Shown piece after piece: positions 1 to 64,000 of a DNA stretch of 64,000 nucleotides (its first letter is position 1; each line of letters begins with the position of its first letter). Origin of the DNA: Eledone cirrhosa (lineage: Eukaryota); assembly GCA_964016885.1 (NCBI GenBank), contig OZ024742.1:93992001-94056000 (forward strand). Direction: 5' to 3'. The translations under genes and the position numbers were made by a program. Below the pieces are notes generated by a model, which saw nothing but the letters and a program-made list of their open reading frames with translations, had not been told where the DNA came from and ran no database searches.

Positions 1-290
1 CTTAACGGGATCTTCTGAAACTAACAAAGTCAATCTGTGAACGCAGAAGTAAATATTTCAAAAAACGTTGCAACCGAAGGAAGACAGGAAGACGATACTT
101 TGGTTCTTGGAAAGGTTCCCTGTTAAAGAACGGGAAAAAACGAATATAATATGTCATTATTTGGAACGGTGAAAAACAATTACACGTAAAGACAAAACCA
201 CATTTCAATATTTGCTCTGCGGTTATTATATATTTGATATATATTTATCCTTCTTTGGATTTTAGTCTTCAAATTTATTATTATTACTAT
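1..290. mobile_element. Fragment of the Penelope-like pLTR family of 45783-50630, with an inversion junction near 206
   Basis: 1-205 matches 45926 onward and 47794 onward (cttaacgggatcttctgaaac...acgtaaagacaaaaccac); 207-290 matches 50540-50630 (tatttgctct...ggattttagtcttcaaat), i.e. the opposite pLTR orientation. Confidence 0.8.
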
Positions 291-343
291 ATATATATAT
301 ATATATTTGTGTGTGTGTGTGAATATATAAATGTATATATGTA

Positions 344-394
<51 letters not shown>

Positions 395-482
395 TTGTGT
401 CTGTGTGTATATATATATATATATATAAATTAATAAAAACAATGAAATAAACACAAAGAACATGTTCTTTATATTAAACAAA

Positions 483-618
483 TCATCATTTTACGATCGT
501 TTCTGGGATGTATATGTGTGTTGGTATGTATATCATATAGATCTATGTAAAAATATTACAAATTATCAGAGGAAATATACATACCTTCACATATACATGC
601 CGTCCTCAGAAATGATGA
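483..618 (-). ncRNA. Type I hammerhead ribozyme with extended stem II
   Basis: Reverse-complement copy of the motif at 1749-1884. Confidence 0.8.
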
Positions 619-1325
619 GAAGTGTTTATTGAAAGAAACAAAGAATTAATATAAAGGGTCTGTTTGGGAACAGGTTTTGAATTGACCAATAGAAAAGGAG
701 TTAGAAGTCAAGTTGATAGAATGACGGTAGTAGAAATTAAATCTAGGGGTATAGGAGTGCAGACTTATGCTTTGAATGAAAAGAATACTATCGAGATGAA
801 ATGAGGTCAAGTCAAGAAGATAGTGAAGGGTACACGAAAGTTTGATGTTATTAAATAATATTGTTAAAAACGAAGGAAAATAAAATTTTAGGGTAATAAA
901 AGATAAATATATGGAAAATATATTTATCTTTTATTTTTATTGCTTTAATTTCTTACTTCTTTATTTATCACATTCATATGAATTAATATAATTTTATCCC
1001 TGTAAGTATACCTATAAATTAATTTAAGTTCCTGTTATGTATTTAGATTTCTTGTAGTTTAAATAAAATTTGTATTTCTCACTAATACCCCTATCCCCAA
1101 ATTTTATTTTCCTTCGTTTTAACACCATTCTTTAATAACATCAAGTTTTTATTTATCACATTCATATGAAATAATATAACTTTATCCCTGTAAGTAAACG
1201 TATCAATTAATTTAATTTCTTGTTATATATCTAGATCCCTTGTGGGTTAAATAAGATAGGTATTTCTCACTAATACCCTTGCCCTAAAATTTTATTTTCC
1301 TTCGTTTTTAACAATATTATTTAAT

Positions 1326-1510
1326 GTGGATTGGCAGTATCTGTAGAGCGTCGGACGCCATGCTTTGCCGCATAGAGTTACGGCCCTTGCCATTCTGAGT
1401 TCAAATCCCTCCGAGGTTAACTTTGCCTTTCATCCTTACGGGGTCGATAAAATAAAGTACCAATAATGCACTGGGTAGTTGCTGGCCTTGTGCCAAAAGT
1501 TGAAACAATT
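1326..1510 (+). mobile_element. tRNA-derived SINE (Octopus OK-like)
   Basis: A-box-like tggcagtatctgtag, B box gagttcaaatccc, body ctttgcctttcatccttacggggtcgataaaataaagtacc; TSD ttatttaat confirmed against the empty left arm. Confidence 0.85.
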
Positions 1511-1748
1511 ATTTAATAACATCAAACTTTCGTGTACCCTTCACTATCTTCTTGACTTGACATCATTTCATCTCCATAGTATTCTGTTCATTCAAAGCAT
1601 AAGTCTGCACTCCTATACCCCTAGATTTATTTCTACTACAGTCATTCTATCAACTTGACCTCTAACTCCTTTTCTATGGGTCAATTCGAAACTTGTTCCC
1701 AAACAGACCCTTTATATTAATTCTTTGTTTTTTTTCAATAAACACATC

Positions 1749-1884
1749 TCATCATTTCTGAGGACGGCATGTATATGTGAAGGTATATATATTACCTCTG
1801 ATAATTTGTAATATTTTTACATAGATCTATATGATATACATACCAACACACATATACATCCCAGAAACGATCGTAAAATGATGA
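1749..1884 (+). ncRNA. Type I hammerhead ribozyme with extended stem II
   Basis: tcatcattt-CTGAGGA-[cggcatgtatatgtg...cacatatacatccca]-GAAA-cgatcg-TA-aaatgatga: 9-bp stem I, long stem II, palindromic stem III. Confidence 0.85.
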
Positions 1885-2101
1885 TTTTTTTAATATAAAG
1901 AACTTGTTCTTTGTGTTTATTTCATTGTTTTTATTAATTTATCTTGACTCTGCTTTCCTATGATTTTTATCGTAAATGTTTGAATGCATCTTCTCTTTTC
2001 ATGATATCTTCTATATTTGGATTACATTGAGTTCTTCATACGGACTGGACATTACCATATATTTTGGTAGATCTCTCTCTCTCTCCCTCTCTCTCTCTCT
2101 C

Positions 2102-2178
<77 letters not shown>

Positions 2179-2210
2179 ACTGCCTCTCTGTTTTTGTTCT
2201 TGTCTACGAT

Positions 2211-2263
<53 letters not shown>

Positions 2264-2441
2264 ATTTAGTATATCTACTAACATATGCGTACAGATGTAC
2301 GCTAATGCTACCAAATACACAGGTTATGTCATAGTACCTGGGTGGTTCAATGCAGGAGGATGCAGAACAATAATATAAAAGACGTAAAATAAGAAAATTA
2401 AAAAGAAATTTTAAAAAATTAACTTACTTACTAAAATGTTC

Positions 2442-2523
2442 ACTCCAACTAATTAGTTTCTGCAATGCGATAAAGACAGTTACGTAATCCAACTGTCGAG
2501 AATTCATTGCGTCATCAGGGAGT
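2442..2523 (-). ncRNA. Type I hammerhead ribozyme (array unit 1)
   Basis: Minus strand: actcc-CTGATGA-cgcaatg..gacagtt/aactgtc..cattgca-GAAA-ctaattag-TT-ggagt. Confidence 0.8.
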
Positions 2524-2985
2524 CTATTCTCAGCTAAGTCTCCAGGCAATGCGCGGACACTGGGGACTCATATAAAAATAATAATAATTCGGTAGATGGA
2601 ACAGCTAGCGGGGCTGGATTCCATATACTGAAAAGCTCGCTGTCTCAGGTCAAATGGCAGATTCTAAAGAATCAATCACGTGACACTGAGGCTAGTCGGT
2701 AGGAGTGGGATGGCAAGATGACAGAAGCCTACTATCACACCAATAAATTAGTAGTGGTTTTGGCAGGTTTGCTCGACAAATAAGTAATTTGGAGATAAAT
2801 ATAGAGAATTTAGTATATCTACTAACATATGCGTACAGATGTACGCTAATGCTAGCAAATACACAGGTTATGTCATAGTAACTAGATGGTTCAATGCAGG
2901 AGGATGCAGAACAATAATATAAAAGACGTAAAATAAGAAAATTAAAAAATTTTTTTTTAAAATTAACTTACTTACTAAAATGTTC

Positions 2986-3067
2986 ACTCCAACTAATTAG
3001 TTTCTGCAATGGGATAAAGACAGTTACGTAATCCAACTGTCGAGAATTCATTGCGTCATCAGGGAAT
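2986..3067 (-). ncRNA. Type I hammerhead ribozyme (array unit 2)
   Basis: Same motif; stem I attcc/ggagt with a G-U pair. Confidence 0.75.
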
Positions 3068-3509
3068 CTATTCTCAGCTAAGTATCCAGGCAATGCGCGG
3101 ACACTGGAGACTCATATAAAAATAATAATAATTCGGTAGATGGAACAGCTAGCGGGGGCTGGATTCCATGTACTGAAAAGGCAGATTCTAAAGAATCAAT
3201 CACGTGACACTGAGGCTAGTCGGTAGGAGTGGGATAGTAAGATGACAGAAGCCTACTATCACACCAATAAATTAGTAGTGGTTTTGGCAGGTTTGCTCGA
3301 CAAATAAGTAATTTGGAGATAAATATTGAGAATTTAGTATATCTACTAACATATGCGTACAGATGTACGCTAATGCTAGCAAATACACAGGTTATGTCAT
3401 AGTAACTAGATGGTTCAATGCAGGAGGATGCAGAACAATAATATAAAAGACGTAAAATAAGAAAATTAAAAAAAATTTTTTTTAAATTAACTTACTTACT
3501 AAAATGTTC

Positions 3510-3591
3510 ACTCCAACTAATTAGTTTCTGCAATGGGATAAAGACAGTTACGTAATCCAACTGTCGAGAATTCATTGCGTCATCAGGGAAT
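3510..3591 (-). ncRNA. Type I hammerhead ribozyme (array unit 3)
   Basis: Same motif as unit 2. Confidence 0.75.
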
Positions 3592-4439
3592 CTATTCTCA
3601 GCTAAGTCTCCAGGCAATGCGCGGACACTGGGGACTCATATAAAAATAATAATAATTCGGTAGATGGAACAGCTAGCGGGGGCTGGATTCCATGTACTGA
3701 AAAGGCAGATTCTAAAGAATCAATCACGTGACACTGAGGCTAGTCGGTAGGAGTGGGATAGTAAGATGACAGAAGCCTACTATCACACCAATAAATTAGT
3801 AGTGGTTTTGGCAGGTTTGCTCGACAAATAAGTAATTTGGAGATAAATATAGAGAATTTAGTATATCTACTAACATATGCGTATAGATGTACGCTAATGC
3901 TAGCTAATACACAGGTTATGTCATAGTACCTAGGTCGTTCAATGCAGGAGGATGCAGAACAATAATATAAAAGACGTAAAATAAGAAAATTTTAAAAAAA
4001 TTAAAAAAAATTAACTTACTTACTAAATTATATACTTACTTATATTATTGTTCTGCATCCTCCTGCATTGAACCACCTAGGTACTATGACATAACCTGTG
4101 TATTTGCTAGCATTAGCGTACATCTGTACGCATATGTTAGTAGATATACTAAATTCTCTATATTTATCTCCAAATTACTTATTTGTGGATCAAACCTCCC
4201 GAAACCACTACTAATTTATTGGTGTGATAGTAGGCTTCTGTCATCTTACTATCCCACTCCTACCGACTAGCCTCAGTGTCACGTGATTGATTCTTTAGAA
4301 TCTGCCATTTGACCTGAGACAGCGAGCTTTTCAGTACATGGAATCCAGGCACCGCTAGCTGTTCCATCTACCGAATTATTATTATTTTTATATGAGTCCC
4401 CAGTGTCCGCGCATTGCCTGGAGACTTAGCTGAGAATAG

Positions 4440-4521
4440 ACACCCTGATGACGCAATGAATTCTCGACAGTTGGATTACGTAACTGTCTTTATCCAATTG
4501 CAGAAACTAATTAGTTGGAGT
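4440..4521 (+). ncRNA. Type I hammerhead ribozyme (inverted unit)
   Basis: acacc-CTGATGA-cgcaat...attgca-GAAA-ctaattag-TT-ggagt; one stem I mismatch. Confidence 0.65.
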
Positions 4522-4594
4522 GAAAATTTTAGTAAGTTAATTTTTTAAAATTTCTTTTAAACTTTCTTATTTTACGTCTTTTATATATATATAT

Positions 4595-5010
4595 AAGTAT
4601 GTACACGTACATACATATATGTATACCGACGTACAGTAGTATGTATATATATATACATACATGCACACATATATATATGCACGTATGGATTCACCGAACA
4701 TTTATTATAATGCTCGGTGTGTTTGTAAACAAACATCCCGTATTAAGCCGTAGTGTCTAGCAACCACCGTTGCTCGTTTGTTCAACACTGACAAAGGAAC
4801 GCTGTACTAGTTTCAAGCTTGTTAGCTATCGTCAGCAACGTATACCTTCCTGCCAGATTGTTGAACGTATATACTTACCTTATGCATATTAACGGCTGAG
4901 TAGCCCAATTTGCATATCGAGTGGGTTAATCGGCCGGGGGCACCGAAAACGATAAACGGAAAAAATGAAACGATATTTCATTTCCCACTCTTAGTACGGC
5001 TGTTAGAGGC
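4595..5010. repeat. Diverged solo relative of the ~470 bp unit arrayed at 62115-64000
   Basis: Shared blocks: gacgtacagtag, tgttcaacactgaca, tactagtttcaagcttgttagctatc, attaacggctgag, ccgaaaacgataa, cactcttagta. Confidence 0.85.
4799..4841 (-). ncRNA. Minimal type I hammerhead ribozyme
   Basis: Minus strand: acgttg-CTGACGA-tagct aaca agctt-GAAA-ctag-TA-cagcgt. Confidence 0.85.
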
Positions 5011-5034
5011 ACAAAACAAAGAAAAGAATCCCCG

Positions 5035-5077
5035 GTCACTGATGAGGTCACAGAATGTGTGACGAAAGAACTTTGAC
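5035..5077 (+). ncRNA. Minimal type I hammerhead ribozyme
   Basis: gtca-CTGATGA-g gtcaca gaatg tgtgac-GAAA-gaac-TT-tgac. Confidence 0.7.
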
Positions 5078-5166
5078 AATATATGAACAACCGTCCGGTT
5101 GTGGAACCAACCAACCAACCGGAAATTTATAATTTTTTTTAAATTTATAATTTAATTTATAATAAA

Positions 5167-6098
5167 CTAGCAGTAAAGCCCGGCGTTGCTCGGGGTCGCT
5201 CAGTAGCTGTGTTAAAGTTACAATGTTAAGTTTCTTTCTTGGCTTAAAAACTGTAGTGTCTACTGTGCAGACTTGCATGTGGTGTTTTTGATTAATATTC
5301 CCTCAACCAACAATATGCCTTATGAAGTTAAGAAAACATAACGATAACCCGAATGTTATAACAAAAGAGGATGCTGGGGATAAAAACTGCACTGGTTATT
5401 TATTAACAAAGATCGAAAATGTAAACACTGCAACGCAGAGAAAAACATTAGCGTAACCAAATTATCAGTTATGTCTGTCTGCACGCCTATATCACCTCTC
5501 TGCACCACTGTCTGTCTGCACGCCTATATCACCTCTCTGCACGACTGTCTGTCTGCACGCCTATATCACCTCTCTGCACGACTGTCTGTCTGCACGCGTA
5601 TATCACCTCTCTGCACGACTGTCTGTCTGCACGCCTAACGACGAAATATTTGCTTGTTTTACGTAGTCTTTAAATAGACTTGTTTTCAAGTAAAAATATT
5701 GTTTTAAAATGCTTTTAAATGGAAATGAAGCAAAACGGAAGCTTAGTGTTCGAACTGATGAATTTTGCAGGTCAATATTTTGCTGGCTCGACAACTGTTC
5801 GTGTATTGTGTTAATGTCATTTTAAACGCTGAGAAAGCCAGCGTAATTTTTTACGTAAGAGGCTCAATGTAAACAGAACAAAGGGAAATAACTGATAACT
5901 TACGCTCAAAAATCGATACATTATATTCGATTTCGTCACATAGGGTGGGTCAATTTGAAATATTTTTTTTCCGATGTCTTCACTAGGGCTCAATGTACAA
6001 GTATAGCAATTTCGGTGCAATTCCGTGAGAGATTCTAAGAGGAGATGTGTGCCAAATATCGATAGACAGACAGACAACCACAGTTTTATATATATAGA
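5167..6098 (-). mobile_element. Non-autonomous Helitron with an internal 37-bp minisatellite
   Basis: Minus strand starts TCtatatatataaaa and ends with hairpin cccgagcaacgccggg then CTAG; inserted between A and T with no TSD; same 3' hairpin as the helicase-bearing element at 36584-38288. Confidence 0.9.
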
Positions 6099-6207
6099 TT
6101 AGAGTGTAAGCAACTGGTGCGTGTGTTTCTTATTGTCATCATGACCCTCCCAAAGTATAACAATATCGGTTTCAGATAAAGTATCTTGCTAAACAAATTC
6201 AGAAACG

Positions 6208-6258
<51 letters not shown>

Positions 6259-6608
6259 GTAGTTTAGAAAGCCACAACAATGCAGATGGGAAATCTCGAG
6301 GTAAGAAGTGAGTGAGAAATAGGAGAAAAGTGAAAATTGAGAGAAACGAAAATGAATACAAAACAAAGGTAGAAGGGTTACCGTAGTGGAGATTTAATTC
6401 CAATATTTTCGGCTCACGCCCATCAACGGGGGGAAAGTTCCAAAAGGGGGGGAACAGGCTAAGCCGGAGAAAGTTGTATTGTCATTAAAACATAGGAATG
6501 CCGTTATGGGGAAACGAGGGAAAGAATGCGCGTGCGCGTGATAGGCTGTGGCAAAAGCTACTGACAAATTGGGTTAAATCAATAGGGTGCGCTAGCGTGT
6601 GAAAGCCG

Positions 6609-6890
<282 letters not shown>

Positions 6891-7290
6891 GTATCCTATA
6901 CATTACCATATCTCAAATGAAATTGCATATAATTTTGAATTTAATCCAGAATTGTGGCAGGAAACTTTGGTTATATAGCCAACTCCCTCACTGCTATGCT
7001 GGTGGTAGGAACATTGCTTAAGTGAGTTTGTTACACCAACGTATGACGTAAGATATTCGATAAATAAATACACCAGAGAAATGTGTACACAGAATCAAGG
7101 GCAGTTGCAGGCAGTTTAGTTTAATTTCACATCCTGTAACACACACACGCGCGCGCACACACACACAAGCACACACACGCACACACACACACACATACAC
7201 ACACACATACACACACATATATATATATATTTATGGTAAACTTGTTGACTAATCGGGTTGCGTACGTCACACACTACTCAGTGAATAATA

Positions 7291-7471
7291 ATTGTTTCTA
7301 CTTTTGGCACAAGGCCAGCAATTACGCAGTGTATTACTGGTACTTTATTTTATCGACCCCGTAAGGATGAAAGGCAAAGTCAACCTCGGCGGGATTTGAA
7401 CTCAGATCTCAAAGTGATGTAACTATGCTGGAAAGCATGGCGTCCGACCCTCTACCGATACTGCCAATCCC
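7291..7471 (-). mobile_element. OK-like tRNA SINE
   Basis: Reverse complement of the 1326-1510 family; TSD actcagtgaataata(at) on both sides. Confidence 0.85.
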
Positions 7472-8067
7472 ACTCAGTGAATAATAATGCAATTCGACTT
7501 AAGCACTCACCGTCATTTATTTTCTTCCACTTGTCAGTTAATCGCGAAGTGCATGTAGAATTGGGAAAATGGGAAGTTCGGTGTAGATGTTGAAATGTCC
7601 TTCATTAACAAAGTTGTGATACATATTTCAATGGCAATCGAGGCTATGTTATTGTTCAACATAAGTGGATAGATAAATTAATGCTAGGGTTTAGAAATTA
7701 GAATTCCACATTGAAAATAAATAAAATTAAAACTTCAGAATTAACATCTAAAATAACAAAAATTAAATGGCTAGATGTATAAATTAGTGCTAGAAATTAC
7801 GCCGCGCCCTAAGCCCACAGCCAAATCCGTATCCCCCATCCCATTCTTCTTTGACCCTAGAATCCTTGCCATTAATCTCCCTTTCCTGTTTTTTTCTTTA
7901 TATTTTCCTATTTTACATTCCATTCTTTCTTCTCATTCTAAATTGCTATAGCTTCATATGAGAGAAATAATTAAAAATGTTATAGTGGTTTCAGCACTCA
8001 ACATTAAATATTCAGAACTAATGATCAACAATTGAATATTACGAGTTAAGATATTAAGTAGTGTCAT

Positions 8068-8212
8068 AATTGTTTCTATATTTGGCACAAGGCCAGCAAT
8101 TATCACAGTGTATTACTGGTACTTCATGTTATCGACCCCTTAAGGATGAAAGGCAAAGTCAACCTCGGCGGGATTTGAACTCAGACCATAAAGGGCCGTA
8201 ACTCTTTGCTGC
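8068..8212 (-). mobile_element. OK-like SINE, 5'-truncated
   Basis: Matches the SINE body; absent from the opposite foldback arm. Confidence 0.8.
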
Positions 8213-8988
8213 AAATGACTTATATAATGTACAAGATAGAGACATTTATTAATCGGGTTTATAAACCCAAATAGGTAAATACTGAGAACCAATAACGATG
8301 TATAGCAGAGAAATGTAAAGCATAAAAGGTAATAATTGATCAATTAATTACCTCAGTTAATGAATTAAATAAAAAAGGAAAAATTTAAAGAAATGAAAGA
8401 GAGAAAAAAGGAAAACTAACGAAATAAGTGAAAGGTGCCGAAATGGAAATAAAGGTGATAAGAGTTGGTGAATTTGAGTGAGTTCTGTTATATTCCGAAG
8501 CAGCAGTTATAACTGAACTCATAATTGGTCAACTTTTATCACCTTTACCCTGTAACGTTATTTCTATTTGGACACCTTTCAAATATTTCTTCATTTTTTC
8601 GTTTTTTCCTCACTTCTTTCCAATTTGTTTGTTCCTTGTTGCTTTTTTATTCAATTGAGTGACCTAGATATTAACTAAATAATTGATTAATTATTACCTT
8701 TTATGCTTTAAATTTCTCTGCTCTATTTCTTTATTGGTTCTCAGTATTTACCTATTTGGGTTTATTAGTAACCCGACTAATAAATGTCTCTACCCCTCTC
8801 TCGTACATTATAGAAGTCGTGTACATCATATAATATGACACTACTTAATGTTTTAACTCGTAACATTCAATTGTTAATCATTAGTTCTGAATATTTAATG
8901 TTCAATCTGAAACCAAATTTCTAATTTCTAACACTAATTCTTCCCATGTATTTTTTCAAAATTTTAAACGTTAATTAAGAAATTTTAA

Positions 8989-9208
8989 CCCTTTAGCATT
9001 TAAACTGGCCGTATCCGGTCAGAATTCTTTCATCACTTTCTGTTGAAACTGGCCATAACAGGCTGCTCATACTTATATTAAGATATTGTTCTCAAAATAA
9101 ATAATATCAAAATATCATAGATATTTGACGGCCGTGAGATAATTATGTGAAGTAAATCCTTTACCGTGAGAATATAACTATATATAGAGTAATATAAATG
9201 CTAAAGGG
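8989..9208. mobile_element. piggyBac-type MITE
   Basis: TTAA|ccctttagcattta ... taaatgctaaaggg|TTAA: 14-bp TIR, CCC/GGG ends, TTAA TSD. Confidence 0.85.
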
Positions 9209-9233
9209 TTAATGTTTTAATTTTCAATGTGGA

Positions 9234-10253
9234 TGTAGTGATCTAAATTCCGCGGGCTCACATACATTCTCTGTGCGTGATTTAGCTCAGCTCAGCCAAT
9301 CAGCGCCAGTGGAAGAGAATGTATCCCTACGCGCCCTGGGGGAGAAATTCCCCGCGAGGATTTGAAAAATCAGCCTCTCGCATCCTGAACTTCGAAGGAA
9401 CAACACGTACAACATGTAACGGTGAGATTTTGCACTTTGGCCTGCCTCGGGCCTGGCACAATGGCACATTCCTTTTGTAACCTTTTTTAGGTTGAACTAC
9501 AATCACACAATTTGGCAAACATTACTTTGTGCCACAACAAATAAACATACTTTTCATCTCACGAACATTCTTCTTGTTGACGTTGTTATCAAGTTACTCG
9601 TTTGTCGATATGACTAACACATCTTTCTACCAAACTGATTACTGGTGGCGTTATAACAATTACATTATTTCCTCTAACAACTTTGTTACTACAGTAAAAC
9701 ACCCTCATCATCTGCTAAATGGAATTCTAATTTCTACACCCTAGCATTAATGTATCTATCCACATATGTTGATGAGGAGTTAAACAATAATTCACTCAAT
9801 ATAAATTTGGTGTAGGTATATTGTCACCAATTTGGTAGAGAATAGTAAAGTTGCCACGAGGAACCACCCGTTTGGTAGAAAGATATGATAGGAATATCGA
9901 CAACAACTTTAGCTTGGTTTTACATTATTTATTAACAGAGGTTGAGCTGGCATGCCACGAGAAATAAAACAATTCAATTAAGATTACAAGAGAAAATACG
10001 GTCGACTGGCTGAGGCGTTTACCCAATTCCGTAGTAAAATTGTTGTGTCGTTACATATTGTTTGTGTTGGCGGAGCAAAAGAACAAGTGGTGTTTACCTT
10101 AACACGGACTAGCTAGCGTCCGCAAATCTTTGCGGGCTATTTCTCACTCAGAACGCGTAGGGATACATCCTCTTCTACTGGCGCTGATTGGCTGAGCTGA
10201 GCCAAATCACGCACAGAGAATGTATGTGAGCCCGCGGAATGTAGGTCACTACA
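9234..10253. mobile_element. Non-autonomous TIR element with ~105 bp TIRs
   Basis: tgtagtgatctaaattccgcgggctcac...ccctacgcg (9234-9333) is inverted at 10154-10253; no clear TSD; superfamily unassigned. Confidence 0.7.
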
Positions 10254-10762
10254 TAAACTTTTACGATCAATGGGATGTTATGCCTTGTCGCATCATATAA
10301 CAGTGACAGTATACGAAGTGATGCATGCATAACACCACAAGATTTCTGGCTTACTTGTGCTGGTGTCAGCAGGACGTGAGCCTAGCAGTAAACACAAACA
10401 TCTTAGGATGAATTGAAAAATGTGAACGTAGTATCTCATCGGCTATGGTAGGGGAGACTTTGTATGTGAGATTGGCTTGTCTCTGTGGCCTTAGCAGCTT
10501 GAATGGAGTGGGTGATAGATGGATAGCTAGTCAGTCCACCAACTCCACGCCTGAGCAAAGCTGTAGAGTCGAACAAAGGTTCACAAGTGAATGGACTTCG
10601 GGTATGAAAACATCATTTATGTTCGTTCCTTTGCCTTTAGATTGGATTGCCCCAGGCACGTAACCTTTTTACATAAGATGATGTCTGGTGATATCGCGTG
10701 ACGGGTTATATGACTTAACAATCACGACTTTTTATCATCTAAACCGAACTTCACATTTTCCT

Positions 10763-10863
<101 letters not shown>

Positions 10864-11199
10864 AAGTTTAAACTGTTGAAAGATCAAACTCAGAAACTTA
10901 GGCCAATATATATATTAATAGATAGATATATTGTAAACACCTTTTCTTTTTGTCATGTTTTTTCTACCATACGGAGTTTTTACATTTTCCTATGGGATTT
11001 TTGAATGTTTCTAGACTTTTACAATTCTACCAGGACTTGAAGTGTTGTTAGTATTGACATACCTCTTTCGTTGTAGGTAAATATAATTTATATAAACCTC
11101 ACTTCCAGGATTTGTGTTGGTTTTATTGCCAGATTTTGAAATTTAATTTTGATCATTGAACTTATATGTCAATAGTCAAGGGTTATGTATGTATTTTAG

Positions 11200-11760
11200 C
11201 AATGTATTGTGATATCATTACCACTTCTATGATTGTCTATTTGTTTTGTGAAATTATGTATGATATGGATGTATTGTCTGCTTCTATCCAGCTTTGTTTT
11301 GAGGTGTGAGCAATTTCTCCTTGTAGTATATGCATGGAAAGCATACGAGAGAATGCTGGTGTATGGCATATTTACATAAATGATACAGTTATTGTAACAA
11401 AGTTTACAATTTTCATTTTCACAATCGAATTTATAATTCAAGTTATTGGAGATATTGTTCAATGCGACAGCGTTTGGTAAAACATTCTTGCATTTAGATT
11501 AATATCTATGGAAGAAACTTTTCCCAGTTATATTTAACATGCATCTTTTTAATCTCATTTCTATAAACAAAGTCAACAATATGCTCTTTCAAATTGTAGA
11601 TGTAATTTGTGAATTTTGTTGTATTCAACTATTTTAAATGTCTAAAAGAAAAAATAATGATGAAAGTAAAATTCATTTAGATGAACTAAATGAATATGGC
11701 TGCAAATATGTAAGAGAATAATATTACAGGTACGATAAAGTAATTGTTTTGTGAAATTGG
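11200..11760 (-). pseudogene. Possible highly decayed retroelement (PLE-like) relic
   Basis: CENENCKLC resembles the PLE linker Cys motif; otherwise frameshifted and unalignable by eye. Confidence 0.25.
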
Positions 11761-11970
11761 AAAGATTAAAGTGTTTATATGTGTATAGTAGATTATCTTT
11801 GGCAAATAGGATGTGTAAACGTACATAAACGTACATACATATGTTGCAATATGTGCTATTTGCCGTGTATATTTATTCTGGATAAAACGTATCCATTTTT
11901 TAATTGTAGAAATAGCAAGCTTGCAGACTTTAGTTCATACTATTGAGAATTGATGGGTATTTGTCTCTCC

Positions 11971-12059
<89 letters not shown>

Positions 12060-12494
12060 TCGCCAGTCGTAACAGCACTTCCAAGCTGGTTGTACATGTC
12101 AAACCTGTCCATGAGGATAATGAACAGGAGTGGTGAAAGTACGCTTCCTTGGTGAAGATCAACGCCCATATTGCATGGTTTCGACTAAACACAATTTATA
12201 TGAACACAAATCCTTAGCATTCATAGAGAGACTTCAGGACAACTAGACACTGTCCATTGATCCCATATTCCTGCAGAACCTTCCACAACAGGTCCCATGT
12301 AATGCGGCCATTTGCCTTTTTGAGTTCTACGGAACAAAAATTAATCTCTTGGCAATACTCGAATGATTTCTAAAACATCTGCCACTGTGGGAATATTTGA
12401 TGTTTATACTTATTATGAATTAAAAACGGGAGGTATATTTACATTACACTTATCTTAGATATTCTAATATGTGCTTAAATTATATATTATATGT

Positions 12495-12556
<62 letters not shown>

Positions 12557-12866
12557 TATATATTTATATGTACAAACGTGTGTATATGTAAGGATATGTA
12601 TACAGGGAAACAATACAATTGCACAGAAAACAGAATTTGTTTTCTCTCGCAATTTTGCTCTCTATATGCTAATCTAACTATCTAATGAATGCTTTCTTCA
12701 TCACGTAGGAACAAAACATTTCAAGCCACGGACGCCATTTTTTCACTGCACCAACAATGTCGCTTATTAGCAGAAAGAAAAATTAGTATCACTTTTTCTC
12801 TCTTTCTTTGTGTGTTTATATATATATATATATATGTATATATATAAATACACACACACACACACC

Positions 12867-12902
<36 letters not shown>

Positions 12903-13194
12903 CAAATACATACATATATACACACAAATGTCTATATGCATGTGTATGTAAGTGGCTATGTGTGTATGTGTGAGACATGAACGAAAGAATTACATGTGCT
13001 GGAGAAGTGAATGACGATAATCACTTCATAACTGTCACACACTCATATATAAGTATATTTATATATACATATATGTGTGTGTGTGTATGTGCGCATCTTC
13101 ACATATGTATATGTTTTGGCAGTATAAATGGTTTATAATTTCTATCAATCTCTCTCTTTGTCATATATATATATTATCATATATATATATATAT

Positions 13195-13375
13195 TAGTAA
13201 AAAGGAAAACAAAATGCTGGCAAATTTTTCCCAGTGAAAAATAGTTTAATTAGGAATAAGTATAAACTAGTAATAAGTATTAGTTAGTATTAAGTTTTAG
13301 TTTTAAATTTGTAACCGGTTGCGCATTTCTTATGCTTTTCAAAATAATTTTGAGATAGAGTGCTCGTGATTTTTG

Positions 13376-13378
<3 letters not shown>
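13195..13378 (-). repeat. Short diverged relative of the terminus of the 28700-31118 palindrome, between (TA)n tracts
   Basis: ccggttgcgcatttct..tgcttttcaaaataattttgagatagagtg is shared with 28828-28877. Confidence 0.75.
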
Positions 13379-13436
<58 letters not shown>

Positions 13437-13437
<1 letters not shown>

Positions 13438-13492
13438 CGAAGGAAATGTGGTAAGAATTAGCCGTCGAAACGGCTTGAGCTCAGCCGTCGGG
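13437..13492 (+). ncRNA. 5'-truncated hammerhead between two (TA)n tracts
   Basis: (TA)n-ACGA-...gtc-GAAA-cggct tgagctc agccg-TC-gggg: intact stem III and GUC site, 5' core cut off. Confidence 0.5.
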
Positions 13493-13504
13493 GTCTTACT
13501 TGTT

Positions 13505-13572
<68 letters not shown>

Positions 13573-13630
13573 CCTATATATATATACATATATATATATA
13601 TGTGTGTATATATATATGTCTGTTTGTATA

Positions 13631-13669
<39 letters not shown>

Positions 13670-14428
13670 ATATTTATATATATAAATATATATATACATA
13701 GATGTATGTATATAATATGTGCACACATAAACACATACATACATGCATCAATTCTCACTGTAGTTAGTATTCATCTCTTTTCGTTCTTTATTTTATTTTC
13801 AATCTTTTTTTCTTTCCTTCTGTCTTGTGTTTCTTTCTACCTTTCATTTTTCTCTCTTTTTCTTTGTCATTTTGTTTGTCTTACTTTCTAGTTTCTATCT
13901 TTTGTCCAATCTTTTTTTCCTATCTTTCTTCTTTCTATTTTTACTTTTTTCCCTGAGTATTTGTTCTGATATCTCTCTCTCCCTCTCTCTCTATCTCTCT
14001 CTTCCTCTACCCCCTCTCTCTCTCTGTATACATGTTCTAGTCAAGAGATAGAAGTAAAAAATAAATAATTGAATCATAGAGTAATAAATAATGATAAAAT
14101 ATGTAGGTAACAATAGTAACGATGTCATGGACAATGATATGCCCATCATAACATTTACCACCACCACCAACCATCTGTACTCAATGACTGAGTATAGTTT
14201 CCATTAAAATATGTTAATGATGATAAAAACAGACAGGTGATAAATTCTTCATCTTTACACTAAAGTTTTTGTGTTCTTTCATGTTATTCCATGTCTTCTG
14301 TGTTTAAAAATTAACATATATATATTATCATGGAAACTGCGTAATATGACAGCTACAGCCTGATGACATCTGTCATCGTTTTACCAATAATTGTTGCAGG
14401 TCAATATTTTCATTGCCGTGGTGGTGGT

Positions 14429-14459
<31 letters not shown>

Positions 14460-14734
14460 GACAGGGTTTAGAGATACCTGTGTGATTTTTCTGTTCATTC
14501 TACATTACTTAATTACTGAATATGTCAGCTGTATGTTTACAGGTTATGTAAGCTTGAGATTGTGGTTAGATTTGGTTTGTTCTAGATGTATTTAGATTCA
14601 AGTCAGGGCAATAATGGTATTAATTACAAACACACACTATATTAGTTACACACACACAATTGAGAGATAGAGATAGAGACAGAAAGAGGGAGAGAGAGAG
14701 AGAGACGGAGAGAGGAAGAGAGAGAGAGAGAGAA

Positions 14735-14767
<33 letters not shown>

Positions 14768-14969
14768 GAGAGAAAGAGAGAGAGAGCCAGAGAGAGAGAG
14801 TTAACTTGTCAAAACCACCTGAGCTCATTGTTGAACCTCTACATCTCTTAATATATATATATATATATATATACAAATGCATGCATACATGGCAGATAGA
14901 TGTAAAATAATAATGATTATTATGATGATGATGATACTATATACAGGTGATATGTAAAGGTGTATATAT

Positions 14970-15011
<42 letters not shown>

Positions 15012-15629
15012 ATATATACACCTGTATATATCATCATCATCATAATAATCATTATTATTTTACATCTATCTGCCATGTATGCATGCATTTCTGAGACCAG
15101 ACATATTAGATGTCTGCATATTACTCTCTCTATATATATATATATTCTTGTGGTACAACTATGTAAATAAATTCTTTATATCCACATGACATGTTTTCAT
15201 GTCTATGCATTAATAATAGACTTTCTCCTTCCTTTGAAATTTCTGGCCTTGTGCCTAAATCAGAAACAATTATTATTATTATTAAATTCCACAAACGTTT
15301 CCTTTGCCTTTCATCCTTCCAAGGTCAATCAAATTAGTGCCAATGAAAAAAATGGGGTTGATTTAATCTATTAATCATCATCACATATCTCTCACGAAAG
15401 AAAAAAAAAAAAAAAAAAAATTGCTGGCCTTCTGCGTGAATTAGAAACATTAATATAGGGGAACCTCAGTTCATGAATTTAATTCATTCATGAAGGCCAT
15501 TCATCACATGGAATGTTCATAAACCGAAACTGTTTTTAGAGAAAAAAATGTATGTAGGGAAAAATATATGGTGAACATGTAATTGTATATGCTTGACTGT
15601 ATATGTATTGATCTCTCTGTAGATATGTG

Positions 15630-15880
15630 ACTGCATGCTTAGTGGTTAGACCATTTTGCTTGCAATCGAAAGGTTGTGAGTTCAATTCTCGGACCGGGTG
15701 ATGTGTTGTTTCCTTGACCAAGACACTTTATTTCACGTTGCTCCAGTTTACTCAGCTGTAGAAATGAGTACCGGCCTGCCCGCCCAGCCAGTGGGATGGC
15801 GTTATCTTATGACTAAAACAGCACGACGTGCTGTAACCAGTGGCGCCGATTGGCGCCCGACAGGCTGGTCGGTCAAGGTG
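15630..15880 (+). mobile_element. tRNA-derived CORE-type SINE (Octopus OR-like)
   Basis: gcttagtggttag A box, gagttcaattc B box, CORE-like gtttccttgaccaagacactttatttcacgttgctccagtttactcagctgtagaaatgag. Confidence 0.75.
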
Positions 15881-15893
15881 ATATATATATATG

Positions 15894-15930
<37 letters not shown>

Positions 15931-16490
15931 AGAATAATCATCTATTGATGTTGATCACAAAATTATGTTCTGTTGCTCTGTGTTATATGAATTTGAAAAA
16001 TATGGAAACCATCATATTTCCCAGTGTCTTGATACACTATCATCTTTCCTATGGAGGGGAATGTTTGGAACTATGTAGCTATAAAATGAAGCCATCTTCT
16101 ATTGCAGAGGATAATTCTGACATTTGAAATTAGATGCTATAGAAACATCATAGGTATATTTTACATGGAACACATAAGCATTCTAAGCAATATTTCAAGC
16201 AACATTTAGACAAATATGAAATCCTGTTATGTTGCAGTTGGGGCTAGATGAGTCAGTGGACTACATCTTGCTGATATGTTCCATATTTTGGCATTTTTAT
16301 ATTAGGAAGAATGCACCGCAGTCTGCCATACTGGAGCATTGCATTCAAAAGATTTTAGTCAACACTATCAACACATACTTTTTTTTCGCACAAATACATT
16401 TGTTTTCAAATCTTGTACTTATTTCATTGATCTCTGTGGAACTGATGTGTTATGGGGCACCAACAATCAGTAAATATAAACACAGACAAA

Positions 16491-16563
<73 letters not shown>

Positions 16564-17037
16564 ATTACCATTTAACATCCATATTTCATGCTTGCATGTA
16601 TTAGACTGGTTGTCATGTTCTAAGGCTAAACCAGTTATGTGGCATTTTGGAGCTAGCTTCTACGGCTGGGAAATCTTCATAGTACAAACCACTTTATAAT
16701 GTGCACTGGGAGTATTTTATCATGGAAACAACACTATCATTTAACAGAGCAGGCTGGGCTTGTTATAATGGCACCAACTATATATATATTTTCTCTTTTC
16801 TCCCAAAACAACCAATCAAAGAAAACGTAAAACTGACCACCACAAATAAATGAGAACAGAAATCTATTTTTTTATGCTGTATGGGAATCATTCTGTCATT
16901 ATGCTAACAAAAGTCCGATGAGGTTTTGATTCCAGAGTCGAGCCCGATCGATAGGGTTAAAACTTTGAGCTGATCAATCGCGAAACATGTATCATACCTG
17001 AATAAACGTAATGGAAATATGACACCTCATACATACT

Positions 17038-17077
<40 letters not shown>

Positions 17078-17174
17078 TTAATAGGATATCTCAAAACACA
17101 AACGAAACCCGGGGGTAGAGACATGATCATGGTAAGAGTGTACGCATTTCTTCTAACTTTAATTCTATACCTAA

Positions 17175-18048
17175 CTAGCAGTAAAGCCCGGCGTTGCTCG
17201 GGGTCGCTCAGTAGCTGTGTTAAAGTTACAATGTTAAGTTTCTTTTTTGGCTTAAAAACTGTAGTGTCTACTGTGCAGACTTGCATGTGGTGTTTTTGAT
17301 TAATATTCCCTCAACCAACAATATGCCTTATGAAGTTAAGAAAACATAACGATAACCCGAATGTTATAACAAAAGAGGATGCTGGGGATAAAAACTGCAC
17401 TGGTTATTTATTAACAAAGATCGAAAATGTAAACACTGCAACGCAGAGAAAAACATTAGCGTAGCCAAATTATCAGTTATGTCTGTCTGCACGCCTATAT
17501 CACCTCTCAGCACGACTATCTGTCTGCACGCGTATATCACCTCTCTGCACGACTGTCTGTCTGCACGCCTAACGAAATTTACAGATACATATATTTTAAA
17601 TAAACTTAAATAATTTTTGTTTTTTTTTACGAAATATTTGCTTGTTTTACGTAGTCTTTAAATAGACTTGTTTTCAAGTAAAAATATTGTTTTAAAATGC
17701 TTTTAAATGGAAATGAAGCAAAACGGAAGCTTAGTGTTCGAACTGATGAATTTTGCAGTTATTTTAAACGCTGAGAAAGCCAGCGTAATTTTTTTAATTT
17801 TGCACGCAGACGCTCAATGTAAACAGAACAAAGGGAAATAACTGATCACTTACGCTCAAAAATCGATACATTATATTCGATTTCGTCAGATAGGGCGGGT
17901 CAATTTGAAATATTTTTTTTCCGATGTCTTCGCTAGGGCTCAATGTACAAGTATAGCAATTTCGGTGCAATTCCGTGAGAGATTCTAAGAGGAGATGTGT
18001 GCCAAAAATCGATAGACAGACAGACAACCTCAGTTTTATATATATAGA
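17175..18048 (-). mobile_element. Non-autonomous Helitron (dimer unit A)
   Basis: Same termini as 5167-6098. Confidence 0.9.
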
Positions 18049-19170
18049 CTAGCAGTAAAGCCCGGCGTTGCTCGGGGTCGCTCAGTAGCTGTGTTAAAGT
18101 TACAATGTTAAGTTTCTTTCTTGGCTTAAAAACTGTAGTGTCTACTGTGCAGACTTGCATGTGGTGTTTTTGATTAATATTCCCTCAACCAACAATATGC
18201 CTTATGAAGTTAAGAAAACATAACGATAACCCGAATGTTATAACAAAAGAGGATGCTGGGGATAGAAACTGCACTGGTTATTTATTAACAAAGATCGAAA
18301 ATGTAAACACTGCAACGCAGAGAAAAACATTAGCGTAACCAAATTATCAGTTATGTCTGTCTGCACGCCTATATCACCTCTCTGCACGACTGTCTGTCTG
18401 CACGCCTATATAATCTCTCTGCACGACTGTCTGTCTGCACGCGTATATCACCTCTCTGCACGACTGTCTGTCTGCACGCCTATATCACCTCTCTGCACGA
18501 CTGTCTGTCTGCACGCGTATATCACCTCTCTGCACGACTGTCTGTCTGCACGACTGTCTGTCTGCACGCCTAACGAAATTTACAGATACATATATTTTAA
18601 ATAAACTTATATAATTTTTGCTTTTTTTTACGAAATATTTGCTTGTTTTACTTAGTCTTTAAATAGACTTGTTTTCAAGTAAAAATATTGTTTTAAAATG
18701 CTTTTAAATGGAAATGAAGCTTGTTTTACGTAGTCTTTAAATAGACTTGTTTTCAAGTAAAAATATTGTTTTAAAATGCTTTTAAATGGAAATGAAGCAA
18801 AACGGAAGCTTAGTGTTCGAACTGATGAATTTTGCAGGTCAATATTTTGCTGGCTCGACAACTGTTCGTGTATTGTATTGTGTTAATGTCATTTTAAACG
18901 CTGAGAAAGCTAGCGTAATTTTTTACGTAAGACGCCCAATGTAAACAGAACAAAGGGAAATAACTGATCACTTACGCTCAAAAATCGATACATTATATTC
19001 GATTTCGTCACATAGGGTGGGTGAATTTGAAATATTTTTTTTCCGATGTCTTCGCTAGGGCTCAATGTACAAGTATAGCAATTTCGGTGCAATTCCGTGA
19101 GAGATTCTAAGAGGAGATGTGTGCCAAAAATCGATAGACAGACAGACAACCACAGTTTTATATATATAGA
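18049..19170 (-). mobile_element. Non-autonomous Helitron (dimer unit B)
   Basis: Precise head-to-tail junction ...tatataga|ctagcag at 18048/18049; internal ~80 bp duplication at 18640-18800. Confidence 0.9.
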
Positions 19171-19708
19171 TTGTGTATGATTGACGGTATATTCAGTCGA
19201 TTTCTACATGCTGTTGAAATGTTGGGTAGATATTCTATTGCGGTCGGCCGCGAAGAGGCTGCTGTCGTTTATTTATCAAATATTTCTTCATAGGAGCCTT
19301 TAATCTTATAGCGTGGTCTAATTGACTTTTTATGTGGTTAATTATGCTAATTGGGAGAGGAGATGGTGTATATATTTTATCAAATGATTCTATGGACATA
19401 CTTTATGAAATATTGCTCTGATTATTTAATTTATTAATTCTTCATTGAGCCACATCGTGAATCGTTGCCACATATATATCTGTGACTTTGTTTAGTTTGT
19501 GTATATGTAAATCTTTATATTTAATAATCTCCCATTAGGTTGAGATGCAATTTGGGCAATATTGGGCTGCGCTTTCTAGCAACCAGCCCAATCGCCGTAA
19601 GCAACCAATCACATTCTTTCTAACTTGACCACTGCCACGTCACGATTCTTAGCCATTTTGTCTGTTTCTGGCGGGGATCGCTTTGGAAAATTACCTGTCG
19701 TATGAGTT

Positions 19709-19790
19709 TGTTTCCTGACGAGTTCGAAACTCGAGATTTTATCCTTAATAGGATATCTCAAAACACGAACGAAACCCGAAGGTAGAGACA
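19709..19790 (+). ncRNA. Type I hammerhead ribozyme
   Basis: tgtttc-CTGACGA-gttcg..gagat..atcct taat aggat atctc..cgaac-GAAA-cc cgaa gg-TA-gagaca. Confidence 0.85.
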
Positions 19791-20076
19791 TAATCCTGGT
19801 AAGAGTGTACGCATTTCTTCTAACTTTAATTCTATACCTAATCGTGTATGGTTGACGGTATATTTAGTCGATTTCTATATGCTGTTGAAATGTTGGGTAG
19901 ATATTCTATTGCGGTCAGCCGCGAAGAGGCTGCTGTCGTTTATTTATCAAATATTTCTTCATAGGAGCCTTTAATCTTATAGCCTGGTCTAATTGATTTT
20001 TTATGTGGTTAATTATGCTAATTGGGAGAGGAAATGGTGTATATATTTTATCAAATGATTCTATGGACATAATTTA

Positions 20077-20117
<41 letters not shown>

Positions 20118-20378
20118 CGTTGCTTTGGTTGCAAAGCTGTCTAAACGTAAGGTAAAATACCTTAGTGAGTGCTTAGCTGCACATTCCGATTCCATTCGTT
20201 AGCTTAGCTGCAGCCAGAGCTTCGATTATGCTGAACTTACATTTGTATATATATATATATATATATTTATTTTTTTTTAGTCGATCGACTTTCGTCAAAT
20301 CGGACCGAGGAAACAATGTTTCCATTGGTCTTTCCAATTACTAATACTATCTATCGGTCGAAACTCCAGGTAGGAGGA

Positions 20379-20496
20379 GCAACGTGAAATAAAGTGTCTT
20401 GCTCAAGGACATAACGCATCGCCCGATTCGGGAATAGAACTCACAACCTCACGATTGTGAATCCAGTTCTCTAACTACTCAGCCACGCGCCTCCAC
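20379..20496 (-). mobile_element. CORE-type SINE 5' part
   Basis: Reverse complement of tRNA head plus gtccttgagcaagacactttatttcacgttgc. Confidence 0.7.
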
Positions 20497-20521
20497 AATA
20501 TATATATCTAAGAACTGACTA

Positions 20522-20577
20522 ACTGCCTGATGAGGTCATAGCCATTCAATAGCTATCATCGAAATATATATAGCAGT
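20522..20577 (+). ncRNA. Type I hammerhead ribozyme
   Basis: actgc-CTGATGA-ggtcatagc cattcaata gctatcatc-GAAA-tatata-TA-gcagt. Confidence 0.8.
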
Positions 20578-20618
20578 AAATAAAGGATTATGAGTTCATG
20601 CAATTGTCTTATGTTTCG

Positions 20619-20668
<50 letters not shown>

Positions 20669-20709
20669 CGAAACATAAGACAATTGCATGAACTCATAAT
20701 CCTTTATTT

Positions 20710-20765
20710 ACTGCTATATATATTTCGATGATAGCTATTGAATGGCTATGACCTCATCAGGCAGT
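20710..20765 (-). ncRNA. Type I hammerhead ribozyme (inverted copy)
   Basis: Exact reverse complement of 20522-20577. Confidence 0.8.
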
Positions 20766-21258
20766 TAGTCAGTTCTTAGATATGCCAGCTCTGTGTTTAT
20801 GGTGTTGATGGTTTTAGAGCCTTGGGACATATGAGCTTGTTAGGGATTATTTAATGTAGTCAGCAGGAATAATCTTAATTCTCATTGGTCAGTGTGTAGA
20901 TGCTAGTAGGGTTGGTATTTTACCTCAAAGAGGCAGGTGGTGTTGTAAAGTTCAAACCGTCAGGCAAGATGACAATAGTTCCATATGACTGATTTTCACA
21001 AAAAGCATTCCTGGTCAGATATATATTCAATTGAGGTTTATAGTATGAAATTTGATACTACAGGTCGTTCTTAAATTGAGGAATTTATGTGGGGTGGTAC
21101 TACTGAAAATTATGGTTAGAGTCAAATACTAGAAAGTTTACATATAAAAAGACTCATCATTCCTTAAATACTAGTCCCACTTCCTCAAATCACCACATAA
21201 GTCCTAATCTGTCCACTATTAAATAGTCAACGCATACAGATACTCGCACATATATACA

Positions 21259-21400
21259 TGTGGATTGGCAGTATCAGTAGAGCATCAGACACCATGTTTT
21301 GCAGCATAGAGTTATAGCGCTTTACGTTCTGAGTTCAAATCCCACCAAGGTTAATTTTGCACACTGGGGTAATTGCTGGCCTTCAGCCAAATGTAGAAAG
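21259..21400 (+). mobile_element. OK-like SINE, internally deleted
   Basis: gtggattggcagtatcagtagagc...gagttcaaatccc...gcactggggtaattgctggcc. Confidence 0.7.
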
Positions 21401-21429
21401 AAATATATACACATTTAATATTCCCAACA

Positions 21430-22097
21430 TTTTTTCGGATTAACTATCATCTAGTCTCCAGAATGAAACTTGGCTTCATCATTATGATCCCCAGACCAAG
21501 CAGCAATCAATGGAGTGATGCCACAGCAGTTCACTGAGTCCTAAGTAGTTTCGAACCAAGATATTAGCTGGAAACATTCTGACTTCAGTGATCTGGGACA
21601 AAGATGAAGTACTCCTCATAATATACGTACTAAGACTTAACACCATCAACATAGAATATTACATGTCTCTGCGGGACGAACTGCATGAAGAATTTGAAGC
21701 AGAATTGCCATGGAAATATGAGCCATGGTGTCCTGTGTTTGCAGAAAAATGTACCAGTACACACAGCACATGAAACTGTGGAAAACGTGACTCTGATTTC
21801 ATATTGGTAGACCACCCACCTTACTCACCTGACTTACCCTCCTCCGACTATCACCTCTTTTCACAACAGAAGAAACATTTCAAGGGAACGAAATTTCACT
21901 CCGATTCAGAAGTGATCGCTGCTACAGTTTGGAGACCCAACCTTCTGAGTTCTAATTACAGGGCTTAGAAAAACTGAAGGACTGCTGCAATAAGTATATG
22001 AACCTGAGAGGGTAATATGTTTAATAAATTCATAATTAGCTGATCATTCTATATTTTCTTTTACCCAACGTCTGGAACTTTTCAGTACTTCTTCGTA
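21430..22097 (+). pseudogene. Mariner-type transposase relic with 3' TIR
   Basis: Broken frames give HYDPQTKQQSME, IWDKDEVLL, HPPYSPDLPSSDYHLF, KKHFKGTKFHSDSEV and GLEKLKDC; ends aacttttcagtacttcttcgTA. Confidence 0.85.
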
Positions 22098-23305
22098 TAT
22101 ATAGATATATTAAATCAGTGAAACTGTAGGCATTCTGAAAGCTGATTAATGTATTTAAATATTTTTGATCTCCTTTCATCCATTTTATTCCTTTCTCCTT
22201 TCTTCCAATCAATTCTTTGAACCAACTCACTTCTAGTCGCTGATTTCTATCGTTTGAGGTAATGTTTTACCTATTGCCACTTCGAAGGTATTTTTCTATT
22301 TTAACAGCTTCCTTATGCCAAGTTTTCCCATTTTCCTACAAATTATAATACACTCGCGTCTCAAAACTCAATGTTCAAGTTAATTTTGTTCATATATATA
22401 TAGAGAGATTTGTAATTCACGTTTGTACAGTTCCCCCTCCATCACATTTCAGACACAAGGTATTGGTCAACAAAACAGAAGACAATTGCCCAAGGGGCCA
22501 CACAGTGAGACTAAATTTGAAACCACATGGTGGCAAAGCAAACTTGTTAACCACACAGCCTTGCTCATATTTGTCCTCAAATACTGCATAGCTGCAGATG
22601 TGATATGAACTCAATACAATGAGCTGTATTTATGACACCACCTTTGTCTAAACAGCATACAGCTTTAGTTTCTTTTAATAAAACAACAACGGAAGTGGAA
22701 TGAAATACTCAATGATAAAATCAATTTGAATAAAAACAAAATAATTTCCACCTTTCAGTTTCATTTGTAATCTTTTTTAAACTTATATACATTATCACAA
22801 AGACACACGCATATAGTTGTGGGTGAGAGTAAAATTGATCCACATACAAAGCGTTGGTTCTATATAAAAAACTACTCTCTCTATAGGTAAAAATTTATAA
22901 AATAATGAAACCAGAAGAACATACATAGATGCATGCATATATACATATATACATGCATACATACATGCATACATACACATTTGTGAAATTATAAAACCAG
23001 AAGAACATACGTACATACACACATACAAACGTAATATCACAATGTATTTACTTGCTACTTAAGAAGCCAAGTAAACAAACACTGAAAAAATATATGGGGG
23101 AACGATTTAAAACTTAAATGCAAAGTACACAGTACTATATAAATGATATTGCATTAGGAACAGGGTACAAGAGGATTGGATAATGGTTACATTTAATTCT
23201 TTTATAATACTAAACAAAGGGGATTTTTTAAAAAAATGGAATACATTTTTAAAAGAATAAATACTCTTTTCTTTCTATTCCATTTACACCCCACACTCAC
23301 CCCTC

Positions 23306-23354
<49 letters not shown>

Positions 23355-23476
23355 TACATATGTGTGTGTGTGTGTGTGTGTGTGTGTTTGTAAAAAGTAA
23401 ACAGAAATAACAAAGCAAATGGCACAGTACATTGAAGAAATATATTAGTTTAATTTTTGAAATAACAGGAAAAGAG

Positions 23477-23512
23477 TCTTAACGTTTTGGACACGTGTCA
23501 TTCATCAGAAGA
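23477..23512 (-). ncRNA. Degenerate minimal hammerhead (GAAA to AAAA); same family as 60942
   Basis: Minus strand: tctt-CTGATGA-atgacacgtgtcc-AAAA-cg-TT-aaga. Confidence 0.5.
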
Positions 23513-25977
23513 TAGAATTAAAAATATAAGATAAATTAAGAAGATAAAGAGTGGGAAGAGAAAGGAATAGAAAACAATGAAAAACAAACACGTGTGGATT
23601 CTGTCAGCCATATATATACATATATATATATATATACATACAGCTGACATAATTAACAACAGAGGAAGGTGCATCTAGAACATACTAGTTAGAATAAGGA
23701 TAGGACGATAAAAGTTTAGAGAGCTACTTCCACTGTTGACTTCAAAAGGTTTCTCCCTATATACAAAAGGAAATCTTTATAATGCCTGGGTGTGAAGGGT
23801 GATGCTTTGTGGTAATGAAATATCAGCTGTGACTAGAGGATAGGCATAGACTTGAGAGAAATGAAGAAACCATGCTTCATTGGTATGCAATTTAAGTGTG
23901 AGAGACAGAGTGAGCTTAGACAAACTGAGGGAGAAGCTGGGTTTAAGAAGAACCCGAGGTAGAGTACAGGAAAGAAGACTGTGATAGTACAGATATGTGA
24001 TGTGCTTGGATGATGATTGATAGGTGAAGAAGTGCCAAAAAATGCCAGTGGTAAGAAAGCTGCAGTAAACGTAGACCAAGAAAGATCTGGGCAGAGATGG
24101 TGAGACTCACAGGAGATGATGAAGGAACACGAAGAGTGGAGAGATGTTGTGCTGAGAAGGACCTGTAAAACCCATGCAAGTGTGGAAAAAAGAAAGTAAA
24201 AATGTTGATGATGATGATGATATATGTATGTATATACCCTGCCAATTGTATCCAGTAGGCTATGTATATCTAGTTTAGAATATGGATACCATATACTTGC
24301 ATGTCAGAAGAAGTGACTAACAGGTTTGGTGTCAAGAAGGGCATCTAGCCATAAAAACTTGCCCCTTACAACCCATGCTAGCACTGAAAATGGTGATGAT
24401 GATATATATGTATATCTGTGTGTTCATATTTGTGTTTACATTTACAGTTTGTTTATGTCCCTATACTTAGCAGTTCAGTAGAAAAACAGGTCAATAAAAT
24501 AAGTACCAGACTTGAAAAAAGTATAATCCCTACATTTTCTTTTCTATTCTCTCCAAACCTACATTAAATACTTTTATTTTTGATCTATCATTTTACTTTC
24601 CTTTTGTTTTGTTTTACCACTAAATCTTGATTGTTGCAATCCATCTTATATGTAATACCATTTACCTAACTTAGACATTCTTAATAACAAAATAAACAGA
24701 TTAATAGTTTCCCAAAATAAATAAAGATGATTTAGCTTAATTCTCCTCCATACTACTTTGCTATTTGTTTTCTCTTCAAACATTTAAACTTACAGTTAGA
24801 AATAAATCAAATGTCACACATGAATGAATTAGTTGAGAGGGGTGTCCAAAGTTTCGTGGCCTAAGCTTGGAAAAACCCATTGAATAAAATTCTTTATTTA
24901 GCCTGTCTGTTGTCTTACTGAAAGTCCATTCAACTTATTCTACTGGTGGAAGACACAAGGTTAGAAGGTAGAAAGTTGATCTGAAGAAGCAGCTGAAGTT
25001 GCCAGAAGCTGTTGCCTGAATATTGCAAATGTCTAATCTGAAAGAAGAACAACAACAGGTTTGGCTGTATGATTAAGAAGTTGACTTCACAACCATGTCG
25101 TTTCAGGTTCAATTCCCCTGCGTGGCACATTAAGGGGGTAGTTTCTATTCACTTCGAGCTGACCAATGCCTTGTAAGTAAAATTTGGAAGATAGTGTGGA
25201 AAATAAATGACAAAGTAGCGTAGAGGAGAATTTAGTTATATCATCTTTACTTGTTTTATAAAAACTATTAATCTGTTTATTTTATTATTAAATTTTTATT
25301 TAAATCTGGCTGGCTATACGAATATGCTTCATCAGCTCATATACATAAGTGAGAAAGCTATAAGATTCTAGCTTATTTTTGTCTCAGTTGAATCTAGGTG
25401 GATATGCAGCTTTGACAAACTCTAACAAGGGAGAAACAACGTTTTCAGTTTCTTCCCCTGTTTTTTTTTCTTATACTAAGAATGTGTGACGGTGATCAAA
25501 ACCTTAAAAATTTCATATCAGAAGGCCATCAAACGTTTTTCTTAAACATGCTTTATACAACACGTTCATATATGTGTATATATATATCAGAGAACTTATA
25601 CTGATTTTTCTATATTGTCCATCTCAACAGTCGATGACCCTGAAGTTCTGTGTCTTTCGTTTGTATTTTATTTTCGAAAAATAATTTTTTAAGGTTTCTC
25701 CTTTAAAAAATCGTTTTTCATTTTGCCTTGTTTTCATTCATTGTCTTGTCCTCCTTTTGTTAATATTCCTAATTATGTATATATGTATAGCAGTTGATAG
25801 TAGTCATCTTTAAAATATTAGAGATATAATTGAATGACCCTCAGGCAGGTCATAATGAAGCCAATATTTTAAAAACAAGTAAGCATTGGAAACTGAAAGG
25901 GCAACTAGGTATAGAATATTGCCTAGAAATGTCCTATCTAACTCATGCTAGCATAGAAAATTGGAATGTAAAAATGA

Positions 25978-26090
25978 TAATTGTTTCTACTTTGGGCACA
26001 AGGCCAACAATTATTCCAGTGTATTACTGGTACTTTATTTTTTCGACCCCGTAAGGATGAAAGGCAAAGTTAACCTCGGCGGGATTTGAA
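25978..26090 (-). mobile_element. OK-like SINE, 5'-truncated
   Basis: SINE body flanked by repeated gaatgtaaaa(a)tgataat. Confidence 0.75.
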
Positions 26091-26269
26091 TGTAAAAATG
26101 ATAATGATGTTGACGTAGTGATGTGTTTCATATCCACCACAATGCTACAATAATAATTTCCAGCCTAGACACATGGCCACAAATTTGAGGGAGGGATAGA
26201 ATTAGTTATATCAACCCAAGAAGGAGAACATCAAACATGACTGACATGATTTGAACTGAATGATGATAA

Positions 26270-28200
26270 TATTACTACTACCTACACCAACACCAGCACC
26301 ACTACTACAGCCGCCACCACCAACACCACCACCACTACTACAACTGCCATCAGTAACACTACAATGACCACAAATATTACTGCTATCTCTACTCCTTTCT
26401 CAACTACTACCACCTTCAATACTGTGGCACCACACCACCATCACTACTCCTTCCTTAACTACAATCACTTTTACTACTACTACTACTACACTACTACAAC
26501 ACCACTAACACCACTGCCACTACTACCACTACTACCACTACTACCACTACCTCTTCCTTAACTACTACCACCTTCACTACTACTATCCTACCACACCTCC
26601 ACTGATACCACTGATGTTACTACCACTACTTCTTCCTCAACTACTACTACACTACCACTACAACTACACGACCACTACACATACGCTACCACACCACCAC
26701 TAACACCACTGCCACCACTACCCTACTTCTTCCTTAACTATACCACCTTCACTACTACTACACTACCACACCACCACTAATACCACTGCCACTACTATGT
26801 TACTCCTTCCTCAACTATACCACCTTCACTACTACTATGCTACCACACTACGTCACCACTACTACCACTGCTAGTACTACCACTGCTAGTACTACCACTG
26901 CTAGTACTACCACTGCTAGTACTACCACTGCTAGTACTACCACTGCTAGTACTACCACTGCTAGTACTACCACTACCTCTTTCTCAACTATACCACCTTC
27001 ACTACTACTATGCTACCACACCACGCCACCACTAATGCCACTGCTACTACTACCACTACCTCTTCTTCAACTACTATATTACCACACCACATTCAACAAC
27101 ACCAAACTAGCTCTACAATGTCTCTACCACAACTCTCCCATTAAATATATCATTTCATTTCCGGTGACCCCCAAAGCATTCCTGTAATTATTCTCCACTT
27201 TCTCCAACACAGATAATTTGATGCAGCTCAACTTGCAGGAAGGAAGTGCAGCAAATACTAAAACACCAAAACGAACAACAGCACTAAACAACCACCACTA
27301 CCACCATCACCACCACTAGCATAACTACCACCACCACAACCACCACCACCACCGCCACAACTTCCACTACCACCACCACTACCAGTGTCACCATACCCCC
27401 CAACAACAACAACAACGACAACACCAACAACACCGCCACAAACAACAAAAACACCACCACCACCACCATCACCAACCATACGAGACCACCACCAATAACA
27501 AAAACACCACTACCACCACCACTAACACCACCACCACCAACAAAAACAACAACACCAACAACAACAACAAAACACCACCACCAACAACACACCAAACCAC
27601 CACCAACAACAACACCTCCAACAATGCAACAAAAATCAGAACCATCACCAGCACCACCACCAAAATAATAACATCACCAGCAGCACTACAACCATGACCA
27701 CTACCATTACTGTTACTACCACCAACACATCATCAACATAATCATAACAACCATCACTCTGTGTTTGTCATTATTTTCTTTCCTTGTACATACTTAGCCT
27801 TTAATGGTGACCCCAGTTTAATAGTGAAATTGCATAATTTTAAATGAAATAATGGCTGTGTTGTTGCTGTGTTATTGTTGTTGCTGTTGTTGTTGCTGTT
27901 GTTGCTGGTGGGGTTTGTGATGGTGATGAAGTGACACTTCCCAAACACCACTCAAACAACACCAAGATCCTTACCAAATACAATCACTACCACCACCAAC
28001 ACTGCTACCCCATAAACACTACCCATACCAATAAACACAATACCAAAAGCCAACAGCAACAACAAGGGCAGCACCAACATCATCCCCGCCACATAAGCAC
28101 TACCACCAAACATCATCACCTACACCACACAGCCACATAAACTCCACCACCAAATACCATCACCAACACCTTCGCCCCCACATTAAAATAACCAGCAAAC
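26270..28200. repeat. Low-complexity (CAC/TAC/AAC) trinucleotide region including a 15-bp minisatellite (actaccactgctagt) at 26860-26970
   Basis: Directly visible. Confidence 0.9.
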
Positions 28201-28667
28201 ATCATCATCAACAGCAGCAGTACTTTCACCATAGAAAAATACCAATGATTTAAACAACAATAAATGGGAGATGCAAAAGTGAATGAAAAATAAATCCCAA
28301 AACAAGGTTTCAACAGACAGCAGTGAAGGAACATGCATACCATGCAAACACATGTCTACATGCATACAGACATGCAATGATGTTGGTATGTAGGGCAGTC
28401 AGTCTGTTTGTTTATTAAGATGCTCGCATTAATTGAAAGTGAAAATGAAAAAATTGGTACATTAAGCAAATAAAGATGTAGAAAGAAAAATACTATATCA
28501 CAAATTTAAGGTTTAAGTATATATGATTATCAATATAGATGGATAAAAAATGTAGGAAAATATATAGAGTAATACACAAACATCTTTACACATACCTACA
28601 TACATATATACACATATATGTATATGTCTGTGTGCATGTAAATATATATGTATATTTATATAAGTGG

Positions 28668-28699
<32 letters not shown>

Positions 28700-28703
<4 letters not shown>

Positions 28704-29288
28704 GTAAACGGAATAGAAAATGCTGACAAATTGTTCACAGTTGAAAAATGGTTTAATTAGGAATAAAAGAGTATTAGGGATTGTATGGGTTAGTATTCAG
28801 TTGTGGTTTTAAGTTTTTAAGTTTTTACCGGTTGCGCATTTCTAAATGCTTTTCAAAAATAATTTTGAGATAGAGTGTCCGTGTTGTTTGCTCTGATCTG
28901 ATTAGTTTTGGGAATTCTACCTATTTTTATGTTAAAAAAGTGGCTCCAGCGTTACTTTGGTGTTGCAAAAATTCTTGTGGTCAAAACAATTTTGATTGGT
29001 CGGTAGAGGTCATGTGAATGTAAAAAAATTGATTTTGCGCCAAGACTGTTTTTATGTTAAAAAAGTGGCTCCAGCACTATTTGGTGTTTGCAAAAATTCT
29101 TGTGGTCAAAACAATTTTGATTGGTCGGTAGAGGTCATGTGAATAAAAAATTGTTTTTTCGCCAAGATTGAGAAATGACTCTTTCACGACAAATATGTGT
29201 GTGTGTGTGTGTGTGTGTGTAGTAGTAGTAAGGTGTTCGATGTTGTGATAATGGTTAGCAGGGATGTGTGTCAGATGGCTATTAAGAT

Positions 29289-29333
<45 letters not shown>

Positions 29334-29684
29334 GCAGAGTAATTCGTGGTAGCAGGGATGGTCAGTAAGAATGTGTCTGAAAGCAATGGGGGGTAATTTA
29401 GCATGTCAAAAGATATTTTTCAGCTTTTGTCTTATACGGAGAAGTGCGTGTGTGTGTGTGTGTGTATAAGTCTCTTTGTATGTTAATGAACGCGTGTGTA
29501 TGTGTGTGTGTATATATGTGTGTGTGTGTGTGTGGGGGTGGACCAGTATTTTTTTCCCCCTGGTAAAATGGTGTACATTATTCGATTTTTTCAGTAAAAT
29601 CGGTTCTCTTAATAGAACATCAAAAATCTTAACAATAAAAGGTGTGAAATGATATTCACTACATATATATACACATACATATAT

Positions 29685-29750
<66 letters not shown>

Positions 29751-30037
29751 TATACACATATATTTTTCTGTGTTGCACCATAGAGCATGTGTGTTTACGT
29801 ATGTCATTGTGTTTATATGTGGGTGGAGATGTGTGCTGATGTAGGTATGTATGTTAACGTGTGTATGTTGTAACAAATACGGACCCCGTCTAAACACTTC
29901 TCCCTAAGACGAACCCACAACATACACTCGTTAACATACACACCTACATCACCAAACATCTCCACCCACATATAAACACAATGACATACGTAAACACACA
30001 TGCTCTATGGGGCAACACAGAAAAATATATGTGTATA

Positions 30038-30107
<70 letters not shown>

Positions 30108-30254
30108 ATATATGTATGTGTATATATATGTAGTGAATATCATTTCACACCTTTTATTGTTAAGATTTTTGATGTTCTATTAAGAGAACCGATTTTACTG
30201 AAAAAATCGAATAATGTACACCATTTTACCAGGGGGAAAAAAATACTGGTCCAT

Positions 30255-30297
<43 letters not shown>

Positions 30298-30478
30298 CAC
30301 ACACACATACACACGCGTACATTAACATACAAAGAGACTTATACACACACACACACACACACACGCACTTCTCCGTATAAGACAAAAGCTGAAAAATATC
30401 TTTTGACATGCTAAAATACCCCCCATTGCTTTCAGACACATTCTTACTGACCATCCCTGCTACCACGAATTACTCTGC

Positions 30479-30545
<67 letters not shown>

Positions 30546-31118
30546 ATCTTAATAGCCATCTGACACACATCCCTGCTAACCATTATCACAACATCGAACA
30601 CCTTACTACTACTACACACACACATATTTGTTGTGAAAGAGTCATTTCTCAATCTTGGCGCAAAACCAATTTTTTATTCACATGACCTCTACCGACCAAT
30701 CAAAATTGTTTTGACCACAAGAATTTTTGCAAACACCAAATAGCGCTGGAGCCACTTTTTTAACATAAAAACAGTCTTGGCGCAAAATCAATTTTTTACA
30801 TTCACATGACCTCTACCGACCAATCAAAATTGTTTTGACCACAAGAATTTTTGCAACACCAAAGTAACGCTGGAGCCACTTTTTTAACATAAAAACAGGT
30901 AGAATTCCCAAAACTAATCAGATCAGAGCAAACAACACGGACACTCTATCTCAAAATTATTTTTGAAAAGCATTTAGAAATGCGCAACCGGTAAAAACTT
31001 AAAAACTTAAAACCACAACTGAATACTAACCCATACAATCCCTAATACTCTTTTATTCCTAATTAAACCATTTTTCAACTGTGAACAATTTGTCAGCATT
31101 TTCTATTCCGTTTACCAA
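28700..31118. repeat. Near-perfect 2.4 kb palindrome (arms ~1.2 kb, ~45 bp spacer), each arm with a ~125 bp tandem duplication
   Basis: ttggtaaacggaatagaaaatgctgac at 28701 is inverted at 31092-31118; arms differ mainly in microsatellite length; spacer ~29871-29916. Confidence 0.95.
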
Positions 31119-31148
31119 TATATAATAACTTGTGTGTTACACCTCTAT

Positions 31149-31252
<104 letters not shown>

Positions 31253-32140
31253 GTGAATATATATATATATGTATATTTATATATATATAAATGGTCTTTG
31301 GGAAGCCTCTCCAATGCAGATGGATAAATCTCTGAGTAAGAACATTAGGTGAAAATAGGAAGAAAGGGGGTAAGAAGGAAGAGAAATGTAAAATGAAATG
31401 AAAACCAGAGATGTAGTTACCCTGGAATAGATTTATTCGGCCCTATATTTCGGATTTCACACGCATCGTCGGAGGTTCTGAAGAAAAATTGGAAACGTGT
31501 AAGAAAAGAATCTATGAGGTTGTTTATTGCTAGTGTCGATGTCAGACTGATTGGAAACACCAAAGAACATTCCCTGTCAGGTGTGCTCACATAAAATTAG
31601 TGCAGCCATTCAGAGGTCAGTTAGTAGTCACCACTAAAGCGTGGGATGGGTGTAGTATGGCAGGGTTTTCACGCATGTGCCAGTGTTGTTGTCGCCTTCC
31701 CTTCTGGTAGTGGTTCAGGTTGATATGTTATATAGGTGGGTGAAACGTTGGCACAGGTACAGCATAGTAGCAGAGCCTGTCTGTTTGTTAGTATGCTAGT
31801 AGGTGGGTGTATGTGTGCATGCAAATGCATGTCTATGTTTTATTAAATCTTAATCATTTGTTATATGTATCCATGGGTGGGTCTGTTTATATACAACAAC
31901 TTAACTTAATCATTTTGGCTACCTACAAACTACCTGATAATTCATGAGTTACCTCCATTTACCCACTGGACAGAATAACCCAAGAAATTTTGAAGAATTC
32001 GTATACAGACAGATTTCAAGCCAGATTTACCCCATCTGTTTCAAATATAAAGGTCTCCACCATTCAGAGAATGGAGGGTCAGTTTAAGGGTACCTCCTCC
32101 ATTATACAGCGGTGGCCATGTCTGAACACCAGAAACTTTG

Positions 32141-32207
<67 letters not shown>

Positions 32208-33268
32208 AATATACATATATATATATATAAATATATATATGTATGTGCATTTCGGCGGATAGAAAAGGCGAAACAAAACGCAAAAATCAGAAATGATGCT
32301 GGCAAGCGCTCCAAAAACCAGAGCTAAACAAAATGTTAAGAGGCCATACAAAACTGAAATAGTGGTCAAGAAAGCAACAGCCACCTAAGCCAAAAAGCAA
32401 ACCAAGCTAAACAGGTCAAAACAAAATAAATGATAAAAAAAAACGATAAAAAAACGATATATATATATATATAGATAAAACTTAGACTGGTACAAAAACA
32501 GAGAGGCAGTACAAATAAGAGTTTATTAGGTTCGCGCTTTTGAGAGTGGGGGGTGGGGAACGACGTTTAGAAAAAAAGGGGGGGGGGAACGATTAAAGAA
32601 GTACAAATAAAAATAAAAGTAAACATAAAAATAAACATAAAAATAAACAAGTGGTGGAAGGGTGTGAGGCGTGTAGGGGTGGTGGCGGGTGGAGTTGGTG
32701 GAGTGAGGTGGGGAGGGATCCTAGCGGGGAGGGCTGAAGGTGGTGTTTGTGTATGTGTGTAGGTGTACGTGTGTGTGTGCACGTGTGTATGTGAATATGA
32801 GAGTTGTGGGAGGAACGAGGTTCCATGTTCAGGAAAAGGTGTGTGCGTGGGGTGGGGTGTAAGTCAGTGTGTGCGTGCGTGTGGATGGAGAGGGGTCAGA
32901 GGGGTGGGGGAGTGAGGCGTGTGGATTTCAGAGACTGAGTGTGTATATGTGGGGATGCCCACGCGTGTGTTTGTGTTTATACGTGGCGTGGTCCGAAAAA
33001 AAATGAGTGTTTGTTCGTGGGGAAGTTCCTAAGGTAATTCCGTGGAGTGTGCGATGAGATGTTGGATAATTTTCCTGTTATAGAGTGAATAGCTCTTTTG
33101 AAGACATGATCATCTGACCTTACTTATCTCCCAATGGAAAGCTTTTCTAACCCATACAAGAGTGGAAAATGGCCATTAAACGGTATATATATATATAATG
33201 AAGGTTTATCAAAAATAAGAAAAAGTTTTAAAATAAATTTTAAAAATTTTACTGTACCTGCTGTAATT

Positions 33269-33354
33269 ACCCTTACCGTACGGTTTCGAGTCTCAAAATA
33301 TATGGATAGTCCATGCGGAAAATCCATTGAAAAGAAAGACTCTCGTCAGAGGGT
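33269..33354 (-). ncRNA. Type I hammerhead ribozyme
   Basis: Minus strand: accct-CTGACGA-gagtct...agactc-GAAA-ccgtacgg-TA-agggt. Confidence 0.9.
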
Positions 33355-33489
33355 TCTTTTCACTCGGAGAATATAAAATTCCCGAGTTCAAATCACGAAC
33401 TGGCGCTATTCAAAATTGTCTCCGTGATGAGAGTGTATGATAAAGAAGCAATTCTGTCTAGTGCCGTGTGCAAAGATAGAAGGCAGAGG

Positions 33490-33530
<41 letters not shown>

Positions 33531-33575
33531 TATGAAGAGAGAAGAAACATTTAGATATAATTAGTAATAAAATGT

Positions 33576-33631
<56 letters not shown>

Positions 33632-33761
33632 AAGGTTAAACAATGTTCAATGAATAAATCAAAGAATGAGTTTTACAATAGATTGGAAGTACACAACAAG
33701 AATGGTTTTCCATGACTGAATCTTAACCATCTACTAAGTCAGGGTATGTCATGCATCATCT

Positions 33762-33828
33762 TATTTTATCTGATGAGGACGTACTGTTGAAGATAGCTCA
33801 GTACCTCTGAAATATGTATAATAAAATA
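33762..33828 (+). ncRNA. Type I hammerhead ribozyme in a ~240 bp insert between (TA)n tracts
   Basis: tattttat-CTGATGA-ggacgtactg...cagtacctct-GAAA-tatgta-TA-ataaaata. Confidence 0.8.
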
Positions 33829-33868
33829 TATTGATCACACGAATGTCTATTTTTGTTAATGTTTTCAA

Positions 33869-33914
<46 letters not shown>

Positions 33915-34131
33915 TATATTATGTATTTATTATATGTGTGTCTGTGGGTGTTTGTGTGTGGGTGTGCGTGTGAATGACTGTCTGTAATGTATGAGTAAAA
34001 CATTTTAAAAAGGTCAATTTATAGAATGAAAATAATTTAGGAAGACGATAAACATATGAAATATCAATTAAATTGAAGATAAAAACTAGTATTTGAAATA
34101 TAATTTATTAGAGTAAATAAATATAAATAAA

Positions 34132-34314
34132 TAATTGTTTCTACTTTAGGCACAAGTCCAGCAATTAACCAATGCATTACTGGTACTTTATTTTATCGAC
34201 TCCGTAAGGATGAAAGGCAAAGTCAACCTCGGCGGGATTTGAACTCACATCGTAAAGGGACGTAACTATGCTGGAAAGCATGGCGTCCGACCCTCTACTG
34301 ATACTGCCAATCCA
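34132..34314 (-). mobile_element. OK-like SINE
   Basis: Full-length reverse complement; flanked by aataaataataatt-like TSD. Confidence 0.85.
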
Positions 34315-34433
34315 CAATAAATAATAATTTGAAAGTTGAGCCAAAGGGGGAATTAATTGAAGAAAATGTGTTTAAAAATTGTATTGGGTTATGGCTCAGA
34401 ATTTACTGCTACTGCTGCTGGTACTACAACTAT

Positions 34434-34485
<52 letters not shown>

Positions 34486-34603
34486 ACTACTACTGCTGCT
34501 GGTGGTACTACTACTCCTACTCCTACTACTACTACTACTACTACTACTGCTGCTGCTGCTGTTACTACTACTACTACTACTACTACTACTGCTGAAAGTA
34601 ATA

Positions 34604-34816
34604 ATGGTTTCTGATTTATGCACAAGGCCAGCAATATGAAAAGGAGGGGAAAGTCGATTAAATAGACCCCAGTGCATTACTGGTGCTTTATTTTATCGCC
34701 CCCTTAAGGATGAAAGGCAAAGCTATCCTCGGCAAGATTTGAACTCAGAACATAAAGGGTCATAACTATGCCATGAAGCATGGTGTCCGACACTTTACTG
34801 ATTCTGCCAATCCACC
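34604..34816 (-). mobile_element. OK-like SINE, longer subfamily, next to a (CTA/CTG)n tract at 34405-34593
   Basis: Same head and body with an extra segment gaggggga aagtcgattaaatagacccc. Confidence 0.75.
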
Positions 34817-35468
34817 GCTAAGAGTAATAATGGAAGTACAACAATCTTTACCACTACCATTAATACCACCATTACTACAACCACTGCCACCACTGACCGC
34901 AACAATAAAGAAATGGACCAAAATAAGGTTTGTCAACAGGTGTTTCAGTTGTCCCATCAACAAAACAGATTGCTCATGAAATTAACATGTAAGGGGCTGA
35001 GAATCCACAAACATGTGTATCCATAATCTAATTATCAGGGAAAATTAGTTCCTTATAGATCACTAATCTCACCTCATGTAAAGCTAACCTCTCAGTCCTC
35101 AGTTCAGAAACACTACCAGGGACTATGTATCTTTTCTGCACTCTAACAGTGCATAACATGCCGTTTAGCCACACACCTTACCAAGGTTATTTTTCTAACT
35201 TTGCTTTTCTTTTTTCTTCTTGAATGCTTGTGTGTAATATCTCAATAAGATCAAGTGACCAATGTAAATAGCAGACCTGTCAACTCACCCTGTCCGTCAA
35301 AGAGTTCTCCCATCCACTTCCGGGTGGGTGAGGGATGTCCACTCTTGTGAAAATGTGTATAGTAATCATTACGTAAAATCCCTCCATTTTACATCATTTC
35401 TCCTCGTTTTAGAGCAGTTTTTTCATGGTACTTTCGGTTTTTAGAGGTTGGCAGGTCTGAAATAGTCC

Positions 35469-35588
35469 TATTTCCTGATGAGACTATGAGATATCTTTGT
35501 ATCCCATCATTGATATAATTGATTAAGTGACTAATTAATTTACTTGATTAGAATTGTATCTCTCTTAATTGAAACATTCATTGAAATA
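35469..35588 (+). ncRNA. Degenerate extended hammerhead
   Basis: tatttc-CTGATGA-gactatgaga...tctcttaatt-GAAA-cattca-TT-gaaata; stem III is poor. Confidence 0.4.
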
Positions 35589-35761
35589 AATGATTTTAAC
35601 TGAGTAAACCCTTTGGTTACTTCCTGTGAAATGAGTATTTATATATTAGCCATCTTAGATTGATAAGTAATACATACGATGAAACACGTGTCAGTATAAT
35701 GCAATAAATGTTATTCCCACTCTTCTTCTGGATTGTGATGTTTTAAATGATAATTTTGTAA

Positions 35762-35810
<49 letters not shown>

Positions 35811-35911
35811 AGTATTGAAGTTTCCATTGAAAATTGAAAAAGTCATAGGAGTGAAGAGTGCTCTATGTAAGTACCAGAGCTAAATTTAATGTATAATAAA
35901 CAATACAATAT

Positions 35912-35989
35912 AATTACCTCATTACCAGAGGTTTCCCGAATAAGACGAATACAAGAAACGTCCTCATTTATTCGTCGGACAAGGCAATT
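35912..35989 (-). ncRNA. Hammerhead-like motif with CCGACGA core in the extension of the inverted pLTR arm
   Basis: Minus strand: aattgccttgt-CCGACGA-ataa..gacg..cgtcttattcgg-GAAA-cc tct gg-TA-atgaggtaatt (11-bp stem I with G-U pairs). Confidence 0.65.
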
Positions 35990-36583
35990 TAAAACATAGT
36001 GAAATATTTGAAAAATATCTCAAGAAAGGCAAAAGTTTAACGGGCAAAAAAATATATAAATAAAAGTAATGCAAGAGATATATAAAAATAAAATAAGGAA
36101 ATATAGTTAGGGTATGTGTATAAATGTGTGTATATTCACTCACGAATGTACATATGTGTGTATGTACAAATGCATGTGTATAGTGAAAAAATGTGTGCGT
36201 AAGTACATATATGAGGGCAAGCATATCAGTATATGTGTGACCACAAATGCGTATATAATATATGTTGAAAAAGAAATTGTAAGATAATAGAATTAACGCA
36301 CATCCAGACTCAGGTACTAAGGATTGAAATATATACACATACAAGTATGAAAGCACGCGTATAAACACACACACACGCGTAACCACATACATGCGAGTGA
36401 TATATACAGGGAAGGGAGTGTATCAGTCAAAGCAGTGTCAGGCTGAAGGTCGATACAGATATAAAAATGAAAAAATGAAAAAATATATGAGAATAAAAAA
36501 ATTAAATCAAAGAGAAAGTAAGAGGGAGGGGTTATCAATTACGAAGAAAAAATAGAAAACAAACATAGGTTCGTACATACACA

Positions 36584-38288
36584 TCTTTATATATATAAAA
36601 GCGAGGATGTGTGTGTGTCTGTGTATAACTTTGCATGCTTAAGGCTTTCACAATTACCAACTGAATTTAACCAAAGTTTCTGTGCACGTTGCACAGGTCG
36701 TTAATATTGTCACATCACAAACATTTTTCAAATCGAACCCCGTTGAGCAATGAAAAATCAATATCAGAATTATCGGTAGAAATATTGATGTAAGGGAGAT
36801 AACAAACTCTATTGACAATCCTTATAAAAAAGGGAGATAACCAACTTTTCAAGCGTTCTGGCGGATTTTCGGATTTTTTATACATTAACGGCATCCTGCT
36901 GTTCAAAAACTTCAAGTGCACCTGGAGAACGGTCAGAGAGTATATTTTACGAATGCATCAGCTGCTCAGTTAGCACAAGAACCAAAGGATACTACTCTTA
37001 CCGCTTTCTTTAAACTATGTCAAGAGGATCCATTTGCTAAAAACTTACTATATCCACAAGTCCCATCTTACTATACCTGGGACAAAAATACATGGAAGCG
37101 AAGTAAAACAGGACAGTCTGTCGAAGGTTATTCAGGCATCAAGTTCAACGAGTGCTTGGGCAGAGTTTATACTGTGCCTCCAAACCAACACGAGTGCTTC
37201 CATCTTCGCATGCTACTACAAGAGGTCAGATGACCTACCTGCTTTGATGATCTCTGAACGTTAGACGGACAAGTTCTTCCAACATACTCAAAGGCATGTT
37301 TGAGGCGTGGATTGCTGGAAGATGGTTCGCAGTGGGATGCAACGATGGCGCAAGTTGCTCTTTCACATCCCCTGCCAGCCTAAGAAATGTATTTGTGGTA
37401 CTTTTGCACTCGTGCAACTTATCTGATGCTCTGTCCTTGTGTATGAAATATAGGAATGAACTAACAGACGACTGCAGACACCAAGCACAATTGCTGCTTC
37501 CAGAAATAGAGGTCGGCTTTAGTAATGAATTATACAACAGAGCTCTCATTGATATTGAGGACAAGTTAGCTCTGATTGGCGGAAAGGTTTTACGTTACTA
37601 CGGTTTACCAGAAACTCATCGTACAGACTCAAACAAACTTCCTACATATATCATACAGGAGACTTCTTATGACATCCAGGATCTCGGCCTCTACGTCACA
37701 GATAATGAGCCAAAACTTCTAGCTGATCAGCGACTGGCTTATACCACCATTACTGAATCGGTATTTCAAAGAAGAGGTGGCATATTTTTCCTCGATGCTC
37801 CAGTGGGGACAGGAAAAACTTTCGTTACTAAACTTCTTCTTGCAAAGGTTAGACAGAATAAGTACACAGCAATAGCAGTTGCGTCCTCTGGAATTGCAGC
37901 AACTTTGCTCCCTGGTGGAAGGACGGCACATTCAGTTTTTAAATTGCCCCTTGATTTGGAAAAATTGGAAACTCCTACATGTCATATCACCAAAGACTCC
38001 GAAAGGGCTCATCTGCTACGAAGGTGTCACCTTATTGTTTGGGATGAGTGCACAATGGCGTACAAAGGTGCTCTTGAGGCACTAGACAGATCTTTGCAAG
38101 ACATACGGGATTGCAGTGATGTTATGGGGGGTGTCACCCTTCTGCTATCAGGAGACTTCAGACAGACTCTTCCTATAATACCGAAAGGAACAAGAGCAGT
38201 TGCGGTAAATGCATGTCTTCTTTTACTTCCTAGCTGTATATTCTTAGCATAATTACAAACCCCGAGCAACGCCGGGTAAATCTGCTAG
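36584..38288 (+). mobile_element. Internally deleted Helitron
   Basis: A|TCtttatatatataaaa ... cccgagcaacgccggg taaatctg CTAG|T; the empty A|T site is visible in the opposite arm near 40990. Confidence 0.92.
36916..38252 (+). pseudogene. Helitron Rep/Hel fragment (PIF1-family SF1 helicase)
   Basis: HLENGQRVYF, TTLTAFF, GRVYTVPP..ECFHLRMLL, FFLDAPVGTGKT, AVASSGIAATLLPGGRTAHS, IVWDECTM, LLSGDFRQTLP; stop/frameshift near 37233-37340; C-terminus missing. Confidence 0.93.
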
Positions 38289-38670
38289 TATATATATATA
38301 TAAATATATATATAAATACGTACAGACAAAAGCACATACATGCGTACACACATACAAAGGCGCGCATACATACACACGAAGCACATATATATATACGTAC
38401 ATGTACATCTAATCACACGCACGCACGCGACTATATGTATATATATATATATACATATACATACACATACGTATATATACATATATATATATATACATAT
38501 ACATATACATATACACACACACACTTGTATATAAGTATGTAAAAAACAGAGATATAAAAACGCACATACACACATATACACACACGCGCGCACATACGAA
38601 TGCATTCGTATACATATACAAATACGCATTCACACACATTCACGCTCACACGCATAGATGCAATATAAAA

Positions 38671-40323
38671 ATAGACAATAGAACAGAAAAACTTGCTAAA
38701 CGTAATGCCTATATCACCCTCAAAGATCACAAACCTGATTTTATTAATCGTCCTAGTTGTAGATTAATCAACCCTGCTAAGACTGAAATCGGTCTTTCTA
38801 GCAAAAAAATATTAAATAATATAAACAAACATATTAGAAGTAAGTCTGAATTACTCCAATGGATAAATAGCTCTTCCGTAGTACATTGGTTTAATAATAT
38901 TAAAGATAAAAACAGTTCTAGATTCACCCAATTTGACATTGTAGACCTCTACCCGTCTATTACTCACCCTCGTTTAACGAAAGCCTTAAATTTCACTAGA
39001 AAGTTTATCAATATTTCTGATATTGAACAGAATGTCATTTTGCATTCTAGAAACACTTTACTATTTAATAATAATGACATTTAGGTAAAGATATCTAACC
39101 CAGAGAACCCATTCGATGTCTCAATGGGTTCTTTTGACAGTGCTAACGTGTGTGATTTAGTCGGCCTATTCCTCCTACACACACTTAAAGAGAAATTCCC
39201 TAACCATACCTTTGGGCTTTATCGCGACGATGGTCTAATACTTTACCATACCACTATAGGCCATAACTTAGATAGATTAAGGAAAGACTTAATAAAGACT
39301 TTCGCTAGTTTTAATCTTAAAATTACCATTGACACTAACCTTTCCAATGTCAATTTTCTAGATATAAACCTAGATCTGCCTACTGCTTCTTATAAACCGT
39401 ACCATGAACCGAATAAAAATTTAAAATATATAAATAAAGGCTCTAGCCATCCTCCTATATTTTTTAAAAATCTTATCCCTAATATTAGCCGTAGGATCTC
39501 TATCCTCTCTTCCTCAGAAGCTATTTTCAATAAGGCATCCCCCTACTATAATAAAGCCCTTCAAAATAGCGGATTTAGCAAACCGATAAGTACATACCCA
39601 ACAATACTAACTCCTTTAAACATAATAATAGGAAGAAAAAAAAGAATCTGGTTCACCCCCCCCCACTCTTTAGCAGTTAAAACTAATGTAGGCAAAACAT
39701 TCCTAGAGCTCTTAGATGAACATTTCCTTAGAACACATAGATACTATAAGCTCTTCAATAGAAACTGTGTCAAAATCAGCTACTCCTGCGGTCCCCCTAT
39801 TAAATCTTATATCCTCAATAAGAAAATAGCCAGAGAACATCAAAATTGCTCCTGTAGAGTCAAAAGTGAATGCCCATTACAAGGTAAATGCAACATCAAA
39901 GCCATTGTATATGCGGCTAAAGTGACAACCACCAGCAACAACCTACCAGCCACCAGCGAACGATATGTGGGTATGACACAAGACAAATTCAAAACGCGTT
40001 ATTACTCACATGTCGCTTCTTTCCGACATCCTGAAAAAAGATTTACAACAGCTCTGGCTAGCAGAATATGGGATTTGAAAGACCAAGGTATCCAATATAA
40101 ATTAGATTGGTCAATTTTGAACCAATCTAAAGAATATGCAATAGGAACAAGAAGATGCGCACTCTGCATCAGTAAAAAATATTGGATTTTACAGAACCTT
40201 AAGTCACCAAAAACATGCCTAAATGCAAAAACAGAAATGTTCACCAGTTGCCCACACATGAAATCACACTTGCTTTCCAGCTCATATAAACTTAACTCAC
40301 TTTCAGATACTTATCCTCCATAA
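38671..40323 (+). pseudogene. Penelope-like (probably Naiad) reverse transcriptase + GIY-YIG endonuclease, 5'-truncated
   Basis: In-frame ITLKDHK..CRLINPAK, QFDIVDLYPSI, a TAG at 39082, MGSFDSANVCDLVG, YRDDG, CSCRVKSECPLQGKC, AIVY..YVGMT, CALC, CPH. Confidence 0.92.
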
Positions 40324-40823
40324 ACTCTTCTTCACTTTCCTTAAATTACCCTCTTTACAGACTTCTCAGTCTGATTTACTTTTATTTTTATTTTTAACTT
40401 TATTTTTACTTCACATCCACCAGTGACCCCCCCCCCTGCTTTATGATTCACTTACTTTACATCTTCACAATTTTACATGTTTTACTTCCCCATTTTCTTT
40501 CACTACCTGATATCACATGTCACTTGCGTTTTTAACTCTAGATATATTCTGTTGTCTCTCAGCCGCTTTTATGTATGTTTACTTGCGTATAATTTGTACT
40601 CATTTATTCATACGGCTGGTTTTTATATTGTATCTATGCGTGTGAGCGTGCATGTGTGTGTATGCATGTTTGTATATGTATATGAATGCATTCGTATGTG
40701 CGCGTGTGTGTGTATGTGTGTGTGTATGTGTGTTTTTATATCTATGTTTTTTACATACTTATATATAAGTGTGTGTGTGTATATGTATATGTATATATAT
40801 ATGTATATATATATGTATGTGTA

Positions 40824-40857
<34 letters not shown>

Positions 40858-41682
40858 GTCGCGTGCGTGCGTGTGATGTACATGTACGTATATATATATC
40901 TGATTCGTGTGTATGTATGTGCGCCTTTGTATGTATGTACGCATGTATGTGCTTTTGTCTGTACGTATTTATATATATATATTTATATATATATGTGTAT
41001 GTACGAACCTATGTTTGTTTTCTATTTTTCTAGTGTTACTTTATAATTGATAACCCCTCCCCCTTACTTTCTCTTTGACTTAATTTTTTTATTATATATT
41101 TTCCATTTTTTCATTTTTATATCTGTATCGACCTTCAGCCTGACACTGCTTTGACTGATACACTCCCTTCCCTGTATATATCACTCGCATGTATGTGGTT
41201 GCGCGCGTGTGTGTGTTTATACGCGTGCTTTCATACTTGTATGTGTATATATTTCAATCCTTAGTACCTGAGACTGGATGTACGTTAACTCTATTATTTT
41301 ACAATTTCTTTTTCAGCATATATTATATACGTATTTGTGATCACACATACACTGATATGCTTGCCCTCATATATGTACTTACGCACACATTTTTTCACTA
41401 TACACATGCATTTGTACATACACAGATATGTACATTTGTGAGTGAATATATACACAGTACTTATTGTGCATTTCGCCTAACGGCTTAACTTGTCTCTCTT
41501 TCTTTCTTTACGTCCAGTGTGTACTGGAACGAATGATATCAATATTAATGACCTGAAAACAGAGTCATTTTCAGATGTTGACTGAATAAATGGGACTGTC
41601 CATCTTTCTGTATGCACACACGCACACATGTGCATACACACACACACATTTATATATACATATATGTATATATGAATATATA

Positions 41683-41734
<52 letters not shown>

Positions 41735-41759
41735 TACGTATATATATATATATATATAT

Positions 41760-42102
41760 CATCATTATCCTCATCTTCATTTTACGTCCGCTTTTTCCCT
41801 GCTTGCAAGGGTGGACGGGAACTAATGCTGGCTTGATTTCTACAGCTGGATGCCCTTCCTAACACCAACCTCATTTTACAGTGAGTGGTGGGTGCGTTTT
41901 TGCCGTGGCACCTCCACGACCACTTTGCAGTGGTATGCAGGGACTAGGGCCCCTATCATCTCAATTTTACAGCTGATTAAACTGGAGCAATGTGAAATAA
42001 AGTGTCTTGCTGAAGGAAACAAAACATGACCCGGTCTGAGAATTGAACTCACAACCTTTCGATTGCAAGCCCAATGCTCTAACCACTAAGACATGTGCCT
42101 CC
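41760..42102 (-). mobile_element. CORE-type SINE with RTE-like 3' tail
   Basis: Reverse complement of 61581-61882. Confidence 0.85.
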
Positions 42103-42119
42103 ATATATATACATATTTA

Positions 42120-42734
<615 letters not shown>

Positions 42735-42807
42735 GCACATATGCGCGCACACACACAGAGATATATATGTTTGTGAGTGTGTGTGTTTATGTGCAGAGTG
42801 GGTGAGC

Positions 42808-42840
<33 letters not shown>

Positions 42841-43344
42841 CAAAAAGTAAGAGAGTTAGGAGCGTGTGAGAGAGAAAGTGGTGATGTATATCAACATGAT
42901 CATCATCATTATATTACATCTACAATGATGGTATGTATATATGCTAATAAGATTGTTAGTGTAAAATCATACAGTTCTTCTCAAAATAAAAATTTGAATA
43001 AAATACTCATTAGTGTGAACATTACACTGCTATCTCCGCCAATAGCAGCACCACCGCCTTGAAGCTGCACCAACAACACCATTTACAGACAATAAGGCAA
43101 CACACTTATTTCCATTGCAACAATTTCAGAATATCTTTCCTGGTTTTTGCCAGACCCCCAGTAGAGACAGCTGCTACTGCTGCTGCTCTGCCTATTAAAA
43201 CTGTCAACTAAGTTCAGTTCCGTTCAAGCAACTGAGATCAAACACTCTGTAAGATGTTAAAAATACTTAAAATATTCAACAATTCAGATAATATATAGCA
43301 ATGAAAACATAGTTAAAAACTTGATATATATATTCGTAAATTAG

Positions 43345-44070
<726 letters not shown>

Positions 44071-44427
44071 TTAGTGAAACACAAATATATATAAATACAT
44101 CATATACATAATTAGAATGTTTCTCCGTACAAGAGATTAAAAAAGACTCAATATAATTTCTAAAAATATATAAAATATTTTAATGAGACTTCTTCAAATT
44201 TTGGTAAATTCCATGTGCTTTAAAAATTATGGCAAGGTCAGTGTAGAGAAATTCTTGTAGAACTCTCTTATTTATTACTTTACGTCACATGCCAACAAAA
44301 GCATGTTGTGTATGTACAATTTCACATGCACGTTGCATCTAGAAGTCCAGGGGGAAATATATCGAATATGTATCTCAATTTAAATGTATGTTACTCAAAT
44401 TATTTTCAACATGTCTCTCCATCTATG

Positions 44428-44507
<80 letters not shown>

Positions 44508-44665
44508 CTATCATTTAATTTTTATAATGTATAAATAACATATTCGAAAAATACATGAGTGCAAACAAAACAGTGCAATCAAAATTTTGCGGAAAAATAT
44601 CTTACCTTCACCAATAAAAAATATTACGTATTTTGTGAAATACAGAGACTTTCAATAATGACGAA

Positions 44666-45230
44666 AAGTCGACCCTAAATATTACTAATAGCTCTAGGAA
44701 AGCCATGAACGGCAGCACATATTATTAACTTCGATTTTGAAAATAGGTTTATAATTATCAATTTTCATTATACGTTTGTAGTTCTCTCGGTGGCCTAGTT
44801 GGAGGAATCATAGATGATGGTGATTCTGGTCTGAAGTTCGATCCTGGTTGGGAGTAGAGTTCCCCGTAAACCTTTTCAATTTTTTTGTATGGGTTGTAAA
44901 ATATAAACTGAAAAAGCTTACATGTTCCTCTAGACCAAGATTGAACCCAAGGGCAGAATCTCCACTGTTTCTAGTACCTACTGCTAGGCCACGGACAACT
45001 ACGAAAATCATATGAAAATCCATACTTATAAACCTACACTCAAAATTTCAAAACAAAGTGTTGTGGTATCGTTCATGTCTTTTTTAATGATTTTGCTCCT
45101 ACTTGAGATCAACTTCTAAATCATTTGGGTGTTCCATAAACTACATCCTTGTTTTGTTTCACATCTATCTAGACTATATTTCATCCTTGAATCCATATTT
45201 CATTACTGTTGCACCGCATCCCGCCCCCCT
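44666..45230. repeat. Dispersed ~550 bp repeat with two convergent tRNA-like heads (copy 1)
   Basis: Direct-repeat homolog at 51131-51690; plus strand TGGCCTAGTTGG...GTTCGATCC, minus strand TGGCCTAGCAG...GGTTCAATC. Confidence 0.75.
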
Positions 45231-45344
45231 ATCTCTCTTTTTCTCTCTGTAATATTTGAATCTACTGTGGTTTGGGCTTACTTCATTCATATATTTATGT
45301 TTTTGCATGTCAGATTCAAACTTACAATGATTGGCATTATATAT

Positions 45345-45625
45345 ATCATCATCATCATCATCATCATCACCGTTTTACTCCATTCTTCTACGCTAGCATG
45401 GGTCAGACGGGTTGTCCTGTTGTGGGCCGTGTCCGACCGGCTGACCTTGTCTTGCTCATACGGGAACTGATTCTGGCTTGATTTCTACAGCTGGATGCCC
45501 TTCCTAACACCAACCTCATTTACAGTGAGTGGTGGGTGCTTTTTTCCGTGGTGCCTACACGTCCACTTCACAGTGTGGGCTGAGTGCTTTTTTGCCGTGG
45601 CACCACCACGACCACTTTGCAGTGG
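45345..45625 (-). mobile_element. RTE-like LINE/SINE 3' tail fragment ending in (GAT)n
   Basis: Shares cactgtaaatgaggttggtgttaggaagggcatccagctgtagaaa with the LINE tails and CORE SINEs. Confidence 0.7.
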
Positions 45626-45729
45626 GAGGAGGTGGGGGTATATTATCTATATGCTCCAGATTTGGCTTGTACCCGTGGGAAGTCGGGTCTTCTGTATTAC
45701 TGCATGACGCCAGAGGTCACGGTCGTGTG

Positions 45730-45772
<43 letters not shown>

Positions 45773-45896
45773 ATATATATATATTAGTAATATTAATAAA
45801 TTTGAAGACTAAAATCCAAAGAGGGCTCGATAAGGATAAATATATATCAAATATATAAGTACCCTAGAGCAAATATTTATTAAAATTACACATTAA

Positions 45897-45947
45897 AGTT
45901 TAAGCAAAGAATCGCTGCTTTCACCCTTAACGGGATCTTCTGAAACT
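45897..45947 (-). ncRNA. Hammerhead-fold motif with variant CAGAAGA core in the 3' pLTR
   Basis: Minus strand: agttt-CAGAAGA-tccc gttaa gggt-GAAA-gca gcgattctt tgc-TT-aaact; copies at 47765-47815 (-), 47642-47692 (+) and 50469-50519 (+). Confidence 0.65.
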
Positions 45948-46319
45948 AAAAAAATCAATCTGTGAACGCAGAAGTAAATATTTCGAAAAATGTTGTAACC
46001 GAGGGAGAACAGGAATACGGTACTTCGGATTGTGGAGACGTTCCCTGGCAATGAACGGAAAACAGCGGAGAAAATACGTCATTATTTGGACCGGTGAGAA
46101 CAATTACACGCAAAGACAAAACCATGTTTATTGTATAAATGAAGTCGTAGACTAATATTCTATTTAGGTGGTTCATGGAGACGTTCCCTGGCAATGAACG
46201 AAAAGAAAACGAAGATGATACGTCATTATGTGGATCGTTGAGAACAATTACACGCAAAGACAAAACCACGTCTATGGTATAAATGAAGTCGTAGACTAAA
46301 ATTCTATTTAGGTGGTTCG

Positions 46320-47362
46320 TGGACCGCTCTTAGTCATGGTCAAAAGACCGTCATCACGGTACAAACCACCTGCCACGTTGGGAAATTCTTCCTTGATTGA
46401 GAAAAGAAGGAAAAGGCCGATAAGATCAGTAACCTCCGCAGAGTCACTAGCGCCCATACTCACGTCGAATGGGGTACTATTAGATTTTTTTTATCCAAAT
46501 AGAGACGTCGAAATTAATCACCGACTTACGGGCATTGAGGATGACATCGACTTCAAAATCCTTATCCACCCTGAGCGTTTTAGCGAAATTGTAGCTCTAA
46601 GAAGAAGTGGTAAAGTGATGGAGGAGTAATAATTATTGATGTCGAATTGATTGAACCAATCAGTCACCGCGAAAGAATTGTCTCACAGTGCAAGAGGGGC
46701 CAAGCTTCTAATTTCAGGTATAATTCTATCTAAAATCCTTTTACTAAGTCTACCTAAATCGGGTTCGTAGGGTTAATAAGCCGAATAGAGGGGCTGTTGT
46801 GGAAATTGGATTTGTCATCATTCAGGGTAAAGTGGGGAGTAATGGGGTCCAGAGGTTCAGTCCGGTCCTGGATGTTGAGATCAGAGGTGATGTTAAACCC
46901 AGCATCGATGATGTCATTAATGACACTCCGATTAGTTTTACGGTAATCCTTAGTCACAGCATTATGTAGCCGTTGGTGGTAAGTACTACGCTCCACTTGA
47001 TATAGATTGCCAGTTTTGTCGGAGTGGACGTGCACGGCATTAGAATCCTTAATAGAACGAATTTTATTCTTCGGGTCCTGCTGGAAGGAATTGCTCCTAT
47101 TCCGAAATTTGATACTCCGTATGAGTTCCAGGACATCATTTTCGAATGGTAGCAATGCTGGGTTACTCGGAGGGTTATTGTAAGTTTTAAACCAAAATTT
47201 ATCCTGTTTATTGTCCGCTTTTTCCTGATTATCGAAATAAAAGGCACTCCAACACAACCTTTTAATGAACGAGTCTGTTTTCTGTATCAGGAGTTTTAGG
47301 TATGTCTTCCTGCTTGGTACGGGTATGTTCTTTGTAGAAATATTTAGATGTTGTTTCTGCAT
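46320..47362 (-). pseudogene. PLE (Naiad-like) ORF, N-terminus through YRDDG
   Basis: MQKQHLNISTKNIPVPS, SDKTGNLY, SIRLINP, then a frameshifted RT homologous to 49920-50440. Confidence 0.88.
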
Positions 47363-47703
47363 GATGAATATACATATTGACGTATTATCTTTTTTTTTCG
47401 TTCATTGCCAGGGAACGTCTCTACGAACCAGGTAAATAGAATATTAGTCTACAACTTCATTTATACCATAAACGTGGTTTTGTCTCTGCGCGTAATTGTT
47501 CTCACCGCTCCAAATAATGACATATTATCTCCGCTTTTTTACGTTCATTGACAGGGAACGTCTCCTGTATTGTCTTCCTGTTCTGCTTTGGATGTAACGT
47601 TTTTCGAAATATTTACTTCTGCGTTCACAGATTGATTTTTTAGTTTCAGAAGATCACGTTAAGGGTGGAAACAGCGATTCTTTGGTTAAACTTTAATCTG
47701 TTA

Positions 47704-47740
<37 letters not shown>

Positions 47741-47749
47741 TTATTTATT

Positions 47750-50630
47750 AAACTAACAGATTAAAGTTTAAGCAAATAATCGCTGCTTTCGCCCTTAACG
47801 GGATCTTCTGAAACTAAAAAAAATCAATCTGTGAACGCAGAAATAAATATTTCGAAAAACGTTGCAACAGAAGGAAGACAGGAAGACGATTCTTTGGTTC
47901 GTGAAAACGTTCCCTGGCAAAGAACGGAAAAATAAGACGTCATTATTTAGAGCGATGAAAAGAATTACACGCAAAGACAAAACCACGTTTATGGTATAAA
48001 TGAAGTCGTAGACTAATATTCTATTAGGTGGTTTGTGGAGACGTTCTCTGACAATGAAGGAAAAAAAAAACGAAGATAATACGTCATTATGTGGAGCGGT
48101 GAGAACAATTACAAGCAAAGACAAAACCACGTTTATGGTATGACTGAAGTCGTAGACTAAAATTCTATTCAGGAAACCGAATGATTCTCGGCTTTAGAGT
48201 TAAGAATAATGTAAATAAATTACAGAGGTAATTGAAATCAACAAAAATTAAATATATACATGCACGCATCCATATACGTACATACACATACATACGCGAA
48301 AACACCCGCCATAGGTATGCACAATCAAGCACGTACACCCAAAAATACGCACGCACATAGAGAACGCACGCAACGCCTGTACCCGCACACATACGAACGT
48401 ATACACCAAAACACATAAAAATATATATTAAAAAAATATATGTGTGTGTGTGTGCATGTGTACATATAATTATATAAACGTATATAAATATACACACATA
48501 AATACGTATATAACGCGCGCACACACATACCTACATGTAAATACACATATGTTCGCTAAATGTACGTCAACCAAAACACAAGGTACACATATACACACAC
48601 CCTACATACGTACGAACCCGCATACTCACACAGACGCAAAACGTACGTATACACATAATCATATGCACATGTACTAGTATATATAATATAATATATACGC
48701 CTATAACATATACAAGCAAATATACGTACGAGAAATTATACGTACCTTCACAAAACATACAGGTAATATATACTTAACTATACAAATAAGTAATGGTATA
48801 AACTTAACATATACTAGGCTACCACATCAAGAGGTAAAATATCCGCGTATAGTTCGTACTATCCGTTAGGGTATAATGTGGGACTGTAATACAGGAAAAT
48901 GTTGTGCAATTTATGTTTACAAGCCGAAATTGCCTCAGATTTTTTGTTTAAGATATGGTCTTTGGCGTAGAGTATTTCCAAGACTTCAGCGGCGCAGAGG
49001 TCACATGGTATTTTATTTCCGTTATACGATCTACCCTTAGCTAGGATCTCTCAGTGTAACTTATATTGGGTGTGGTTGTCTTTTAGACTCCAGATATAAG
49101 CTGAAAGTGACGTCATATTCATTCTTAAAGGGTTAATAAAAGAATGGGTATGCATGTAAAGACGCCGCTTGAATCTATTGGCGGTTAACCCTATGTAGGC
49201 CCTCCGAGACGTGGGTGTTTCAACCTTACATTTGTAGACAATGTTACTAGAGAGGCATTTCCCGGATAGGGGGCAGTCACCTCGATTCCTACAATTACAG
49301 TTAGTACTAGCTACAGGGTTGCACGTGTTCCTACGACTAGGTAATTTAGCTAAATTTGAAGCTGTGATGTTATGTGCAAGGTTAGGAGTCGTAGAGTAAG
49401 ACATTTTAATGATATTTTTATTAAAAATTTTACTATTTTTATGTGCTGGGGGAAATGCTTCATAATAAGGGAGAGAAAGATCTTAGCTAATGGTGTGGCC
49501 ACCTCCATATTATATGGTGGGTTATACCATATAATGCGTCGGGATCTATTTTTTCTAGGTATATTCTCATACTCTGTATATGCTACCTTATCGACAAATC
49601 CACTCCGAGCAAGAGCTTTATTGTAATATGTGGAATGGTCGGTGAAAATATGCTCGTTTGTAGATAGATGGGAAAGCCTGAAAGAAACGTTTCTTACCAG
49701 GTTCTTTGTTACGCTGGCAGGATGGTTAGAATGCTTACTTGTGTAATTAAGCGTATCATTCGGCTTTCTATACGGGTAGTGCAAGTCATTCGACAAATTG
49801 AGGGTAAGGTCGAGGTAATTAACGACCGAGAGGTTAGCCTCAACCTGTATGGAGAGGTTGAAGCCTTTAAAGAAGGCTGTGAGTTCTTTTCTGAACCTGT
49901 CGCAAGCGCGTGGGCCGCAATTTATCATGGTCAAAAGACCGTCATCACGGTACAAACCACCTACCACGTTGGGGAATTCTTCCTTGATAGAGAAAAGAAG
50001 GAAAACGCCGATAAGATCAGTAACCTCCGCGGAATCGCTGGCTCCCATACTCACGTCGATTGAGGTACTATTAGATTTTTTAATCCAAATAGAGTCGTCG
50101 AAATTAATCACCGACTTACTGGCATTGAGGATGAAATCAACTTCGAAATCCTTAACCACTGTGAGTGTTTTAGCGAAATTGATAGCTCTAAGAAGAAGTG
50201 TAAAGTGATGGAGGAGTAGTAATTGTTGATGTCGAATTGGATAACACGGCAATGTTCCTTGTTGCATATGCCGTTGAACCAATCAATCACCGCGAAAGAA
50301 TTGTTCCACAGTGCAAGAAGGGCCAAACTTCTAATTTCAGGTATAATTTTATCTAAAATCCTTTTACTAAGTCTACCTAAATCGGACTTCGTAGAGTTAA
50401 TAAGCCGAATAGAGGGGTTATTCGGGAAATTGGATTTGTGATCCCTGCGTTCACATATTGATTTTTTTAGTTTCAGAAGATTCCGTTAAGGGTGAATGCA
50501 GCGATTCTTTGCTTAAACTTTAATCTGTTATTTTAATAAATATTTGCTCTACGGTTCTTATATATTTGATATATATTTATCCTTATCGAGCCCTCTTTGG
50601 ATTTTAGTCTTCAAATGTATTATTATTACT
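47750..50630 (-). mobile_element. Penelope-like element 2: short inverted 5' pLTR, 5'-truncated ORF, 3' UTR, 3' pLTR
   Basis: pLTR 47750-48172; inverted pLTR piece 50445-50630. Confidence 0.88.
48859..50443 (-). pseudogene. PLE (Naiad-like) RT + GIY-YIG, frameshifted
   Basis: QFDINNYYSSI, MGASDSAEVTDLIG, YRDDG, IIWYNPPY, CNCRNRGDCPLSGKC, NIVY..YIGLT, CDLC..E, ACKH. Confidence 0.92.
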
Positions 50631-50633
50631 ATA

Positions 50634-50820
50634 GGTGGATTGGCAGTGTCGGCAGAGGGTCGGGCGCCATGCTCTGACGCATAGAGTTACGGTCCTTGCC
50701 ATTCTGAGTTCAAATCCCGCCGAGGTTAACTTTGCCTTTCATCCTTACAGGGTCGATAAAATAAAGTACCAGTAATGCACTGGGTAATTGCTGGCCTTGT
50801 GCCAAAAGTAGAAACAATTA
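50634..50820 (+). mobile_element. OK-like SINE
   Basis: Full-length copy; attattactata duplicated on both sides. Confidence 0.88.
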
Positions 50821-50821
50821 T

Positions 50822-50874
<53 letters not shown>

Positions 50875-50901
50875 CGTATATATGATAAGGTATATATAAT
50901 A

Positions 50902-50977
50902 AGGTAACAACCTTATTATTCCTATGTATGTTTAACTGTTGAATTGATTTAATTTGATTATTTTAGCAAACAAATAA

Positions 50978-51028
<51 letters not shown>

Positions 51029-51111
51029 ATGTATGTATTATTTGTTTGCTAAAATAATCAAATTAAATCAATTCATCAGTTAAACATACACAGGAATAAT
51101 AGGTTGTTACC
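50902..51111. repeat. Short inverted repeat (~80 bp arms) centred on (TA)n
   Basis: ggtaacaaccttattattcct...agcaaacaaataata / tattatttgtttgct...ggaataataggttgttacc. Confidence 0.85.
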
Positions 51112-51130
51112 AAAGGACCAGAAGATTGAC

Positions 51131-51690
51131 AAGTCGACCCTAAATATTACTAATAGCTCTAGGAAAGCCATGAACGACACCACATCTTTTTAACTTTAAT
51201 TTTGAAAGTAGATTTATAATTATCAATTTTCATTATACTTTTGTAGCTGTCGCGGTGGCCTAGTTGTAAGAATCATAAACAGTGGTGATCTTGGTCTGAA
51301 GTTCGATTCTGATCAGGAGTAGGGTTCCCGATAAACCTTATTCAGTTTTTTCTATGGGTTGTAAAATAAAAACTGAAAAGGGATACATGTACATCTCGAC
51401 TAGGATTGAACCCAAGGTCAGGATCTCCACCGTCTCTAGTACCTACCGCTAGGCCGCAGAGACAACTACGAAAATCTTGTCAAAATTCATACTTATAAAC
51501 CTATTTTCAAAACAAAGTGTTGTGGTGTCGTTCATGTCTTTTAAATGATATTGCTCCTACTTAAGGTCAACTTCTAAATCATTTGGGTGTTCCATAAAAT
51601 ACATTCTCGTTTTGTTTCACATCTATCTTAATTACATTTTAACCTGTAATCCACGTTTCCTTTCTGTTCCACCTCATTTGTCCCCCTCCT
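51131..51690. repeat. Dispersed repeat with two convergent tRNA-like heads (copy 2)
   Basis: Colinear with 44666-45230. Confidence 0.75.
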
Positions 51691-52137
51691 TCATCACTAA
51701 TTGATTTGACAGATGTTTTTAACCCATTGATACCAAATATAATTTGGTCAGTAGTTCGTGTGTAAGTATATAAATATATATATATATTCACATGCTTGTG
51801 TGTCTGTGTCTATATATGTAAGTTTGCATGCATGAATGAATACACAAAGCTTCAGATTTAGTAGAATGTACAACCACTGATTCCAGCTATTTTCACTATC
51901 GTATATTTTGGTTTCTAGTAATTCCCTGGGGAATTGGTTGACCAAATGCTTTGCTTAATTGTTTTAATTATCTTTTAGAAAATGTTATCCTTTCTCTTAG
52001 ATTTCGCGTATTTTTTGAAAGCGAAGCATTGGCTCCTAAAACACTACAGTAGGCCCTGCAATGCTACTGTGGGCTCTTGCAATGCTACTGTTGGCGCCTT
52101 GGGGCTCACTTGCCATTGGGCAACCTGGCCAGTCCGC

Positions 52138-52181
<44 letters not shown>

Positions 52182-52280
52182 CAAATAGTTACTCTACATG
52201 GCTGAATACAAGAAATGTAAATCTGAGATTTTCGAATATAAATAATAATATTTGTTGATTCGTTTGAAATTATGCCAATA

Positions 52281-52685
52281 GCCTCTTAAGCCATGTGAGT
52301 GGAATAACCTCATCATCCTTCCTCTTGTGTTGGCATATAAACAGAATCGCAGGCACTGATGTTTCTGGGTTATTATCCTTCATTACTACCATATACTGTT
52401 TAACTGCTAACTGTCTGAGCTAGTGAAAATATATGATATTTTCTGGAATATACAGTGACTGACCAGTCTGATTTGCATATTAGCAGATAGGCCAGTCAGT
52501 TTTATGTATATGAGTGATTAATGGTCGGTTTTGCCATAGTCAAATAGCTAACAAATAGTTTTAATGCTCTAATTAGCTGAATACAAGAAATGCAACCCAG
52601 AAAACATTGGTGTCTGGTGTTCTGTTTATATGCTAACACAAGAGCAATAATTACAAGGTTATTCTACTCACATGGCTTAAGAGGC
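52281..52685. mobile_element. MITE with ~90 bp imperfect TIRs, TA-flanked
   Basis: TA|gcctcttaagccatgtgagt ... actcacatggcttaagaggc|TA. Confidence 0.7.
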
Positions 52686-53927
52686 TAGTTAGGTTATGAT
52701 AGATTTAAGTAAAAACATATACCATCTCACCTTCATTGGAAACAGCAAACACATCCGTTGTCAAGCACACAAGTGTGTGTGTGATTGAGGGAGTGAGAAA
52801 TTGTGTGTATGTGTATGTATTATTGGAAGAAGGATAACTTCACAAAAACCTACACCAGAATAATAAATAGAATTTTCAAAACCAGGTACACACAGCATAT
52901 AAACTCATTCTGCAATATTCACTGAAGGTATGCAGTATGTCTATCAAAGAATATGTGTAACTTAATGAATAATAATATAAAATAGGGAGAGCAATAATAA
53001 ACTGTGCTATCATTTTAATTAATTATTACAGAATAAGCTCATTAATCATCAAATTATTTATTTTCAAAAACTGGTCCAGATTTCAAGCAGGGTGATCATC
53101 GATAGAAACTGTGCCAAAATATAGAATGTATGAGTGAGACATAGTCATCTGATCTGTCTAGTCTCAGAACATGACAACCCATCAAACCCATGCAAACATG
53201 GAAAATAAACATCAAACAGTGATGATGATAATGATGATGATGACGATGATGATGATGACGAGGAAGAGGAGGAAAGATGGAAATAGTCTGGTAATAGCCG
53301 CAGTCATATGATGGCAAGAATTGAGTTAGGAATGAATAGTCATGCTATAGTTTCGTATTCACTAGAATAATAATTATAACATGTTAACCTATAGAATATT
53401 TCTATGTTAATTTATTGAACAATGTTGGTCACTTCGACTTTATTAGTAATTTGGTACAAAATTCTATTTGCAAAGAAATATAAAATGAAAAGGAAATGAA
53501 TATTTCTGTTCTAAGATTTCATGTTAACCAATTGGGATGTTTATACAGATTTTTAATTGGGGTCTATGCATATATGGTTATGAAAATGTTCATTCCGTTT
53601 GGCTATTTAACCTTCTGGCTTGATGTTTAGAGATCTTTAGCTTTTCCAGGGGACAAAGGCTATAAAATTCATTTGTCATATATAAGTGACACTAATTACA
53701 GATATATGGTATATTGCTATTCCACAAAATCTGGATGTTTTATGTCCCAAATTCTATATAATGCTTTAAATCATCATTACCATCATTTTACTTTGACTTT
53801 TCTGTGCTGCTATTAGTGAGACAGAACATTATTAGGTAGTGTTTTCCAATCAGATGACTTTCCATACATCAATCCTTTTAGTCATTTCATGCAACATACA
53901 GGAATACAGTTCACACATGCATGAACT

Positions 53928-54021
<94 letters not shown>

Positions 54022-54279
54022 CACGCGCGCGCATATATATGCTTAGAAAATGTAGAAAATCTCAAATAGAGGAAGGCAGCTGTGCACAGCTTAGAAAATT
54101 AAATACCCCTATAGAAAGAAAAAATTACTAGCAGCTGCTACAGAGAATTAAAATCTTTACTCCTCAAATTTAGGTTGAGTGCTCCGTATCAGTGAGCTAA
54201 ACAAACACAGAAGAAATTTACCGCCTTAAATAAAGCTATCTGCTTTTCATGTATATTTACAAATATATATATATATATA

Positions 54280-55497
54280 TGGCTGAACTAGAAAGGAAGT
54301 TCCAAACATGGAAGCTTGGCTTTGAATCAAAAGGCCTTAGAGTCAACTTGTCTAAGACTAAGGTTCTAGTATATAGAAAGGAGAATAGGGCACAGGTACC
54401 CTCTGGGAAATGGCCATGCTCAGTGTGTAAGAGAGGAGTAAGCAGAAACTCCATTCTATGTCCCAAATGCAAACTATGGGTACATAAAAGATGTAGTGGG
54501 ATCAGAGGTAAGCTATCTAAGAATGTAGATTTTATATGTGGCCGATGCTCAGGTGAACTAAGTAGCAAGGACCCACTGGATGATATCTCCTTCAACTGCC
54601 CAGAGGGTTCTATAGAAATAGTAGACACCTTACGTTACTTGGGTGACAAAATAAACAGTGGAGGTGGGTGCTCTGAAAGTGTAGTAGCCAGAGATAGAAC
54701 GGGATGGAAAAAGGTCAGTGAGCTAATACCGCTGTTGGCCACAAGGGGTTTTTCTCTAAAAATGAAAGGCAGATTGTATGATGCATGTATACGGACGGCG
54801 ATATTACATGGTAGTGAGATTTGGGCATTGTGTGTTGAAGATCTGCGTAGATTAGAAAGAAATGAAGCTTGCATGCTCCGATGTATGTGCGTGAAAGGCG
54901 AAGCATAAATGAAAAAGGAAACTAAACATAAGAGGTATCAACTGTTGTGTTCTGGAGAGGAGATTGTGGTAGTATGGACATGTGATGCGTATGAAGGACA
55001 ACAGCTGCATAAAAAAGTACAGGGCAATGAAAATTGATGGAAGCTGCGGAGTGGGTAAACCAAGAAAAACCTGGGTTGAGGTGTTAAAAACTGACCTTGC
55101 CCACCTACACCTCTCTAAGACAATGACACTGGATTGAGACCTTTGGCATCATTCAGTTGTACAGAAGACCTGACTGCCATTGTATACAAACCTACAGTCA
55201 GTAGGCACCTCTTAACTCAATGTACACCCCACCGCTACACACTACACCCCCCTCTACTCTTCCTTTCACTGTGTCGATGACACAACAGTCCACACTGTAG
55301 GAGACACCGGGAAAAGGCTCCAAGTCCACACTGTAAATGTGGTTGGTGTTAGGAAGAGCATCCAGCTGTAAAAACAACCTGCCAGATACACTCCGGTGCG
55401 AGCGAGACATGGTCTCCCGATCATTCCCGCATCAAATGGAACAAAACCATCTAACCCCCGCTAGCATGGAAGATGGACGTTAAACGATGATGATGAT
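54280..55497 (+). mobile_element. 5'-truncated RTE-like LINE (RT C-terminal half with PHD-like finger, 3' UTR, (GAT)n tail)
   Basis: GLRVNLSKTKV, C4HC3 motif, IEIVDTLRYLG, KGRLYDACIRTAILHGSEIW; ends ggacgttaaacgatgatgat. Confidence 0.88.
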
Positions 55498-55795
55498 AAT
55501 TGATATGACAGTAAGGTCATCCAGCTGCAAAAGACTTGCCAAATGAAAGATTGAGAGTATTCTTTAATTATATCAAAATCATACCAATATCCCTTGTGGT
55601 GGTGCCATGATAAAATGCTCCCTGTAGAGCACAGGAACATAACTGAGATCTAGACTACTAGCCCAAATGAGGAGTCTGTAGAGTTTAGGAGTGAATGTAC
55701 ATGAGATGCAGGCTCCATGCTCTGATTAGTTCTTAATCAGTAATAACCCGTCTATCCCTTTCCAGGAAAGAGAATGGATTCTAAATGATGTTAAT

Positions 55796-55870
55796 AATTG
55801 TTTCTACTTTTGGCACAAGGCCAGCAATTACCCAGTACATTACTGGTACTTTATTTTATCGACCCCGTAA
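55796..55870 (-). mobile_element. OK-like SINE 3' fragment
   Basis: aattgtttctacttttggcacaaggccagc...ttttatcgaccccgtaa. Confidence 0.7.
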
Positions 55871-57024
55871 AGATCATGCAAACATAATATTGTTCAAGGA
55901 TTGTGGAATTAATCAGTCTTAGGCCATGGATTTGCACATGTAAAGTCGTGCTTTAGTCTTGTTAGTAGAGCAACGTATGTTGGGGCTGTAAAATCCCAGA
56001 CAACATGATGACTGTAACTACTGCAATAGTATTTGAAGACACCATCTGCCAGAATTTTCACTGTGCTGTGTTTTATCATATAGATGTATCAATAGACTTG
56101 TGAAATACAAATACATAAATCAATAAGTTAAAAACGAACGCTCATACAGCAACAACATTGACATAACATCAAGTGTTAATAATGCACCAAAAATCAACTG
56201 AAATAGAAAAAGTGATTTGCCACCATTCATATTCTAAGGAGCAATATATGATGATATGAAGGTGAAAAATGAGACATTACCAAAAAGAGTCTTCCCATGA
56301 AAGACTAGCAGTTGTAACAACATATATTATCATACACACACTCACATACATACACACGTTCAAATGTTGAACTTTGAAAAGACAGAGTGAGAGAGTGGGG
56401 TAAAATACTTATATGGAATGGACTAAATTGCTTTATTTGAACTGAATTTCCTTCACAATACGAAGTTTATGTGGTTATGATCATTCAGGAAAAATGTCTT
56501 CTTTCATAATTCATGCTGGTATTATATAAATTCCTTGACTAGTTTATATTATCATTGATCAGCTTCGCTGTTGTTGCATTTGTATATCAATTGTTAGACC
56601 CTGCTTTCCTGAAGTTGCATTTCTGAAAAATGTTAACTGTATATTGTTTCCTATGGGCAAATTCTGTTGTCATTCTTTCTAATGTTGTTCATTGTCCACT
56701 GGCACACTTGTGCTAGATATTTTCTTTCAGTTTATCATTTATTCAGTCATTGTTTTAGTAACTGTACTGTATCAACTCGTTGATTATGTGATCAATTTCC
56801 TGTTTTGCATTTGACATTATGTCTATTTCATATTTTTTTGATTTTATAAGTTTACTATGAAAAAAGATGGTGTGTGAATTTATATTTTATACATGGTGTC
56901 TCTAAATTGTCATTTTTTTTATTGTTTTTTTATTTTTAATTGTACCAATTGTGTTAGCATCATTATGCTACTGCTATTTCTTCTGTTGTCACACACACAC
57001 ACACGCACACACACACACACACAC

Positions 57025-57113
<89 letters not shown>

Positions 57114-57306
57114 CATACATATATAATAATAATACTATTTATAGTTATGTATATAGCATAAACAATTATAAACAGGAGGGTCAGTAATTTCTTATTACCT
57201 TACTACCAGTAAGAGAAATAGCTCAATGTATGAACATTAGTTGTTTTACAGAGCAGGAAAATAAATAAATAAATTATACAATTATCAAAGTTGTGTTCAA
57301 ATCATT

Positions 57307-57360
57307 TAATAGCTGACAATCGTTTCTTCCAAACTCTCGTTTGGATTCATCGGAGCATTA
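57307..57360 (-). ncRNA. Hammerhead-like motif with CCGATGA core
   Basis: Minus strand: taatgct-CCGATGA-atccaaac gaga gtttggaa-GAAA-cgattg-TC-agctatta. Confidence 0.6.
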
Positions 57361-57879
57361 TCAATATTTGCACATATAATTAACCTCCTATTCAACTGAA
57401 CAATAATATAGATACATATAAATTGATGTTGTGAGCAACAGTTTCGTATTTACAGGGTGGAATGGATGTGACATATATTTTACGATAATTGTACAATAAT
57501 TGTACAATAATTGTACAAACATTCAAGTTCAAATTAAAATTAAAATTAAAATCAAATTAAAATCAAAAGCACGGAGTGGAATACATGCAACAGATAAAAC
57601 AAGAGAATAGTCCAATTATTAAAGAGGCATTGAGAAAGTAGATTTGATAAAGGAAGAGTGCATTAACAATTCATATGCAGGCGTGTGGATAGTGCAACTG
57701 CGTAAGTCATATACATGAGAAGGAAACAGGAAAAGCTATTATGCATATATAGATGAATAAATAAATACTGCACTTTAAGCAAATATGTTAATATATTAGA
57801 ATCTATGGTGGATGTTGAATGTTGATAGTGTTCGAATTAATGTGTGTTAACCTGCTGATGGCGGCAGACGAAGTCTGTG

Positions 57880-60010
57880 GCTGGAGCAGGCCTGTAGGCA
57901 GGAGGAGAGTAACATGGTGGTGGAACAGTAAGGTGGAGGAGTCAATTAAGGCCAAAAAGCAGGCTTGGAAAGTATGGCGGGATGGGGGTAAGTAGAGAAG
58001 ACTATCAAGTGGCCAGGAGGGAAGCTAGGAGACAAGTGTACTTCGCAAGTAGGGAAGCAGAGGAAAGAAAGTTCAAGCATGTTCTACAACGCGAGGACCA
58101 AAAACGTGAGGTGTTCAGGATTGCTAGGCAATGTGTCAAGGAAAAAGTGTGTCATTAATGATGATGGTGTACTTGCCATCACTGACGCTGATAAGAAGGT
58201 AGCTTGGAAGTGTCACTACGAATGGCTACTAAATGAGGAGAATAAATGGGAGAAAGACAGTCTCCCCCACATCGATCCAACAGAGGGACCAGCAGTGTTA
58301 GTCAAAGGTAGTATAATAAGTAAGGCAATCAAAGATATGTAGACGGGTAAAGCGGCTGGGCCTTCGGAAATAGTTGCTGAAATGCTGAAAGCTTCTGGAA
58401 CGGTGGGACACACTATGGTCACCCGGATAGTAAACCAAGTCATACAGAATGGGGTTGTACCAAAGGACTGGCGTAGCAGCATCATCATTAACTGTTATAA
58501 GGGTAAAGGAGATGCCCTAGATAGGGGTAACTATAGAGGCATTAAATTAATCGATCAGGTCATGAAGGTCAAAGAAAAAGTAATAGCACAACTTATCAGA
58601 GAGCGAATTGATCTAGATGAAATGCAGTTCGGGTTTGTGTCAGGTAAAAGTACCACAGACGCTCTTTTCATTGTACGACAACTACAGGAGAAGTACCTAG
58701 CTAAAAGTAAACCCCTATACTTAGCTTTTGTTGACTTGGAGAAAGCCTTTGACAGAGTCCCCCATTCCATGATCTGGTGGGCTCTTAGAAAACTAGGTGT
58801 TGATGAATGGCTTGTGAGAGCTATACAAGCCATGTATAAAGAAACAGTCAGCAAGGTTAGAATTAACAACGAATTTAGTGAATAGTTTAACGTAAAAGTA
58901 GGCAGAAACTCCATTTTATGTCCCAAATGCAAAGTGTGGGTGCATAAAAGATGTAGTGCGATCACAGGTAAGCTAACTAAGAATATAGATTTTATATGTG
59001 GCCGGTGCTCTGGTGCAATAAGTAGCAGCAAGTGCCCAAAAAATACTAGCTCATTCCATTGCACAGATAGTTCTATAGAAATAGTGGACACCTTCCGTTA
59101 CTTGGGTGACAAAATCAGCAGTGGTGGAGGGTGCTCTGACAGTAGAGTAGCTAGAGTCAGAACTGGATGGAAAAAGTTCAGAGAGCTTATACCACTATTA
59201 GCCGCTAAAGGGTTCTCTCTAAAAATGAAAGGCAGGCTGTATGATGCCTGCATACGAACAACAATGTTACATGGCAGTGAGACCTGGGCATTGTGTGCAG
59301 AGTATATACGCAGACTGGAGAGGAACGAAGCTTGCATGCTCTGCTGGATGTGTAATAGTAATATACGTGAACGGCAAAGCATAGACGAACTAAGGGAAAA
59401 ATTAGAAATAAGAGGGATCAGATGTTGTTTACTCGAGAGAAGACTACGTTGGTACGGTCACGTGATGCGGATGAAAGACGACAGCTGTATAAATAAGTGC
59501 AGGGCAATAAAAATAGACAGTAGACACGGAGTAGGCAGACCCAGAAAAACCTGGGACGAGCTGATAAATTCCGACCTCACACAGTTACACCTCTCCAAGA
59601 CAATGTCACTGGACCGAGTTCTTTGGCGCTACACAGTAATACTGAAGACCCGCCTTACCTAAGTACAAAGTGAAACCTACTACAGTTGGTAGGCACCTCT
59701 AACAAAAATACACCCCGTCCCACTACCCCCACCCCATCCACACCACCCCTTTCAATGTAAAGCTATGTTGGTACCACAACATCCAGGCCGAAACACGCTG
59801 TAATGTGGCCGTGTAGGTAACACGGTAAAAACCTTCCAGTCCACACTGTAAACGTGGTTGGTGTTAGGAAGGGCATCCAGCCGTAGAAAACCCGCCAGAC
59901 AGTCGTATGCGAGCAAGAGAACCACTCTTGCCTCAAGTGGAAAAACTCCCGTCCAAACCCATGCAAGCGTGGAAAATGGACGTTAAACGATGATGATGAT
60001 GATGATGATG
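57880..60010 (+). mobile_element. RTE-like LINE fragment with an internal deletion of the RT core, 3' UTR and (GAT)n tail
   Basis: GKAAGPS, YKGKGDALDRGNYRGIKL, QFGF, FVDLEKAFDRV, a jump at ~58900 into the PHD-like finger, FRYLG, RRLRWYGHVMR, GRPRKTW. Confidence 0.9.
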
Positions 60011-60057
60011 ATATATATATACACACATACATATATATTTTAGACATTATTATCCAC

Positions 60058-60236
60058 TGGCAGTATCAGTAGAGGGTCGGACGCCATGCTTTGACACATG
60101 GTGTTACGGCCCTTGCCATTCTGAGTACAATTCCCACCGAGGTTAACTTTGCCTTTCATCCCTACGGGGTCGATAAAATAAAGTACCAGTAATGCACTGG
60201 GTATTGCTAGCTTTGTGCCAATAGTAGAAACAATTA
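60058..60236 (+). mobile_element. OK-like SINE
   Basis: SINE consensus; attattatcc flanks both ends. Confidence 0.85.
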
Positions 60237-60941
60237 TTATCCGCAATATATATATATTCTATAGATTTGCTCCACTTACATCATAAATACTTACTTTGTA
60301 ATATATTATGCTATTGTTAATAGAATAAAGCTTTGTCACAGGATTCTTTCTAAATCATATTCATCATTGTTTATATTTCTGCTTTTTCTTTTCTTTTAGA
60401 TGTTGGTTTTATTGCAATATTTTTACATTGTGCCTTTATGAAAATGTAATTGTTATTCAAGGTATTTAGCTGTTATGAATCTTTTATTCTCAATCCACTG
60501 ATGAGTACAGGAGATGAAAAAGGCAACTGAATGAAATCTTAGTTTAGATATGTAAGCTTGATTACATTATAAATGAAAAGCATCAATGCTCATACACTCA
60601 CACTCATATATATCTCACAGCTTTGTACTTACAAGCACACACACACACACACACTCTTTTACTTACATATACACACACAGACACACATATCCTCTTAGCT
60701 TTGTATGGATGTATAACACACACACACACACAACCGCGCACATGTATAGCTTTATATGCAAAATGTTTTTTTCTATTTGAGGTAGACACGCTCCATCATC
60801 TACTTTTCTAAAAAGGTATATCATACACAAAACTCTATCATCGACAGTTTTCCAAGAGATGGCAACATTAATGAAGCTGTTATTTTTCTCTAAAAAACAT
60901 GTTTTCCTATACTGTCCGTCCCTTCAATCTTTCTAATTCTT

Positions 60942-60977
60942 TCTTCTGATGAAGGCCTAGCATCTGAAACGTTAAGA
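60942..60977 (+). ncRNA. Minimal type I hammerhead ribozyme
   Basis: tctt-CTGATGA-aggcctagcatct-GAAA-cg-TT-aaga. Confidence 0.65.
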
Positions 60978-61105
60978 CCCCCTTCCTGCTATTTCAAACA
61001 TTAACCAAATATATTCCTTCCATATACTGTACTGATTTAGTTGTTATTTCTGTTTACCATTTACATATACATATATATATACAATATGTTGAAAAGGTAA
61101 CACAC

Positions 61106-61184
<79 letters not shown>

Positions 61185-61297
61185 AACAGGGAAAACCACC
61201 GGTGTATGGAATCTATAACCTATTGAAGGCAGGGTAGATACACAATAATTAAAATTATAATTAAAATGTATATACGCACCTCTATAACTATATAACA

Positions 61298-61379
61298 CAC
61301 GCGTACAAATCGAAAGAGATATGTTTCACCAGGAAGTTGTTGACTGAAATAGAATAGCCTATGGGTTCATCAGCGCGTG
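61298..61379 (-). ncRNA. Type I hammerhead ribozyme with a long stem III
   Basis: Minus strand: cacgcg-CTGATGA-acc...ggt-GAAA-catatc tctttc gatttg-TA-cgcgtg. Confidence 0.8.
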
Positions 61380-61580
61380 AAGGACTATACATTCCAGACA
61401 ACTCTAAGAGAATATAAAGTGACCGCCCAGCTACACGCGACAGAGAGATGTGACAGCATGCATAGGGCAGTGATCCAGTGGTATCTGAGGGACGAGCTGC
61501 TAGAAAGGGCAGCCCCAAAACCACTCAAAGAAGTGTGCTCAACCAAACAGAGAAAGAGGAAAAAATGTTATAAGGCACAA

Positions 61581-61882
61581 GGCTTAGTGGTTAGAGCATT
61601 GGCCTTGCAATCGAAAGGTTGTGAGTTCAATTCTCAGACCGGGTGATGTGTTGTTTCCTTGAACAAGACATTTTATTTCACATTGCTCCAGTTTACTCAG
61701 CTGTAGAAATGAGATGATAGGGGTCCCAATCATTCCACTGCAAAGTGGTCGTGGAGGTGCCATGGCAAAGAAGCACCCAGCACTCACTGTAAATGAGGTT
61801 GGTGTTAGGAAGTGCATCCAGCTGTAGAAATCAGTTCCCGTCCCACCCTTGCAAGCAGGGAAAAGCGGACGTAAAATGATGA
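61581..61882 (+). mobile_element. CORE-type SINE with RTE-like 3' tail
   Basis: tRNA head (ggcttagtggttagagc / gagttcaattc), CORE-like block, tail gttggtgttaggaagtgcatccagctgtagaaa...ggacgtaaaatgatgat. Confidence 0.85.
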
Positions 61883-61939
61883 TATATATATATAAATAAA
61901 ATGGGGAGCTGTGTCGTTGCAATTAAGTATAATGAAAAA

Positions 61940-62054
61940 TAAAAGTTACGGGCGAAAGAGAGGAACATCCATTGTCTTTTGTCTCTAACGCGAAGGAATA
62001 CCTATGATTCCTAGCAGACAACTGACGATGGATATTCTTTTCTTTCGCCCGTAA

Positions 62055-62060
<6 letters not shown>
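61940..62060. repeat. ~120 bp hairpin (short inverted repeat)
   Basis: taaaagttacgggcgaaaga ... tctttcgcccgtaactttta. Confidence 0.8.
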
Positions 62061-62113
<53 letters not shown>

Positions 62114-62231
62114 TATAAGTTGAAAAAAAATGAAAACGAAATTTCATTTCTCACTCTTAGTATGGCACTTACTTAAATGTAAGTATGTATGTATATGTAC
62201 ATACATATATGTATACAGACGTACAGTAGCA

Positions 62232-62293
<62 letters not shown>

Positions 62294-62442
62294 CAGGTAC
62301 ACATACATATATGCACGCATCAGTTTAGCGGACGCTTATTATAACGCCGCTTTGTTCGTTTGTCAACAAACTGAAGAGCCTGAATTTATGCCATACGGTG
62401 TTAAGGCAACCACGTCACCTTTTTGTTCAACACTTACACGGG

Positions 62443-62487
62443 AACGATGTACTAGTTTCAAGCTTGTTAACTATCATCAGCACCGTT
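62443..62487 (-). ncRNA. Minimal type I hammerhead (unit 1)
   Basis: Minus strand: aacggtg-CTGATGA-tagtt aaca agctt-GAAA-ctag-TA-catcgtt. Confidence 0.85.
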
Positions 62488-62721
62488 TACCCATCTGCCA
62501 GATAGTTGAACGTTCGAAAGTATATACTTTCCTTATGAAAATTAACGGCTGAGAAGCCTAATTTGCATATTGAGTGAGTTAAATCGGTCAGGTATACCGA
62601 AAACGATAAGTTGAAAAAAATGAAAACGAAATTTCATTTCTCACTCTTAGTATGGCACTTACTTAAATGTAAGTATGTATGTATACGTACATACATATAT
62701 GTATACAGACGTACAGTAGCA

Positions 62722-62759
<38 letters not shown>

Positions 62760-62912
62760 CATACAGGTACACATACATATATGCACGCATCAGTTTAGCG
62801 GACGCTTATTATAACACCGCTTTGTTCGTTTGTCAACAAACTGAACAGCCTGAATTTATGCCATACGGTGTTAAGGCAACCACGTCACCTTTTTGTTCAA
62901 CACTGACACAGG

Positions 62913-62957
62913 AACGATGTACTAGTTTCAAGCTTGTTAGCTATCATCAGCACCGTT
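62913..62957 (-). ncRNA. Minimal type I hammerhead (unit 2)
   Basis: Minus strand: aacggtg-CTGATGA-tagct aaca agctt-GAAA-ctag-TA-catcgtt. Confidence 0.88.
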
Positions 62958-63193
62958 TACCCATCTGCCAGATAGTTGAACGTTCGAAAGTATATACTTT
63001 CCTTATGAAAATTAACGGCTGAGCAGCCTAATTTGCATATTGAGTGAGTTAAATCGGTGAGGCATACCGAAAACGATAAGTTGAAAAAAAAACGAAAACA
63101 AAATTTCATTTCTCACTCTTAGTATGGCACTTACCTAAATGTAAGTATGTATGTATACGTACATACATATATGTATACAGACGTACAGTAGCA

Positions 63194-63235
<42 letters not shown>

Positions 63236-63384
63236 CAGATACACATACATATATGCACGCATCAGTTTAGCGGACGCTTATTATAACGCCGCTTTGTTCG
63301 TTTGTCAACAAACTGAACAGCCTGAATTTATGCCATACGGTGTTAAGGCAACCACGTCACCTTTTTGTTCAACACTGACACAGG

Positions 63385-63429
63385 AACGATCTACTAGTTT
63401 CAAGCTTGTTAGCTATCATCAGCACCGTT
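63385..63429 (-). ncRNA. Minimal type I hammerhead (unit 3)
   Basis: Same motif with a C-to-G change at the first stem I pair. Confidence 0.7.
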
Positions 63430-63829
63430 TACCCATCTGCCAGATAGTTGAACGTTCGAAAGTATATACTTTCCTTATGAAAATTAACGGCTGAGCAGCC
63501 TAATTTGCATATTGAGTGAGTTAAATCGGTCAGGCATACCGAAAACGATAAGTTGAAAAAAATGAAAACGAAATTTCATTTCTCACTCTTAGTATGGCAC
63601 TGTACGTCTGTATACATATATGTATGTACGTATACATACATACTTACATTTAAGTAAGTGCCATACTAAGAGTGAGAAACGAAACTTCGTTTTCATTTTT
63701 TTTCAACTTATCGTTTTCGGTATGCCTGACCGATTTAACTCACTCAATATGCAAATTAGGCTGCTCAGCCGTTAATTTTCATGAGGAAATTATATACTTT
63801 CGAACGTTCAACTATCTGGTAGATGGGTA

Positions 63830-63874
63830 AACGGTGCTGATGATAGCTAACAAGCTTGAAACGAGTACATCGTT
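63830..63874 (+). ncRNA. Minimal type I hammerhead (inverted unit)
   Basis: aacggtg-CTGATGA-tagctaacaagctt-GAAA-cgag-TA-catcgtt. Confidence 0.8.
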
Positions 63875-64000
63875 CCTGTGTCAGTGTTGAACAAAAAGAT
63901 GACGTGGTTGCCTTAACACCGTATGGCATAAATTCAGGCTGTTCAGTTTGTTGACAAACGAACAAAGCGGCGTTATAATAAGCGTCCGCTAAACTGATGC

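Follow-up and report, generated by a model that had tools for sequence, protein, structure and literature searches.

Tandem hammerhead repeats of metazoan genomes have been described as non-LTR retrozymes, and their derivation from the terminal repeats of PLEs has been proposed (PMC7229834; 10.64898/2026.07.22.740005). They are composed of non-coding tandem units of a few hundred bp, each with one type I hammerhead whose helix III is short and palindromic; a U-U pair at the base of helix II is on record, and dependence on PLEs has been put forward in the same sources. The U-U base is also found in axolotl HHR_Amex2 (PMC7229834), and short palindromic helix III motifs are those of dimer-acting metazoan type I hammerheads (PMC4209133).

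PLE insertions comprise partial tandems, an adjacent inverted 5′-truncated copy and a tail that is often present at one end only, and their targets are (TA)n tracts (PMC8557442; PMC2377424). The head-to-head inversions have been explained by self-priming on an antisense template (PMC3846280), and inverted copies are mentioned in the accessible text of PMC3681739 with no mechanism attached. In vitro, a purified PLE protein, Poseidon PAc, cuts and extends both target strands, and two adjacent start sites on the RNA define the tail; the same reaction prefers uncut RNA, and a dimer is predicted (PMC11167929). In the twin or dual priming of L1, a second nick primes a second cDNA, which gives a head-to-head product with short inner microhomology (PMC2837659). 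An application of twin or dual priming to PLEs was not found in the literature searched, and older subscription reviews and supplements may discuss it.

We analyzed a window of 64,000 nucleotides (G000:C3:93992001-94056000) in a 3.0-Gb genome. By its repeat content, the window appears to come from an octopus-type cephalopod. The focal element at its right-hand end is a new family of non-LTR retrozyme, here called family B, whose layout itself is known. Positions in the unit (U) are numbered along 62608-63077 of the window (470 bp). Consecutive units in the same orientation make up an arm; on the outside, arms recurrently end at one of two sites, S1 and S2, and the sequence from one site to the other is called the tail. 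The features are as follows.

62059-62117, no strand: left (TA)n target tract (TRF row and sequence)
62115-63601, minus strand (hammerhead-sense RNA): left arm of family B, three units plus 54 bp
62115-62605: unit 1, 491 bp
62606-63075: unit 2, 470 bp
63076-63547: unit 3, 472 bp
63548-63601: unit 4, partial, 54 bp
62115-62173, minus strand: tail, ~59 bp, from S1 (62115) to S2 (62174-62180)
62233-62293, no strand: internal (TA)n tract of unit 1 (TRF and sequence)
62443-62487, minus strand: type I hammerhead motif of unit 1 (motif scan), predicted cut between 62450 and 62449
62913-62957, minus strand: type I hammerhead motif of unit 2 (motif scan), predicted cut between 62920 and 62919
63385-63429, minus strand: type I hammerhead motif of unit 3 (motif scan), with a private change that breaks the first stem I pair
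63599-63601, no strand: inversion junction with 3-nt microhomology, ACT (arm overlap)
63599-64000 and on to window-equivalent 64129 (L011:4129), plus strand: right (inverted) arm, 531 bp
63830-63874, plus strand: type I hammerhead motif of the inverted arm (motif scan), loop 3 with a private change
2259-4586, no strand: comparison element, family A, with a 544-bp unit (2259-2802) and its own hammerhead with a long stem II
4594-5003, minus strand: relative of the focal unit, diverged to 75% identity, in which core N7 has changed from U to C and a stem I pair from G-U to U-G

The direct-direct-direct-inverted layout of ~470-bp units claimed in the earlier note was found as described: from (TA)n, three units of 470-491 bp and 54 bp of a fourth are followed by an inverted arm. 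TRF reports the array with a period of 472 and 97% matches, and the unit lengths differ because the internal (TA)n tract is shorter in units 2 and 3. The left arm has its outer end at S1 (tailed, unit position 469/1) and its inner end at unit position 52, which is fused to unit position 110 of the right arm. The latter ends 129 bp beyond the window, at S2 (unit position 57) and against a second (TA)n, so that the tail is present at the left end of the element only. A target-site duplication was looked for at the focal locus, where (TA)n on either side would mask it. In comparison with the family majority, units 1 to 3 have 7, 2 and 3 private changes, and there are 7 in the inverted arm; no change is common to any two of them. 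The longest open frame of the focal element has 142 codons and spans a TA tract, and no RT plus GIY-YIG ORF is present in the element. A short imperfect inverted repeat (61941-62058) lies immediately left of the focal (TA)n tract.

Each full focal unit carries a type I hammerhead motif and is a predicted self-cleaving element. The cores lie on the minus strand of the direct units, as had been noted before, at 62474-62480, 62944-62950 and 63416-63422, and on the plus strand of the inverted arm at 63837. The motif of unit 2 has the family-majority form, with the core CUGAUGA, GAAA and a GUA triplet. Helix I has 6-7 bp and is open, helix II has 4 bp with a U-U base, and helix III has 2 bp and is palindromic. 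Every position of the core (CUGANGA / GAAA / UH) is kept in 279-283 of 284 copies, with N7 as the sole varying position (U in 203 copies, C in 80); the copies are mostly close kin, and this conservation may be taken as weak evidence of selection. Subfamilies differ by a swap between G-U and U-G in helix I (202 versus 76 of the 284 copies). The position of the G10.1-C11.1 pair is occupied by U-U in 277/284 copies, and the folding z-scores of the motifs are weak (-0.75 to -1.38). An Rfam scan gave 193 matches; the 150 listed include no hammerhead family and consist only of microRNA models on TA repeats, so that the hammerhead call rests on the motif scan and on conservation. A 37-mer of the hammerhead core had 8,360 exact matches genome-wide and its reversed control had 0, arguing that the focal motif is not a chance occurrence.

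The focal repeat had been described as devoid of similarity to the repeat unit at 2259-4583, i.e., to family A. Analyses with blastn agreed with this; the best local match between the two units is a 52-column AT-rich stretch located at the start sites of both, and it was reached by 1 of 200 shuffles. One correction concerns the 75% relative of the focal unit at 4594-5003, which abuts the family A array. The family A element has the same organization, with a left arm from its own S1 and a right arm ending at its own S2, ~115 bp apart. In the region 4594-5165, the 75% relative starts at its own S2 in the (TA)n that ends array A, and it is head-to-head with the hammerhead terminal repeat of an L023-family PLE; this region is possibly one insertion from two RNAs, or a case of nesting.

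As is typical of retrozymes, family B is made of non-coding tandem units, each with a type I hammerhead motif, and it is dispersed in high copy, with loci on many contigs. We sampled the 28 best-scoring loci together with a position-ordered set, which consists of every cluster (31 in total) formed by the first 100 matches listed for contig C1; loci of a family B2 (L059-L078) were mapped and left out of the counts. The earlier note had proposed scoring the frequency of the inversion and its side relative to the hammerhead strand. An adjoining inverted arm was present in 19 of the 31 position-ordered loci, and all 19 were head-to-head, with the hammerhead-sense 3′ ends outward, so that orientation is not random. 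The remaining 12 have no adjoining second arm; one of them runs into an assembly gap, and another, L128, has two separate arms. The partial tandem with an adjacent inverted 5′-truncated copy (19/31 loci), the tail at one end and the hammerhead-sense 3′ end at the target are features of a non-autonomous PLE. In the accessible text of PMC7229834 and 10.64898/2026.07.22.740005, inverted arms are undescribed for metazoan non-LTR retrozymes; the focal family differs in this respect. The junctions between arms are nearly all distinct between loci, which indicates that the inversion is made anew at each insertion. As an exception, the junctions of L020 and L029 are almost identical, which could reflect descent. 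Duplication of units after insertion is seen at L016 and L034, and in family A, where units 2 and 3 share a 20-bp deletion.

The outer ends of the arms are fixed. In family B they adjoin (TA)n at U469/1 (S1) or at U57-67 (S2), and 32 of 35 curated two-armed insertions pair one S1 with one S2 end; the other three have one non-canonical end, and none has the same site twice. Family A (S1 at U1, S2 at U115) shows S1/S2 pairing in 16/19 insertions, also with no same-site pair. Six further families, namely three PLE families with RT and GIY-YIG frames, the L023 family and two hammerhead repeats, gave one-tailed pairing in 24/24 head-to-head pairs, one L035 pair being probably a duplicate. This one-tail rule is obeyed by copies of ORF-bearing (RT+GIY-YIG) PLEs (L097, L099 and L101-L104). 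The end classes were curated by hand, and the curated count leaves out L018 (whose flanks are as in L017), the single-armed loci and the complex loci L015, L021, L024, L028, L032, L033 and L152. When inspected by eye, L021, L024 and L028 appeared as S1 + S2, and L015, L032, L033 and L152 were ambiguous. Non-canonical ends occur at L012, L015, L032, L142, L152 and L154 in family B and at L058, L161 and L162 in family A, and L033 has a small S2/S2 palindrome within a rearranged (TA)n tract. Among the insertions examined there was no clear same-site pair and one ambiguous fragment. Besides S1 and S2, a minor outer end at unit position 422 is common to two insertions, L154:3971 and L032:7027.

An unselected test combined exact S1 ends (424 matches) with one S2 variant (916 matches) over the first 324 Mb of contig C1. 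Among 53 S1 and 100 S2 ends, there were 9 cases in which an S1 and an S2 end lay head-to-head no more than 10 kb apart, each of them a contiguous element. No S1+S1 pair was found, and a single S2+S2 pair was resolved as two separate S1+S2 insertions, compared with ~11 same-site pairs expected under random pairing (by arithmetic from the end counts). The pairing of two different fixed outer sites, one tailed and one untailed, is new here, whereas the tandem/inverted/tail anatomy was already known. Compared with described EN+ PLE insertions (PMC8557442; PMC3846280), the focal family has no ORF, its tails and those of family A are longer (~60 bp in B and ~115 bp in A versus 30-40), and one-sidedness is near-strict.

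We consider it probable that the focal insertion was made by a PLE enzyme that primed reverse transcription twice, once per nicked target strand. A PLE RT/GIY-YIG protein, probably dimeric, would bind a multi-unit uncut transcript or a circle in trans, and both strands of the (TA)n tract would be nicked. One reverse transcription would start at S1 and the other at S2, ~60 nt upstream, which would leave a tail at one end only, and both would run for variable lengths, through the hammerhead cut sites. Annealing of the two cDNA 3′ ends, through microhomology or a natural palindrome, would then allow either cDNA to serve as template for the second strand of the other. From the polarity of the arms we infer target-primed reverse transcription from both flanks inward, because in the ORF-bearing PLE L023 the ORF, the hammerhead and the tail are on one strand that ends at (TA)n, with the same polarity as in families B and A.

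The inner ends are more variable. All 64 arm ends examined are more than 8 nt away from the predicted hammerhead cut. Four of 32 S1 arms end beside S2 (p=0.03), including that of the focal locus (U52 versus U57). Of 52 junctions inspected by eye, 34 are simple, with 1-5 nt of microhomology in 23, blunt ends in 4 and 1-2 added bases in 7; the remaining 18 have longer inserts or ambiguous alignments. An automatic count of microhomology resolved 15/32 junctions, and the entry for the focal junction (L011) in the tally was taken from it.

Alternatively, each subunit of a PLE dimer may carry its own transcript, one being copied from S1 and the other from S2, as proposed on theoretical grounds for L1 (PMC2837659). 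Such dual priming on two RNAs would explain long overlapping arms without strand displacement, and a diverged B unit is indeed joined head-to-head to a PLE terminal repeat at window position 5003. The strict pairing of S1 with S2 does not obviously follow from it, however, and the arms of the 29 family B loci compared are never divided by subfamily, while in 8 of these loci they share a variant found at no other sampled locus. Shared variants are expected if both arms derive from one RNA, but also if a single source locus is dominant. A search for chimeric two-RNA insertions revealed no PLE ORF in the expected orientation in the flanks of single arms. We regard the use of two RNAs as unlikely.

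Variants also inform on the nature of the template. At L148, a unit that lacks 8 bp and, next to it, one that carries a SNP are seen three times, at L2-L3, R3-R4 and R6-R7, and the unit pair of the short arm matches outer units of the long arm (R3-R4, R6-R7) rather than the inner ones expected from fold-back. This order indicates that the two arms were copied in parallel from a multi-unit template that was itself heterogeneous. A monomer circle as sole template would fit the homogeneous arrays L020, L127 and L153 but not L148; this single locus points to a multi-unit template, with later gene conversion as an alternative.

In a fold-back or self-priming mechanism, a cDNA or antisense RNA would fold and be copied back, and an endonuclease would trim the tail of one arm. 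This model has been published for PLE inversions that are head-to-head and have palindromes at their junctions (PMC3846280), and the tail has been ascribed to endonuclease resolution (PMC8557442). In our data, the arms share variants, 45 of 53 insertions are nested, and a few junctions are near-palindromic (L129, L135 and L016). However, a copy made by fold-back must lie within the first arm, and in 8/53 insertions (4/34 in B, 4/19 in A) neither arm is contained in the other, by margins of more than 100 nt in several cases and of only ~20 nt in two; L022, L041, L125 and L163 are among these loci. Non-nested arms are not predicted by the self-priming of PMC3846280. At L125, which is clearly non-nested, the arm consensuses differ at 0 of 322 compared sites, and the arms share four non-majority variants, three of which occur at no other locus. 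The tail is carried by either the longer or the shorter arm (20 versus 12 in family B), and the junction offsets are spread around the unit: the inner ends of the two arms are at most 25 nt apart in 5/32 cases, with 3.5 expected, and are otherwise scattered. The order of variants at L148 also argues against this mechanism. The junction of L129 falls on a palindrome native to the unit, at which two same-sense cDNAs could anneal too. We therefore judge fold-back improbable for the inverted arms. The earlier note had invoked PLE-type integration with fold-back or template switch; a shared integration mechanism, distinct from satellite slippage, is retained, but the source it gave for the inverted arm is not, in view of the two different outer sites, the non-nested arms and the scattered junctions.

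An ordinary satellite grown by slippage and later inverted at self-complementary (TA)n tracts might account for the units duplicated after insertion (units 2 and 3 of family A; L016, L034), but dispersal over many contigs, fixed ends and a single polarity relative to the hammerhead, together with the location of most junctions outside the TA tract, make it very improbable. An assembly or library chimera due to read fold-back deserves the least credit: the focal junction is bridged by no listed contig or read from independent runs, but a fold-back would mirror unit 3, whereas the inverted arm has its 7 private changes and none of the 3 of unit 3 and ends at the family-wide site against its own (TA)n, and contigs from three runs, as well as raw Illumina reads from a different sample, contain other direct-to-inverted family B joints.

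Taken together, the data favour twin priming over both fold-back and the use of two RNAs; over fold-back in particular, because of the two fixed end sites and of non-nested arms that share rare variants. The one-tail rule, which extends to ORF-bearing PLEs of this genome, and the in vitro properties of PLE protein are both in keeping with it. Several observations count against twin priming. The 45 nested insertions are individually compatible with fold-back. Non-canonical ends, the S2/S2 palindrome of L033 and an untailed palindrome in the window (20504-20783) depart from the rule, 12/31 loci have no adjoining second arm, and the near-identical junctions of L020 and L029 could be due to descent. 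No helper PLE sharing sequence with the family was found among ~30 GIY-YIG loci. In PMC11167929, the start site did not differ between strands, pairing within one molecule being outside that assay.

The likeness to Poseidon PAc lies in the internal start at two adjacent, tail-defining RNA sites. In the accessible text of PMC11167929, these properties are not linked to inverted insertions or to pairing on one target, and the ends described here differ in also sharing 1-3 TA letters with the target. With L1 (PMC2837659), the second nick that primes a second cDNA, the head-to-head product and the short inner microhomology would be common features. In L1, however, the second primer anneals at internal sites that vary, and a deletion separates the arms, whereas here the second site is fixed, the inverted product is the usual case and not a variant, and the arms overlap in sequence. 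Unlike in L1 twin priming, both arms often copy the same stretch of RNA, and this would require either strand displacement or a second RNA molecule.

We lean, with some reserve, towards a broader proposal in which the tandem/inverted/tail anatomy of all EN+ PLEs reflects programmed twin priming. On a single RNA, a dimer would start at two fixed sites, each serving one target strand, and the cDNAs would supply each other's second strand, such that the head-to-head inversion would be the normal product of integration and animal retrozymes would be cargo in this same reaction. The focal element itself is an ordinary retrozyme family, and its value lies in the start-site pairing, the non-nested arms and the shared variants. 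Together with the one-tail rule, the latter two give a prediction that can be tested molecule by molecule in the system of PMC11167929. They provide structural evidence, beyond co-occurrence and phylogeny, that PLE machinery mobilizes animal retrozymes, and they suggest a way for a retroelement to finish its second strand with no primer of its own for that step.

The genome contains 10,597 GIY-YIG candidates, of which 150 were scored; among the resulting loci L079-L110, no PLE terminal repeat similar to family B was found. PLE ORFs located near copies of B or A (L015, L023, L028, L051, L091, L100, L102) were considered as helpers and rejected, as they have their own terminal repeats or the wrong orientation, which indicates that the B and A copies there are nested insertions. 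PLE-type families have repeatedly inserted into B units and into the (TA)n tracts that bound one another, giving rise to nested clusters (L019, L028, L044, L100, L102, L104, L148). A tandem hammerhead repeat with a period of 459 bp, a long helix II and a U-U base is present at L093:6600-7200.

Other insertions are present in the window. Positions 20504-20783 form a perfect 280-bp palindrome of another hammerhead repeat, tail-to-tail, with (TA)n in the centre and two untailed ends; other copies of that family obey the one-tail rule (L118, L123). A head-to-head insertion at 425-1942 (tail to ~2070) has 436-bp arms around a 188-bp tandem, and by eye its left end is untailed and its right end has a tail of ~130 bp. 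At 28700-31150, there is a head-to-head insertion of a terminal repeat that belongs to a PLE family with an ORF (L099 type); it has one tailed and one untailed end. A 412-codon open frame at 39085-40320 is similar to PLE-like frames and has no Pfam match; it sits inside nested inverted repeats (inverted arms 36125-41456). Further hammerhead-like motifs were detected by scan at 33770-33820 (plus strand) and 61304-61373 (minus strand), the latter ~120 bp from an (AG)n tract, as in family A.
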